Assembly: GCA_963422375.2 (NCBI GenBank)
Contig: OY729428.2
Location: 2,112,001 to 2,176,000 of the forward strand
Source of the DNA: Bryobacterales bacterium
Lineage (GTDB): Bacteria; Acidobacteriota; Terriglobia; Bryobacterales; UBA6623
Length of the DNA: 64,000 nt
Direction of reading: 5' to 3'
The first letter of the stretch is position 1; each line of letters starts with the position of its first letter. The translations under genes and the position numbers were made by a program. This document shows, in pieces, positions 1 through 64,000 of the stretch. The notes beneath the pieces were generated by a model. That model was not told the DNA's origin. It did no database searches and saw only the letters and a list, made by a program, of their open reading frames with translations.

Positions 1-1
1 C

Positions 2-985
2 GGGCGGGGACGGTTCTCTCCCGAGTTGCTCGAGGCGATTCGCTCTTGCCTCCGCCTGCGGCCAGAGGACCGCTTGGGGAGTGCCGCCCATCTCCTGAAG
101 CTTCTAGATCCCGACCAACATGGCGACACTCTACCCGTACAAGAACACGAGGATTCAGGGCAGCATCGCTCGAGAGCAAGAGCCAACGCACGAGGCAGCC
201 GTTGGCGCACCAGCAAGAGAATGCTCTTGGCCGGGATCGCATTCGGCACTGCAATGGCCATTGGGGCTCTTTGGTATGGGACGCGCACGGCAGGCAGTGA
301 GTATCCGGTTCCTTGGACTGGTGACCCATACGTTGTGGGTGACCGGTTCCGCGATTGCAACGAATGCCCGGAGATGATGGTCGTGCCCGCTGGTCGTTTC
401 GTGATGGGGTCGCCCGAGTCGGAACGAGGAAGGGAGGACGATGAAGGTCCGCAGCGTGCCATCGTAATTCGTCACGCGTTTGCCGTCGGCGTATACGAAC
501 TTACTTTGGCCGAGTGGGAGGCCTGTAGTTGGGCGGGAGACTGCGGGCAACTCTATCCCTCTCACGAGGGATGGGGGCGGGATTCACGACCAGTGATTCA
601 CGTCAGATACAGCGATGACCATTCCTATATCAAATGGATCAGCGGGCGAACAGGGAAAACCTACCGGCTGCTCATCGAGGCCGAATGGAAATACGTATCA
701 CGGGCTGGAACGACGACTCAATTTTCGTTTGGAGACGAGATTTCAACACAAGATTCTAACTACATGAGTCTTCTCGGCGGGACCGTAGAAGTAAGGGAAT
801 ATCCACGGAATGAGTTTGGATTACATGACCTACAAGGAAATGTATGGGAGTGGGTGCAGAGTTGTGAAACCCTAAGTAATTGCTGGTTTGTGTATCGGAG
901 AGGCGGTGGATGGAATGACGCCGAGCAGAGCTTGCGATCAACTAACCGTGCTAGATTTTTACCCACAAGACTCAGCCAAGGTTAG
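2..985 (+). pseudogene. Ser/Thr kinase C-terminus + TM helix + formylglycine-generating enzyme (SUMF1/FGE-sulfatase) domain protein; 5' partial, interrupted by IS1595 element
   Basis: Frame is open from base 2. It shows a kinase subdomain XI-like LEAIRSCLRLRPEDR, a hydrophobic helix, and FGE motifs FRDCNECPEMMVVPAGRFVMGS, RLLIEAEWKY, NEFGLHDLQGNVWEW and RSTNR, then runs into the IS end at about 955. Confidence 0.8.
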
Positions 986-2006
986 GAGGCGGTGAGGCAT
1001 GGGCGGGGTGCGCACGGAGGCGTGGAGCAGGCGGGGGACCAGCGCCTCCAGGTGGTAGCGGCGGTTGAAGCGGTAGCGGAACGCGGCGAGGTACCGCGGC
1101 AGGTGCTTGCCGTCGAGCGCATGGCAGGTTCCCGCCAGGGACTGCTTGACGTGCGCCAGCATCGTGTTGACCCGGACGAAGCGGGAATCCCCGCAGCTCC
1201 GCTGCCCGCCTGCGGTGACGGTCGGCACGTGCTCGCAGCCGGCGCCGGCCACGCCCCGCAAGCAGGCCAAGCCGTCGGAATGCACCTCCGTGCCGGGCTG
1301 CAGGTGCCGCCCGGCCCACGCTGCCAGCGTCTTCTTGCGGAAGCCCGCCACGCTGGCCACGCTGCTCATGCGCATCCTTGCCGGCTGGCCGGCGGCGCTG
1401 ACCTGCACGGCGGCGACGAACGGCGTCCTGCCCGCCGCGCCGCGCCCGCGCTGGCCGCCGCTCCGCTCCCCGCCCCGGTAGGCGTCGTCCGCCTGCACGA
1501 TGCCGCCCGGCGGCAGGCGCTCGTCGCGCTCCTTCATCACTTGCAAGAGCTTGTGCTTCATCTTCCAAGCCGTGTTCCGGCTCACGCCCGGCTGCCGCGC
1601 CAGTTCCAGCGACGAAACGCCGTGCTTGCCCTGCGTCAGCAGGTGGAGCGCCAGGAGCCGGACGGTCAGCGGCAGCTTGGTGGCGGCGAAGATCGTGCCG
1701 GCGACGAGGGAGGTCCGGCGGTGGCAGGCATGGCACTGCCAGAGCTTGCGGGAGCGGATGCGGCAGTGCCGGCGGGAGCCGCACCCCGGGCAGCGGAAGC
1801 CGTCCGGCCGCCGTCCGGCCAGCGGGCGTTGCAGACGGCCTGCTCGCATGGCCCCTCGCTGCCGTAGCGCTGCAGGAACTTGCCCGGGCTGAGTCCCTGC
1901 TGGAATTGCACGCGATTGCGTTTCATCTGCTATCCCCTTTCCTGTCAGAGATTTCCGACCTCCTCCAGTATAGCATATCCTCGGCTGACGTTCGTTGGTA
2001 ATCAGG
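954..2006 (-). mobile_element. IS1595-family (ISXo2-like) insertion sequence, decayed
   Basis: Imperfect inverted ends 954-977 (..ttacccacaagactcagcc) and 1983-2006 (ggctgacgttcgttggtaatcagg) enclose a transposase. Exact left boundary uncertain. Confidence 0.8.
959..1926 (-). pseudogene. IS1595-family transposase, frameshifted
   Basis: N-terminus MKRNRVQFQQGLS...RWPDG (frame 1926) joins the Zn-ribbon/DDE frame 959-1849 (CPGCG, CHAC, DDAY, SDG, HLPRYL..FRYRFNRR) if the 11-bp duplication at 1799-1820 is removed. Confidence 0.9.
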
Positions 2007-2008
2007 TA

Positions 2009-2056
2009 CGATTAAACGACACTGAATTCCGGATTTCTCGCAGTATTTCACAGTAG
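2009..2056 (+). pseudogene. Detached C-terminal end of the FGE-domain gene
   Basis: Immediately after the IS the sequence reads RLNDTEFRISRSISQ*, resembling the terminal RxxxxGFRxxR motif of FGE domains. Confidence 0.55.
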
Positions 2057-2209
2057 GAAGTCGCGGTATATTGTCTTGATTTCTGCTAGAAGACAAAATG
2101 ATTCCTTCCTGAACACTAGAGAACCCGTGATGCGGTAGAATTAGCGGAAAATGCAAAGGATAGATTCAATCATACCATGTTTTTGTGCGGGGAAACTGAG
2201 CCTAGAAAC

Positions 2210-2449
2210 CTAAGGCCACTTCCTTGTCTTAGCTTCGGACTTTCGCAAGAAGTTCCACATCATCTTGCACGGTTCCAAAAGGAAAAAAACGACGTCTTGC
2301 AATATGAGAAACAAAAATATGAGGCCCGGAATGCCTAGAGAAAGCCATTCATACACCGCGGATTCTCTCGAGTCCGACAAGAATCCGATCAAGCCAGCCG
2401 CTGTTCCCAGGACGAGCGGAACCGCTGCGACGGTGATGCCCCCTTTCAT
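2210..2449 (-). CDS. Small hypothetical membrane protein or fragment
   Basis: 79-aa ORF with two hydrophobic stretches in a lower-GC patch; no recognisable family. Confidence 0.3.
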   Translation of the reverse strand: MKGGITVAAVPLVLGTAAGLIGFLSDSRESAVYEWLSLGIPGLIFLFLILQDVVFFLLEPCKMMWNFLRKSEAKTRKWP

Positions 2450-3442
2450 GTTGACGACCTTACCGAGTGCTTTGCGGCCCAGGCGTAGGGACCGGTAGCA
2501 AGAGGTCCCCCACGCGAGACCATGAGCCGAATCGGACCGGTCGATGCCGGGCTAGGATCCGACGTGCTTGCATCGGTGAGTCTCTGCCGAACCAGCCCGC
2601 GATCACTGGATTCGCGCTCGGTTTCCGCAACATCTTACAAACCCTCATGAAAGGCGACAGCTCACTCCGAATGCATGAGCTCGGGCACGAGCGCGACGCA
2701 CGGCCGTGGCGCACTCCACGGCGGAAAAGGTACGAGCAACTGCCTCTCCATCCCGGGCGGGGCGGATGCCCCGGACTGCGACTCCGAATTGTACCCGGAG
2801 TGCTCGGATTGAGTCCCGAATCCTGTCCCGCCTCGTGCCGAGGCCGGACAGGAAAGTGATCCGCGCGGCAAGGCGCCAGCGCAAAGCGAGCGCCCTACCG
2901 CTTCTGTCGCGCCAGCGCACGGAGTCCCCACTCCATCACCTTGGAGGCCCCCACCCGCCCGGGCGACGAGCCCACGTCCCGCATAATCCCCGTTCTTCCA
3001 CCAGGTGGCGAGCCACAGGAGGGCTGCCCCAGCGAGCCCTCCCTAGCCGGGAACTGGAATCGCAAGGTGGCCCCGCGAATTCCACTTCCGAAAGATACGG
3101 TGGGTGTGTACCTCCAGAAGCTGCGTGAGATGTCGGTGTCTCAAAGGAGGTCAACCCGCTAGGGTCAGCCTTGGGGCGAACTCTGCCTGTTGCGCTAGGG
3201 CCCGATTGCGAGGAATCGTCGTGGCGACACGTTTGGGCCCACCTAGCCATCCAGCAAGCATCGTTACTCGCCGGGCTTGCTCGATGCCACGGCACGCGGC
3301 GCGAATTGCCTCGAGCAACGTTGCACTTCCAAGTTGGCATTCAGGGCCGTTCCGGGCCACGGTAGCGGCAGCGAGAGACGAGCCGCAATCCCGAGGCGCA
3401 TGACCCTGCGTAGCCAAGGTGCCCGGCACTGCCCGCTCGAAT

Positions 3443-4273
3443 TCACTCGATGCGGAAGCTGATGTCGGCCGCAGGCGCGGAATGGGTCAATGCGCCCACC
3501 GAAGCGAAATCTGCCCCGGCGTCGGCGTAGGCCCGGATCGTGTCGAGACCGATATTCCCCGAGACCTCGACCCTGGCCCGGCCGCCGATGCGACCGATGG
3601 CGCACGCCACCTCGTCCGGGCTGAAGTTGTCGAGGAGGATGAGGCCGGCCCCGCAAGCAAGCGCCTCCTCGAGTTCGCGAATGCTCCTCACTTCGATCTC
3701 GACCGAGAGGCCCGTACTGGCGCATCTCTCCAGCGCGGGCCGGATTCCCCCGGCCGCCTCGATGTGGTTGTTCTTGATCAGAATGGCATCGAAGAGGCCG
3801 GTGCGATGGTTGGAGCCGCCGCCCGCGCGCACGGACAGCTTGTCGATCAGGCGCATGCCGGGCGCAGTCTTCCGGGTGTCGAGAAGCGTGCAGGCCGTTC
3901 CCCGGAGGATCTCGGCGTAGCGCCGTGCGTGCGTTGCTACGCCGCAGGTCCTCTGCAACAGGTTCAGGGCGGTGCGTTCGAGCGTTAGCAGCCGCCGGGC
4001 GGAGCCGCGCACGCGGGCTAGGATCTGGCCCTTCCTGACCGCAGCACCGTCGGGGTGGAGCACCCGAGATTCCTCGCCCGAATAGACCAGTTTCAGCAAC
4101 GGGCCCCCCGCTAGGACGAGGTCCTGCTTCGGCAGGAAGAAGCCGCTCGCCTCGTGGTCGTCCGCAAGGCAGGCCTCGGTCGTGACGTCCCCGCTGCCGA
4201 TGTCCTCGCGCAGGGCGAGCCTGATCAGCTCGCGGATCTGCGGGTGGTCCCAAGAGCAGGCATCGACGGTCAT
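3443..4273 (-). CDS. nadC: Nicotinate-nucleotide pyrophosphorylase (quinolinate phosphoribosyltransferase)
   Basis: Motifs EDIGSGDVTT, ERTALN, DTRKT, NHRTGL, LIKNNH, EIEV and ILLDN. ATG at 4273 overlaps the upstream stop (ATGA). Confidence 0.95.
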   Translation of the reverse strand: MTVDACSWDHPQIRELIRLALREDIGSGDVTTEACLADDHEASGFFLPKQDLVLAGGPLLKLVYSGEESRVLHPDGAAVRKGQILARVRGSARRLLTLERTALNLLQRTCGVATHARRYAEILRGTACTLLDTRKTAPGMRLIDKLSVRAGGGSNHRTGLFDAILIKNNHIEAAGGIRPALERCASTGLSVEIEVRSIRELEEALACGAGLILLDNFSPDEVACAIGRIGGRARVEVSGNIGLDTIRAYADAGADFASVGALTHSAPAADISFRIE

Positions 4274-5262
4274 GGTCCGGGAGCCTCGCATCGAGCGGGC
4301 GACGATGCGGAGAACAGGACCCGAGTCGCTGCGTAGATCGCTCTGAGTGTCGGGACGGTAACTCGGTTTCTCTCCGCGAGCTCGACAACCGAGCCCAGCA
4401 GGGCGTCGATCTCGGGCTCCCTGCCGCGGTCGAGATCTTGGAGCATTGAAGTGCGATGGCTGCCTGCGGCCCGGACGCCGTCGATGCGGCGCTCGTTCGA
4501 CACGGCGATCCGCACGCCGACAGCGGAGGCGACCTCGCGGATCTCGTCCATTTGGTCCCTCACAAGCCGAAGTCCGTACCGGGAACCGATCAACTCGGAC
4601 AAGGTGGTGCGCGTCAGTGCGCTGAGGGGATTGACAGCCCCGTTGCCAAGGAGCTTGACCCAGAGCTCGTGACGGATGTCGTTACGCACCGGCGCCTTCA
4701 TGCCGACGTTGCGAAGCGCCTCGGACAGCGCTAGGACGCGTTCCGTGCGACCTCCGGCCGGTTCACCGAGCGGCAGCCGCGCGCCTGTCGAGTGAGCCAC
4801 CTCTCCCGGCGCAGGCATCGAGCAGGAGAAGTAGACGATCGAGCCGATCACTAGATCCGGCGGGATGTGCCGAGCGATGACGCCGCCAGGATCGACAGCC
4901 ATGATCGGAGCGTCCTCGCCCCGGGCGCCGTACGAATACCACCAAGGAAGCCCGTTCTGGGTGGAGACGAACGCCGTGCGTGGCCCCCTCAGGGGTCCGA
5001 CATGGGGCGCAACCTGCGTGAGGGCGCTCGCCTTGACCCCGAGGATGACGTAGTCCGACGGCCCGACGGCCTCGGTCCGGGCAACTGCTCGCACCTTGTA
5101 AGTCCGATCGCCGAACAAGGCGCTGCGAACCATTAGCCCGCTGCGCGACAGCGCTTCGAGGTTGCGGCCCCTCGCGATGAAATGCACGTCGTGACCGCCC
5201 TCTAGGAGGCGGGCACCGAGAAAGCCTCCGACGGCGCCCGCTCCGTAAATAGCGAATTTCAA
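4270..5262 (-). CDS. panE: 2-dehydropantoate 2-reductase (ApbA/PanE family)
   Basis: GAGAVG Rossmann motif, QNG, WVKLLGN, TSMLQD..GREPEID; TTG start. Confidence 0.88.
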   Translation of the reverse strand: MKFAIYGAGAVGGFLGARLLEGGHDVHFIARGRNLEALSRSGLMVRSALFGDRTYKVRAVARTEAVGPSDYVILGVKASALTQVAPHVGPLRGPRTAFVSTQNGLPWWYSYGARGEDAPIMAVDPGGVIARHIPPDLVIGSIVYFSCSMPAPGEVAHSTGARLPLGEPAGGRTERVLALSEALRNVGMKAPVRNDIRHELWVKLLGNGAVNPLSALTRTTLSELIGSRYGLRLVRDQMDEIREVASAVGVRIAVSNERRIDGVRAAGSHRTSMLQDLDRGREPEIDALLGSVVELAERNRVTVPTLRAIYAATRVLFSASSPARCEAPGP

Positions 5263-5271
5263 GGTGCTCGC

Positions 5272-5901
5272 CTACCGCAGCGCAGCGCGCATGCCTGCTT
5301 CGAGCTCGTCCAGCGCGTCCGAGAAGAAGTGGTCGGCGGCCTCGATCCAGGTGATCTGCCGCGGTTGGGCCGCGGAGTGGAGCACTCGCTCCATGCTCGG
5401 CCGGCTGCCGTACTCGTCCCGCGTGCTATGGACGAAGTGCTTGGGACAGAGGCACTTTCCCAGAAAGGCGAAGTCACCTCGGCCCACAGGCGTGCCGACC
5501 GCGATCACGCGGTTCACCGCGGGGTTACCGCAGGACACGCGCAACGACACCCTCGCTCCGAAGGAGAAGCCGCCTACGATCAACGGCACGCCAGGATAGC
5601 GGTCTTGGACGTACCGTAATGCGGCTCGCAGGTCATCCTGCTCGCCGCGGCCCGCGTCGTAGGTGCCGCTGCTCGTGCCGACGCCGCGGTAGTTGAATCG
5701 CAGGACGGATGCGCCGTCGGCGCGGGCGGCCCTGGCCATCCTGTATACGACCTTGTTGTGCATCGTGCCGCCGTACTGCGGGTGGGGGTGGCACACGACC
5801 ACGACCCTCTCAATCCGACCCGGCGTCTCCGGCTCCTCGAGCAGGGACTCCAGACGGCCGGCCGGGCCGGCGATGTGGATGGACTGGAGCGTTCGGGCCA
5901 C
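5272..5901 (-). CDS. Alpha/beta-fold hydrolase
   Basis: CHPHPQYGGTMHNKV, RFNYRGVG, GFSFG nucleophile elbow, ADHFF. Confidence 0.92.
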   Translation of the reverse strand: MARTLQSIHIAGPAGRLESLLEEPETPGRIERVVVVCHPHPQYGGTMHNKVVYRMARAARADGASVLRFNYRGVGTSSGTYDAGRGEQDDLRAALRYVQDRYPGVPLIVGGFSFGARVSLRVSCGNPAVNRVIAVGTPVGRGDFAFLGKCLCPKHFVHSTRDEYGSRPSMERVLHSAAQPRQITWIEAADHFFSDALDELEAGMRAALR

Positions 5902-6394
5902 GGGCTAGGCGGGCAGCTGCGGCAGGACCGCGCCGCTGCGCAACGGGCCTGCCTCTCGAAACAAGCACGGGCCTGTGCAGCGTCGGCGCGGCGCGAGCCG
6001 CAGGCAACCGGTTTCAAGTCCATTATGGCCGGACAGCGCGAGACTGCAGGCCATCGGATTCGGGCACTCCCCGCGGGCCCGTGCCGTCGGCCGACTGGAA
6101 GTACAGCGACCGTAGTGGTAACCAGAGCTGACCGAGAGTCACGACTGGACCCTAGCCGCTCTCGGTGCCTCCCGGCCTCGGTACTACACCGCGGACGGAG
6201 ATCTCGGGCGGAGCGTCTCGCGGCGACCGGGCGTGCGCACCGACACTTGTCGCCCGCTCGTTGCTCCCTCGGCGAGAAGCGCCATATGGCCGTATGATTG
6301 TGGCCGGATGAACCGTTGGACAGGAACATTCGGTCAGTGGCGTGGAGCGCGTCGGCGCCCGTGCGCGGAGTACCGAGCTCCGCCCTCTCGCCGC

Positions 6395-7920
6395 ATGCGG
6401 TCATTCCAAGCCTGCCTGTTCGCGCTGTTCGCCGCGTCCTGCGGTGCTAGGCATCCGAACGCGCTTCCGGAATGGCCGAGCGTACTGTTCATCGCTGTGG
6501 ATGACCTGAACGTGGACCTCGGAGCGTACGGCGAGCTGGATGACCTGAACGTGGACCTCGGAGCGTACGGCGAGCACCCCACCGCCAAGACGCCAAACAT
6601 CGACCGCCTGGCATCGCAAGGCGTTCGATTCGACCGTGCGTACGCCCAAGACCCGCTGTGCAACCCGTCACGCACCTCGCTGCTGAGCGGCAGGAGGCCC
6701 GCCTCGACCCAGGTCTACGGCAACTTCGTCGAACCGCGTAGTCAGATCGGTTCGGTGGTCATGCTGCCCGAGCATTTCCGCACGCACGGATATTTCACCG
6801 CACGGGTCGGCAAGATCGCCCACGGGCGCTACGAGGACTCCGTCGAGTGGGACATATCCGAAATGCCGCGAGGCGCGAGTATTACCTGCCGGGGGCGGAC
6901 AGCTCAGAGGTACGGGACAACTCCTGGATCGATGGATCCGAAAACGGTCTGTCGAGGGCCGAGATTCTGAACCACTTAAACCGCCCGACCGGCATGCCTC
7001 TGACATGGCGCGCCACGGACGAGACCGAGGCTGAGACGCCGGACGGCCAGACCGCTCGCAGGGTCATCGAGATCATGCGCGCCAACCGCGACAGGCCCTT
7101 CTTCATCGGCGCGGGATTCCACAAGCCCCATCAGCCCTGGGTCGCCCCGGCATCGTTCTGCGAGCAGCACCAGGTGGCGAACGTCGAACTCGCGGGAGGC
7201 CCTGCTGACGACCGCCGCGACATACCGCCTCCCGCGCTGAGCGGCTACCCCGAGGATGGGGACCACACCGCGAAGCAAAAGCGCCAGGCTATCGCCGCCT
7301 ACCACGCGACAGTGACGCTGGTCGATGTCCAAGTCGGCTTGCTCATGGAGGCCCTCGCCGAGCTCGGACTGGACGGAACGACAATCGTCGTGTTCTTCAG
7401 CGATCACGGGTTCCATCTCGACGAGCACGGCGGTCTCTGGCGCAAGCACACGCAGTTCGAGGAATCGACCCGGGTGCCTCTCATTGTCCGCGCGCCCGGA
7501 GGCCTCTCGGGAGTTGCTACTGACGCCCTCGTCGAACTCGTGGATCTCTATCCGACGCTCGCGGACCTGTGCGGCCTACCGATTCCGGAGGGCTTGGAAG
7601 GGACGAGCTTCAGGCCCGTGCTGGAAGACCCCGAGATTCCATGGAAGCCGGCTGTCTTCTCGGAACTCCAGCGGAGCCGCTGGCATGGACGGTCAATTCG
7701 AACGGCAAGCCACCGGTATACGGAATGGTCTCCCCTTGAAGGAGACGACGAGGCTCTGCTCGAGATGTACGATCTCGAAAACGACCCCAGAGAATTCACG
7801 AATATCGCGATGATGGCCGAGCACGCCGAACTTCGGCTGGAGCTAGCAGGAGCGCTGAAGAACGGATGGCGCGGGGCTCTTCCCGCGCCCCTTGCGAAAA
7901 GCAGCAGGGTCATCGAATAG
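6395..7920 (+). pseudogene. Sulfatase (iduronate-2-sulfatase-like), frameshifted at about 6860 and carrying a 39-bp duplication
   Basis: Signal peptide, FIAVDDL, CNPSR, GKIAH in frame 6233; GFHKPH, SDHG, WRKH, VELVDLYPT and YDLENDP in frame 6847. Confidence 0.88.
6498..6575 (+). repeat. Perfect 39-bp tandem duplication
   Basis: tggatgacctgaacgtggacctcggagcgtacggcgagc at 6498-6536 and 6537-6575. Confidence 0.97.
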
Positions 7921-9589
7921 CGATTCTAATTTTGGCCATCAAGGGGGTGCGTGAGAGTTGATTAGGAGGATGAGATGAACAAGTCGACCGCGAGGTCGCG
8001 CTACTGAGGCCGCCCCGCGGGAGCGTCGGACGGCGGGCAGGGTCGTGGCGCGGCCCGCGTCGCGGGTCCGCCGAGTGCCGAGCCCGCGGCCGGACGCACT
8101 CCGGCGGTAGCCGGCTGCGACGGTCGGACGCTGGCCGGACGCTGCCGGCACGCAACTGCGCGGAGTCCAGGCCCCGGCTGCCTGGCAGCCCGGCGGCGCG
8201 CGTCCGTCGCGCACCGCCGCCAGCAGCGTCGGCCGGTCCGGGAAGCGGAACCAGCGCAGCGCGACCTGCAGCTCCCGGAACAGGGCGCGGCGCGTGACCG
8301 GCTGGCGCCGGCACTGCCGCCGCAGCGCGCAGACGCACTGCACCACGGCGTGGAGCGCGAAGGCGAACAGGTTCGGCACGGCCGGCACGTTGGCCAGCCC
8401 GTCCTTGCCGTGCCCGAAGTTGCGCTTGCAGTTGCGGCCGTGCCGCGCCAGGCAGTTGCAGCCCTCGTTCTCGATCTTCCAGCGCGCCCGGCCGGCCCGC
8501 GCGATCCGCTCCGCGTTGTCCGCGGTGACCGCGAGACCGGCGAAGAAGCTGCTGGCGCAGGTGCGCTTGCCGTCGCGCTCCACGGCGTACTCGAGCCAAG
8601 TGCCCCGCAGGGCGTCGCGGCCCTGGCGCAGGGGCACCGCGGCCGTCCAGCGGAAACGGTGCCGCTCGGAGCGCTTGCCCTTCCCGCGCCGCGGCAGCCA
8701 GCCGGTCGAGCGCACCGCGCCGCTCGCCCGCCGGCTCTCCGGCACCTCGTACCAGTGCTTGCGGGATCCGGGCTTGCATGCCCGGATGCAGTCCATGCCG
8801 GCCGCCGCGGCGGCAGGCCTGCAGCCAGGCGCCGCGAGCGGCGATCCGGCGCTTGGCGGCGTTGCGCTCGCAGTCCCGCTTGCGCTCGTCCTCGCTCATG
8901 TCGGCGCGGGTCGCGGCCGCGTCCTGCTGCGGGCACGCGAACTCGGGCATCAGCGGCAGGACGGTGGCGTGGCCGTCGGCCACCGCGGTGGCCGACGGCC
9001 ATGGTCTGGAAGTGATGCGGCCGGCGCTCGCTGCCGGCGCGCCGCACCGAGCACTGCGGGCAATGCACCCTGTCGGAGCGGTGGAACCGGACGCCGTCCG
9101 GAGCCGCCGGCAGGCGCTCGTCGAGGCGCTGGAAGGGCTCGAGCGCGCCCTGCGCGGCCACGGTTGCGAGGCACGGCCGGAACGGCGGGTCGAACGCGGC
9201 CGGGTCGAGGTCGTCGAGCAAGTTGCGGATCCGGTGGTCGCAGGGGATGCGGCCCGCGCCGCACAGGGTCCGGCAGTTGCAGCGGGAGCCGTCCCGCTCC
9301 ATGCGCCGCTGGAACGCGAGCAACGACTCGCACCGGGTGAAGAAGCAGGCCGGGGCGCACCAGGGCGCAACCGGCGGCGTCGCTGACCGCGTAGCGCGTG
9401 TTGCTGCGACCCTCGCGCCGGTCGGGCCGGCCGGCGGCCGTCCCGCGGAAGGCGCTCGGCAGCGCGTCCAGGACATGGGGCATGCACCCTAGCTCACACA
9501 TTCCGCTAGCAAAAGTCAAGTGCCAGACTGCCTTCGACACCTTTCTCAGACACTCTGGAAATCCCAAAATGCCCAAATTGAGAATCGCT
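7919..9589 (-). mobile_element. Decayed insertion sequence (ISNCY-like DDE transposase)
   Basis: Inverted ends agcgattctaattttggccat (7919-7939) and atgcccaaattgagaatcgct (9569-9589) match at 18/21 positions; no obvious target duplication. Confidence 0.8.
7939..9483 (-). pseudogene. DDE transposase, multiple frameshifts
   Basis: Fragments in three frames: PDRREGRSNTRY, FQRRME..RIPCDHRIRNLLD, DGVRFHRSDRVHCPQC, VLPLMPEF, KRDCERNAAKR, GRARWKIENEG, NFGHGKDGL. 3' end approximate. Confidence 0.82.
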
Positions 9590-10044
9590 GATCCGCAGCT
9601 GCTTCCGCTCCAGCTCCTAGGTGAAGTCCGGGGCGCAGGCGGGCGCGTCCGGCACCGTAGGAATACTGGGTTCCGGTCTCAGCTGCATAGAGTATCGCGA
9701 GGCCTCGTCCCTGGACCAACGCAGCCCCGTCCGGTCCGAATTGAAATTCGATCGGCTTGAAGCCAGCACGCCGACCTCGCCGCGGAAAGGATTGAGCTGC
9801 TAGGTCGTCGCGGACCGGCACCATGAGGCCGTGCCCGGGAGCGTCGCGGGATTAGCGGTCGGGGCTCGGCGCATCTGACGGGGCAGGCCCCCGGGGCGCA
9901 CTTCTCGGGATGGTCGCAAGAAGGGAATTGCCTGAAGCCCGCGGACCCGAGCGTGTCGGATCCCATAGGGGACACGACACGGGCCGGATCCCAACCGACG
10001 GGCGGTGAGGGCCGGGTATGAAAGCCGCACAATGCGCAAGGGGT

Positions 10045-10398
10045 TGGTGGAGGCGGCGGGAATCGAACCCGCGTCCGAAAGAGACCGCCGGAGAGAGCCT
10101 ACATGCTTAGTCCGTTCGAGAGTCTCGACCGCGGCTTGGGAACGAACAAGCCGTCCGCGATCCAGCCCGATTAATCTCGGCCCCGAGACTCCGAGCAGAA
10201 GTCTCGACGCCCATCTCGCGAGGTGACACCTCCGGCCGATATGCGAGCCCGTCGGCTGAGGCGGCTGCCTAGAGACTAGGCAGCGTGTGCAAACTGCAAA
10301 TCGTTGGCAGTTCTGGTTGTCCGATCGTTTTACGGGTGCTCGGAACCCGGCATGCCTCTCAGCAGCGATTGCAATTCCGTCGAAGCCTGTGCGCCCCC
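10045..10398 (-). ncRNA. ssrA: tmRNA; tag peptide ANDLQFAHAA* (10308-10276)
   Basis: 5' GGGGGCGCACAGGCTTCGAC and 3' GGACGCGGGTTCGATTCCCGCCGCCTCCACCA form a tRNA-like domain with G3:U pair; internal tag ORF ends in AA*. Confidence 0.96.
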
Positions 10399-10430
10399 CC
10401 TTCCTCGACCGCCTTCCGGCGACCGCCCTC

Positions 10431-10459
10431 ATCGTAACAGGCGCCGACTGGCCTGTCAA
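10431..10459 (-). promoter_or_regulatory. Sigma70-type promoter of ssrA
   Basis: TTGACA-N17-TACGAT with an extended -10 TG, about 30 nt upstream of the mature 5' end. Confidence 0.75.
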
Positions 10460-10620
10460 TGCACGTCGAGACATTCGAGCAATACGCTCCAGGACCTGTC
10501 GGCTGCTATGTCTCTCGCGCAATCCCGCGGGTGCAAGCATGAGTCTCCCGTCGCGCTTGGACTCCGCCCGGCCGGTCTGCCTCACCTGTTGCGGCTCTCG
10601 GTTAGTGCTACGATCTCCGG

Positions 10621-11022
10621 TTGCAACGCAAGACACTCGTGTTGCTCGCCGTAGTAATCGTCTCGAACTCCCTAGGCAACGTCGCCTTGGGCTACGGCAT
10701 GAGGGGCGCGCCCAACTACAGTTCCTACTCGCCCCTCGATCTGGTCAGGTCCGGGGTCGCGAACCTCGCCGACCCATGGGTGATGGTCGCGGTCTGTCTC
10801 CTTGCGGTGTTCTTCGCGGCGCACTCCCTGGTCCTGAGCTGGACGGACCTCAGCTACGTCCTCCTCGTAACCTCGATCGGCTACGTCTTGACCGCGTTGC
10901 TGAGCGCGACGCTGCTAGGCGAGACGGTTACGCCAGGCCGTTGGGCGGGCACCATACTCGTCACCTGCGGCGTGGGCGTGGTCGGCTCGACTCCAAGTTC
11001 GACCGTCGAGGAGCGGCCATGA
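10621..11022 (+). CDS. Small DMT/EamA-family membrane protein (ArnE/ArnF-like)
   Basis: Four hydrophobic helices, LSWTDLSYV, LLGETV...RWAG; TTG start. Confidence 0.82.
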   Translation: MQRKTLVLLAVVIVSNSLGNVALGYGMRGAPNYSSYSPLDLVRSGVANLADPWVMVAVCLLAVFFAAHSLVLSWTDLSYVLLVTSIGYVLTALLSATLLGETVTPGRWAGTILVTCGVGVVGSTPSSTVEERP

Positions 11023-11378
11023 CGCTGTTCCTGCTCGCCGTCGTAGTCGCCGGGGGCGTCGCCGGGGATCTCCTGAAGGCTTATGCCATGCGAAGGCAGG
11101 GCGCTCCGCGCTCATTCCAGAGGCGGGCTCTAGGGCGATACGCCGTCTCCGTCCTGCGCACCTCTTGGTTCGCATTCGCGCTGGCGGCGTATACAGTCTC
11201 GTTCTTCGGATTCATGGCCTTGCTCTCGGTCCAGGACGTGAGCTTTGCCGTCCCCGCGACCGCGCTGGGCTACGCGCTGGAGACGATGCTCGCTGCGTTC
11301 GTCCTGCGGGAGAGGGTGAGCGTCCGCCGGTGGACGGGCGCCGCGTTGGTGACGGCCGGGGTCTGTCTGATCGTGTAG
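11019..11378 (+). CDS. Small DMT/EamA-family membrane protein (partner subunit)
   Basis: ATGA overlap with the previous gene; LLSVQDVSFAVPATA, LRERVSVRRWTG. Confidence 0.85.
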   Translation: MTLFLLAVVVAGGVAGDLLKAYAMRRQGAPRSFQRRALGRYAVSVLRTSWFAFALAAYTVSFFGFMALLSVQDVSFAVPATALGYALETMLAAFVLRERVSVRRWTGAALVTAGVCLIV

Positions 11379-12273
11379 CGTCGCGCCCCTTCCACGGCCC
11401 GCGCCCCTTCTCGCCCGCTCGCGGCGCGGTGCCGGGCCGACCAGCGCTCGCCTTGCCCTCCCGAGGCTTGCGCCCTCGCTCTCGCGGGAACTCTCGCTCC
11501 CGCGTCGTTCGCGACCTGCCCGCGTCCAAGGTGCTTCGATTCCGAGACGGGGGCGGCGGGGGAGGCGCGAGTAGGCGCTCGATCTCCTTGGGCCGCAGTT
11601 CGCGCACTTGGCGTGGCTCGAGCCCGCGGAGGGTCAGGCTGCCGATGCTCACACGGCGGATCTTCTCCACGAGCAAGCCGACTCTCTCGAACATCCTGTG
11701 AATCTGTCGGTTGCGGCCCTCGACCAACGTGATCCTGTACCACGGGTTGTCAGCCGCCTTAAGCAGGCGGATCGATTCGGGCTTGGTTTCGCGACCGTCC
11801 AGCTTGATTCCGTCGCGGAGCCTCTGGATAGCCTCTTCCCGGGGCCTCCCGCTGACCTTCACGTCGTAGGTCTTCGGAACCCTGTTCCTTGCGGTGAGGA
11901 CCTGATTCGCGAAGTCCCCGTCGTTGGTCAGGAGCAAGAGCCCCTCGGTGTTGTAATCCAGCCGGCCCACGGGGAAGAGGCCCTTCGACGCGTCGGGCCC
12001 GAGCAAGTCCATGACCGTAGTCCGTCCTTCGGGATCGCTCTTGCTCGTGATGCAGCCCTTGGGCTTGTACATGGCAAGGTAGCTGCGCGTTCCGGGCTCC
12101 CTAACAGGCTTGCCGTCGACGGAAACGGTGTCCTTGCCGGGGTCGGCTTGGGAGCCGAGTTCGCGGACGACGCTGCCGTTGACCGTCACGCGTCCGCTCA
12201 GGACGAGTTCCTCCGCCTTGCGTCTGGATGTGATCCCTGATCGCGCGATGATTTTTTGCAATCGTTCTGGCAT
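11212..12273 (-). CDS. rluB: rRNA pseudouridine synthase (RluB/RsuA family) with long basic tail
   Basis: S4 domain ERLQKIIA..SRRKAEE, GRLD, GLLLLTNDG, EGRNRQI. Confidence 0.9.
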   Translation of the reverse strand: MPERLQKIIARSGITSRRKAEELVLSGRVTVNGSVVRELGSQADPGKDTVSVDGKPVREPGTRSYLAMYKPKGCITSKSDPEGRTTVMDLLGPDASKGLFPVGRLDYNTEGLLLLTNDGDFANQVLTARNRVPKTYDVKVSGRPREEAIQRLRDGIKLDGRETKPESIRLLKAADNPWYRITLVEGRNRQIHRMFERVGLLVEKIRRVSIGSLTLRGLEPRQVRELRPKEIERLLAPPPPPPSRNRSTLDAGRSRTTREREFPRERGRKPREGKASAGRPGTAPRAGEKGRGPWKGRDATRSDRPRPSPTRRPSTGGRSPSPAGRTQRASSPARSPARSRGRQSSRPGPRARP

Positions 12274-12343
12274 CGTTTGACCTCTTCGCCTCCCGGCACG
12301 CTCGGGCGGTCTCCCCGCTCCGCTTGCGCGATCGCTACGGGAT

Positions 12344-12369
12344 CGCGCTTCGGGCCGGCCCGAAGCGCG
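12344..12369. repeat. Perfect 26-bp palindrome (possible hairpin or binding site)
   Basis: cgcgcttcgggccggcccgaagcgcg is its own reverse complement. Confidence 0.85.
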
Positions 12370-12461
12370 TCTCGGGACCTCGCTCGGACGGCCTTGATGT
12401 GACGCGACCGAACTACCCCGCTTCCCTCAGGGTAAGCGGGTCAGGCAAGTCGCGCACGGCA

Positions 12462-13352
12462 TCACTGGTCGTCTTTGGTCGTCCCAGCGCGGTCGCTTCC
12501 GAGGGAAACTGCCGGACGTTCGGCCGTGGCGCGGGTCGTCACGACCATGTGCACCGGATGATTCCGGACCCATGTCACAGGATAGTCGTCTCCAGGCGAT
12601 CCGAGGAGTGCCAGCCGGAGCACCGTCTTCGCCCAGTCCAAGCCGTGGTCGCTCCGGCAGTAGAGCTCGATCCTCCTCGCCCGCAAGCACTCGCGCATGC
12701 CCAAGGTCCAAGCGGACCTCGGGAAGTTCACCAGATCGCCGCCCACGCCCGCCCTGATTGCGTTGATCGTGCGCGTGAACTCGTTCAAGCGGACTAGACG
12801 GACACCGGTCTCCGCGACTCCGGTCTCAGGCTCGTTGAAGGCAACGTGACCGTGGATGCCGACTCCCCCGAAGCATGTGTCGATCCGCCTCGCGATGCTG
12901 ACCGCATTGGTCTCGTTCGGAAACATCACGTCCCGGGCGTGTGGTCGCAGGCGCTCGTCGAGGGTCTCGAACCACCGTTCGGCCGCGCTGCGGAAGCTCA
13001 GCGGATGAGCTGGGGCAACCGCCCTCCTCGCCTCGTCGGCGTATTCGTCCATGAAGAAAAGCTTGCACCCTCGCAGCGAAAGAGACCGCTTGGCCAGCAT
13101 CCGGCCGAGGATCGGATACTGCCCGGTCGGGCCCCAGGGCAGGATCAGCGCGACCTCGCGGCCCTCGCGCCGTGCCAGCTGCAATCTAGCGACGATGGAG
13201 GCGGCGAAGTGCCGGTGCAGGGCGTCGACGTCGTCCACGACCAAAAGGCGGGCACCGGCGCGTTCCGCGACTTGAGCGAGCCGAAGCGAGTTGAGCCGCC
13301 GGATCTGCGCCGCTCGGCTGCCGGGACGGTTCCGCGAATCGGGCGCGCGCAT
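12462..13352 (-). CDS. Glucosamine-6-phosphate isomerase/deaminase (NagB-like) family protein
   Basis: ILPWGPTGQY, FMDEY, HPLSFR, CFGGVGIHGHVAFNEP, TLGM; start chosen at ATG 13352. Confidence 0.85.
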   Translation of the reverse strand: MRAPDSRNRPGSRAAQIRRLNSLRLAQVAERAGARLLVVDDVDALHRHFAASIVARLQLARREGREVALILPWGPTGQYPILGRMLAKRSLSLRGCKLFFMDEYADEARRAVAPAHPLSFRSAAERWFETLDERLRPHARDVMFPNETNAVSIARRIDTCFGGVGIHGHVAFNEPETGVAETGVRLVRLNEFTRTINAIRAGVGGDLVNFPRSAWTLGMRECLRARRIELYCRSDHGLDWAKTVLRLALLGSPGDDYPVTWVRNHPVHMVVTTRATAERPAVSLGSDRAGTTKDDQ

Positions 13353-13379
13353 GGCAGGTAGAGTACTGGGGGGAGCGAA

Positions 13380-14755
13380 GTGATCGCGGGGACGGATCGC
13401 CGTACTCGATGGTACGAGGGAATAACCCGCCACCAGTGGACGGTCCTAGCGATCGCGTCCCTCGGCTGGGTGTTCGACACGTTCGAGGGCCAAGTCTACG
13501 TCTCGAGCATGAACGAGGCGATGCCCGACCTGCCGCCGGGCCTAGACGGGAGCGGGCGGGCAGGCTGGCCTATTTCAACAACATCGCTTTCGGAGCCTTC
13601 CTCCTGGGCGGGGCGACCGGCGGCATCGCGTTCGGGATTCTAGGCGACCGCCTCGGCCGCGTGCGGACGCTGATGCTGACGATCGCCGCCTACTCTGCCT
13701 TCGCGTTCCTCTCGGCGTTCTCGACCGAGTGGTGGCACCTGGTGGCGTTCCGCTTCCTAGTCGCGACCGGGGTCGGAGGCGAATGGGCAGTCGCGACCGC
13801 GCTGGTGGCCGAGGTATTCCCGACGAGAGCCCGGGCGCGGTCTCTCTCCGTCTTCCACGCTTCGAGCTTGCTCGGAACCTGGCTGGCGATCGCCGTCGGA
13901 GCGTTCATCGTAGCGGAACGCGAGTTGACCCTGCCGCTCGCGGGCGGACAACCGGTCGCCAGTTGGCGGGTCGGCTTTGCCGCGGGCGCCGTGCCCGCGC
14001 TGCTGATCCTGCTCATCCGTTGGAAGCTTCGCGGCGAGACGCGCCCATGGAGCGCGTCCAGGAAGCGCGCAACCGGCAGCCGATGGGCTGTTGCGGAACT
14101 GTTCGGCCCGGCCCTCCTCAGGCGCACGCTGGTCGGGACATCCATGGCCGCGATCGGACTGGCGACCTTCTGGGGCGCCCACATTTACGGCAAGGACCTG
14201 CTGCGAGTCGAGATCGAATCACGCATGGAGATCAGGGAGGCTGGCGGCGGCGCGCAATCGGCCGGCCCCGGGGATCGGTTTGCAGCGCTCAAGCAGTGGG
14301 AAATGCTCGGGATGCTGCTCGCTTCTACGGGCGGCGGTGTCGGCCTGCTCGCTTTCGGGGCCTTCGCCGAAGGCCTGGGACGCCGTCGAGCCTTTGTTCT
14401 GTTCCACGTTGCCGCCCTAGCCGCGGCACTCGCGCTCTTCCAGGGGATCTCCTCCCCTGCTGCCCTCATGGCGGCGCTGCCCGTATTCGGCTTTTTCACC
14501 CTTGGCATGCATGCCGGGTACGCGGTGTACTTTCCCGAGCTATTCCCGACAAGGGCGCGCAGCACGGGCGCCGGCCTGTGCTTCAACGTTGCCCGCATCC
14601 CCGCGGCGCCCGTGCTGCTCGCTTCCGGCTGGTTGCAGCGGGAGGCGGGAATGTCCTTGCGCGCTTCCGCCTCCCTGCTGAGCCTGCTGTTCCTCGCCGG
14701 CGCCGCGATCATCGCATTCGGCCCGGAAACGAGGGGCGATGACCTGCCAGAATGA
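13380..14755 (+). pseudogene. MFS transporter, frameshifted near 13530-13565
   Basis: TM1 (LAIASLGWVFDTFEG) is in frame 13380; the rest (GDRLGR, GVGGEW, PELFPTRARSTG) is in frame 13409. Confidence 0.85.
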
Positions 14756-14794
14756 GTCCATCTGTCCGGCCCTTGCAATCGGACCGCTTAGAGC

Positions 14795-15922
14795 ATGAAC
14801 GAATCTCTCTCGAGGCGCACGCTGCTTGCTGCCGGGCTGGCCGGCCCTACATCGAGGCGATCAGCAGGGCAGGCCGATTCTCGGCGCCAGGTACCGCGAA
14901 TCGGCCTGATCGGGCTTGGAAACCGCAGCAGCAGGCACCTGCAGACCTACGCGGAACTCGGAGGCGTGGAAGTCGCGGCGCTGAGCGACATCCAGTCCGA
15001 CCGAATGCGGGAAGCCCGCCGGGGACCGGCCGCGAGCGCGGAGAACTATACCGACTACCGCGAGCTGATCGCCGACTCCCGCGTCGAGGCCGTCGTGATC
15101 GCCGCACCCAACTACCTGCACGCCGAGATGGCCATTGCGGCGCTCCGGGCGGGGAAGCATGTCCTGATGGAGAAGCCGATCGCGCTGAACTACGAGGAAG
15201 CCCTGCGCGTCGCGGCTGCGGCGCGGGAGAGCGGCGGCGTGCTCGCGGTGGGCATGCAGCGATACTTCAACCCCGCGTACCGCCGGATCATCGACGCCGT
15301 GGGATCGGGGATGATCGGAACGCCGTATCTGTTCGCGCTGAACGAGTATCGCGGCGACTGGAACCCTCGGACATGGATCTGGACGGACCCGCTGAGCGGG
15401 GAATCCACGCCTTGGCGCCACTTGCGATCTCTGGCGGGCTCGAGCCTGCTGGAATTCTCCGTGCATTCGTACGCGTTTCTCTACGAGATGATCGGCAGTC
15501 CGCTCACCTACTGTGCGGCCACGGGCGGCGCGATGCACTGGCCGGACCGCACCACCGAGGACAATATCTCGGTGATCGCCGAGTTCGGAGACATCCGAGT
15601 GCAGCACACCTATTCCGGATGCGCACCCGGAGTACGGTGGCACATGTCGATCACCGGCAGCGGGGGTTCGCTGCAGTACGACTTCCGGACGGCGACGATC
15701 CGCAGTCTCGGGGCCGATCCGCGGGCCTTGGATCTCGGCGAGAACGCTCCCGACGCACCCAGCATGGAGGCTGGGATGTACAGGGATTTCTTCCGGGCGA
15801 TCCGCGATGGCGTCGAGCCGGCACTGAACGCGCGATTCGCTATCGAGGCATCGAAACTCGCCTATGCGGCATGGACGAGCATCGACGAGCGGCGGGTGGT
15901 GACCGCCAAGGACTTCGCGTAA
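14795..15922 (+). CDS. Gfo/Idh/MocA-family oxidoreductase, twin-arginine N-terminus
   Basis: SRRTLL, IGLIGLG, GKHVLMEKP. Confidence 0.92.
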   Translation: MNESLSRRTLLAAGLAGPTSRRSAGQADSRRQVPRIGLIGLGNRSSRHLQTYAELGGVEVAALSDIQSDRMREARRGPAASAENYTDYRELIADSRVEAVVIAAPNYLHAEMAIAALRAGKHVLMEKPIALNYEEALRVAAAARESGGVLAVGMQRYFNPAYRRIIDAVGSGMIGTPYLFALNEYRGDWNPRTWIWTDPLSGESTPWRHLRSLAGSSLLEFSVHSYAFLYEMIGSPLTYCAATGGAMHWPDRTTEDNISVIAEFGDIRVQHTYSGCAPGVRWHMSITGSGGSLQYDFRTATIRSLGADPRALDLGENAPDAPSMEAGMYRDFFRAIRDGVEPALNARFAIEASKLAYAAWTSIDERRVVTAKDFA

Positions 15923-15935
15923 GCGAGCGGCGCGG

Positions 15936-17276
15936 TCAATCGCGGCCCGAGTCGACGTCCCGCTCCCAAGCGGCCAGTGCGCCGCCCAGTTCCGCCGCGA
16001 CGTCGGGGCTCGTTGCGGCGAGGTTGTCCGACTCGCCCAGATCTCGCGACAGGTCGTAGAGTTCCGGGGAGGAGCTCGGCTGCCGCACGAGCTTCCAGAG
16101 TCCTCGCCGCACGGCGGTCTCGCCCCGAATCCTCCAGAACAGCGTCCGATCCGCGAACTCGCCTCTGCCGAACAGCACCGGAGCGAGGCTTGCGCCGTCG
16201 GTCGCGGGCGCGGCACGGGCGGCTCCGGCGAGTTCCAGCATCGTCGGGAACAGGTCGAACGTTGCGGCAAGCGCGTCGGTCACGCCGGGCCGGACCCTGC
16301 CGGGCCATCGAGCTATGGCGGGCACTCTGTGGCCGCCTTCGTACACGTCGGTCTTCTGACCGCGCAACGGGCCGTTCTCGGATATGTTGTGATAGCCGCC
16401 TTGGTAGGTGAGGTAGCCGCCGTTGTCCGACGCGAAGAATACGAGAGTCCTTTCGGCGAGGCCGTTTTCGTCGACCGCGTCGAGAATGCGGCCGACGCTG
16501 CCGTCGAGGGACTCGATCATCCTGTTGACCTGCGAGGCCACTTCGAATCCGTCCAGTTCACCCAGCTTTGTGAGGTTGTGGTAATTCCCGCCCTTGACGC
16601 GGTACCCGCGGTCGTCCGGCCCCTGCCACGGGAAATGAATGGCGAGATGCGCGACGTACACGAAGAAGGGCCGCTCGCGGTGCCTCTCGATGAAGTCGAC
16701 GCTGTGAGCGGTGATCAAGTCGCCGGTGTAGCCTTCCTCCTTCCGCAAATCCGTGTTATGCCACCAGTCTTCCCGCCCGGACCGGTCGACGCGAGAGTGA
16801 TGGTCTCCGTCGCCGCTCGCTAGACCTCGGAAATCTCCGAAGCCTTGCTCGGTCGGCATGAATGGCGGACTGTATCCGAGATGCCATTTCCCGTACATGC
16901 CCGTCGCGTATCCCTCAGCGGCGAGCGCCTCGGCGACGGTCGTCGCTTCAAGAGGAAGGCCGCTGTCGTAGTCGGCGGTGCCGGAGAGCGCACCCTCGAA
17001 TCGCAAGCCGAACCGCTGCGGATATAGACCGGTCAGGAGGGCGGCACGCGTGGCGCTGCACATCGGCCCGTTCGAGTGGAAGTCGGTGAAGCGCAGGCCT
17101 TCCGCGGCCATTCGGTCCAAGCGGGGAGTGCGATTGCGCTGACTGCCGTAGACGGCGAGATCGGCGTATCCGAGATCGTCGGCGAGGATCACCACGAAGT
17201 TCGGCCGAGGAGGGACGCTGCGCGAGCAAGCGGATGCCGCCAGCAGGGCCGCAAAGCAGACGTGCCGACCGGTCAT
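15936..17276 (-). CDS. Arylsulfatase A-like sulfatase (lipoprotein-like signal)
   Basis: PNFVVILADDLGY, CSATRAALLTG, GKWHLG, SDNGG, YEGGHRVP. Confidence 0.94.
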   Translation of the reverse strand: MTGRHVCFAALLAASACSRSVPPRPNFVVILADDLGYADLAVYGSQRNRTPRLDRMAAEGLRFTDFHSNGPMCSATRAALLTGLYPQRFGLRFEGALSGTADYDSGLPLEATTVAEALAAEGYATGMYGKWHLGYSPPFMPTEQGFGDFRGLASGDGDHHSRVDRSGREDWWHNTDLRKEEGYTGDLITAHSVDFIERHRERPFFVYVAHLAIHFPWQGPDDRGYRVKGGNYHNLTKLGELDGFEVASQVNRMIESLDGSVGRILDAVDENGLAERTLVFFASDNGGYLTYQGGYHNISENGPLRGQKTDVYEGGHRVPAIARWPGRVRPGVTDALAATFDLFPTMLELAGAARAAPATDGASLAPVLFGRGEFADRTLFWRIRGETAVRRGLWKLVRQPSSSPELYDLSRDLGESDNLAATSPDVAAELGGALAAWERDVDSGRD

Positions 17277-17639
17277 CGATTGCAGTGTAGCCAGACTGGC
17301 GGGGCAGGGAGCGGCTCAATCCGTCTTGCCCGGCGAACTGCGCCGAATCCGTGTTCCCGCCGGCTCGCCCGGCAGGCCCGCAGCCAGTCGATGGCGACGA
17401 GCCGAGACCTAGGCATCCGCCGGGGGGCCGGGCGCCCGACCGGGGCTTCTGTATCACGAACCTCACGCGACAGTCGATCCTCGCCGCCACGACTGCGGAC
17501 GTCCGGTCGGCGACGGGCTTCAATGTCGCCTGAGTCCGGTTCGGATGGCCTCTGCTCGACGTCGACGATTCGTGCCGGGCCCAGCCTAGGTCTGGCACCC
17601 GAGGACACAATCAATCAGGGGCCCCGGTCGAGCGGCATT

Positions 17640-17684
17640 GGATTCCCGGTCGGCTTCCCGTTCCGGCTCTCGTACAGCGCAGCG
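17640..17684 (+). repeat. Diverged 45-bp copy of an internal segment (18463-18507) of the downstream transporter gene
   Basis: 41/45 identical by manual alignment. Confidence 0.85.
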
Positions 17685-18021
17685 ATTTCCCTTGCGCCGA
17701 TTGGGGTGAATTGCCCATCGACCTGACTAGCGGCGAGAGGAATGAAGCCAAGCAAGGGACGCTCGGGTCGACTGCGCACGAGGGCCAGCGTCCCGTTCAA
17801 CGGGAAAGCGGCCGCCCAGCCTATGAGGAGCCAGAGGTCCCGTTCCTGCGAGCTGGCTAGCACGACCGAATCTCTTGCCCGCGGCGAGCGCCACGGTCCC
17901 GGCGCGATGGCCTCGTGTCCAACCGTGCATCCGCTACGGCGCATCCGAAATCCCCCGTAACGGGTGCCGGGCGACTCTTACGCATTCTGTATACTCGCGC
18001 AACGAGGCACCTAGCCGATCG

Positions 18022-19422
18022 ATGCCAGACGAATCCCGACACAGCCATGCGCCGGAAGGCGCCCCTCCGCCTGATCGACTCTTCCGGATGGCGAAGTTCA
18101 TCGGGGACTTGATTCCTGACGCCATGACAATGGCCATCCTGTTGATGGTAGTCCTCGCAATTGCAGCGCTCTCGTTCGGAGATCCGCCGCTCAGGGTCAT
18201 GGACGCCTACTACGAAGGGCTGTGGATGCTGCTGCCGTTCACCATGCAGATGACGCTCATCCTAGTGCTCGGATCGGCGCTCGCGTCGACTAAGTTCTTC
18301 GGGCGGATGGTGCATACGCTCTCGAACCTCCCCCGCAGCCAAGGCCAGACAATCGCGCTGTCGATGGCCACTACCTGCTGCCTCGCATACTGCTTCTGGG
18401 GCCTCAGCCTCGCTTTGGCTCCTTTAGTCGCGGTCACCTACGCACGCCAGTCCGAGCGTAAGGGATTCCCGGTCGACTTCCCGTTCCTGCTCTCGTGCAA
18501 CGCAGCGGCTGGCGCGGTCTGGCAGTTCGGCTTGTCTGCCAGCGCCCCGCTGTTGATGAACACCCCGGACCACTTCCTCGAGCACGTGACCGGCCTGATG
18601 CCCCTCTCCACCACGATCTGGGCGCCGGCGACCTTGGCGTACCTCGCGGCGTACCTAACCAGCGTGTTCATCCTTGCCAGGATTCTCATGCCCAAGTCAG
18701 TGCGGCCGATTTCCATGTTCCCCGATTCCTGCGCCCTGGCTGAGTCCACCCTGGACGCCGCGGGGCGGCCCCAGCCGGCCCCGGAGCGGTCGGAGCGCTT
18801 CGCCGAGCGGCTCGAGGCCAGCCGATGGCCTTGCGGGATCCTCACGGCGACGCTCTTCGCTTGGCTGGTCCATCACGTGACCGTGCGGGACGGCGGGCTG
18901 CAGCTGAACTCACTCATCGCAGCCCTCCTCGCCCTGGGTCTGCTGCTCCACGGCAGCGTGCTGAACTTCACCAAGGCGCTGCCAAGGGCCGTGGTAACGG
19001 CGTGGCCCGTGATCGTGCTCTACCACCTCTACGCCGGCGTCGCAGGCCTGCTCGAGAAGACTTCCATCGGCACGGAGTTCGCGGAATACCTAGCCTCGAT
19101 TTCCACGGAGTACACTTTCCCGCTCCTGACGCTGGTCTCGGCCGCGGTGGTCTCCGTCTTCGTGCCGTCGAGCGGGGGCCAGTGGGTAATCCAAGGCTTC
19201 ATCACATCCAAGGCGTCACTCGCGGTGGGAGTGACCGCGCAGCGGGGCCTCCTCGCGCTTAGCGTCGGTGACCACGTGGGCAACCTAGTTTCGCCTTTTT
19301 GGGCAGTTATTGCCGCAGGGATCGCGAAAATGGACTTTCGCACCTATATCGGCTACAACTACGTTTGGGTAGTGCTCTGGGTCGGCTTCGGTGCCTTGTG
19401 CTTTACGTTCCTGCCGGCGTAG
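18022..19422 (+). CDS. Short-chain fatty acid transporter (AtoE/TIGR00366 family)
   Basis: IPDA, GLWMLLPFTMQM, GLSASAPLL, FVPSSGGQW, NLVSPFW; start approximate. Confidence 0.88.
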   Translation: MPDESRHSHAPEGAPPPDRLFRMAKFIGDLIPDAMTMAILLMVVLAIAALSFGDPPLRVMDAYYEGLWMLLPFTMQMTLILVLGSALASTKFFGRMVHTLSNLPRSQGQTIALSMATTCCLAYCFWGLSLALAPLVAVTYARQSERKGFPVDFPFLLSCNAAAGAVWQFGLSASAPLLMNTPDHFLEHVTGLMPLSTTIWAPATLAYLAAYLTSVFILARILMPKSVRPISMFPDSCALAESTLDAAGRPQPAPERSERFAERLEASRWPCGILTATLFAWLVHHVTVRDGGLQLNSLIAALLALGLLLHGSVLNFTKALPRAVVTAWPVIVLYHLYAGVAGLLEKTSIGTEFAEYLASISTEYTFPLLTLVSAAVVSVFVPSSGGQWVIQGFITSKASLAVGVTAQRGLLALSVGDHVGNLVSPFWAVIAAGIAKMDFRTYIGYNYVWVVLWVGFGALCFTFLPA

Positions 19423-19569
19423 CATCTCGTCCGGAGAGTCGCCAGCCTGCCGGACCTGCAGGATCGGTGACAGCGGGCCGGGCCGCTGCAACCTTGAGAA
19501 TGCCATGGAAATCGGAACGAGTACATCGAGCTGTCCAGGTGCAACTGACTTGAACATTGCTGCCACGGG

Positions 19570-20540
19570 GCCATGTTGGTACGGCCAATCGCTCGTACGG
19601 CAGCAATCCGGCAATCGCGCAGCAAGCCTCGCAAGGCTCGCACTTACGTGGACGCTCACTCGACTCTGGACGAAGAAGTTCCAATTCTTCGACCTCGAGC
19701 GAGGCCTCGATTCGGCGGGCCTCTCGGATCGGTTCCTCGGAGAGGGCTCGCCGTCCTAGGATCCGACCTCGCCCCGAGATCCTCCAAGCGTCGGCAAAGC
19801 TAGCAAATTGATTGAGACGCACGGCCCACTTCATCGCACTGGGCGGTGCTCCCGCGGCGTTGCTGGATCGGCCGTGCTGGAGCCTAGACGGATGCTCGCT
19901 CGCTGCAACTTTCCGGGGATCGGCCAATCCGAGATCTGCTCAGGGTCAGACGGTGCTCTTTCCTGAGATGCGCCTTGCCTGGCTCGTTCACGGCTTGCAG
20001 TCGCTCCGAGTGCTTGCTCCTTCGGGGCAATTCTGTTCGGATGCGGCTTGAACTGGCGCGTCCCCGCTGAAAGACGCCGTAGGCGACCTGTCGCAAGAGC
20101 GATTCCGCGCGATGGTAACTCGCGAAAACGCCCCATTCTAGAGCGCCCCAGTCTGCACACCGTGCGCTAGCACCCAGACGCACTCGCAGCCCCGACATCG
20201 TCCGGCCCCTAAACTCCTGACGTCCATATCCCAAGAACCGGTTGTTCAAGGCACCGCAAGTACACGTCTGCGATTCCGGCATTCTCGGACGCATAACCAG
20301 TGTCACCACGCATTGGGAAGTCGCTGGGCATCCTAATGTCCGGACCTCTTGGGATGGCATTCTGACCGAGAGTGGGGTCCGGGCGATCCGTGCCGAGGAG
20401 CGCGACTGCCACTTCTGCCAGCTCACCACGGGGCGGAGATCGACGTCATCATCCAGAAGGGGGGCCATCGAGTTTCGAAGTCAAGCGCGGACGCACCCGG
20501 TCCTCGCCCCATCCATGACAGCCGGGCTCCATGACAGCCG
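19570..20540 (+). pseudogene. Heavily decayed AAA-family ATPase (AAA_14 + DUF4143)
   Basis: Ordered relics across frames: FFDLE, FIALGGAPAALL..SLDG, RLFKAPQVHVCDSGIL, GHPNVRTSWDG, HGAEIDVII, FEVK. Many stops and frameshifts; boundaries approximate. Confidence 0.65.
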
Positions 20541-20657
20541 CGCTGAGCGCCGCCGGGTTGCAGCGGATCGACTAGCCTCGACCGAGCCGAGAAGCACTCA
20601 GACCACAGCCCGCGCCGCGTCGGGTGGAATAATCCCTGCCGCGGCCATGCGGCGAAG

Positions 20658-21509
20658 TCAGCGGTCAAACAGAGGCTTGCCCCCAAGCGCCTTCCACCTG
20701 TCGTCGGTGTAATTCTCGTAACGGACTGGAAACCGGCAGTAGGCACACGATGCACGGTGCTTTCTCGTGTTGGTCTTGCGAGACCACGGGCAAGAAGGGC
20801 AGACAACAATGTACCGTGCAGGGGCGAATTGGACTTGGTGGCACCGGTCGCCAGTGCATCCGATAGAACGTGCCGTTCTTTTCCACACGCTGTCATGCAT
20901 GTGATTCTCCCCCACCAGAGCATGAGCGATCTCATGGAGGATCGTATCCGTCAACTCGTCTTCCGGAGCTTCCAAGCAAAACTGCAGCGACATGCTGATG
21001 ACCTTCATTCGGTAGTAGCACGCACCGGCTCTGCTAGAGGCGTCGTCGAATTGAAAGCTCCAGTCCTCCAATCCATGCCGGGCCATGAGATCCCTTGCCT
21101 GCCTAGTTACCGCCTCCAGCACAGCCGTGCGGTCTCCTGCCGCATCCGGGTTGACATGGGAGAGATGCGAATATGCAACACGCCAGTCGCCGCCCGGACT
21201 GACAACGACGGCCTTGGAAGGGTTCAGTCGAGCGATCTTGCCCACGATCGTCCCCTTACGCGACGCAAACTGCACCTCGTCGCCGGGACGGAACCGCGCC
21301 TTCAGCGTGTCGGTTGGCGCCGATACCTGCCTTCTCTCGCCGTCCTCGCGCTTGTCGAGCATGCACCAAGGCACTCTGAACGATCCCCCGTCGCTTGTCA
21401 CGACCGTGCAACGATGCGCAGTCTTCTTTGCCACGTGGCCGAATAGCCGGGCGGTGCCGTGGAGGAACATGACAGGATCGGAGACTGCGACTTCATCGGG
21501 GAGTGCCAT
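20658..21509 (-). CDS. SprT-like zinc metalloprotease with two N-terminal beta-rich repeats and C-terminal Zn ribbon
   Basis: RAGAC, DTILHEIAHAL, HDSVWK..A..IGC, CPSC...CAYC. Confidence 0.88.
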   Translation of the reverse strand: MALPDEVAVSDPVMFLHGTARLFGHVAKKTAHRCTVVTSDGGSFRVPWCMLDKREDGERRQVSAPTDTLKARFRPGDEVQFASRKGTIVGKIARLNPSKAVVVSPGGDWRVAYSHLSHVNPDAAGDRTAVLEAVTRQARDLMARHGLEDWSFQFDDASSRAGACYYRMKVISMSLQFCLEAPEDELTDTILHEIAHALVGENHMHDSVWKRTARSIGCTGDRCHQVQFAPARYIVVCPSCPWSRKTNTRKHRASCAYCRFPVRYENYTDDRWKALGGKPLFDR

Positions 21510-22286
21510 TGGAGTGCGCCTAGATAAGTGCTATCGGAACGATGGTTGCGTCTTCCAAATCCGGGACTTCCAGTCCCCGCCCGCGGAGCACCGGACGCAC
21601 CTACAAAACGTAACTACTATAATGCAACACTCGAGGCAGTTCCGTTGGGCCGCAGAATAGAGATCGCCTCGCCTTCCGTTCCCGAGACAGCGCAAGTTCA
21701 CGACAACGACGTAGTGGGCACGAGTCCGTACGACGGACAATCGCTACGAAGTCGCTATGTCGCGCCAAGTGACGCCAAGGAACTCTGGCGGGCCCGAGCG
21801 GAAGCCCGTTGATAGCTCGCGCAGGCCGGTGCAAGGGCTGCCTCACATACGCCGAAACGAAGCGTCAATCCAATTGCGCACGAGCATCGCAGATGGACGG
21901 TCAGATCCTTCAGGATGCCTCAGGCGACGCGCTCGCGACGGAGTCGCCCCCGGGCGCGGTCATCGGTGGCTTGGAGCCGCAGTCAGAATGCCGCGTTGGA
22001 CCAGCCCGCCTCCAGCCGCCGCGGTATCAGGGGTGAGATGAGGGGCGCTCGTCAAGCAGGCCGTCCCAGACGGCCCGGTCCATGCCCAGCCGCTCGGCGG
22101 CCGCAGCCCGGTCCTCCCGGTCCAACCACCTCTCGCGAATCACACCAGCCGGACGCCTCGTGTCCTACATTCCTGCAATGAGATTCGATTCCGTCGTCGG
22201 ACTTGGGCCGTGACTAGTCCGGCCAAGGCTCGCCTGCCGACGGGCAGCCGGATTCTCCGCGTCGGTCCGGCAGGGATTCCTCCCGG

Positions 22287-23384
22287 TCACCGCGCTACGA
22301 CTCGTGTTCCAGGCCGGATCTCGTCGGTCGCGCGCAGCACTACGCGGTCGCCGGCCGCAAGATCCCCGAAGACCTCGGCCAGTCCGGCCTCCGTTAGTCC
22401 TCGCCGGACGTTGACCCATTCGGCCCTGCCGTCCGAGACTCGAATCACGAAGATGCGCTCGGTCGTTGCCCTGATCGCCGTCGGCGGCACGAACAGCGTC
22501 TCTCTCGCACGCTGGACCGGCCACTGCACCTCGGCGTACATGCCGGGGGTGAGCTTGGTTGCGGCGTTGGCGAAGTCCAGCTCGACGGGCATGGTGCGAG
22601 TTCGCGGATCCACGGCGTACGCCGGCCGCGCTACGACCGCCGCGAAGGTCTCCGACGGGAATGCGGCGACACTGAATCGCACGCGCCGGCCACGCGCGAT
22701 GCTCTGCCTGTAGGCCTCTGGAACGGCGGCCACAAGGCGCAGGCGCGCCACATGCTCGAGCGTGAACAGAGGCATGCCCGCCGTGCCTTGCGGGCCTGCG
22801 AGCGCTCCGACGTGCGCCTGACGCTCGGTGATCACGCCCGCGAACGGCGCCGTCACCCGCAGGTACCTCTCGATCTCCTCGACGGCGCGCACCGCCGCTT
22901 CGTGCGCGGCCTTCGTCTTCTCGAGCGCGTCAACCCGCGCCCGTTCGCCTTCGACGGTCTTGCCCGCCAGGACCAAGTCATTGCCGGCGACGACTCCCGG
23001 CGTCTTCGCGGCTTCGGAGAGTCGCTGGTAGGTGCTCTCGGCCGCAGCGAGCCGGGCCTGCGCTTCGATCCGCTCCGCATCGACGATCGGGACTCTCGCT
23101 TCGGCCTCGAGTCGCCGGGCGGTGAGCTCGGGCGCGCTCATCTCGGCCAGAAGCTGGCCCCGCTTGACAAACGAGGCGCGGTCGACGTGGACCGACTCGA
23201 CGAAGCCCGTCACCTTGGCGTGAATCTCCACTCGCTGGTAAGGCTCGAGCTCGCCGGGAACGATCATCGTCTTTGCCAGCGGCTTCGACACGACTTCGGC
23301 TAGTTCGGCACGGACCGCGCCGGCTTGCTGGCCGGGAATCGGCAGCGCTGCGGCAAGCAGCGTGACGACCATGATGGATCGCAT
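22287..23384 (-). CDS. RND efflux periplasmic adaptor subunit
   Basis: Signal peptide, HAKVTGFV, APFAGVIT, VDPRTRT, LTPGMYA. Confidence 0.95.
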   Translation of the reverse strand: MRSIMVVTLLAAALPIPGQQAGAVRAELAEVVSKPLAKTMIVPGELEPYQRVEIHAKVTGFVESVHVDRASFVKRGQLLAEMSAPELTARRLEAEARVPIVDAERIEAQARLAAAESTYQRLSEAAKTPGVVAGNDLVLAGKTVEGERARVDALEKTKAAHEAAVRAVEEIERYLRVTAPFAGVITERQAHVGALAGPQGTAGMPLFTLEHVARLRLVAAVPEAYRQSIARGRRVRFSVAAFPSETFAAVVARPAYAVDPRTRTMPVELDFANAATKLTPGMYAEVQWPVQRARETLFVPPTAIRATTERIFVIRVSDGRAEWVNVRRGLTEAGLAEVFGDLAAGDRVVLRATDEIRPGTRVVAR

Positions 23385-23397
23385 GATGAGTCCTCTC

Positions 23398-26300
23398 TCA
23401 GGCCGCCGAGGGGCCGGGCTCGATAGCGTCGCCGTAGTGCGGGCTGCCGGGGTCCTCGGGATCGATCGACGGGGACGCAGTCGACGCGTTCCGCTGCACC
23501 ACGGCGAAGACGGCCGGAATCACGACCAGCGCCGTCAGTGTCGACAAGACCAAGCCGCCGATCACCGCGATCCCGAGCGGGGCCGTCTGCTCGGCGCCGA
23601 GCGCCAACGGCGTCATGCCCGCGATCATGACGACGCTCGTCATGAGTATCGGCCGCATTCGAGAGCGCGAAGCCTCGACGGCAGCCACGTCGGCGGCCAT
23701 GCCCTCGCGCCGGAATCTCTCGGCGAACGTGCATAGGAGAATGGCGTCGGCGACCGATACGCCGATCGCCATGATCGCCCCCATGAACGACTGGATGTTG
23801 AGCGTGATGCCGGTGAGCAGCAGCGCCAGCGCCACGCCGGACAGCACGGCAGGAATTGCCATGATGACGACGAACGCGACCCTCACGGATTGGAAATACG
23901 CGGCCAGCAGGAGGAAGACGGCGACGATCGCCAGCAGCAGGCCCAGCTCCAAGCTGTCCGTCATCAGCTCCATCGGCCCGACTTGACCGCGCACGTCCAC
24001 GCTGACGCCTCGGGGCGCGGGCAACTCGCCCAGCGCATCGCGGATGGCGGCCGCGGCCCTGCCGAGATCCTGGCCCACCACGTTTGCCGTGACGGTGACC
24101 ATCCGCTGCATGTTGTAGCGGTGGTATTCGCCCACCGCTTGGCCGAAGTTGACGTCGGCCACGTCTCCCACCAAGGTCGGCGCGATGGCTCCGTGCTTCA
24201 CCGGTATGCGCGAGACGTCCTCCAGAGACTGGACCATCGACTGCGGAATTTCCACCTGCACTTGGTAGGCGATGCCGGACCGCGGATCCGCCCAGTAGAC
24301 CGGAGTCGTGAAGCGGCTCGACCATGTGGCCGGCGCGAGGGCCCTGCCCACTTCCTCAACCGTCACGTCCAGCTGCGCCGCCCGCCTGCGGTCCACCTGT
24401 ATGTCGACCGAGGGATAGTCGAGCAACTCCCCGATCTGCACGTCGCGCAGATAGTCGATCCCGGTGAGCCGCGCCACGACCTCGCGGGCGTAGGCCTCGC
24501 TGTCCGGAAGGCTCGGCCCTGCCACCGCGACCTCGATCGGGGTCGGGGCGCCGAAGCTCATGACCTGGCTGACCAAGTCGGGCGACTCGAACGCGATCCG
24601 CGTGCCCGGAGCCAGCTCCGGCAGGCGCCTTCGCAGCTCTTCCTCCACAGCCGCCGTCGGAATGCCGGAATCCGGGTCGAGCGCAATTCGCATGACCGCT
24701 TCGTGCGGACCTCCCGTCCAGAGGAAGATCAGGTTGACCGGGAAGCTCGACGGCTGGACTCCCACGAAGGCGATTGATTTCTCGACATTCTCCGGCCCGA
24801 CGATCTCGCCCACAGCATCGAGGACCTCCTGCGCGAGTTGCTCGGTCCGCTCGACTCGCGTGCCGGACGGGCCGCGCACTCGCATCTGCAGCGAGTTGGT
24901 GTCAATCCGCGGGAAGATGTCGGTTCCCAAGCCGCCGCCCGCGAAGTACAGGATCGCTGCGGTTCCAGCGAGGTAGCAGCCGAAGATCGGCCATCGCAGG
25001 GCCACCAAGCCGCGAGAGACGTTGCCGAAGGCGTCTTGGACCGGACCGAACCAGTTCCGCGCCCCGGGGGCGGCGCGCCTAGCCCCGCGGTTCAGCCATG
25101 TCTCCATGACCGGCACGAACGTGCTGGCCAGGAAGTACGAGGAGATCATCGAGAAGGCCACCGCCAGAGCCAGCGGCACGAATATGGCCTGCGCCACGCC
25201 GGTCATGAAGAACGAGGGCGCGAACACCGAGACGACGCACAGCATGGCGAGCAGCCTAGGCACGACGACCTCGCGACTGGCTTCGAGCACGGCCCTGGCG
25301 ACTGGCTTGCCATGCGCCATGTGCGTGTGGATGTTCTCGATGGCGATGATCGACTCGTCCACCAGAATGCCGATGGCTAGGGTCAGTCCGCCCAGCGTCA
25401 TCAGATTGATCGACTGGCCCGCCGCCCATAGGGCTACGGTTGCCGACAGCAGGGCGATCGGAATCGTCAACACGACCACGACCGCGCTACGGAAGCTGCC
25501 AAGGGTCAGCAGGACGATCAGCCCTGTCAGCAGCGCGCCTAGGACGCCCTCGGTCGTTAGCGCCCGGATCGCATTCAGCACGTAGAAAGACTGGTCGAAT
25601 TCGAAGGACACATTGATGTCCTCGGGAATCGCCGCTCGAAAGGTCGGGAGCGCATCCTTCACTCGCTGGACCACCTCGAGCGTCGAGGCATCAGCGCGCT
25701 TGGTCGCGGCGATGTAGACGGCCCGGGCGCCGTCCACGAGGGCGTAGCTGGTCAGGATGTCCGCGGCATCCTCCGCGTAGCCGACATCGCGGAGATAGAC
25801 CGTGGGCCCCGGGCCGGACTTGAGCGGCACGTCGTTCAGCTCGGTCGCCTGCACCACCGTCGAATTGACCGGTGCGAGATAGTTCTTGTCCCCGATCCGG
25901 ACGCTTCCCGACGGCGAGATCGTATTCGTGCTCGCGATCGCCCGCACTACGTCGTCCGGCGACATGCCGTAGCCCCTCAGCTTGTCGGGATCGACCCGAA
26001 CGACCACGCTCCGCGCGCTGCCCCCGAACGGCGGCGGGGCCGAGACCCCTTCCAGCCGCGAGAACATCGGGCGCACGCGGAACAGCGCCAAGTCTGCGAT
26101 CTCGTCCACGCCCCGCGTTTCGCTGGAGAACACTAGGTAGCCCACGGGCACGCCGCCCGCGTCGAAGCGCATGATGAACGGGGGCACGGTCCCCGGCGGC
26201 ATGAACGAACGCGACCGATTGACCTGCGCGACCGTCTCGGCCATGGCCGTAGCCATGTCGGTTCCGTCGTGGAAATGCAGCTTCATCAAAGCGGCACCTT

Positions 26301-26556
26301 GGATGGAGCGCGATTCGACATGGTCGATCCCGCGGATGTAGAGGAAGTGGTACTCGTAGTAATTCACGAGGTACCCCTCCATCTGCGCCGGATCCATGCC
26401 GCCGTAGGGCTGCGCGACGTAGATGACGGGGGTGCCGAGATCCGGAAAGATATCGGCCTTCATCCGGTTGAGGGCCAGCGCGGAGGCTAGGGCCACGCCG
26501 AGGATGGCCATGAGAACCGTGATGGGCCGCCGCATCGCGGCATGGATGAGCCACAT
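23398..26556 (-). CDS. RND efflux permease (AcrB/CusA family)
   Basis: 1052 aa; [31 protein letters not shown]. Confidence 0.97.
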
Positions 26557-26568
26557 GCTTCGCTCCCT

Positions 26569-27963
26569 CTAGCGGCTCGCGACGGCCAGCAAGCCCTCGA
26601 TCTCGCCCTGCGCCGCCGCCATGGCGAATAACGCGCGCCACACGTCGAGCCTTGCCAGCGAGTCATCCACCTCGGCCTGACGCAGCAACTGCTGGGCGTC
26701 CGCCACCTCGACGACGGTGCCGAGGCCGGCTTGGTAGCGTACGCGCGCCTGCGCTTCAAGCACTGTTGAGGCCTCGAGCTCGATCGGAGCGTTCAGGGCG
26801 ATCTTGCGGGCCGACTGCACTGCGATCCGCGCCCGGGCCACCTCCCCTCGGAGTTCCTGGGTGACGACGGCCGCACTTGCCCTCTGCTGCTCTAGCCGAT
26901 GCTCCGCAATCCGGCGCTCGGCTCGGTTCTTCCTGTAGTCGAGCAGGTCGAATTCCATGTTGAAGCCGACCGCCCAGTTGGCCTCCGAGGGTATCAGTCC
27001 GTGGCCGCCCCCTTGGAACGTTCCGTCGATACGGGCCCCCGTCCCCCGGCCGTACACGGCGGACTGCGCTAGAAACCGCGGGCGCCATTCCTTCCTGATC
27101 GCCTCCAGTCGAGCCTCGCCGACCGCGGTTTCGGCCTGTTGCGCCGCGGCCAGCGGATGCGATTCCTCGGAAGCGTCCGGCTCGGCTGGCGGCGGTTCGC
27201 CCGCCAAGGCCGCCGGATCGATCTCGACCACGCTTCCGGCCAAGCCGAGCCATTCGGCCAGCGAAGCCAGCGCCGTCTGCTCATGTTGCTCTGCCCGCAG
27301 CAGCACCGAGCGGGCGCGAGCCAACTCCGCTTTCGCTCGAGAGGCGTCCGCCCCGGGGCGCAGCTCGCTGCTCACCAAGACGGCAACGGAGTCGTGAAAT
27401 GCCTCGGCGCGCCCGACGGCGGCATTCGCCGCCGAGACAGCGAGCCGGTTGGCGACCGCCGCGAAATACGCGCCCGCTGCCGCGACTGCGACCTCGTACT
27501 CGGTCACGGCGCGTCCCGCCCGGGCGAGCGCCGCTACCGCCTCGGCCGCTCGGACATTCGCCTTCCGCAAGCCGAGGTCGAACGGCTCGTAGGAGAGCAG
27601 CATGCCGGCCGAGCTCCCGAACACGCTCGTGATCGTCAACTCCTCCTGCACGGGACCCGAGATTCCAGGGAGAACTCCGTTAGGGAAGATCAGCCCGAAA
27701 ACGTTGTTTCGGGTCGCGCGGTTGACACCGAGACGGACGCCCGCCCGCGGGAGGTAGGCGGTCCTAGCCAAGTCGGCGCCGCTCTCGGCGGCCGCGACAG
27801 CTGCCGCTGACGCTCGGATCGCTGGGAAGTTGCGAGCGGATTGGTCCACCGCCGATCCGAGGGTCAAGGGGGCAACCGGCCGTTCGGGTTCGGCTTCCTG
27901 GGCCGGCAAGGCGAAGGTCGCCAGCGCAAGCCCGCAAACAATTCGATGGATGGATCCGTACAT
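26569..27963 (-). CDS. TolC-family outer membrane efflux protein
   Basis: Signal peptide, helical repeats, RYQAGLGTVVEV; first gene of the RND operon, start at ATG 27963. Confidence 0.92.
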   Translation of the reverse strand: MYGSIHRIVCGLALATFALPAQEAEPERPVAPLTLGSAVDQSARNFPAIRASAAAVAAAESGADLARTAYLPRAGVRLGVNRATRNNVFGLIFPNGVLPGISGPVQEELTITSVFGSSAGMLLSYEPFDLGLRKANVRAAEAVAALARAGRAVTEYEVAVAAAGAYFAAVANRLAVSAANAAVGRAEAFHDSVAVLVSSELRPGADASRAKAELARARSVLLRAEQHEQTALASLAEWLGLAGSVVEIDPAALAGEPPPAEPDASEESHPLAAAQQAETAVGEARLEAIRKEWRPRFLAQSAVYGRGTGARIDGTFQGGGHGLIPSEANWAVGFNMEFDLLDYRKNRAERRIAEHRLEQQRASAAVVTQELRGEVARARIAVQSARKIALNAPIELEASTVLEAQARVRYQAGLGTVVEVADAQQLLRQAEVDDSLARLDVWRALFAMAAAQGEIEGLLAVASR

Positions 27964-28496
27964 AGGTGATTCCGGACGGCAGGCCCGTGGTATCAGGCGA
28001 GCGTCCCTCGGCCGACTGGCACTTCCGATAGCACACGAGGGTCCGCTGGAATCGGTTCTCGGCGGGCCCCACAATCCTCGAGGCCAGGAGGACCCGCACC
28101 GGGTGCTCGCGGTCGGCTCCTCGGTCCAGCGAATTGCGACGGCGACCCGCGGGGCCTGCTCTCAATCACGGTTGCGGTGCAACTACCGTATCGTCTCATG
28201 CCGGCGTGACGCTGGCAGCCGCTCGACGGTGATGCACTTTGCGGCCGCCGGCACGGAAGTTCTCAACTCCCAAGCGTCAGGCAGGGACTCATAGGGCAGC
28301 CCCTTTATACCGGAGCATCTGAAGCAAGAGGACGGCAGACGGAGGGCGCGACAGATTCCACAGACCGGGCACCAGCTCTGCGATGATTTGCGTAACTATG
28401 CAGGACCAGCTCGGCGGTCCGCTGTGGCGGCCATCGCCGCTTGGAGCCCGCCGGACGAGAGGGGCGAATGAACAAGCGCATCGGAAAGAGGGCGCC

Positions 28497-29348
28497 ATGC
28501 TGACGAGACGCCCGGCCTCGGCGAGAACCGTCGCCCTCGCAGTTGCGGTCGCGGCCGGCATCCTAGCCGCTACCAAGGAGACCGATCCCACTGACGGCAG
28601 GGCAGCCTGGCGGTTCGAGGAGATCGCCGACGGCGTCTTCTTCGCGGCCGGCACCGGCGCGATGACGACGATGAGCAACTCCATGGTCATCGTCAACGAT
28701 GACCACGCGATGCTGGTGGATACGAGCGTGTCTCCAGCTGCGGCACGCAAGCTTGTCGCGGAGATCCGGGCGGAGGCGACCGAGCTGGCGCGCCTAGAGA
28801 TGGCCCTCCGGGTGAGGGAGGCGCACTGGAACGCGATTCAAGAGACGAAGGTCAGGCCCCCGAACGTCACCTATCGCGACAGGATGAGAGTCGTCAAAGG
28901 CGGGCGCGAGGTGCAGCTGCATTTCGTCGGTCGCGGGCATACCAGCGGCGACACGATGGTGTTCCTTCCGGCCGAGCGCATCGTCTTCACGGGTGACTTT
29001 TTCGTCGGGCGGCCGGGAGCGAATGGCTTGCCGTACATGGGCGACGGATTCGTAAACGAATGGCCCGCGAGCCTTGACGGCCTCAAGGCGCTCGACTTCG
29101 ACATCATAGTGCCGGGTCACGGCACGCCGTTCCGCGAGCGCAAGCAGATCGACGACCTGCAAGGGTATCCGAGGGACTTGTGGAGGCAGGCATCGGAACT
29201 CCGTGCGGCGGGGCATCCCGTGGAGGAGGCAGTCAATCGAGTCGATTTGAGTGCGCACGCCCGAGCCTACGGCGAACGCGCGAGGCGAGTGGATCCGAGG
29301 GCAGTCGTGTGCATCTACGAGCTGCTTCAAATCCGGCACCCCCTCTGA
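28497..29348 (+). pseudogene. MBL-fold metallo-hydrolase with in-frame internal deletion
   Basis: NSMVIV..MLVDT, GHTSGD, FTGD and PGHG are present, but the HxHxDH segment is missing after EIRAE. Confidence 0.72.
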
Positions 29349-30164
29349 GCAGCGGGGTCCTCGCCTGCGAATGCGGTCGACCGTTCCCGACAATGCCTAC
29401 GGCACCAAAGCGCCAGTAACCGCTAGCAGGCACGCTCGAGCTCGACTCGCGCCAAGGGCTTGGCTTGGAAGAATTGCCTGACCGCGGACATCGGGCGCAG
29501 GTGACGCCCGCGACAGGCCTCGTCTTGTCGCCGAGCCGAATCCGTCCCGTCGCGCGAGTGAGCGCCTGATCCCGCGTCGATCCCGTCGGACGATAGATCT
29601 CCATTCATGCGTATTCCGGGCGAACAGGTGTTGGCAGGCCTCGGCAGACGTCCTTTCGGGGGGATGCACGGGCGAAGGCCGTCTCGCTTGGCGTCCATCT
29701 CGATCTACACGCTGGAATCGGAGTCTCCGAGGCAGCGATTGCGGGCACGTGCCAGCCGATCGTCCCAGCCAACGAGTGAACAGGCCGCGAGCGGCTCTCG
29801 TGCCAACATTGGATCGCTCGGGCCAAGGTGCCCGCGCACACGTTAATTCCTTCGGTGCTCCGACCGATGCAGCCTCCGTCCCGCCCCCGCTGCGGTGGGT
29901 GCGCTACTAGCGGTGTGGACCACCCGTCGCCTCCGAGGTACGCCGCATCAGACGAGCAGGTAAGGAGTTCCCGGAACAACTTGAATTGGGATGCAGATTG
30001 CCCGCAGTGTCGCCTGCGGACTGGTTCAGCCCAGCCAATCCAAGCGTACCGGGCCTTGATCTGGCATCTGTCGGGAGGCGTACGATAGCCGGAGTGGGAG
30101 CCTGCCGGCTGCTGTCGCAGCACCGGCACGGCTTCATCCCGTCCTGTGGTAGCCTGTCGCAGGT

Positions 30165-31748
30165 ATGGCGGAATCTAAGCCCGCGACTGTTTCGCGTAGG
30201 AACTTTCTGACTCGCACGTCCACCGTTGCAGCCGGCGGGGCGGCCGCGGGGATGAGCGGCTGCGCCTCCCCGCCGGGCGCATCACCTTCAGGCGGAAGGT
30301 GGCAGCGGCCGCCGAACCAGCGCGGGAAGGGGAACCGTCAGAACCTGATCTTCCTGAACACGGACACTTTTCGCGCGGACAACCTCCAAGCCTACGGGGG
30401 CAACGGGCTGGTCAAATGCCCGCGACTCGACAAGTTCTCCGAAGACTCCGTGGTTTTCGAAGACTGCTACCCGGAGGGAATGCCGACGATTCCGATCCGC
30501 CGCGTGCTCATGACCGGTCGGCGAATCCTGCCGTACCACTACTTCCACCAGCATGAGCCCGTCCAGACAGCGGGATGGCACGAGCTGTACTACGAGGACC
30601 AGACCATCGCCGAGGCCTTGCACGAAGCGGGTTACTCCACGGCATTCTTCGCGGACATCCCGCACTTGCAGCGGCCGGGAAAGAACTTCCACCGTGGCTA
30701 CCGGTACTACGAATGGTCGCGAGGGCACGAAGTCGACTACTACGAGCAGGCCCCCGCAGACCTGCAGGAGATCGTTCCGACACACTACCCGCAGGAATTC
30801 TGGGATCGCTGGATCGAGATGAACCCGGGCCGCCCGGACTTCATGCGCCAGTACCTCGCGAACCGCAAGCGCTACGAAACGGAGTGCGAGGCCCTCATCG
30901 AGCTGACGGCCAAGAACGTCATCAGCTGGTTGCGTCGCAACCACGACAAGACCCCGTTCTTCCTGCATCTGGAGGCGTTCGACCCACACGAGCCCTGGGA
31001 TCCGCCCAAGCGGTTTCTTGACGAGTACATGCCGAACGCCACGGGACCGACTTGGTGGGAGCCGCCCTATGCCGACATCGAGGTCCCGCCGGAAGGGGTC
31101 GAGCGCCTGCGGGCAAACTACGCGGGCGAGTCGATGTGCGTCGACTACTGGATTGGAGAGATCCTCGACACCATCGGGGAGCTCGGACTGTTCGACAACT
31201 CCGTGGTGGCGTTCTTCTCCGATCACGGCTCTCTGCTGGGCGAGCAGGGCGTGTTCCTCAAGGGCCCGACACGGATCCGCAGGCAGGTCACGCACAACCC
31301 ATTCCTAGTCCGCCTGCCCGGCAAGGAGAAAGCCGGGACCCGCGCTTCAGGCTTCATCCACCATCCGGACGTGCTGCCCACGCTGTTCAGCTTGCTCGAG
31401 CTCGACCCGCCGCCGCGTGTCACGGGCAAGAACCTCTGGGGCCTTGCCAGCGGGGAACCCAGCCCGCACAGGGGCCTCGTGCAGGGCTACGGCTGGATCG
31501 GCGCGATTCGCACCGCGGAGTGGCAGTTCTCGAAGGTCATCGACCGAGAGCGACTCGGGTACGACTATGAGGCGCAGCTGTACAACCGAGCCGCGGATCC
31601 CGACGAGCTGACAAGCGTCGCGGACCAGCATCCCCAGGTCGTGGCCGAACTGAGCCAGATGATCGACGATTACCTCGAGGAGGGTCGCGAGGTGTCGAAG
31701 GGGCACTTTCACGCGCTCGAAGACTACACTCCGAGCCGCGAGCCGTAG
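30165..31748 (+). CDS. Tat-exported sulfatase-family (alkaline phosphatase superfamily) hydrolase with Thr at the nucleophile position
   Basis: SRRNFL, DTFRAD, PTIPIRRVLMTGR, FDPHEPW, SDHG, DVLPT. Confidence 0.9.
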   Translation: MAESKPATVSRRNFLTRTSTVAAGGAAAGMSGCASPPGASPSGGRWQRPPNQRGKGNRQNLIFLNTDTFRADNLQAYGGNGLVKCPRLDKFSEDSVVFEDCYPEGMPTIPIRRVLMTGRRILPYHYFHQHEPVQTAGWHELYYEDQTIAEALHEAGYSTAFFADIPHLQRPGKNFHRGYRYYEWSRGHEVDYYEQAPADLQEIVPTHYPQEFWDRWIEMNPGRPDFMRQYLANRKRYETECEALIELTAKNVISWLRRNHDKTPFFLHLEAFDPHEPWDPPKRFLDEYMPNATGPTWWEPPYADIEVPPEGVERLRANYAGESMCVDYWIGEILDTIGELGLFDNSVVAFFSDHGSLLGEQGVFLKGPTRIRRQVTHNPFLVRLPGKEKAGTRASGFIHHPDVLPTLFSLLELDPPPRVTGKNLWGLASGEPSPHRGLVQGYGWIGAIRTAEWQFSKVIDRERLGYDYEAQLYNRAADPDELTSVADQHPQVVAELSQMIDDYLEEGREVSKGHFHALEDYTPSREP

Positions 31749-31790
31749 GCGGAGAGCAGTCTATTGGCTCAGCAAGGGGGAGACATCACG

Positions 31791-32675
31791 ATGCAACGCA
31801 AGCAGGCGAGCGACTTCCATCCGGAAATTCTGCGGCTGTTCGATGCCTACGTCCACGGGGCGCTCAGCCGACGAGATTTCATCGACCGGGCCGGCCCGTT
31901 CACCGCGGGCATGAGCGGGGCCGCGGTCCTGGCCAGTCTGAGTCCGAACTACGCATGGGCGCAGCAGGTATCCGAGAGCGACGGGCGGATCCGCGCCGAA
32001 CGCGTGACCTACGAGTCCGCTCAGGGACACGGCACGATCCAAGCCTATTTGGTGCGTCCGTCTTCCGCCTCTGGCAAGCTGCCGGGCGTGGTGGTGGTCC
32101 ACGAGAACCGCGGCCTCAACCCGTACATCGAGGATGTGGCCCGTCGACTGGGCGCGGCTGGATACCTAGCCCTCGCACCGGACGGCCTTTCGCCGAAAGG
32201 CGGCTACCCGGGCACGGACGACGAAGGTCGCAGGCTGCAGGCTGAGCTCGACCGCGACAAGCTCGTCGAGGATTTCGCGGCGGCCGTGGAGCACCTGCAG
32301 GGGCATTCCGACTGCACTGGCAAGGTCGGCGCTGTGGGATTCTGTTTCGGCGGATTCGTCGTCAACGCCCTCGCGGTGCGGAACCAGGATCTAGCGGCCG
32401 CAGTGCCTTTCTACGGGCGACAGCCTCCCGCTAGGGCGGTGCCCCGCGTCAAGGCACCCCTGCTCATCCACTACGCAGGACTCGATCAGCGCATCAATCA
32501 AGGCTGGCCCGCGTACGAAGAGGCGCTCAAGGTGAACGGGAAAACCTACACTGCCCACACTTACGACGGGGTCAACCATGGGTTCCACAACGACACCACC
32601 CCTCGCTACAACGAATCGGCCGCTAAGCTGGCCTGGCAGAGGACTGAGGATTTCTTCGCGCGACACCTGATGTGA
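31791..32675 (+). CDS. Dienelactone hydrolase family protein (YghX-like)
   Basis: FDAYVHG..SRRDF, HENRGLNP, GFCFGG, HGFHNDTTPRY. Confidence 0.93.
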   Translation: MQRKQASDFHPEILRLFDAYVHGALSRRDFIDRAGPFTAGMSGAAVLASLSPNYAWAQQVSESDGRIRAERVTYESAQGHGTIQAYLVRPSSASGKLPGVVVVHENRGLNPYIEDVARRLGAAGYLALAPDGLSPKGGYPGTDDEGRRLQAELDRDKLVEDFAAAVEHLQGHSDCTGKVGAVGFCFGGFVVNALAVRNQDLAAAVPFYGRQPPARAVPRVKAPLLIHYAGLDQRINQGWPAYEEALKVNGKTYTAHTYDGVNHGFHNDTTPRYNESAAKLAWQRTEDFFARHLM

Positions 32676-33145
32676 CCGGCCGCCGGGCGTGATCGCGATG
32701 GGCTCCGTCGTAGCGGGCTCCGTTTGGAGTGCGCCAATCGGGGGAGCGGCGGCGGGTCTCGACCACCCTGCTGGCACAGGGACAACGCCCCTCCATCGGC
32801 TGGGGACAGTTCAGGCCAGCCCGCCCTCACGGAATGGGCAGATGCGTGTCGAGTCACGAGAACGGCAATCTTCCGAACCGGCTACCGGGGCGCCAAGACG
32901 GAAAGCCGACGAATTAAGGGGATGGCAGGGCTAGGACGAGCGCCTGCTCTGAGAAACATCGGCTCTGTGTTTGGACTGGCGCTAACAGTCGGTTTCCTTG
33001 AAATCCAACGCAATTGATCGTGCAAGGTTCAGAGTTATCTATTCGCACTCCAAGCGAATGCTGATGCAACCAATCACTCTGTCACCACCAGCACAAGGCA
33101 TAGACAAACCAAGGAATCTCGCTACCGGGTCATAGAGAAATAGAT

Positions 33146-33327
33146 GAGAATTATCTATCTGAATGCCGAGGCAACCTATTTGGCAAATTATCAATCCATA
33201 ACTTAATTTGATATTTCTTCCGGATATCTGTTGACAGTCTGTAGAGTGTCTTGATAGAATAGTTCCAATATAGGAGGTCTTCGTTGAAGAAGGCGAAGCA
33301 GAAAGGTCCCGGGAAGTGGTTTCGTAA
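33146..33327 (+). mobile_element. Truncated left end of an IS1595-family element (TIR, promoter, first about 15 codons)
   Basis: gagaattatctatctgaatgcc TIR; colinear similarity with the reverse complement of 34690-34859; reads KKAKQKGPGKWFRK. Confidence 0.8.
33231..33260 (+). promoter_or_regulatory. Sigma70-type promoter of the truncated IS
   Basis: TTGACA-N18-TAGAAT followed by AGGAGG. Confidence 0.6.
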
Positions 33328-33760
33328 GGGAATTATATATCTGAGTGCCGACAACGCCATATCCGACTAGAACTGCTGTGAGCAGGGAGGTGGGTGTCGA
33401 GCTGGGGTCATGCGAGTGCGGCCGCGGCGGGCACAGAGGGGAGGGGTGTGGGATCGTATCTGAATCGAGCCTGCCAGCGGATTGGACGAGGAAGGGACTA
33501 GAGAGGCCGCCTCGCATGCCCCGGTTGCCCCGGGGGAACCCGGTTGGCGGTGGCAGGGCACCCCTTGCAAGCCGCTTGCAGGCCCTGCGAGGGCCGAAGA
33601 CAGCGGATCCCCGGCGCTCGACGGCCTGCATGGACGGTCCGGACCGGGGTCGCGCCGGGGCATGCCGCATCCGGTGCGCCCCTCGTACCGAGCGTGCAGC
33701 GCACCGAGCGTGAAGAGCGCGCCCGCAGCGGGCTGCCGCGCTCAGCGCGGCGGGCGCCGC

Positions 33761-34721
33761 TCGGGCCGCGACCGCGGCCTTGCCGGTCAGCGTCCGGCCG
33801 ACCAGGCCCCGCGCCATGCGCCGCATCCGTTCCGCCGTTGTTCCGCCCTGTCGCAGTCGCGGTCGTTGCGCCGTCCCGCGAACTCCGTGAGGTAGCGGCC
33901 GAGATGACGGACGCTCATCCGGTGATAGGTGCCGTACAGGCCGCGCTTGAACAGGGACCCAAACGATTCGATGCCGTTCGTATGCGCTGCCCCGCGCACG
34001 TACTCGCCGCCGGAGCGCCGGAGTGCCTGACGGCTTCGTGCGCGAACTCCGCCATGCCGGCGCAGGCCGCCGCCTCGTCGGAGCGGACCTGCGCCCCCGG
34101 CGCGACGCGGGCGCGCGCGAAGCCCTGCAGGTCGCCCTTGGCGGTGCCCGGCAGCGGCCGCGCGGCCGCTGCGTTCGTGGCGCGGTCCCGCGCCCCCGCC
34201 ACGGGCGTCTTGCCAACGGGCCCGCGCCCGGCGCGGGCCTTCTTCCTCTCGTGCTTGTTGCGCTCCTTGCCGCCGACGTAGGTCTCGTCCACCTCCACCG
34301 GGCCGGCGAACAGGCCCCGATCCCGCTCCCGGCACGCGCGGATGCGGTGCGCCAGGTGCCAGGCCGACTTTTGGCTGATGCCTAGGTCGCGGTGCAGCTT
34401 CATGCTCGAGACGCCCTTGATGCCGGTGGTCAGCAGGAACAGGGCCACGGCCCGGGTGCGGTAGCCGAGCTTGGTGTCGGCCGTCACGCTGCCGGTGCGC
34501 ACGGAAAAGCGCTTGCCGCAGCCGCGGCAACGGTACGGCATCGAAGGGTGGGCCGCGTCGGACTGCACGCTGGAGCCGCGGCAGCGGGGGCACGCGGGAC
34601 CGTCCGGCCAGCGCATGGAGGCGAACCACTTTTCCGCGGATTCGTCATCGGGAAACATGGCGATCACTTCGATCAATGTGATGCCTTTACGGAACCACTT
34701 TCCGGGACCTGATTTCTTCAT
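33761..34721 (-). pseudogene. IS1595-family transposase, two frameshifts
   Basis: RWPDGPACPRC, CRGC, GVSSMKLHRDLG, VEVDETY, HTNGIES, KRGLYGTYH. Frames rejoin on removing an 8-bp and an 11-bp duplication; 3' end inferred. Confidence 0.9.
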
Positions 34722-34744
34722 TTACGGTATCCCCTACTGGAACT

Positions 34745-34774
34745 ATTCTACCAAGAAACACCACAGAATGTCAA
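34745..34774 (-). promoter_or_regulatory. Sigma70-type transposase promoter
   Basis: TTGACA-N18-TAGAAT with extended -10 TG. Confidence 0.6.
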
Positions 34775-36055
34775 CGGAAAGTCGGAAGAAATATGAAATC
34801 TTATAATGGCTTAATAATTTGCCGGCTTGATTCCCTCGGAACTCAGATATATAATTCCCTATTTTAGCAGAGAAATAGTTACTCATTGGTCCGAAATCGA
34901 GTTTCCATATATCGGAAAGAAATGCCCAAGTAATTGCTATCAATTGTGCTCTCCTAGCCGAGTATTAGGCGACGAACACTCTCCAGAATCTGTGCCATTC
35001 AGGCCGGTGCCGACGTACGAGGGAGAGACCGTTCATCGCTCGACAGGGGGACTCGGCGATGGGCAAATCCACAAACTGAAGTCGACCCGCGAGAGGAGAG
35101 GGCCAGTGGATGAGAGCCGCTTGTAGTCGTGAACTCTCGCGTCGATCCGATCTCGGCTCGCAGCTGCCTCTGTCAGTGTAGCTGACGCTGGGGGTGTTAC
35201 GCGCTCGGCGTGAGGATCTGGGGCGGGCTGGGCCTGGGCGCGAATGGAGAGCAGGTCCGCCATCCTTGAGCGAAGAATGAACGGTCGGCCCTGCGGCCTG
35301 AACGTGTCAGAGTGCCCGGCCCGAGAGCGCGGCTGGGCCGGTCTCGGAATCGGCGGCTGCGTGATTTGGTTCGGCCGGGGACGGGCGGACGTACCCAAGC
35401 TCGACTCGGGCAACCGGCCCGGCGCAGCCATCCCATTCGGTCGTGCCACCCAGCTGGGAGAGCCTTGCTGCCGAGCCGCATCGGATGCTCCGGTTCTGCG
35501 CTCTGCGTTTACCGCCCGCTGGCGTGGGTGGCTCCAAGACGGAGGCCGGTTGGCGCACGGACACTCGTCTCGACTCGCCGGAGCTAAAGCCAAGATGGAA
35601 GCCGGTTGCCACCTCGGCCTTGGGGCAATGGCTACTCTGGGCCAAGGCTGACGGGCCCGGAGCTCGAGGCCACGCCCGTCCGAGACCTGGACCGGGGATG
35701 ACAGTAATGGTGGGGCACCGAGGCGAGAACCCGCCGAAGTCCAAGTTCCGCCGATGCAAATCGCCTCGCGTGCCGCCACCGTCTCTTGAGTCCGGCGAGG
35801 GCGCGCCGCTGTGCCTGCCTGCCCGAATGCCTGGGACAACAGCCCGCCCCCGCACCTGCTCTACCTTCGAGAGTGCGAATTGGCCTCGCTATCGCGCCAC
35901 GGCAGGGCGGGGATGGCAGGAAGTAGCATGTTGGTCGAGACCCGAGCCATGCCGGTTTCCGAGGGCGAAGGTCTGCGCGGAACGCGACAGGACCGGACTG
36001 AAGTGCGGCATCCCAGCGGCTCCTTCGGCTGCTAGACTTCAATGCAATCGGCACT

Positions 36056-39000
36056 ATGAGGTCAAGGGCACATTTCCCTATTCTGGCCGGCGCTCTCCTG
36101 TCGGTCACCCCCGCGCACGGAGCCGACGGAATCGGAACGGACCACTTCGAGAACCATGTCCGCCCGCTGCTGGCCGAGCAATGCTACGTGTGCCACAGCG
36201 GCCCCACGCCCCAGGCTGACCTGCGGGTGGATTCTCTTGCGGGCCTAGTCAAGGGCGGGAAGAGAGGCCCCGCCATCCAACCCGGAGATCCCGAAGGCAG
36301 CCTGATGCTTCAGATGGTTCGGAGCGCCGAGGGGCTTCGCATGCCGCCGACAGGCCGCCTGACCGAAGAGCAGATCGGTCACATGGAAGAGTGGATCCGG
36401 ATGGGAGCTCCTTTTCCGGAGGGCCCCTTGGAAGAGGCCGCTGCAATCGCGGAAAAGCATTGGGCCTTCGTCTCTCCTGCCCAGCCAGAGGCGCCTCGAT
36501 CGGCAAACGGCTGGGCCGACGGCGCGATCGACCGTTTCGTCGAGGAGCGCCTCCACCGAGAGCGGTTGCAGCCCTCCTCGCCCGCAGATCCAAGGACGCT
36601 GGTTCGACGAGTCCACTACGACCTCACAGGCCTGCCGCCGGACCCAGACGAATCCGATGCGTTCGCCGCCTCGCCCACGGAAGAGGCCTACGAGGAGATC
36701 GTCGATTCGCTGCTCTCCTCGGACCTATTCGGACAGCGGTGGGCCCGGCACTGGCTCGACCTAGTCCGCTATTCGGATGAGGGATTCCAGGCGCGCCCGT
36801 TCGCGATCGCGTGGCCGTATCGGGACTGGGTCGTAGACGCATTCAACTCCGACATCCCCTACGACCGGTTCGTCCGGCTGCAGCTCGCAGCCGATCTCAT
36901 GGGCGCGGACCGCGCACAGTTGCCTGCCTTGGGGATGCTTGCTCTCGGCATCAACCTTCCGCGCCCAACAGACGTACCGGAAAACGTCGACGACCGCATT
37001 GACGTCGTGACACGCGGCTTGCTGGGACTCTCGGTTGCATGCGCGCGATGCCACGACCACAAGTTCGACCCGATACCCCAGAAGGACTACTACGCGCTAT
37101 ACGGCGTTTTCCTGAATTCTCCGCCGACCCTGGAGCCCGTGCCGCTCGAGCAGCGCGGCAGGGGGACCCACGGCGAATTCTTCCGTGCGAAGCTCGCGGA
37201 GCGCCGGGCCTGGCTGGACAGGTTTCGTGAGGAGCGCCTCGCGGATCACGTGAGCGAGTTCCGCAAGCCGGAGACTCTTGCCCGGTACCTCGGCGCGGCA
37301 TGGGCCGCAGGCGATCTCGGCAATCGGGAGTTCGAGGCACTGGCGAAGGAGCGTAACCTCAACCACTACCTCCTGAATCGCTGGCGCACTTATCTGAACG
37401 GTCTTGTCGCGCCGTCCCTGCGGGCCTTTGCCGACCTGGACTCGCCGGGCGGCGCGGAGCGCGTGGCACAGGCCATGGCCCGAGCCGACAGCGTCTATCG
37501 CTGGCCCGACGCGGAGCGGGAGGCATTGCGACTCGCTCTTCGCGGCAACGGGTCACCGACCGACATCCCCCTCGAGGACTTCTGGTGGATTCAGAGCGAA
37601 GGCGATTCCAATGTCATGAAGGGCCTGAAGTGGCAATACGATGGCGCCATGCAGGACTGGAGCCACCGCGGCGGGCCGAAGCACGCAATGGTCGTCGGGG
37701 ACGCACGGAAGCTGCAGCCGGCGTACCTCTTCGTGAGAGGCAACCAGCACGACAAGGGGGACGAGGTCAGCCGTCGGTTTCTCTCGGCGCTGCCCGGACC
37801 CGGCGAGTTCCGGTCGGGCAGCGGCAGGCTGGAGCTGGCGACCGCCATCGCCAGCGAGCGCAATCCCCTGACCGCACGGGTCTTCGTCAACCGAGTCTGG
37901 GGACACCTGTTCGGAGAGGGACTGGTTCGCACGCCCAGCAATTTCGGCATGCGCGGCGATCCGCCATCGCATCCCGAGCTACTCGATCACCTAGCGAGCC
38001 AGTTCATGGCCGACGGCTGGTCCACCAAGCGCCTTGTCAAGCGCATCGTGCTGTCGAAGACCTATCGCCAGGACAGTGTGGACCGCGCCTCGGGCTTGGC
38101 GGCTGACCCGTCGAACCGGCTCCTGTGGCGCCAGAACCGCACGCGGCTGGACTTCGAGGCCATGCGCGACTCGATGCTCGCGGTGGCGGGTCGCTTGGAT
38201 ACGAACACAGGCGGGCCTCCTTTCGAGCTGGAAGCGATCCCGTCGTCTCCCAGGCGCACCCTCTATGCCTACGTATCCCGCGAGGAGCCGTCGGCCCTGA
38301 TGCGGATCTTCGATTTCTCCAACCCGGAAGAGCACACGCCGCGCCGCCAGCTGACGACTGTCCCGCAGCAGGCTTTGTTCCTCATGAATAGCTCGTTCCT
38401 TTCCGAGCAGGCCCGCGCGCTCGCGGCGAGCTGCGAGGCCAGCGAGGATTGCGTCAGCACGATCCACCGCAGGGTGCTCGGGCGTCTGCCGGAACCCAGC
38501 GCACGTCGAGCTGCTCTTGCCTTCATCGCCTCGCGCGCGGAAGGAGCGCCGCCCGGCACAACGGCGACCGAGCCGGACGGGCCCTGGCAGCACGGCACGG
38601 GCAAGCTCGATATAGAATCCGGCAAGCTGCTGGACTTTCGCCCGATGAAATATCACGCGGGCGACCGTGTCCAGCCGGCTCCGATGTTTCCGGCGCCTGA
38701 GTCCGGCAGGGCCAGCCTGACTCCACGCGGAGGGTCCCCGGGGGACGACACCGAGTGGACCGTGGTGCGCCGCTGGACGGCGCCGCGCTCCATGCGCATC
38801 GCCATCGAGGGCGCGCTGAACCATCCGATGGGTGACCAAGCGCTGCGCTTCGGGCATTCCAACGGCGTGCGCGGATGGATCATCTCCAGCGAACGCGGGG
38901 TGCTCTCCACGTGGAAGGTCTGGGGATACGAGGCGGATACGGGCATCCGCAATCTGAAAGTCGAGCGAGGCGAGCATTTCGACTTCGCGGTCGACGCCTT

Positions 39001-39202
39001 GGGGGACTATGAAGCCGACGGGTTTCGATGGTCGCCCGAGATCTCTGAGATCCTCGACGCCGAGCAGCGCCAAGCAGGCATGGAACCCCAGGCTTGGACC
39101 GCCGAAGAGGGATTCCCGGAGTACCGGGAAGAACCCCTGACGCCGCTCGAGCAGTACGCCCAGGTCCTCTTGATGACCAACGAGTTCTCCTTCAGGGACT
39201 GA
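36056..39202 (+). CDS. Planctomycete-type cytochrome c / DUF1549 / DUF1553 (PSD1) protein
   Basis: Signal peptide, CYVCH, HWAF, RHWLDLVRY, CARCHDHKFDP, NPLTARVFVNRVW, PSHPELLD, LLMTNEF. Confidence 0.93.
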   Translation: MRSRAHFPILAGALLSVTPAHGADGIGTDHFENHVRPLLAEQCYVCHSGPTPQADLRVDSLAGLVKGGKRGPAIQPGDPEGSLMLQMVRSAEGLRMPPTGRLTEEQIGHMEEWIRMGAPFPEGPLEEAAAIAEKHWAFVSPAQPEAPRSANGWADGAIDRFVEERLHRERLQPSSPADPRTLVRRVHYDLTGLPPDPDESDAFAASPTEEAYEEIVDSLLSSDLFGQRWARHWLDLVRYSDEGFQARPFAIAWPYRDWVVDAFNSDIPYDRFVRLQLAADLMGADRAQLPALGMLALGINLPRPTDVPENVDDRIDVVTRGLLGLSVACARCHDHKFDPIPQKDYYALYGVFLNSPPTLEPVPLEQRGRGTHGEFFRAKLAERRAWLDRFREERLADHVSEFRKPETLARYLGAAWAAGDLGNREFEALAKERNLNHYLLNRWRTYLNGLVAPSLRAFADLDSPGGAERVAQAMARADSVYRWPDAEREALRLALRGNGSPTDIPLEDFWWIQSEGDSNVMKGLKWQYDGAMQDWSHRGGPKHAMVVGDARKLQPAYLFVRGNQHDKGDEVSRRFLSALPGPGEFRSGSGRLELATAIASERNPLTARVFVNRVWGHLFGEGLVRTPSNFGMRGDPPSHPELLDHLASQFMADGWSTKRLVKRIVLSKTYRQDSVDRASGLAADPSNRLLWRQNRTRLDFEAMRDSMLAVAGRLDTNTGGPPFELEAIPSSPRRTLYAYVSREEPSALMRIFDFSNPEEHTPRRQLTTVPQQALFLMNSSFLSEQARALAASCEASEDCVSTIHRRVLGRLPEPSARRAALAFIASRAEGAPPGTTATEPDGPWQHGTGKLDIESGKLLDFRPMKYHAGDRVQPAPMFPAPESGRASLTPRGGSPGDDTEWTVVRRWTAPRSMRIAIEGALNHPMGDQALRFGHSNGVRGWIISSERGVLSTWKVWGYEADTGIRNLKVERGEHFDFAVDALGDYEADGFRWSPEISEILDAEQRQAGMEPQAWTAEEGFPEYREEPLTPLEQYAQVLLMTNEFSFRD

Positions 39203-39845
39203 GCTGCTTGCATGCCCGCAAGAGTGCGGGCAGCAGGTCTCCCCGGGCGACGTCATACCACCAAGCGTCCTCGCACCGGTCCGTCCGGAAATATCCGCTG
39301 CGGGCAATAGATTTGGGCCGGATGGCACGTGGCTGTTCCGCCCGCACTTCGATCGTGCGCTGCCATTCCGCTTGCGACTGCAGGGAATTGACGCTTCCGC
39401 GACTGCGGCGGGCAAGGGATTCCCGGGAAGAATGCTGCCTTCGGTCCGGATCCCGATGGATCCCGCGCACCCGGTGCGCGCTCGGACGCCTTGCGGCACC
39501 CTCAGCCGGACGCAGCCAGCCTCGGAGCTGACAGCGGAGCTCCCTGGGGCAGCCCCGGAGCGGCGAAAGGCAACAAATTCTGCCGCGGTTGCGCCGGGAT
39601 TCGCAACTCGTTGCGGAATAACGGCGCTTGGGCGAATGCAGTGCCCGCGACCTCGGGATGCTCGAGACTCCTCCCCGGCCAAGGCCCGCCGGGATGCGCT
39701 CACCGACCCTGCATCCACCTCGAGCCCTGCATGCCTGGCGAGGCTCGGACCGCGGCCTGTCGCCCGAAGTCGGCACCGCAGAGGCCGCGGCGGCACAGGG
39801 ACCGGGCTCGCCGGGGGATTGATACGATGTAACCGGCACCGCACG

Positions 39846-42209
39846 ATGGCGAGACTGGTATGGCCTGCAGTTGCGCTGCTGTGGGCAAGCTCCGCGGCGC
39901 TGGCCGCCCCCGGAGCGCAAGCAAGCCAGGCCGATCCCCCGGAACCCTACCGCGCGGTCATCAGAGACTACTGCGTCTCTTGCCACGGCGCTTCGACGGC
40001 CACAGCCGGCCTTGACCTGGAGGGGCTTCTGCGGACGGACGTCCCGCATCAGGCGGAGGCTTGGGAAAAGGTCATTCGCAAGCTCCGCGGGCGGCAGATG
40101 CCGCCTCCCGGGCTGCCGAGGCCGGATAGCGCAGCCTACGAGACTGCCATTTCGAGCACTGCGGCCGCGCTGGACCGCCACGCCGAAGAAAATCCGAATC
40201 CGGGCCGGCCCGACACGTTTCGGCGGCTGAACCGGACCGAGTATCGCCACGCCGTCCGCGACCTGCTTGCCCTCGATGTGGAGGTCGCCACCCTCCTGCC
40301 CGCCGACGAGGCCAGCCACGGCTTCGACAACGTCACGGTCGGGGACCTGCCGCCGGTGCTCTTGGAGCGATACGTCGCGGCCGCCGAGAAAGTCAGCCGA
40401 CTCGCGGTCGGCCGGGCGGGGCGCGTGCCCGACGCCCGCACGGTCCGCGTCCCGCCGGACCTGACCCAGGAGAACCATATCGAGGGGCTCCCGCTCGGGA
40501 CCCGAGGCGGCACCTTGGTGCAGCACACCTTCCCCGAGGACGGCGAGTACGACATAACCCTCCGGCTGGCCCGCGACCGGAACGAGGACATCGAGGGCTT
40601 GAGTCGGCCGCACGAGCTGGAGGTTCTGGTAGACAGGGAGCGGGTCGCGCTGTTCGATGTCAAGCCTCCCCCGAAGGGCTCCGATCACCGCCTCGCGGAC
40701 CGTCACCTCACGGCCAGGGTCCGGGTCAAGGCCGGGCCTCGCCGGGTCGGCGCCACGTTCCTGAAGGACGCGAATCCGGTACCCGAAACGCAGCGGCAGC
40801 CGTACCAAGCGCGCTTCAACTTCTACCGGCATCCGCGCATCCAGCCCGCGATCTACTCGCTCACAATCATCGGGCCCCACGCCCGCGACGGCCCGGGGGA
40901 GACGCCGAGCCGACGGCGCATCTTCGCTTGCCGCCCGGCCGCCCCGTCCGACGAGGACGCTTGCGCGGAGAAGATCGTCCGCTCCCTGGCCACCTTGGCG
41001 TACCGCAGGCCCGCGACCGACGCCGACCTGGCCGGCCCCCTGCGGTTCTACCGCCAAGCCAAGTCCGAGGAGTCCGCAGGCGCCGGCTTCGAAGCCGGGA
41101 TCGAGCGCGCCCTGTCGGCGATCCTAGTCAGCCCTCGCTTCCTTTTCCGCATCGAACGGGATCCTGACGGCATCAAGCCGGACGCACCCTACCGCATCAG
41201 CGAGTACGAACTCGCTTCGCGCCTGGCCTTCTTCCTGTGGAGCAGCATCCCCGACGTCACGCTCCTGCAGGCGGCAGGCAACGGCGAATTGCGAACCTCC
41301 CGCGGACTGGACGCGCAAGTCCGCCGGATGCTGGCAGACGAGCGGTCGCATTCCCTAGTCGACAACTTCGCCACCCAGTGGCTTCACCTGCGCAATCTGG
41401 ACTCGATCCGGCCCGACATGCGCCTGTTCCCCGACTTCGACGACAACCTTCGCCGGTCGTTCCGCAAGGAGACGGAGCTGCTGCTGGCCAGCGTGATCCG
41501 AGAGGACCGCAGCGTGCTCGACCTGCTCCGAGCCGAATACACCTATTTGGACGGGCGGCTCGCCAAGCACTACGGCATTGGGAACGCGTACGGAAGCCGG
41601 TTCCGCCGGATCGCTCTCGGGCCGGACAGCAAGCGCGGGGGACTTCTGCGCCACGGCAGCGTGCTGACGGTCACCTCCTACCCGACCCGCACCTCGCCCG
41701 TGATCCGCGGCAAGTGGATCCTGGAGAACGTCCTCGGCATGCCCCCGCCGCCCCCGCCCGCAGACGTGCCCGAGCTGCAGGACAACACCGTATCGGGCGG
41801 GCTCTCGGTCCGCGAGAGGCTGGCCGAGCACCGCGCCAACCCGGCCTGCGCGAGCTGCCACGATCCCATGGATCCACTGGGTTTCGCGCTGGAGAACTTC
41901 GACGCCGTAGGCCGCTGGCGCGTCGCGGACGGAGGCGAGCCCATCGATCCTTCCGCCGTCCTGGCGGACGGCACGCGAGTCGCAGGCGTAGCAGGCCTGG
42001 AGGAGGCCCTGCTGGAGCGCCCCGAGCTGTTCGCCACGGCGCTGGCCGAGAAGCTGCTGACCTTCGCCCTGGGCAGGGGAGTGGAGCACTTCGACGCCCC
42101 GGCAATCCGGCGCGTCGTGCGAGACGCGAGCGATAGCGACTACCGGTTCTCCTCGCTTATCCTAGGAATCGCGAGAAGCACGCCGTTCCAGATGAGGAGA
42201 TCACGATGA
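39846..42209 (+). CDS. DUF1592-family protein (DUF1587/1595/1592/1588/1585) with two CxxCH motifs
   Basis: CVSCH, RRLNRTEY, ELASRLAFFLWSS, TSPVIRGKWIL, CASCH; start at signal-peptide ATG 39846. Confidence 0.93.
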   Translation: MARLVWPAVALLWASSAALAAPGAQASQADPPEPYRAVIRDYCVSCHGASTATAGLDLEGLLRTDVPHQAEAWEKVIRKLRGRQMPPPGLPRPDSAAYETAISSTAAALDRHAEENPNPGRPDTFRRLNRTEYRHAVRDLLALDVEVATLLPADEASHGFDNVTVGDLPPVLLERYVAAAEKVSRLAVGRAGRVPDARTVRVPPDLTQENHIEGLPLGTRGGTLVQHTFPEDGEYDITLRLARDRNEDIEGLSRPHELEVLVDRERVALFDVKPPPKGSDHRLADRHLTARVRVKAGPRRVGATFLKDANPVPETQRQPYQARFNFYRHPRIQPAIYSLTIIGPHARDGPGETPSRRRIFACRPAAPSDEDACAEKIVRSLATLAYRRPATDADLAGPLRFYRQAKSEESAGAGFEAGIERALSAILVSPRFLFRIERDPDGIKPDAPYRISEYELASRLAFFLWSSIPDVTLLQAAGNGELRTSRGLDAQVRRMLADERSHSLVDNFATQWLHLRNLDSIRPDMRLFPDFDDNLRRSFRKETELLLASVIREDRSVLDLLRAEYTYLDGRLAKHYGIGNAYGSRFRRIALGPDSKRGGLLRHGSVLTVTSYPTRTSPVIRGKWILENVLGMPPPPPPADVPELQDNTVSGGLSVRERLAEHRANPACASCHDPMDPLGFALENFDAVGRWRVADGGEPIDPSAVLADGTRVAGVAGLEEALLERPELFATALAEKLLTFALGRGVEHFDAPAIRRVVRDASDSDYRFSSLILGIARSTPFQMRRSR

Positions 42210-43549
42210 CCGTCACCAAGAAGGCCCTGCCGCGGCGCACGTTTCTCCGCGGGGCGGGCACGGCCCTCTCGCTGCCGCTGCTGGACGCGATGGTCCCGCC
42301 TCTGACGGCGCTCCCCAAGACCGCGGCCCGGCCGGTGCGGAGGCTGGGCTTCGTCTACGTCCCGATGGGGTGCGACATCACGCGGTGGACCCCGCCAGGG
42401 GACGGGGATCTGCAAGAGCTCTCGCCGTCCCTGTCGTCGCTGGCTCCCGTGATCGGCGACGTGACCGTCCTCACGAACATGGAGCTGAAGAACTCCTACC
42501 CGGGCACGCATGCGACGTCGAACGCCGGCTTCCTGAGTGCCGCCAAGGCGAAATGGACGGAGAGCACGGACTACCGCCTCGGGACAACTGTCGACCAGAT
42601 CGCTGCGCAGGGAATCGGGCAGGAGACGCGGCTGCCGTCCCTCGAGATGGCGATGGATTTGGTTTCGATGGTCGGCCAGTGCGACAACGGCTTCGCCTGC
42701 GTCTACCAGAACAACCTCTCGTGGTCCTCGCCGACCACGCCGCTGCCGGCCGAGGCGCATCCGCGCATTGTTTTCGAGCGGCTCTTCGGCGAAGGCGGCA
42801 CGCCCGAAGACCGGCGGGCAGCCCTGCGTCGCAAGGCGAGCCTCCTGGACTGGGTCCTGGAGGACACGGCCAGCCTCCGCACGGAGCTGGGTCCGGAAGA
42901 CCGCGCCCGGATCGACCAGTACCTCGACTCGATCCGCGAGGTGGAGCGTCGCATCCAGAAGGCGGAGGAAACCTCCGGCGACGGGGCACTGCCCGATCTC
43001 GACCGCCCGGCCGGTGTGCCTGCGGCCTACGCCGATCACGCGAAGCTCATGTTCGACCTGCAAGTCCTTGCAATGCAGGCCGATATCACGCGCGTCTTCA
43101 CGTTCCAGCTGGCGCGCGAGACCAGCACGCGGACCTATCCGGAAGCCGGCGTTACCGAACCGCACCACCCCCTGACTCATCACGGCAACAACCCGGAGAA
43201 GATCGCCAAGGTGGCCAAGATCAACCAGTTCCACGTGTCTCTGTTCGCCGCTTACCTCGAGAAGCTCAAGTCAACGCCCGACGTCGATGGCTCCCTGCTG
43301 GACAACTCGCTGATCCTGTACGGCAGCGGCATGGGGAACCCGAACGTTCACGACCACACGAACCTTCCCATCCTGGTCGCGGGCGGAGCGGCGGGCGGCC
43401 TCAAGGGCGGCCGCCACATCCGCTACGCCGAGCCAGCGCCGCTGGCCAACCTTCACCTGACGCTGCTCGACAGGGCCGGCGTCCACCTCGACCGCTTCGG
43501 GGACAGCACGGGCAGGCTCCCGGAGCTCGCCGAGCCGCTGGATATCTGA
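42206..43549 (+). CDS. DUF1552-family protein
   Basis: PRRTFLRGAG..LPLLDAM, TTVDQ, HHPLTHH, SLLDNS, HDHTNLP; ATGA overlap with the previous gene. Confidence 0.93.
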   Translation: MTVTKKALPRRTFLRGAGTALSLPLLDAMVPPLTALPKTAARPVRRLGFVYVPMGCDITRWTPPGDGDLQELSPSLSSLAPVIGDVTVLTNMELKNSYPGTHATSNAGFLSAAKAKWTESTDYRLGTTVDQIAAQGIGQETRLPSLEMAMDLVSMVGQCDNGFACVYQNNLSWSSPTTPLPAEAHPRIVFERLFGEGGTPEDRRAALRRKASLLDWVLEDTASLRTELGPEDRARIDQYLDSIREVERRIQKAEETSGDGALPDLDRPAGVPAAYADHAKLMFDLQVLAMQADITRVFTFQLARETSTRTYPEAGVTEPHHPLTHHGNNPEKIAKVAKINQFHVSLFAAYLEKLKSTPDVDGSLLDNSLILYGSGMGNPNVHDHTNLPILVAGGAAGGLKGGRHIRYAEPAPLANLHLTLLDRAGVHLDRFGDSTGRLPELAEPLDI

Positions 43550-43576
43550 CCGAAGATTCTCGGGAGCGGCGCACCG

Positions 43577-45076
43577 ATGGGCGAGACCTCGAGGCGAGTC
43601 GGCCTGCTGGCCCTGGCGGCGGGCGCGGCGCTGCTGCCGTGCGCCGCCCCCGCCTCCACGCTCGCGGACGAGGCGGAGCGCGGCCGCTTCGAACGCGTCC
43701 GGCACATCCTTGCCCGGGGATCGGACCCGGACGAGCCCCAAGCCGACGGCATGACGGCCCTGCTCTGGGCGGTGCATCTCGACCGCCTCGATTCGGCTCG
43801 CCTGCTCGTCCGGGCGGGGGCGGACCCGAATCGCGGAAACCGCTACGGAGTGACGCCGCTGTCTCTGGCCTGCCTCGGCGGCAACGCCGCAATGGTCCGG
43901 CTGCTGCTAGAGAGCGGGGCGGATCCCGATGCCGCGCTGCGCGCTGGGGAAACGCCCTTGATGACCGCCGCTCGGAGCGGCAATGCAGCCGCCGTCGAGG
44001 CGCTCCTAGCGCACGGCGCGGAAGTTGAAGCCAGGGAAGCCATCGGACGGCAGACAGCGCTCATTTGGGCAGCTGCCGAAGGCCACGCGGAGGCCACGAG
44101 CGCCCTGATCCGGGCGGGAGCCGACATCGGCCTGAGGCTGGCCTCGGGATTCACCCCCGTGCTCTTCGCAGCTCGAGAGGGCCACATCGAGGTCCTCGAG
44201 GCGCTGCTCGAAGCGGGCGCGGATCCGAACGACTGGATCCGTCCGCCGACCGACGAACCGAGCATGGCACGGGGCTACAAGGGAGCTCCGCCGTACGGCG
44301 CGAGCGCCCTGCTCATCGCGGTCGAGAACGCTCACTACGAGCTGGCGCTCCACCTGCTGGACGCGGGCGCGGAGCCCGACGGCACCAGGACGGGCTACAC
44401 CGTCCTGCATGCGCTCGCGAGGGTCCGCAAGCCGGGGCGCGGCGACAACGACCCGCCTCCGGCCGGATCTGGCCGGGTGAGCAGCATCGAGTTCGTGCGC
44501 GAGATCGCAGAGCGCGGTGCCGACCTGAACGCCAGAATGACCAAGAACGTCAATCTCGGAAACACCCGGCTCAGGAAGCTCGGCGCGACACCCTACATGC
44601 TCGCGGCTCAGAGCGCCGACGCGGAGCTCATGCGCGCCCTAGCGGGGCTCGGCGCGGATGTCTCGATCCCAAACGTCCACGGCAGCACCCCGCTGATGGC
44701 GGCGGCGGGCCTCGGCACGCGGTCTCCGGGCGAGGACGCCGGCTTGGAGCACGAGGTGCTCGAGGCGATCAATGTCGCTCTGGAGCATGGCGCGGACATC
44801 AATGCGGTCGACGAGAACGGTGAGACGGTCATGCATGCCGCGGCGTACAAGAATCTTCCGCAGGTGGTGGAGCACCTAGCGTCCCGCGGCGCGGAAATCG
44901 GGATCTGGAACACCGAGAATCGCTACGGCTGGACGCCGCTAGCGATCGCGACGGGGTACCGGTTCGGCAACTTCAAGCCGTCTCAGGTGACTGTCGACGC
45001 GCTCCGCCGCGTGATGATCGCGAACGGAGTCGTGCCGCCCGCAGCTGTCAGGGCGAAGACCGAGCAGATTTACTGA
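43577..45076 (+). CDS. Exported ankyrin-repeat protein
   Basis: Multiple GxTPL/TAL..A...G repeats after a signal peptide. Confidence 0.93.
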   Translation: MGETSRRVGLLALAAGAALLPCAAPASTLADEAERGRFERVRHILARGSDPDEPQADGMTALLWAVHLDRLDSARLLVRAGADPNRGNRYGVTPLSLACLGGNAAMVRLLLESGADPDAALRAGETPLMTAARSGNAAAVEALLAHGAEVEAREAIGRQTALIWAAAEGHAEATSALIRAGADIGLRLASGFTPVLFAAREGHIEVLEALLEAGADPNDWIRPPTDEPSMARGYKGAPPYGASALLIAVENAHYELALHLLDAGAEPDGTRTGYTVLHALARVRKPGRGDNDPPPAGSGRVSSIEFVREIAERGADLNARMTKNVNLGNTRLRKLGATPYMLAAQSADAELMRALAGLGADVSIPNVHGSTPLMAAAGLGTRSPGEDAGLEHEVLEAINVALEHGADINAVDENGETVMHAAAYKNLPQVVEHLASRGAEIGIWNTENRYGWTPLAIATGYRFGNFKPSQVTVDALRRVMIANGVVPPAAVRAKTEQIY

Positions 45077-45389
45077 ACTCGGTCCGCGCTATCGATCAAC
45101 CGGGCGCATGTACGGTCGCTAGGGCACCGTCGGTGAGGGAGGGCCAGGCCGTCACCGGTCGGGACGGACTCTCCGGGTCTTTCCAAGCTGTCGGCGCGCT
45201 CGGTGCGCCGCACGTCGAAACGGATTCTGCGCCGACGCTTAGGCCAGCATGCCGCGAGCGGAGGGAGGTCCAGGAAGCAGGTGTCTTGAGGCCGGTGCCG
45301 CGATCTGCTCGGAGGGGGAGTGCGCCTGCGTACGGGCGGACGACCGAGAGAATCTTGCCATGCCCCAGTGAGAGAGTTAAGTTAGAAGC

Positions 45390-46631
45390 GTGCGCCGGTG
45401 CGCCTCGAGTCTTCCCATCGGCCTGAATCGCCTACAGAGGTCCGTCTCGGCTGTGGGCCTCGCGCTGGCGCTCGGCGCGACCGGAGTCTCTGCCTTCGCG
45501 GAGGACCAACAGGAACCTGTGCCGTACGACAGGGGGCTCTACCGGCATTGGACAGACGCGGACTCGGACTGCCGGGATACCCGGGAGGAGGTCCTCATCG
45601 CGGAGAGCCAGTCCCCGGTCGAGCTTGACGAGCGCGGGTGCAAGGTCGTCGGCGGGTATTGGTACGACCCCTATCTCGGCGAGAGGGTCTCGGACCCGGC
45701 GTTGCTGGATGTCGACCACTTCGTGCCCCTAGCAGAAGCGCATCGGAGCGGTGCGCACTCGTGGACACCCGAGCGACGAGAGGCCTACGCGAATGATCTA
45801 ACCCATGCAGAGACGCTCATTGCCACGACCTTCAAATCCAACCGCTCCAAGGGGAGCTCCGATCCCGCCGACTGGCTGCCCCCCAATGAAGCGTACCGTT
45901 GCGAATATGTCCGGACTTGGGTAATCGTCAAGGCCACCTGGGGTCTGGCCAGTGACGAGGACGAAGATCGAGCCGTCCGGGAAGTACTGGAATCGTGCCG
46001 TGCCGCTTCCGGCAGGGACCGCCCCGACGAATCGGAATCTCGGCTTACGACGCTGGGAGGTGGTCCGACGGTGTCGGCCGTGGCGGTCGGGGGGGGCGGA
46101 GACCCGACGCACTGCGCCGCCCCCGAAGGCTCAGGCCAGGGCGACGGCGCAGGTCATGCGCAGTCTTGCGAGAGCGAATCGTCTGCGAACCCGCTCGACG
46201 GGTCCTCGCAGGCTGCCGCCGAACAATCGGGCGGGAGCCGGCGCGGCTGCACCGACATCAACACGGCCTCTTCCGCCGAACTCGAGGCCGTCAGCGGTAT
46301 CGGCCCGGCCACCCTCGCGAACCTGCGCGCCGCCGACTTCTGCGTCGCCGACCATGGGCCTGTCCAACCAGCGGCCGACAGCAGGCCTGACGCCGTCGCG
46401 GAGAAGGCGGACAGCCAAGCGGGAAGCCCAGCAACTTGCACGAATGTCAATGCCGCCACGTCGGCCACGTTGCAGGCTGTGAGCGGCATCGGGCCGGCTA
46501 GAGCCAAGGCGATCATCGAGCATCGCGAACGCAACGGTCCCTTCGGCAGGCTCGACCAGCTGCTCGAGGTGAGCGGCGTCGGACCGTCGACCCTGAGGAA
46601 CTTCCGCGCCGCCGGCTACTGCGCCCAGTGA
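45390..46631 (+). CDS. Exported HNH-type (DUF1524-like) nuclease fused to ComEA-like helix-hairpin-helix domains
   Basis: HWTDADSDCRDTREEVL, DVDHFVPL, ANDL, NRSKGSSDP..WLP; C-terminal INTAS..L..VSGIGP repeats. Start uncertain. Confidence 0.85.
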   Translation: MRRCASSLPIGLNRLQRSVSAVGLALALGATGVSAFAEDQQEPVPYDRGLYRHWTDADSDCRDTREEVLIAESQSPVELDERGCKVVGGYWYDPYLGERVSDPALLDVDHFVPLAEAHRSGAHSWTPERREAYANDLTHAETLIATTFKSNRSKGSSDPADWLPPNEAYRCEYVRTWVIVKATWGLASDEDEDRAVREVLESCRAASGRDRPDESESRLTTLGGGPTVSAVAVGGGGDPTHCAAPEGSGQGDGAGHAQSCESESSANPLDGSSQAAAEQSGGSRRGCTDINTASSAELEAVSGIGPATLANLRAADFCVADHGPVQPAADSRPDAVAEKADSQAGSPATCTNVNAATSATLQAVSGIGPARAKAIIEHRERNGPFGRLDQLLEVSGVGPSTLRNFRAAGYCAQ

Positions 46632-46754
46632 GGGAAGAGCCACCCTCGGCGAGGGCCAACGGGCGGAGCCATGCGGGTAGACTATATTCGTGCGCATGCA
46701 GCGAAGGGCGTCAACGGCGCGGGACTGCCAATGACAGGGGAGGCAATTGGATCG

Positions 46755-48179
46755 ATGCGATCCGCCGTCGCACCGTCGCGTCGAGCGATCCTTCGTAACG
46801 CCACGATGGGCATGGGAATGTGCGCCCTAGGCGCGCTGATGACGAGCGATCGCGCACGCGGTGCCGCGAGCTACGACCCGACCGACCCGCTAGCGCCGAA
46901 GCCGCCACCGCTTCCAGCGAAGGCCAAGAGGGTCATCCACATCTTCATGAACGGCGGCCCCTCGCAGGTGGACACGTTCGATCCCAAGCCGGCCCTCGCC
47001 CGATACGGCGGCCAGCAGCTACCGATCCACCTGCGGACCGAGCGCCAGACCGGTGCAGCCTTCCCATCGCCGTTCGCGTTCCACAAGCACGGCCAGAGCG
47101 GGATCGAGGTCAGCGAGATTTTCCCGCGGGTCGCAGAGCACGTCGACGACCTGTGTGTCGTCCGGTCAATGCATACCGAGGTTCCCAATCACGGGCCTTC
47201 GCTGATGATGATGAACACGGGCACCACGCAGCAGTCACGCCCGAGCTTCGGATCGTGGCTGACGTACGGGCTCGGAAGCGAGAACCGCAATCTGCCCGGC
47301 TTCGTGGTGCTGTGCCCCGGCGGCTACCCCGTGTGGGGCGCGAAGAACTGGCGCGCGGCGTTCCTGCCCGGGGCCTTCCAAGGTACGCATGTCGACACGC
47401 GCCACACCGCTCCCGAGAAGCTCATCGCAAATGTGAGGAGCAGTTTCGCCAGCGAGCGATCCCAGCGAGAGCAGCTGGACCTTCTTGCAAGCATGAATCG
47501 CACGCACGCATCCAAGAGGGCGGACGACGCCCTGTTGGAGGCGAGGACCCAGTCTTTCGAGCTGGCGTTCCGCATGCAAATCGAAGCGGCCGACGTGTTC
47601 GACATCGGCAGCGAGCCGAAGTCGGTGCGCGACTTGTACGGCGACTCCCTTCACGGGCGGCAGATGCTCATCGCCCGCAGGCTGCTCGAGAAGGGCGTCC
47701 GTTTCGTGCAAGTTTGGCACGGCGCGGGGCAGCCGTGGGACTCCCACAGCGAAGTCGAATCGAACCACCGGCGGCTCGCCTCGGAGTGCGACCAGCCGAT
47801 CGCGGCGCTCCTGACCGACCTGAAGAAGCTCGGGATGCTCGACGACACCTTGGTGATCTGGGGCGGGGAATTCGGCAGGACTCCGGTGGTGGAGCTCACT
47901 TCTTTCGGGGCCAACGCGGGCAAGAACGGCCGCGACCACAATTCGTACGGGTTCTCGATGTGGCTAGCCGGGGGCGGTGTCAAGGCGGGCCACGTTCACG
48001 GCGCAACGGACGAGTTCGGGTTCCGGGCCGAAGAAGACAAGGTTCACGTGCATGACCTTCACGCGACCCTCCTGCACCTGCTCGGTTTCGACCATGAGGG
48101 GTTCACATTCCGCTACGCGGGACGCGATTTCCGGTTGACCGACGTGCATGGCGAGGTAGTGCGAGGCCTGCTCGCGTGA
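46755..48179 (+). CDS. DUF1501-family protein
   Basis: Tat-like SRRAIL, FMNGGPSQVDTFDPKP, WDSH, WGGEFGRTP, GRDH, DLHATLLHLLG, RLTDV. Confidence 0.94.
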   Translation: MRSAVAPSRRAILRNATMGMGMCALGALMTSDRARGAASYDPTDPLAPKPPPLPAKAKRVIHIFMNGGPSQVDTFDPKPALARYGGQQLPIHLRTERQTGAAFPSPFAFHKHGQSGIEVSEIFPRVAEHVDDLCVVRSMHTEVPNHGPSLMMMNTGTTQQSRPSFGSWLTYGLGSENRNLPGFVVLCPGGYPVWGAKNWRAAFLPGAFQGTHVDTRHTAPEKLIANVRSSFASERSQREQLDLLASMNRTHASKRADDALLEARTQSFELAFRMQIEAADVFDIGSEPKSVRDLYGDSLHGRQMLIARRLLEKGVRFVQVWHGAGQPWDSHSEVESNHRRLASECDQPIAALLTDLKKLGMLDDTLVIWGGEFGRTPVVELTSFGANAGKNGRDHNSYGFSMWLAGGGVKAGHVHGATDEFGFRAEEDKVHVHDLHATLLHLLGFDHEGFTFRYAGRDFRLTDVHGEVVRGLLA

Positions 48180-49102
48180 GCTGTTAGCGGGTCATGTCGA
48201 ACACCGAGGACCGGTCGGAGGACCGGCGACGCCGCTTCACGGTCATTTTGACGAGCAGGGACTGCAAGGGGCGCTGCCGTCAGCTTGGATAGCCAGCGCC
48301 GGCGATCTCGGACTCCCGACATTCGCCCCGCGGGGGCCTGCACTCGTCCGGCGTGCCCCAGAGCGGCCCGGTCAACGATATTGGTTCGACAGCCTTGCTG
48401 TCGACGCGATACTTGATCATAGATCGCCGTCTTGGGTGGTCGGCCCAAGCCTCGATTGCCACCACGCACCAATCTTCCGCTAGCCCGACTTCCCGCTCAT
48501 CTAGACCAATGATGTCGAGCAACACCGTGGCCGCCGTCCCAAGCGAGCGGTGGTCCTGCCCGCTGGTCTCCTTGTTCTGCCGTCGCCGGGACGCGACCAA
48601 GTCGAATGCTCGCGGCGCGGCCGATGCGTTAGGGATCTCCACGGGCTCATGCGTCATGGCACCATCCGCCACGGGATCGCAAGGACAAGCGATGCATGTG
48701 CGGTGAAGGCACCAAGCGTTCCCGGCTGGCACGTGCAGTGCCAGCTGGAACGCGTCAGAGTACAGCCGATCGATTCCGTTCGGCACGAGCGCGACATCTT
48801 CCTTGGGAGGGCGTCGACCCTGTGCGCTGGCGAGGCGGCAGGAGGCTAGCGGAGTCTGGTCGACTTTCTTGCTACCGGTTCCCCGTCATAGGCCCCCCGG
48901 CGACGACGCGCCGTATGGCCAGGTGTGTAGTTTGCGCTCCGAACCAAGCCCCCGCCAGTGCGAGGGGTGACGTCGAAGCAAATCACTTCGGAGGCTGCTT
49001 CGAGAAGCGGCAATTCAACGGGCGAGGCCGATTCCGAAGTAGCGGAATGGACACCTGCTAGCAGCTTTGCCTAGCCCTGTGATTGACTCTGATCTCAGCC
49101 GC

Positions 49103-49645
49103 TCAGTCTTCGGCTTCCTCGGAGGGAAGCGACTGCGCCGCGATCCGCCCCGGAGTGCCGGCGTCGATTGGCCGCCCCGGACCGGAACTTGCAGACCAAG
49201 ACCGGATCTGCAGGACTGTCGCTTGCAGCCGACCCAATTCCCGTTCATGCTCGGCCTGACGCGCCTGAATGGGCTCTATTTGCTTCATGTCAGAGCCTAG
49301 CGCGGCCAGCTGCGCTCCGACGTGCGCGATCTGCTCCGAGAGCTTGCGGTAGTCGTCCCGATGCTGCTCCGAGAGCTTGCGGATGTCGTCTTGCATCTGC
49401 CGAATGACATCCCAGATCTGAGCGAGCTGCGCAACCTGGGCGCTCTGTCGCCCCTCTAGCCGCCCAACGACCTCCCGCAAGTTGCCGACACCGTCGGACA
49501 GCTTCTCGACTGCACCTGCGAGCCGACGGGTATACTCGCGCTGCGCCCCTAGGTGCTGCTTGAGCATCCGCGACGTCAAGGTTACTATCGCGACTACGAC
49601 GCCGGTCGAGGACAGCACTATGGTCGCAATCTGTACAGGATCCAT
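49103..49645 (-). CDS. Coiled-coil protein with N-terminal membrane anchor
   Basis: Hydrophobic N-terminus, heptad pattern, 11-aa repeat DDIRKLSEQHR/DDYRKLSEQIA. Confidence 0.7.
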   Translation of the reverse strand: MDPVQIATIVLSSTGVVVAIVTLTSRMLKQHLGAQREYTRRLAGAVEKLSDGVGNLREVVGRLEGRQSAQVAQLAQIWDVIRQMQDDIRKLSEQHRDDYRKLSEQIAHVGAQLAALGSDMKQIEPIQARQAEHERELGRLQATVLQIRSWSASSGPGRPIDAGTPGRIAAQSLPSEEAED

Positions 49646-50174
49646 CCGGTTGATCCTGGCATGGCGTGGCAGGTTCGCATGCCTCAGCGCCCTGCCGTGT
49701 CGATTGCTTCTCGGCGTCCCGCCCGCTATCTCTCCGACGCCAGCGACTCGCGACTAGGATCTGCGGGGCCCAGCGGACAGCCGCGGGACTCCTCAGAACC
49801 TGAGAGGCCGGCTCGGGGCTCCGGCCAAAGCCCGCAAGCTGATTCGACTTGGGGCGCCCTGCCTTCGCTCGCGGTCAAGGGTGAATGAATGAAGCTGGCG
49901 GCGGGCACCTCCGCTCGGCGTTCCGAATCTTCGGCCGCGATCGAGACCGTCTCTCGGTTGGCTGGCTAGTCGCCGCACGAGCTTGACTCAAGCTTCAGCC
50001 TGAGACAAGCGAATTGGCGATGCCTCGCGGCTCGCGAACGCCTGCGCATGACCGAGGACGGGCACCCGCATCGCGAACCTCGCGACTAGGGGAAGCCCGC
50101 TCGTCAAGTTAGAATGAGAATTGAGGAGCGGCCCGCGCTCCCGGACTGGGCCGCACGGAAGGAAGGGCGATTCG

Positions 50175-50879
50175 TTGGCAAGGATCCGTCGCAGGGAACT
50201 CAAGCGTGACCGCTTCGTCGAGGAGGTCACCCACCAAGTCGAGTATCTCTCAGGGCATCGCAAGCAGTTCGTCTGGGGCGGTATCGTAGCAGCCGTCCTG
50301 CTCGTAGGCGGTCTGGGCTACTCGGCGTATGCCTCGCAGAGGCATGCGGCCTCGTTAGCTGCCTTGATGGACGCGATCGACCTGTTCCATGGAGTGGTCA
50401 CCGACGAGGCCCCGCCCGGCGTGAAGAGATTCCCAACGGAGACAGACCGCGTGGAGCAAGTAACTCGCGCCTTGGACGCGATCCTGCTCGACTACTCCGG
50501 CACGGTCGCGGATGCCGGGGCATCCTATTACTCGGGTCTCTTGGATCGCGAACGGGGCAACCTTGCCGAAGCGCAGTCGCACCTAGAGCAGGCAACGCGG
50601 GGCAGGGGCGACGAATTTCCCGGCTTGGCACGGCTGGCGCTCGGCGGGCTGCTCCTGGACCAAGGCGAGTCCGAGTCGGCGCGGGAGCATTTCCAGAAGC
50701 TGGCGGAGAGCCCCACCCGAACGGTGTCCAAGGATCGCGCCTTGATCGAGCTGGCGAGGACGTACCTAGGCAGCGACGCCGAGCAGGCCCGCGAGATCCT
50801 TCAGGGAATCCAGACCTCGAACAGTCCCGCCAGCCCCTTGGCGGCGACCCTGTTGGAGGCGATCGGCGAGGGCAGTTGA
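50175..50879 (+). CDS. Membrane-anchored TPR protein (YfgM-like)
   Basis: RRELKRDRF N-terminus, single TM, TPR-like helices; TTG start after GGAAGG. Confidence 0.8.
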   Translation: MARIRRRELKRDRFVEEVTHQVEYLSGHRKQFVWGGIVAAVLLVGGLGYSAYASQRHAASLAALMDAIDLFHGVVTDEAPPGVKRFPTETDRVEQVTRALDAILLDYSGTVADAGASYYSGLLDRERGNLAEAQSHLEQATRGRGDEFPGLARLALGGLLLDQGESESAREHFQKLAESPTRTVSKDRALIELARTYLGSDAEQAREILQGIQTSNSPASPLAATLLEAIGEGS

Positions 50880-50892
50880 TTCCGGCCACTGC

Positions 50893-52044
50893 ATGACGGC
50901 TCGATTGCGGTTCCCGACCGAGCGGTCGCTCCTCCGGAAGCATCCCGAGCCGAAGGGCCCCGCGCCCTATCGCAATGCCTTTCAGCGCGACCGCGACCGC
51001 ATCATCCATTCGCGCGCGTTCCGGCGTCTCGCGGGCAAGACGCAGGTCACGACCCTTCCGGACTCCCATCACAGCCGCACGCGTCTGACTCACACGCTCG
51101 AGGTCTCCCAAGTCGCCCGCACCGTCGCTACTGCCCTCGACCTCAACGTCGATCTAGTGGAAGCGCTCGCACTCGGCCACGACCTTGGCCACCCGGCCTT
51201 TGGGCACACCGGAGAGTCCGCCCTCGACACGGAGATGCAGCGCTTCGGGCTCCGCTTCGATCACAACCTCCACGCGCTCCGCATCGTGGAGCACTTCGAG
51301 CGCCGATACGCGGCGTTTCGGGGTCTCAACCTCACGTTCGAAGTGAGGGAGGGCTTGGTGAAGCACTCCCGCGAGCTCGACCCCGGCGAGCCCCTCCACC
51401 AGGAGTACTTGCCGCACCTGCGCCCGCTCCTAGAAGCGCAGATTATCGACGCGGCGGACGAGATCGCCTACCTCAGCGCGGACATGGAGGACGCCGTCTC
51501 TGAGGGATTCCTGGAGCAAGCCGCTCTGCGAGAGCGAGTATCGGCGTTTGCCGAGCTGGCCGAGCAGACGAGGTCGACCTATCCCGAGGCAAGCGAAAGG
51601 CTCCAGCTCAGGGAGATTCAGCGCCGCTTGGTGGGCAGGCTGGTCGAGTGGTTCGTCGACGGCGTCCGGGCGGCGGCGGACAGGTCGGGAGCGATGGACT
51701 GCGGGGAAGTGCGCCGTCTGCCGCAACGCATCGCCAGCCCCGAGGCCCCAGCCCTCTTGATCATGCGTGAGCTCCGGGGTGTTCTTTCGGATTGCTATTA
51801 CAACGCCGCAGAGACGCGGCGTGTCGCGGGCCGCTACGCGGAACGGCTCAGCGAGTTGTTCCGCTACTTTGTCGACCACCCCGAATCGCTCCCTGGCAGC
51901 TACGCCGAGCAGTTCGGCGCGCAGCCCCTGCCGCAGCTGGTCTGCGACTATATCGCAGGCATGACCGACTCCTACTTGCTGCGCTGCCATGCCAAGTTGC
52001 TGGGAGGTGATCCCGGTGAAGCCGCCCCCAGCGGACTCGCGTAG
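50893..52044 (+). CDS. dgt: Deoxyguanosinetriphosphate triphosphohydrolase-like HD protein
   Basis: FQRDRDRIIHS, KTQV, RTRLTHTLEV, HDLGHP.FGH.GE, DYIAGMTD. Confidence 0.93.
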   Translation: MTARLRFPTERSLLRKHPEPKGPAPYRNAFQRDRDRIIHSRAFRRLAGKTQVTTLPDSHHSRTRLTHTLEVSQVARTVATALDLNVDLVEALALGHDLGHPAFGHTGESALDTEMQRFGLRFDHNLHALRIVEHFERRYAAFRGLNLTFEVREGLVKHSRELDPGEPLHQEYLPHLRPLLEAQIIDAADEIAYLSADMEDAVSEGFLEQAALRERVSAFAELAEQTRSTYPEASERLQLREIQRRLVGRLVEWFVDGVRAAADRSGAMDCGEVRRLPQRIASPEAPALLIMRELRGVLSDCYYNAAETRRVAGRYAERLSELFRYFVDHPESLPGSYAEQFGAQPLPQLVCDYIAGMTDSYLLRCHAKLLGGDPGEAAPSGLA

Positions 52045-52045
52045 G

Positions 52046-52600
52046 ATGGCACCGTTCCGGCTGCTCGCTGCCGCCGCGGCGGCCTGCTGGGCACTGATCC
52101 CGCTGGTACCGATGCCGGTCGTGGACTGCCCGTGTGATCATGCCGATCCCGAGAGCCTGTCCCCCCGGGTGTGCAGCCTCTGCGGCACTGCCGAAGAGGC
52201 CTCCGAGGAGATCTACTTCCTGAAGGACATCAATCCACACAAGCCCAACCGCTACCTCGCGCTGCCCAAATCTCACGGAAGCGGCTTCCAGTCGACCGCG
52301 CATCTTCCGAGCGAGTCGCGGGCACGCCTGTGGCAACGAGCTGCGGAGCGAGCTGAGAACATTTACCCGGGCCGCTGGGGCCTGGCTCAGAACAGCCATT
52401 TCTTTCGCACGCAGTGCCACGCCCACATTCACATCGGTCCGCTCAGCCCCGAAGTCGAAGACACCGGCGGAACGCTGTACGAGTCAGTCGGCGAATTCCC
52501 GAACGTGGGCCCGGAGCAGGGAATCTGGGTCCACCCCAAGAACAGAGCATTCTGCCTGCATCTCGACCGCGACCTAGCCGAGGTCGTCCTGGTGCGCTGA
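52046..52600 (+). CDS. Exported HIT-like protein (CDP-diacylglycerol diphosphatase-like motif)
   Basis: Signal peptide, KDINP..YLALP, GLAQN..RTQCHAHIHIG. Confidence 0.6.
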   Translation: MAPFRLLAAAAAACWALIPLVPMPVVDCPCDHADPESLSPRVCSLCGTAEEASEEIYFLKDINPHKPNRYLALPKSHGSGFQSTAHLPSESRARLWQRAAERAENIYPGRWGLAQNSHFFRTQCHAHIHIGPLSPEVEDTGGTLYESVGEFPNVGPEQGIWVHPKNRAFCLHLDRDLAEVVLVR

Positions 52601-53187
52601 GGTCTCGGGCGTTCGCGAGCGCCCCGCCGGCACATCCCCCCGGCGGGGCTAGGAGGCGTCGCGGTCACCGAGGGCGGGCGCCGAGGATGCGCCGAGGATG
52701 CGCCGAGACTGCATACCGGCCGATCCGAGGCATCGCAGTCTCCCGACCCTGCGCACGGGCTCTGAGACACCTCCATCGACCGTGCGATCGCTAAGCGCCC
52801 ACCAGCAGTCTGGTGTCGCCATCGAACTGATCTAAGTCCTTACAAAACAATCACATGAATTAGCATACATGAAGTCGATCATAGAGTCTTCCAGGACGTA
52901 TCCGAGTTGGATGGCCTCCCTTGTCAGCTCGTTGCGCACGCGCTGGGCGAACGTCAAGCCTGGCGGCGGGAAGGACTTCGCCTGCTAGCGGCACAGCACC
53001 CGACGAACGCTGCCGGGAGCGATTCAGTCTCCGACGGGATCTGCCCGCCCCGCCGCAGTCGAGCCCAAGCCGGCCGTTAGGGACCGAGATCGAGGTCCGG
53101 GCGCGCGCCCGTGCCGGGTCCCTGCATCCCGGCATCCGGAGTCCCAGCCCACCGAGATCGAGCCTCAGCGCTGGACGCGGGCCGAGC

Positions 53188-54189
53188 TCAAGGCGCTTCC
53201 CAGCTTCCGCTGGCCGCCGATCGGAACACGGCGTCGACGATCCGCATCCCCTGCACGGCATTCTCGAGAGGGAACTCCAGCGGCTCGCCCGTTCGGATCG
53301 CCGTCGACATGACCTCGCCTTGCGCCGTGTACTGGTCCGTTACCGGCAGCTCGTCGACCACGACTCCCGCGTTCCCGAGCTGCGAGCCGTCGTCCAGAAA
53401 GATGCGACACGGCCTGTCCGGAGGCGCGTTGAACGGAATCTCGATCTCGATCCGCCCGCCCGTTCCTAGAGCCTGGATGCGCTGGAAGGGTGTGATCTGG
53501 GTCGAGCAGGTGAACGTGGCATGCCCGCCGGGGAAATCGAGCATCGCCGACGTCAGGCGATCGATGTGCCAGTCCGGATCGCGCTCGATCAGGCTGATGA
53601 CGCGCGTCGGTTCCGATTCGAAGAGAAAGCGCGCCCCGGTGATCGGGTAACAGCCGATGTCGTAGAGACCACCGCCGCCGATGTCAGCGATATTGCGGAT
53701 ATTGCGCGGATCCCTGTTGTTGTAGCTGAAGAAGCCCTGCACAGCGCGCAAGTCGCCGATCTTGCCGGACCGTACGATCTCCCGCGCCCTGAGCCATTGC
53801 GGGTGGTAGCGCACCATGAAGGCTTCCTGGACCAAGACACCGGACGCATCACGCGCTTCGACCAAGGCGTGGGCTTCCGCGGCGTTCAGGGCGAGCGGCT
53901 TCTCGCAAAGGACGTGCTTGCCTGCTTGTGCGGCCTTGACCGAAAGCGGCACGTGCAGGTGGTTCGGCAGCGGGTTGTAAACGGCCTCGATGTCCGGGTC
54001 GGCCAGCAGCTCCTCGTACGAACCGTAAGCTCTCGGGATCCCGAGGGAAGCCGCGGCGCTGCGAGCCCGGGCCGAGTCGCGCGACGCGATGGCCGCGATC
54101 TCGCACGAATCGGCCCGCTGCATGGCGGGAATCACCTTCTGCAGACCGATCTTCGCGGTGCTGAGAATCCCCCACCGGACTGGTTCCAC
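53188..54189 (-). CDS. Gfo/Idh/MocA-family oxidoreductase
   Basis: WGILSTAKIG, YNPLPNHLH, GKHVLCEKP, GGGLYDIGCY. Confidence 0.95.
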   Translation of the reverse strand: MEPVRWGILSTAKIGLQKVIPAMQRADSCEIAAIASRDSARARSAAASLGIPRAYGSYEELLADPDIEAVYNPLPNHLHVPLSVKAAQAGKHVLCEKPLALNAAEAHALVEARDASGVLVQEAFMVRYHPQWLRAREIVRSGKIGDLRAVQGFFSYNNRDPRNIRNIADIGGGGLYDIGCYPITGARFLFESEPTRVISLIERDPDWHIDRLTSAMLDFPGGHATFTCSTQITPFQRIQALGTGGRIEIEIPFNAPPDRPCRIFLDDGSQLGNAGVVVDELPVTDQYTAQGEVMSTAIRTGEPLEFPLENAVQGMRIVDAVFRSAASGSWEAP

Positions 54190-54254
54190 GGGATCACCTC
54201 TCGATGCCGTCAGCCAGGAGCGGGCTGCGAGGCCCGGCTCGAGCTAGCGGCCGC

Positions 54255-55067
54255 TCACATGTATCCGCCGGCCGTAGCTGCGGCGGCGGGCTCGCGCAGG
54301 GCCGCGTCCATTTCGGAACGGATGGCTCGGAAGCCGCTGAGCAGCACGGACATGTCGGTCCCGCACACCAAGAACCGCGCTCCGTGGTCGCGTGCGCGCT
54401 GGAGCATCTTGGTATTGCCGAAGTGAACGCCCGGAGCGACGCCGGCGCGGTTGCAGGCGTCCACCATGCGATCAAACGCCGACCAGAATCTCGGATGCTC
54501 GAAGTCTCCTGGAACGCCGAGCGAGACCGAGAGGTCGAACGGGCCGACCATCGTCGCGTCCACGCCCTCGACGGCGACGATCTCCTCGATCGCGTCGACG
54601 CAGCCTTGGGTTTCCATCTGCACCACCACCATGGACTCGCGGTTCGCCGATTCCATTTCGGCCGCGGCGCCCTTGAAGTCGAGGTCGGTGACGATGCTGC
54701 GCAAGCCGTAGCCGCGACGGCCGAGGGGCGGGAACTTCATGGCCGCCACGATCTTGCGGACCTCGTCCACGGATTCGGTGCGCGGGTTGATGATGCCCAT
54801 CGCACCGACGTCGAGCATTCTCGCGAGGAAAAAGTACTCCGCCTGCGGGACGCGGACCAGCGGCACGACGCCGACGGGCTTGGCGACCCGCACGAAGGAC
54901 TGCACGTCGTCGAAGCTGGTCCTTGCGTGCTCGCTGTCGATGAAAAAGAAATCGAGGCCCGCGGCCTGGATGGCGATGACGATCTCCGGGTTGAAGCAGT
55001 CGGTGACGCAGGTCCCGAGGACGCTGCCACCGGCCTGAAGCGTCGCTTTGATGGCGTTCCGTTTCAT
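54255..55067 (-). CDS. HpcH/HpaI aldolase family protein
   Basis: FIDSEH, LDVGAMGI, FPPLGRRG, QMET, GPFDLS. Confidence 0.93.
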   Translation of the reverse strand: MKRNAIKATLQAGGSVLGTCVTDCFNPEIVIAIQAAGLDFFFIDSEHARTSFDDVQSFVRVAKPVGVVPLVRVPQAEYFFLARMLDVGAMGIINPRTESVDEVRKIVAAMKFPPLGRRGYGLRSIVTDLDFKGAAAEMESANRESMVVVQMETQGCVDAIEEIVAVEGVDATMVGPFDLSVSLGVPGDFEHPRFWSAFDRMVDACNRAGVAPGVHFGNTKMLQRARDHGARFLVCGTDMSVLLSGFRAIRSEMDAALREPAAAATAGGYM

Positions 55068-55123
55068 GGGACGACCGCCGATTCTACCAGCGATGCCTCG
55101 GTTCGGCGACCGGCGGAACGGAG

Positions 55124-55200
<77 letters not shown>

Positions 55201-55387
55201 GAGGATTCCGTGCGTTGCACCGGCTACACGGCTACCACTGAACCCATTGTAGCACAGTTCGGCGCGCGAGCGGGACCCCCACTCACCGCTTCGGGTGACG
55301 CCAACCCTAGTGTAGACTGTCGATACCCAATTTCACCCAATTTCGCGACGCGGCTTCGTGGCCCTTCGCAATGCTACAGGGGGAAGA

Positions 55388-55804
55388 ATGGACAAGAAAA
55401 ACCTGGTCATCTGCGGCTTGGCGGTCTTCGTAGTCCGCCAAGTCCTGGACTACCTCATTCACGGAGTGATACTCGCCGGCGCCTACGAAGCCACCTTCGA
55501 CCTCTGGCGACCCGACGCAGAGATGGCGTCGCTGATGCCGGCCATGTTCGCCGGAGGCCTGTTCTGGTCGTTCGTGTTCGCGTACATCTTCAGCTGGGCG
55601 CGCAGAGGGCCCGGCCTAATGGAGGGGGTCCGCTTCGGATGCATCATCGGGCTGTTCGTTACGGTACCCATTCTGGGGAATTACGTCGTGATGCCAATTC
55701 CGGGATCCCTCGCGCTCAGCTGGTTCGCGTTCGGCATGATCCAGGTCGTGATCTGCGGCGCCGTGCTCTCCTTGGTGTTCCGCCCGTCGACCAAGGCGAA
55801 GTAA
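55388..55804 (+). CDS. Four-TM membrane protein (DUF1761-like)
   Basis: Hydrophobic helices, YLIHGVIL..Y...LWRP, EGVRFG. Confidence 0.8.
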   Translation: MDKKNLVICGLAVFVVRQVLDYLIHGVILAGAYEATFDLWRPDAEMASLMPAMFAGGLFWSFVFAYIFSWARRGPGLMEGVRFGCIIGLFVTVPILGNYVVMPIPGSLALSWFAFGMIQVVICGAVLSLVFRPSTKAK

Positions 55805-56063
55805 CGCCCGCCGGAAGCCGGAGGGCCCGGTCCGCCGAATCGCGCCCTCGACCCGGCCGAATCCAGACCGGCCGGCCATCTTGGACGTCGAGTCCATTCC
55901 AAGGCAGCGTGCCTGCAGTGCCGGACAGCGCCGAGGATGGCCGGCGCCGAAGCCGGGCTCCCGCAAGTCGGGTCGCGGGCCAAGCGGCGTTCGCCTGACC
56001 GGCGCCGCGCTTGACGCGACGCAGTGCCCGGCGGGCCCGCGGCCGCTCGGCGGCCGGCGAGCG

Positions 56064-57365
56064 TCAAACGCCGGGCATCGCCTTCTTCAGGGGCCTTAGC
56101 ATGGCGGCGAGCAGTGCCGCGACTGCCACGCACATCAGTCCCAGCACCGCGAAGAACATGGAATGCGGCCAGCGCGTCCAGTACACCCCGATCGCCGTGA
56201 GCTTGTTCCCGACAGCGGTGGCCACGAACCACCCGCCCATCATCGTGCCGCGGTGACGGAAGGGAGCGACCTTCGACACCAGCGAGAGGCCCATGGGCGA
56301 CAGCAGCAGCTCGCCGAGGGTCACTACGCCGTAGGAGGCGATCAGCCAGGCCGGCGACACCTGGTAGGCATAGGGGTCAGCCCCTGTCACGGTGGCCTCG
56401 CCGACGCGGGCCGCCCAGTACAGCACGAAGAACGAGAGCCCTGTCAGGAACATGCCCAGCGTCATCTTGGCGGGAGTCGAAGGCTCCCGCCCGAATTGGC
56501 CCAGCATCTTCCAGAACGCGACGAGCGGGAACGAAAGGATCAGGATCCAAGCGGGGTTGATCGCGTTCGAGATCGTTCCCGAGACATCCCAGTCGGTGTT
56601 GTCGTCGGCCCAGTAGGTCAGTGTGGAGCCGTTCTGGTGGAACGCCATCCAGAACACAACCACGATGAGAAACACTACCAGCAAGGCACCGATGCGGCGC
56701 GAGTCGGACACGCTGTCGAGCGCGCTGGAGCCCGCTCCGGCGGGCGGGGCGATGGGAGCGTCCGCTTGGCGCACGTGCTTCCGGTTGAAGTACAGCGTGA
56801 CGACGGAAATCACCATCCCGAAGGCCGCCACAGCGAACGCCGGGTGGTAGCCCGCCCTCTGCTTGACCAGTTCCATCACCACCGGCGCCACGAACGCGCC
56901 GACATTGATGCCGAAGTAGAAGATGACGAAGGCACGGTCCTTGAGCGGGCTGCCGTCGGGGTACAGGTTCCCGACCATCGTCGAGACGTTCGGCTTGAAC
57001 AATCCGTTCCCGACCACCAAGCAGAACAGCGCCACGTAGACGATCGTCAGCGACTTGAAGGAGAGCAGGAGGTGCCCCGCAATGAAGAAGATTCCTCCGA
57101 GCAGCGTCGTCCGCAGGTAGCCGAGATACCGGTCGGCCAGCAGACCGCCTACGAACGGGCTCGCGTAGACGAAGGTGAGGTACCACGAGTACAGGCTGGT
57201 GGCTTCCGCTTCGGTCCAGCCGAAGCCGTCGGTGGCGTCCCTCAGGTACAGGGTGAACAGGGAGAGCATCGAGTAGAAGCTGAACCTCTCCCACGCCTCG
57301 GAGGCGAAGAGGACGTACAGGCCCCTCGGATGGCGCCCTGGCGGAGTCAGTTGGGAATCGAGCAT
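56064..57365 (-). CDS. Proton-dependent oligopeptide transporter (POT/PTR2)
   Basis: HPRGL, EAWERFSFY, GNGLFKPN, FYFGINVG, GELLLSP. Confidence 0.95.
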   Translation of the reverse strand: MLDSQLTPPGRHPRGLYVLFASEAWERFSFYSMLSLFTLYLRDATDGFGWTEAEATSLYSWYLTFVYASPFVGGLLADRYLGYLRTTLLGGIFFIAGHLLLSFKSLTIVYVALFCLVVGNGLFKPNVSTMVGNLYPDGSPLKDRAFVIFYFGINVGAFVAPVVMELVKQRAGYHPAFAVAAFGMVISVVTLYFNRKHVRQADAPIAPPAGAGSSALDSVSDSRRIGALLVVFLIVVVFWMAFHQNGSTLTYWADDNTDWDVSGTISNAINPAWILILSFPLVAFWKMLGQFGREPSTPAKMTLGMFLTGLSFFVLYWAARVGEATVTGADPYAYQVSPAWLIASYGVVTLGELLLSPMGLSLVSKVAPFRHRGTMMGGWFVATAVGNKLTAIGVYWTRWPHSMFFAVLGLMCVAVAALLAAMLRPLKKAMPGV

Positions 57366-57600
57366 GGCACGGCTGGCTATAGGGGCTAATCGGGGCGTCC
57401 CGAGCGCGTCTTCAGGCGGCCAGGCGCTGGCGCCATGTTACCCCACGTCGGCTCCGCGCCGAGTTTCCGGAGCTACCGCTCTCCTGCGCTGGCCGTCTAT
57501 TCGGTTGCTCGGACGGCGGCCCGCCGGCTCCCCTGTGGGAAGATAGGGTTCCGGCGGACGGGGGCCGCTGCCGCGAACCGCGGTGCCGTCGGCGCGGCAG

Positions 57601-58839
57601 ATGGGCTCTCGCTCCTCAATTCGCAAGATCGGAGTGCTTGTCCGCACGTTCCGGTCGTTCCGCTACCGCAACTTCCGCTGGCTGTGGTTCGGGGCGTTCA
57701 CCTCGACAACCGGATTCTTCGTAGCGCAGGTTGCCGAGAGCTGGTACGTCTACCAGAAGACGAGCTCCGAGAGCCTGCTCGGGCTGACAGCCTTCCTGAA
57801 CGGCCTCCCGATCCTCTTGTTCTCCGTGCTGGGCGGCGTGCTGGCAGACCGGATGGACCGACGGCACCTGCTGATCGGCTCGCAAGTGATGCAGATGAGC
57901 GCGGCCCTGGGGCTGGCGATCCTCTTCTCGCTGGAACGCATCGAGATCTGGCACATCCTCGTGGCGGCCTTCGCGGCCGGCCTCGGGCAGGCCTTCGGGG
58001 GCCCGGCTTACCAGGCCCTGATCCCCTCGCTCGTGCCCAAGCGACACCTCCCCAATGCAATCGCCCTGCTGTCGATCCAGTTCAACCTCGCCGGGACGGT
58101 CGGGCGACCCATCGGCGGGGGGGTATTCGACCTGCTCGGCCCGGCGATGTGCTTCTACGTCAACGCGCTGAGTTTCCTAGCCGTGATAGTCTCGCTGCTG
58201 CTGCTGCGGATCCCGTTCGTTCCGAAACCGGGCCAGCCCAACCTGCTGCGCAGCCTGCACGAGGGCTTCCGGGCGATCCACGCCAGTTACGCGCTGCGTT
58301 CCCTGATGCTCCTCGCGGTCGTCACGGCATTCTGCGGGGTGCCGATCGCGCTTCTGCTGCCGGTCTTCGCCCGTGACGTGTACTCCTTGGACGCTGCTGG
58401 ATTCGGCTGGATGGGCGCGGTGCTGGGCGCCGGGGCGGTTGTCGGCGCGCTCAATGTGGCGCGTCTCGGCAATGCCCCGAAGAAGGGCCGCAAGTCGCTC
58501 AACATGCAGGTGTTTCTCGGCGTAACGATCATCGGTTTCGCGCTCGCGCGATGGCTCTGGCTGGGTTCCGTGCTGCTGTTCGTCTGCGGGGGCGCGATCC
58601 TCGCGGTCTTCACCATGGTCACCTCGCTGGTCCAGCTCAACGTGGCGGAAGAGATGCGCGGTCGGATCATGAGCGTGCACAACACCGCATTCCGGGGCGT
58701 GATGCCTCTCAGCAACGTCATCTGCGGCTACACCGCCGAGAAGTTCGGCGCCAGCAACGTCCTGAGCGTCAACGGCGCCATGCTGGTCGTGGTCGCTCTG
58801 GCCTACATGGTCAGCGGCAACGGGGTCAACGCTTTGTGA
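57601..58839 (+). CDS. MFS transporter
   Basis: About 12 TM segments, GGVLADRMDRR, EMRGRIM; start approximate. Confidence 0.92.
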   Translation: MGSRSSIRKIGVLVRTFRSFRYRNFRWLWFGAFTSTTGFFVAQVAESWYVYQKTSSESLLGLTAFLNGLPILLFSVLGGVLADRMDRRHLLIGSQVMQMSAALGLAILFSLERIEIWHILVAAFAAGLGQAFGGPAYQALIPSLVPKRHLPNAIALLSIQFNLAGTVGRPIGGGVFDLLGPAMCFYVNALSFLAVIVSLLLLRIPFVPKPGQPNLLRSLHEGFRAIHASYALRSLMLLAVVTAFCGVPIALLLPVFARDVYSLDAAGFGWMGAVLGAGAVVGALNVARLGNAPKKGRKSLNMQVFLGVTIIGFALARWLWLGSVLLFVCGGAILAVFTMVTSLVQLNVAEEMRGRIMSVHNTAFRGVMPLSNVICGYTAEKFGASNVLSVNGAMLVVVALAYMVSGNGVNAL

Positions 58840-58936
58840 TCCCGGACCGCGTGCCGCTCGCCGGGGCCCGTGTCTTGCGAAGCGGACGGCCGCTGTCCGG
58901 CTCGTCGTCGTCCCGATCCGAAGTACACTCGATTCC

Positions 58937-59395
58937 ATGAGGAAGCAAGTATCCGTCGAGGAGTTCCGGGCCGCTATCGGCCAAGAGATTGCGGTCAGCG
59001 ACTGGTTCGAGATCAACCAAGATCGCATCAACACCTTCGCGGACACCACCGAAGACCATCAGTGGATCCACGTCGACATCGAGCGGGCAGCGAAAGAGTC
59101 CCCGTTCAAGACCACGATCGGCCACGGCTTCCTAAGCCTCTCGATGCTGTCGCCGATCATGATGGGCACGGTGAAAGTGGCCGGGAACTTCCGGCACGGC
59201 ATCAATTACGGTTTGAATCGCGTCCGGTTCCCGGCGCCGGTGCCGGCCGGAAGCCGCATTCGCGGCCGGATCACTCCGCAGGCCATCGAGGAGCACGCCT
59301 GGGGCGTGCAGACCGTGTGGCTGGTCCACGTGGAGCTCGAGGGGGCGCCGAAACCCTGCGTAGTCGCCGAATGGGTCACTCGGGCCTATCGCTAG
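58937..59395 (+). CDS. MaoC-family dehydratase
   Basis: FADTTEDHQWIHVD, TIGHGFL, NYGLNRVRFPAPV. Confidence 0.94.
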   Translation: MRKQVSVEEFRAAIGQEIAVSDWFEINQDRINTFADTTEDHQWIHVDIERAAKESPFKTTIGHGFLSLSMLSPIMMGTVKVAGNFRHGINYGLNRVRFPAPVPAGSRIRGRITPQAIEEHAWGVQTVWLVHVELEGAPKPCVVAEWVTRAYR

Positions 59396-59655
59396 CGAGG
59401 CTGGGCCTCGGCCCGACGAGGGCCCGGCGCGCGTCCGGAGCTGTCCTCCGGTCGCTGCTCGACTCGGCCGGGTGAACCCGTCGCGAACCGCCGCGCGCTC
59501 GGACGGGGACTGTCGGCAGCCTTAGGGCACTGCCCACGCCCGAGCCACTTGCGCGAGGCCCCCTCGCCGACGGCCGAAACGACAGTCTCCGAGAAGGCCG
59601 GCCGATCGTCGCGTCAACTTGACCCCGGCGTAAACGCTACACCGAGGCCTGCAAT

Positions 59656-62247
59656 CTAGCGACTCGGCTCCAAGTCGCGCCAGTTCGGACCGGTCTTGAT
59701 GTCGGCAACAAGAGGCACATCCAGGTGGGCGGCGGACTCCATCTCGCCCTTGACAAGCGCGCTGACGGTCGCCACCTCGCCCTCGGGCGCTTCGATCAGC
59801 AGCTCGTCGTGGACCTGCAGGAGCATCCGGGACTCGAGGCCGCCCTGGCGCAGGGCGGCGTCCGTGGCCACCATGGCCTTCTTGATCAGGTCCGCTGCGG
59901 TGCCTTGAATCGGCGAGTTCTGCGCGATCCTGGCCGCCAGGCCCCGGGCCGAGGCGTTCCTGCTGTCGAGGTCCGGCACGGGCCGCCGACGGCCGAACAG
60001 CGTGCGGCTGTATCCGGTTTCCCGGGTGCTCTCGACCACCTCGCCGAGGAATGCCTTGATAGTTCCGTACCTCTCGAAATACAGGTCGATGTATTCGCGG
60101 GCGTTACGCTGCGGGATGCCTAGCTGCTTGGCCAACCCGAACGGGCTGAGACCGTAGATGATGCCGAAGTTCACCGCCTTCGCCTTGTAGCGCTCGTCGG
60201 GGCCGACCAGCTCGGGGGCGACGCCGAGGACCTCCGCTGCGGTGCGCGCGTGGATGTCGGCGCCGCTGTGGAATGCATCCAGCAGCTTCGGATCTCCGGA
60301 CATGTGCGCCAGCACGCGCAACTCGATCTGCGAATAGTCCGCAGCCACCAGCCGCCAGCCGGGGCGGGCCGTGAACGCCTTCCGTATCTCGCGCCCGAGT
60401 TCCGTCCGCGCGGGAATGTTCTGCAGGTTCGGACTGAGCGACGAGAGCCGTCCGGTCGCCGACCCGGTCGGGTTGAAGGTCGTGTGGAGGCGGCCGTCGG
60501 GGCCCACCATATCGGGCAGCACGTCGACGTACGTGTTCTTCAGCTTCGTGTGCTGGCGCCAGTCCAGCACCATCGACGCGATTGGGTGGCGGCTCGCCAG
60601 GCCCTCGAGGATGTCGGAAGCGGTCGAGGGAGCCTTCGTCTTCCCGCGCCTCGGCGGCTGGGGCAGGCCAAGGTCGCCGTACAGAACCTCGCCCAGCTGC
60701 TTTGGCGAGCCGATGTTGAACGAACGACCCGCCAGGTCGTGAATCTCCGAGCCGAGATCCGAGATGCTCCCGGCCAGACGGGCCGACAGGTCCTCCAGGA
60801 CCGCGCGGTCCAGCAGGACCCCGACGCTCTCCATGCGGGCCAGCACCGGAGCCAGCGGGAGCTCGATCGTCTCGTAGATGTCGCGCAGTTCGGCCTCGTC
60901 CAGTTCCTTGCGGAGCTGCTCGCGGAGCGTTCTCGTCTGGTGCGCGGCGAGCGCGGCGTCGGGCTTCCACGGGACCCCCAGCCGGCGTTCGACGGTCTTC
61001 TGCAAGGAATAGTTGGTGCGGCTGGAGTCGAGCAGGAAGGCCATCAGCATCGTGTCGTCCGAAGCGTCCGGGCACTCGCCGCCGAAATCCCGGAACGCGT
61101 GAATCGCCGACTTCCAGTCATGCACGGCGACCTCGCGCCCGCTCGCTTCCAGCAACGGCTTGATACCGGTCGCGAGATCTCTAGGAGCCACCCATGCCTC
61201 GCCCTCCCGGTCGCAGAGCCCGATGACCCCGGACTCACCGCTCCGGGCCGGCTCGCCCGCGTGGTCCGGCACCGCTATCGACACGGTCCCGTCGGACCCT
61301 TCCAGCCACTCGGCGAGCCGCTCGGCCGACTTGAACTCTCCGATGTTCGCGGCGGCGGCGGCCTGTCCGGCCGACGCCTCCAGCGTGCTGGCGAGGCTGT
61401 TGAACTCGAGCTCGCGGTAGAGCGCGAGCAGGCCCTCGCTGTCCGGATCCGCGTGCTTTAGCGCGCCGAGGTCCAGATCCAAGCTGCCGCCTAGGTCGAG
61501 CGACGCCAGGCGCTTGCTCAAACGGATCTGGTCGGCGTTGTTCTGCAGGCTCTCCCTGTACGCCTTCCGCCGCACTTCGGCTGCATGCGCGATGATGCTC
61601 TCGATGTCGCCGTAGGCCTCGATGAGCTGCTTGGCGCCCTTGTCGCCGATTCCGGGCGCGCCGGGGATGTTGTCGACCGCGTCGCCCTTCAGCGCCAGGA
61701 AGTCGGCGACGTGCCGGGCCTTGACCCCGAGGTAGGCCTCGACCTCGGCGTCCCGGAACTCCCTTGCGGTCATCGGGTTCAGCATCACCACGCCGTCGCG
61801 AACCAGCTGCATCAGGTCCTTGTCCGAGGAGACGATCCAGACCTCCAAGTCCCCCGGGCCGGCTTGGAGGGCAAGCCGGCCGATCGTGTCGTCGGCCTCG
61901 AATCCGTCCTCGGCGAGAACCGCTACGCTCCAGGCCTCGAGCAGCCTGCGGATATACGGCAGCTGGGTGGCCAGGTCCTCCGGCATGCGGTCGCGGTTCG
62001 CCTTGTACTCCGGGAATATCCGCTCGCGAAAGGTCGGTCCGCGCCCCTCCCAGACGGCCGCGATGTAGTCGGGGCGGTGCTCCTCGAGCAGCCGCTTGAG
62101 CATGTTGTTGAAGACGTAGACAGCCTCGGTCGGAAGGCCCGCCGACGTTCGCAGGCTCGGCACGGTCGCCCGGGCGCGGCCGTGGTAGGCGCGAAAAATC
62201 AGGCCAAAGGTGTCGACAAGGAACAGACGGGGGGGGATCAGGCTCAC
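59656..62247 (-). CDS. polA: DNA polymerase I
   Basis: 5' nuclease (YKANR, EADD, SSDKD, GDAVDNIPG) and polymerase motifs DYSQIELR, KAVNFGIIYG and QVHDEL; GTG start at 62247. Confidence 0.97.
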   Translation of the reverse strand: MSLIPPRLFLVDTFGLIFRAYHGRARATVPSLRTSAGLPTEAVYVFNNMLKRLLEEHRPDYIAAVWEGRGPTFRERIFPEYKANRDRMPEDLATQLPYIRRLLEAWSVAVLAEDGFEADDTIGRLALQAGPGDLEVWIVSSDKDLMQLVRDGVVMLNPMTAREFRDAEVEAYLGVKARHVADFLALKGDAVDNIPGAPGIGDKGAKQLIEAYGDIESIIAHAAEVRRKAYRESLQNNADQIRLSKRLASLDLGGSLDLDLGALKHADPDSEGLLALYRELEFNSLASTLEASAGQAAAAANIGEFKSAERLAEWLEGSDGTVSIAVPDHAGEPARSGESGVIGLCDREGEAWVAPRDLATGIKPLLEASGREVAVHDWKSAIHAFRDFGGECPDASDDTMLMAFLLDSSRTNYSLQKTVERRLGVPWKPDAALAAHQTRTLREQLRKELDEAELRDIYETIELPLAPVLARMESVGVLLDRAVLEDLSARLAGSISDLGSEIHDLAGRSFNIGSPKQLGEVLYGDLGLPQPPRRGKTKAPSTASDILEGLASRHPIASMVLDWRQHTKLKNTYVDVLPDMVGPDGRLHTTFNPTGSATGRLSSLSPNLQNIPARTELGREIRKAFTARPGWRLVAADYSQIELRVLAHMSGDPKLLDAFHSGADIHARTAAEVLGVAPELVGPDERYKAKAVNFGIIYGLSPFGLAKQLGIPQRNAREYIDLYFERYGTIKAFLGEVVESTRETGYSRTLFGRRRPVPDLDSRNASARGLAARIAQNSPIQGTAADLIKKAMVATDAALRQGGLESRMLLQVHDELLIEAPEGEVATVSALVKGEMESAAHLDVPLVADIKTGPNWRDLEPSR

Positions 62248-62358
62248 TAGCGACTCAGTGTAGTGCTTCGCTCGGTCTCCCGGCGGCGGCAGGGCGTCCC
62301 TCGGACCTTCCTCCAGCCTGGGTGCAATACTAGGATGTAGGAGATTCTCGCAGCAGTC

Positions 62359-63303
62359 ATGATCAAGCCGACCGCCAAGATCTGGCACAACGGCAACCTA
62401 ATCGCCTGGGACGACGCCAAGGTGCATGTGCTTACGCACGCGCTGCACTATGGCACCAGCGTGTTCGAGGGCATCCGCTGCTACGACACGCGGAAGGGCC
62501 CGCGCATCTTCCGCCTAGCCGAGCACGTGCGCAGGATGTTCGACTCCGCCAAGATCTACCGGATGATCGACTTGGGATTCTCGCGGCACGAGATCGAGCA
62601 GGCCTGCAAGGAGGTCACGGCGGTCAACGGCCTCTCCTCCTGCTATATCCGTCCGATCGCGTTCCGCGGTTTCGGCGATGTCGGCGTGCGTTCGCTCGGC
62701 AATCCGATTGAGATCTACATTGCCTGCTGGGAATGGGGCCGCTACCTCGGGGCGTCCGCGCTGGAGGAAGGCGTGGGGGTGTGTGTCTCCTCGTGGACCA
62801 GAATCGCCCCGAACACCCTCCCCGCGATCGCGAAGGTCGCCGCGAACTACATGAACTCCCAGCTGATCCTGATGGAGGCGAACCTGCACGGCTACACGGA
62901 GGGCATCGCCCTGGACGCCGCCGGGTATGTCTCGGAGGGCAGCGGGGAGAACATCTTCCTAGTGCGGGACGGGATCATTTACACGCCCCCCTTGGGCACG
63001 TCGGTGCTACCGGGGATCACCCGCGATTCCGTCCTCCGCCTCGCCACGGACCTGGGCTACCAGTTGAGGGAGCAGGCCATCCCGCGCGAGTGGCTCTACA
63101 TCGCCGACGAGCTGTTCTTCACCGGCACGGCGGCCGAGGTCACCCCGATCCGCTCGGTCGACAAGATCGAGGTCGGCAGCGGGCGGCGCGGGCCGATCAC
63201 CGAGCACATCCAGTCGGAGTTCCTTGCCATCACCAAGGGCGCGATTGACGACCGCTACGGCTGGCTGAGCCGCGTCGAGGCCCCCGCGTCCGCGGCAGCG
63301 TAG
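62359..63303 (+). CDS. ilvE: Branched-chain amino acid aminotransferase
   Basis: LHYGTSVFEG, YIRP, AKVAANY, EGSGENIF, LPGITR, GTAAEVTP. Confidence 0.96.
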   Translation: MIKPTAKIWHNGNLIAWDDAKVHVLTHALHYGTSVFEGIRCYDTRKGPRIFRLAEHVRRMFDSAKIYRMIDLGFSRHEIEQACKEVTAVNGLSSCYIRPIAFRGFGDVGVRSLGNPIEIYIACWEWGRYLGASALEEGVGVCVSSWTRIAPNTLPAIAKVAANYMNSQLILMEANLHGYTEGIALDAAGYVSEGSGENIFLVRDGIIYTPPLGTSVLPGITRDSVLRLATDLGYQLREQAIPREWLYIADELFFTGTAAEVTPIRSVDKIEVGSGRRGPITEHIQSEFLAITKGAIDDRYGWLSRVEAPASAAA

Positions 63304-63317
63304 ATCGGGCCGGTCGC

Positions 63318-64000
63318 TTGCCTGCCGATTCCAGCCCGGGCGACGGCGCCCGGCACTGGCTGCCAGCCGGGACCGGCCCCGGCCAGATCGAGCCGGCCCG
63401 CATTCCGGCCAGCCCGGTTTGCGATCCGGCAGGCGTAACCGTCGACGCGGCCGGCCGGGTGGTCAGGCCGCCCCGCCCCAGCCGCTTGTGGGTCAACGGC
63501 GCACTGTACGTCGCCACGGTGCTGACCACGAGCTTTCTCGTCTCGCCCGTTTACTCGGCTTGCCTGATGGCGATCCTGACCGCGCACGAGTTCGGACACT
63601 ACCTCGCCGCCCGCCACTACGGTGTCCCAGCCTCGCTGCCGTATTTCCTTCCGGCCCCCTTTTTCTTCGGCACTTTCGGTGCGTTCATCCGGATGTCCCC
63701 TCAGGTGCCGGACCGGCGGGCGCTGTTCGATATCGCTGCCGCCGGCCCGCTCGCAGGCGCCGTGCTGGCGCTGCCGATCACCTTCGTCGGGATCCTGCAG
63801 GGAGAAATCGTGCCGATCGAGGCCGGCCAATCCACGGTCATGCTGGGAGACTCGCTGCTGATGCTCGCATTCGAGCGGGTCGTGTTCGGTCCCAGGCTCG
63901 AAGGGACGACCCTGCTGATCGGCGAGGTCGGATTCGCGGGATGGGTCGGCCTGTTCGTGACCGGCCTCAACCTCCTGCCGATCGGGCAGCTGGACGGCGG
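63318..64000 (+). CDS. Site-2 protease (M50) family membrane metalloprotease, 3' partial
   Basis: Open frame from TTG 63318 with HEFGH, GTFGAFI, AAAGPLAG and NLLPIGQLDG; absent from the ORF track because it has no stop in the window. Confidence 0.92.
   Translation, partial: MPADSSPGDGARHWLPAGTGPGQIEPARIPASPVCDPAGVTVDAAGRVVRPPRPSRLWVNGALYVATVLTTSFLVSPVYSACLMAILTAHEFGHYLAARHYGVPASLPYFLPAPFFFGTFGAFIRMSPQVPDRRALFDIAAAGPLAGAVLALPITFVGILQGEIVPIEAGQSTVMLGDSLLMLAFERVVFGPRLEGTTLLIGEVGFAGWVGLFVTGLNLLPIGQLDG

Follow-up and report, generated by a model that had tools for sequence, protein, structure and literature searches.

Probable GC-biased gene conversion among insertion-sequence copies in a Bryobacterales genome

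Fungal RIP is an untemplated, context-dependent C>T mutation of multicopy DNA that lowers GC and creates stop codons. The insertion sequences (IS) analysed here resemble its targets in that multicopy DNA is affected, in a context-dependent manner, and transposons are degraded. In contrast to RIP, however, the process described here appears to be templated, raises GC, includes transversions and leaves few stops.

In bacteria, GC-biased gene conversion (gBGC) was described as a recombination-linked bias in G/C fixation that looks like selection and is able to fix harmful alleles, by a mechanism that was left open and does not require MutSL (Lassalle et al. 2015, accessible text of PMC4450053). 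A recombination-linked G/C bias that spreads deleterious alleles is also the probable case here, in IS copies. While the exchange in that study is allelic and between genomes, ours is ectopic, within one genome, and accompanied by a frequency spectrum and a context signature; the terms 'insertion sequence', 'paralog' and 'base excision' have 0 occurrences in the accessible text of PMC4450053. The nearest report is a 2026 preprint on M. tuberculosis (PMC13061034), whose available sections describe intrachromosomal short-tract conversion among paralogs (median 101 bp) and, in paralogous regions, an excess of T>C and a shortage of C>T, besides 7 events in insertion sequences. Short-tract conversion within the chromosome and a T>C excess are common to both cases, but the M. 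tuberculosis events affect mostly PE/PPE/ESX genes with few paralogs, and reduced NucS repair is invoked. Here, by comparison, the families have 36-95 copies at linkage equilibrium and include transversions, MutS and MutL are intact, and NucS was not found in the genome, the completeness of which is estimated at 96%. Conversion among non-functional IS copies is known from Wolbachia wBm (Cordaux 2009, cited in PMC3196728), likewise a case of dead copies exchanging sequence; according to the available part of that source the wBm copies were left highly similar, whereas ours are ~4.4% apart, mosaic, and exchange directionally. Intragenomic conversion events are also documented in E. coli ER2796 (PMC4444293, available part).

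Enzymes that edit T:G or A mismatches one-way and in short patches are known from other settings. Vsr converts T:G to C:G in set contexts, CTWGG in E. coli (PMC2715241), and the gonococcal Vsr V.NgoAXIV cuts CTGG/CCGG (PMC6116569). In DNA imports of H. pylori, overexpression of MutY leads to more short recipient patches, which were modelled as MutY removing A from G:A or C:A (PMC2582958). In the accessible parts of these three sources the enzymes serve to repair deaminated 5mC and to edit incoming DNA; those parts draw no link to the directional erosion of transposon families. Our literature search, with most subscription papers outside its scope, returned no report of GC-biased conversion among IS copies or of a Vsr-like signature in it.

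Three insertion-sequence families in one genome

The window is the whole stretch of 64,000 nucleotides that was analysed (G000:C2:2112001-2176000) and belongs to a genome of 6.0 Mb with 67% GC in 3 contigs (G000). The best named matches of its nadC are from Bryobacterales and related Acidobacteriota (52-58%), and an IS homologue carries the source label Bryobacterales. A sponge association is conceivable as its habitat. Rfam matches in the window are a tmRNA and one tRNA, and nothing else. The window contains the following features, with positions counted from its first letter.

959..2006, minus strand: element 1, a copy of an IS1595 family (family A), identified with BLAST, Pfam and NCBIfam
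1997..2006, minus strand: intact left terminal inverted repeat of element 1
959..963, minus strand: remnant of the right inverted repeat of element 1, outer 5 nt gone
959..1926, minus strand: transposase pseudogene of element 1, ATG at 1926
1799..1820, minus strand: 11-bp tandem duplication that frameshifts the element 1 ORF
1347..1364, minus strand: 9-bp tandem duplication (SSVASVAG) in element 1
1658..1660, minus strand: W86R, TGG>CGG in CTGG context, in 59/81 copies
1589..1591, minus strand: L109P, CTG>CCG in CTGG context, in 35/81 copies
1172..1174, minus strand: W245R in CTGG context, in 79/81 copies
1124..1126, minus strand: Y261C by A>G, in 80/81 copies
7918..9590, minus strand: element 2, an ISNCY-like copy (family C), named from the source label of its homologue (P0322)
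33328..34859, minus strand: element 3, a copy of a second IS1595 family (family B)
6410..7884, plus strand: single-copy broken sulfatase, used as a control

Element 1 combines a zinc-ribbon with a DDE_Tnp_IS1595 transposase, as expected of IS1595 (PF12762 and PF12760 in Pfam; NF033547 in NCBIfam, 172 bits against a cut-off of 75), in agreement with the identity proposed by the first-pass annotation of this DNA. That annotation had confined the element to 959-1926, which is the transposase pseudogene; the element extends to 2006. The remnant of the right repeat includes the transposase stop codon, and no matching 8-bp target duplication was found in the flanks. The pseudogene keeps the D, D, N and K (at 1486, 1276, 1168 and 1147) of the catalytic motif, and conserved E275 is changed to A at 1084. 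All codons that had been singled out as departures from the IS1595 consensus are present, and W86R, F87L (2/81 copies), L109P, W245R and Y261C replace residues found in most of 103 outside homologues. The H of PMP-H-R departs from a Y that is the family A majority (79/81), but the genus homologues aligned at this position have G, D, H, R or Q, and Y is not a general IS1595 residue.

We analysed 81 copies of family A, 95 of family B and 36 of family C. For family A, BLAST gave 116 matches, 88 of them near-full copies of at least 900 bp, from which the 81 that have both ends were aligned and 7 dropped. The family has terminal inverted repeats, and perfect, unique 8-bp target duplications flank 43/81 copies.

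Mosaic copies and the direction of spread

Family A copies differ by 45.6 bases on average (~4.4%), mostly at about 100 two-allele sites in near-random combinations; 4 of 101 common sites are triallelic. Of the site pairs separated by more than 20 bp, ~97% have all four gametes, which rules out biased mutation along a tree-like descent. Mean r2 is 0.21 at 1-5 bp and drops to 0.055 (6-20 bp), 0.034 (21-40 bp) and 0.02 beyond, against a 1/n expectation of 0.012, and linkage is gone by ~40 bp. Long-range linkage is higher in families B and C (0.10-0.12 at the longest distances) because both contain subfamilies. Multi-base duplications and deletions are common to family A copies that are no closer than average, such as the 11-bp duplication of element 1 (5 copies) and its 9-bp duplication (10 copies with mosaic backgrounds); two duplications, by contrast, mark one close clade. 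C<>G variants are shuffled as well (10/15 pairs four-gamete).

Close copies of family A form a few clades whose members occupy separate loci, most of them flanked by a perfect 8-bp target duplication of their own. Of the 116 differences within the seven closest pairs, 98 involve alleles present in at least 3 copies, mostly at isolated sites, and where copies have distinct perfect 8-bp target duplications they differ at single, scattered sites of shared variation. Two apparent reversions to the majority A allele occur inside one sister clade. Differences between sister pairs are not significantly clustered (25 vs 19 expected, p = 0.07), and the longest runs shared by sister copies average 194 bp compared to ~158 bp when shuffled. 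Physical distance and copy similarity showed no relation in family A (Spearman -0.02, p = 0.45). The four-gamete result, the decay of linkage, the shared indels and the differences between sisters are indirect evidence that exchange between family A copies is templated.

Direction was assigned at sites where one base encodes the residue of at least 50% of 93-103 outside homologues. Variants in at least 6% of copies were called common, and those in at least 95% were excluded (AT>GC and GC>AT, respectively: 5 and 5 in family A, 3 and 0 in B, 4 and 1 in C). In family A, 35 AT>GC variants are common and 38 rare, compared to 0 common and 39 rare GC>AT variants (p = 1e-8). The same asymmetry holds in family B (27 common and 40 rare AT>GC, 5 common and 52 rare GC>AT; p = 6e-5) and in family C (59 and 59 versus 10 and 47; p = 3e-5), as had been surmised from elements 2 and 3, and bears out the suggestion that AT>GC change harmful to transposases is driven by some process at work on multicopy DNA. 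Of the family A singletons, counted over all sites, 61 fall on A/T positions (319 in all) and 136 on G/C positions (714 in all), the commonest being G>A (56) and C>T (50). Mutation input is therefore ordinary while GC>AT alleles never become common in this family, and the bias lies in what spreads and not in what arises.

The window copy has 31 polarisable differences, of which 23 are AT>GC derived (14 transitions and 9 transversions). The drift from A:T to G:C is real, as the first-pass annotation had held, but its description as T>C and A>G change is too narrow: in family A, A>C (23) and T>G (25) stand beside A>G (11) and T>C (19) on the sense strand. Transversions exceed transitions in family A (48 vs 30), whereas transitions lead in B (55 vs 15) and C (77 vs 45). 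The change is symmetric between strands, and the adenine-only, strand-specific pattern that would go with adenine deamination, one of the causes put forward, or with DGR-type mutagenesis is absent. A genetic code change (CGG=Trp) was set aside, as L>P, Y>C and K>Q are equally common.

The GC-rich interior of element 1 was correctly noted (50/60 at 1381-1440 against 38/60 at 62401-62460), and only 0.5% of 60-bp blocks in the non-IS DNA of the window reach 50. GC is 0.63-0.70 in most genus homologue ORFs, 0.71 in the family A consensus and 0.725 in the window copy. Concentration of the changes in the interior, which had also been claimed, is weak: a common G/C allele is found at 6/33 A/T sites less than 30 bp from an end, 10/43 at 30-79 bp, 18/88 at 80-199 bp and 56/202 deeper. 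Most of the GC contrast between ends and interior comes from the ordinary anatomy of non-coding and coding parts, and apart from the inverted repeats there is no special sparing of the IS ends.

Among the alleles that have spread in family A, many remove invariant residues, and the start codon is destroyed in 33/81 copies. All 32 full-length ORFs are changed at strongly conserved residues, and the same alleles are also carried by frameshifted copies, with 47 of the 79 copies with readable frame broken. Stop codons are rare (6 among 81 copies). These patterns indicate that the AT>GC bias is independent of protein function.

Related genomes show the asymmetry to varying degrees. In relative G021 (21 full and partial copies), shared variants are AT>GC 10 vs GC>AT 1, and singletons 13 vs 13. 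A young family in G008 (26 of 37 loci) is already mosaic (21/73 pairs), with shared variants AT>GC 2 vs GC>AT 0; a second subfamily of this genome has no asymmetry (3 vs 6). Shared variants in G015 are AT>GC 5 vs GC>AT 2, and G016 and G046 were excluded for having too few copies. A phylum search of 151 genomes for IS1380 outgroups gave 1 match outside G000, and this family was left unpolarised.

Sequence context, repair genes and rival explanations

T>C alleles in the three large families are common at 27/38 CTGG sites (mean frequency 0.44) compared to 64/509 others (p = 7e-15), an effect seen in each family alone (10/14, 5/7 and 12/17), although the CTGG class was picked after inspection of the data and a pooled single-neighbour scan had shown little before transitions and transversions were split. 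They are also common at N-T-(A/T)-GG (8/14) and GTGG (8/20), compared to 14/285 in the residual class. Spread of A>C is highest in S-A-A and S-A-T (31/161). A weaker bias is left once GG contexts are excluded (p = 9e-7), and a bias also holds for A>C versus C>A (p = 0.002). Identical 7-mers behave in an all-or-none manner, with T>C in 69/81, 20/95 and 0/36 copies at GCCTGGC and from 0/81 to 30/34 at CGCTGGA, and 9/38 CTGG sites (24%) are unchanged in all copies while identical 7-mers elsewhere reach up to 85%; this fits a site that awaits one mutation, which then sweeps. The preference for CTGG was absent from the 9-copy ISAzo13 family of the same genome (0/8; GTGG 4/6) and from relative G021 (2/21; N-T-W-GG 5/16). 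A Vsr-type preference for T:G to C:G in a methyltransferase-like context was found in the three large families of G000 only.

The genome encodes recA, mutS, mutL, nth, an alkA-like gene, two UDG-family genes, vsr and a mutY-like gene. The vsr frame is open (TIGR00632, 154 bits vs cut-off 98), and vsr is present in 30/31 genomes of the genus; the mutY-like gene has 265 bits on a partial query against a cut-off of 286.5. No C5-methyltransferase is among the ORFs listed beside vsr, and 18 C5-MTase matches lie elsewhere in the genome. For MutT, nothing exceeded the NCBIfam cut-off, with 2 weaker matches. Reverse transcriptases had only two matches in the genome. Loss of mismatch repair was rejected as the cause, as the frames of MutS and MutL are open.

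GC-biased ectopic gene conversion among IS copies, one of three candidates of the first-pass annotation, fits these observations best, and we consider it the probable explanation. The copies of each large family would form a recombining population within one chromosome, in which a point mutation has a single origin, within one copy, and heteroduplexes form by ectopic, presumably RecA-type, strand exchange between copies. A heteroduplex of A:T with G:C contains T:G and A:C mismatches, one of A:T with C:G contains A:G and T:C. If short-patch resolution of these favoured the G:C partner, AT>GC alleles would sweep the family regardless of their effect on the transposase and GC>AT alleles would be erased. 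That Vsr and MutY carry out this short-patch repair has, with both genes present, a chance a little short of even: a Vsr-type nuclease would turn T:G to C:G in CTGG and N-T-(A/T)-GG, and MutY would resolve A:G and A:C by removing A. Both would act one-way, toward G:C and in short patches, which would give the spectrum, the context and the rapid decay of linkage. Damaged versions would also reach new sites by occasional transposition or replacement of whole elements. Nothing shows a dedicated defence; inactivation of the transposase looks like a by-product. C>G alleles, which reach 40-75% of copies, have no account in the biased-conversion model, and equilibrium fits (B ~10 in family B, ~3 in C, still rising at 40 in A) come from a model ill-suited to these data and are indicative only.

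An unlikely alternative is a genome-wide AT>GC mutator acting on all neutral DNA, through Vsr fixing replication T:G errors or through weak MutT and MutY fixing A:8-oxoG, so that IS conversion is unbiased and the unselected copies merely display the mutation. A genome-wide GC push does exist: four-fold GC in three orthologous genes is 0.893, the second highest value among 21 genomes that range from 0.69 to 0.90, and T occupies 1/34 C_GG sites in these genes. The scores of MutT, 29 A:T>C:G singletons in family A, three alignments to single-copy IS1595 relics (AT>GC 11/93 vs GC>AT 5/115) and the mutagenic effect of Vsr overexpression in E. coli (PMC2715241, available part) point the same way. 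Mutation bias, however, alters the number of variants and not the frequency of each, and GC>AT variants are plentiful as singletons and never common. In toy simulations with hand-set parameters and two runs per setting, 42-48 GC>AT alleles became common under unbiased conversion, whether hot-spot mutation was included or not, whereas 3-8 did so under biased conversion, with 28-42 common AT>GC alleles and 46-73% of hot sites untouched. Single-copy DNA also argues against a mutator, although these controls are small and their age is not established: CTGG/CCGG is 0.47 in ten IS-interrupted single-copy loci and 0.475 in random unique DNA (range 0.36-0.61), where IS-like loss of CTGG would by our estimate put it at ~0.2, and the broken sulfatase, a pseudogene already proposed for comparison (within 6395-7920), has no AT>GC excess when compared with 19 orthologues (AT>GC at 3/180 sites, GC>AT at 4/237). 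The candidate control at 19570-20540 had no Pfam match and no paralog in G000 and was left unpolarised. As synonymous sites are GC-pushed, the bias is probably not exclusive to repeats, and the same repair asymmetry may work slowly genome-wide and faster in repeats.

The first-pass annotation had framed its observation as a reverse RIP, in which a repeat-sensing defence mutates each copy on its own, at favoured contexts (T>C in CTGG). The strong context preference, changes at isolated single sites, the greater effect on repeats than on single-copy controls and the hits at strongly conserved residues in all 32 full-length ORFs would suit it, yet the all-or-none pattern largely refutes it, and we regard it as improbable. 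In the simulations no hot site (0%) escaped recurrent hot-spot mutation, and only biased conversion combined few common GC>AT alleles with untouched hot sites; the observed 24% lies between the two, and raised mutation input at CTGG may contribute. Linkage at 1-5 bp was poorly reproduced by the simulations. Independent hits are further opposed by the scarcity of triallelic sites (4/101), the short-range linkage, the several change classes, the shuffled C<>G alleles and indels and the two apparent reversions in a sister clade, and 6 stops among 81 copies make a poor inactivation route. It seems very improbable that selection at the level of the host favours GC or dead transposases while unbiased conversion shuffles the variants. 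Selection for GC and gBGC share one frequency spectrum (PMC4450053, accessible text) and many sweeping alleles lie at invariant residues, but equally damaging GC>AT changes and stops fail to spread, the 47/79 frame-readable copies already broken carry the same alleles, and dependence on CTGG is not expected. Least credible of all is that assembly or polishing scrambled the copies, even in a genome of 3 contigs with 8.7% of its bases in repeats covered at least 10 times. The allele pattern is not an artefact of assembly: contigs of two other runs, X1 (2015) and X7 (2023), have the same alternative letters, with 14/15 listed differences mapping to family columns and 12 being common polymorphic sites, and these alleles recur, newly combined, in proteins of other assemblies. 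Other genomes show the pattern too, 43/81 copies have perfect unique target duplications, and neither conservation nor CTGG would set the direction of an artefact.

Meaning for large insertion-sequence families

By the tests available, these element families probably undergo gBGC of an uncommon kind, which is ectopic, takes place at high copy number and prevails over the function of the transposase. The existence of bacterial gBGC and the enzymes behind it are a long-standing question, so far resting on cross-genome correlations. One long-read genome with 36-95 neutral, recombining copies per family offers a rare within-genome view of probable GC-biased gene conversion, with a frequency spectrum, a linkage decay and a context that leads to testable enzymes, and with plainly damaging alleles that conversion appears to spread against function. 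It is also a warning that the consensus transposases of such genomes are not active ancestors.

We tentatively propose, as an idea somewhat less likely than its converse, that large IS families self-destruct by a ratchet, in which high copy number feeds heteroduplexes that Vsr and MutY edit one-way, leaving a lineage-specific context signature (here CTGG>CCGG). If true, the ratchet would name the molecular source of bacterial gBGC and would act as a brake on transposons that depends on copy number, similar in function to RIP but without a dedicated gene. The finding suggests a so far unrecognised way in which IS expansions die.

Base variation and tandem duplications in family A

Variation between C and G is also common in family A, the IS1595-family copies (81 aligned) that include element 1 (window:959-2006, minus strand); it affects 24 sites, TTC and TTG segregate at four conserved Phe codons, and G251A is carried by 61 of the 81 copies. 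Some C/G sites (consensus positions 224 and 598) may be A/T sites that were swept by two different G/C alleles. Many 9-14-nt tandem duplications cluster at a few spots and are common to unrelated haplotypes. While deletion bias is the usual state in bacteria, family A shows the opposite, with insertions outnumbering deletions.

Variable features of family A
Consensus 308, 341, 647, 728, 832: C/G-type sites
Consensus 187-193, 421-436, 512-520, 591-599, 631-640, 807-822: tandem-duplication spots
window:1347-1364 and window:1799-1820: matching duplications in element 1

Per 100 kb, high-copy repeats hold 66 perfect 8-40-nt tandem duplications, a figure inflated by copy number, and unique DNA holds 10. 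The family A duplications possibly reflect insertion-biased conversion or the products of staggered repair nicks.

Depleted motifs and other genomic features

The most depleted 5-mers in unique DNA of the studied genome (G000) are CCWGG and ACTAG/CTAGT, at 0.66 of expectation. A C5-methyltransferase is present in three equally scoring copies, two of which lie near a second, fragmented methyltransferase.

G000:C1:1834233, C2:1339756, C3:16926: C5-methyltransferase
window:10045-10398 and window:55127-55200: tmRNA and one tRNA
G000:C1:1225019-1225693 and C2:2846352-2846951: reverse-transcriptase frames

The first reverse-transcriptase frame is located between two copies of family B, a second IS1595 family.

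Sulfatase-related loci

An FGE-sulfatase-domain frame (window:26-985) is interrupted at its end by element 1. Roughly 1 kb further upstream, immediately beyond the edge of the window, is a second family A copy in the same orientation (G000:C2:2110898-2111930). A sulfatase gene, intact in most relatives within the genus, contains a perfect, in-frame 39-bp tandem duplication (window:6498-6575) and is also frameshifted near window:6862.

Frameshifted and least damaged family A copies

Three near-identical copies at different loci (G000:C2:1012673, C2:414109 and C2:396915) share a 10-bp frameshifting insertion, and two of them are flanked by perfect target duplications. Such copies may have been mobilised in trans or have arisen when one whole element replaced another. 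The least damaged copy, G000:C2:1915771-1916800, retains a complete 315-aa frame with just five changes at strongly conserved positions and is a candidate transposase source.
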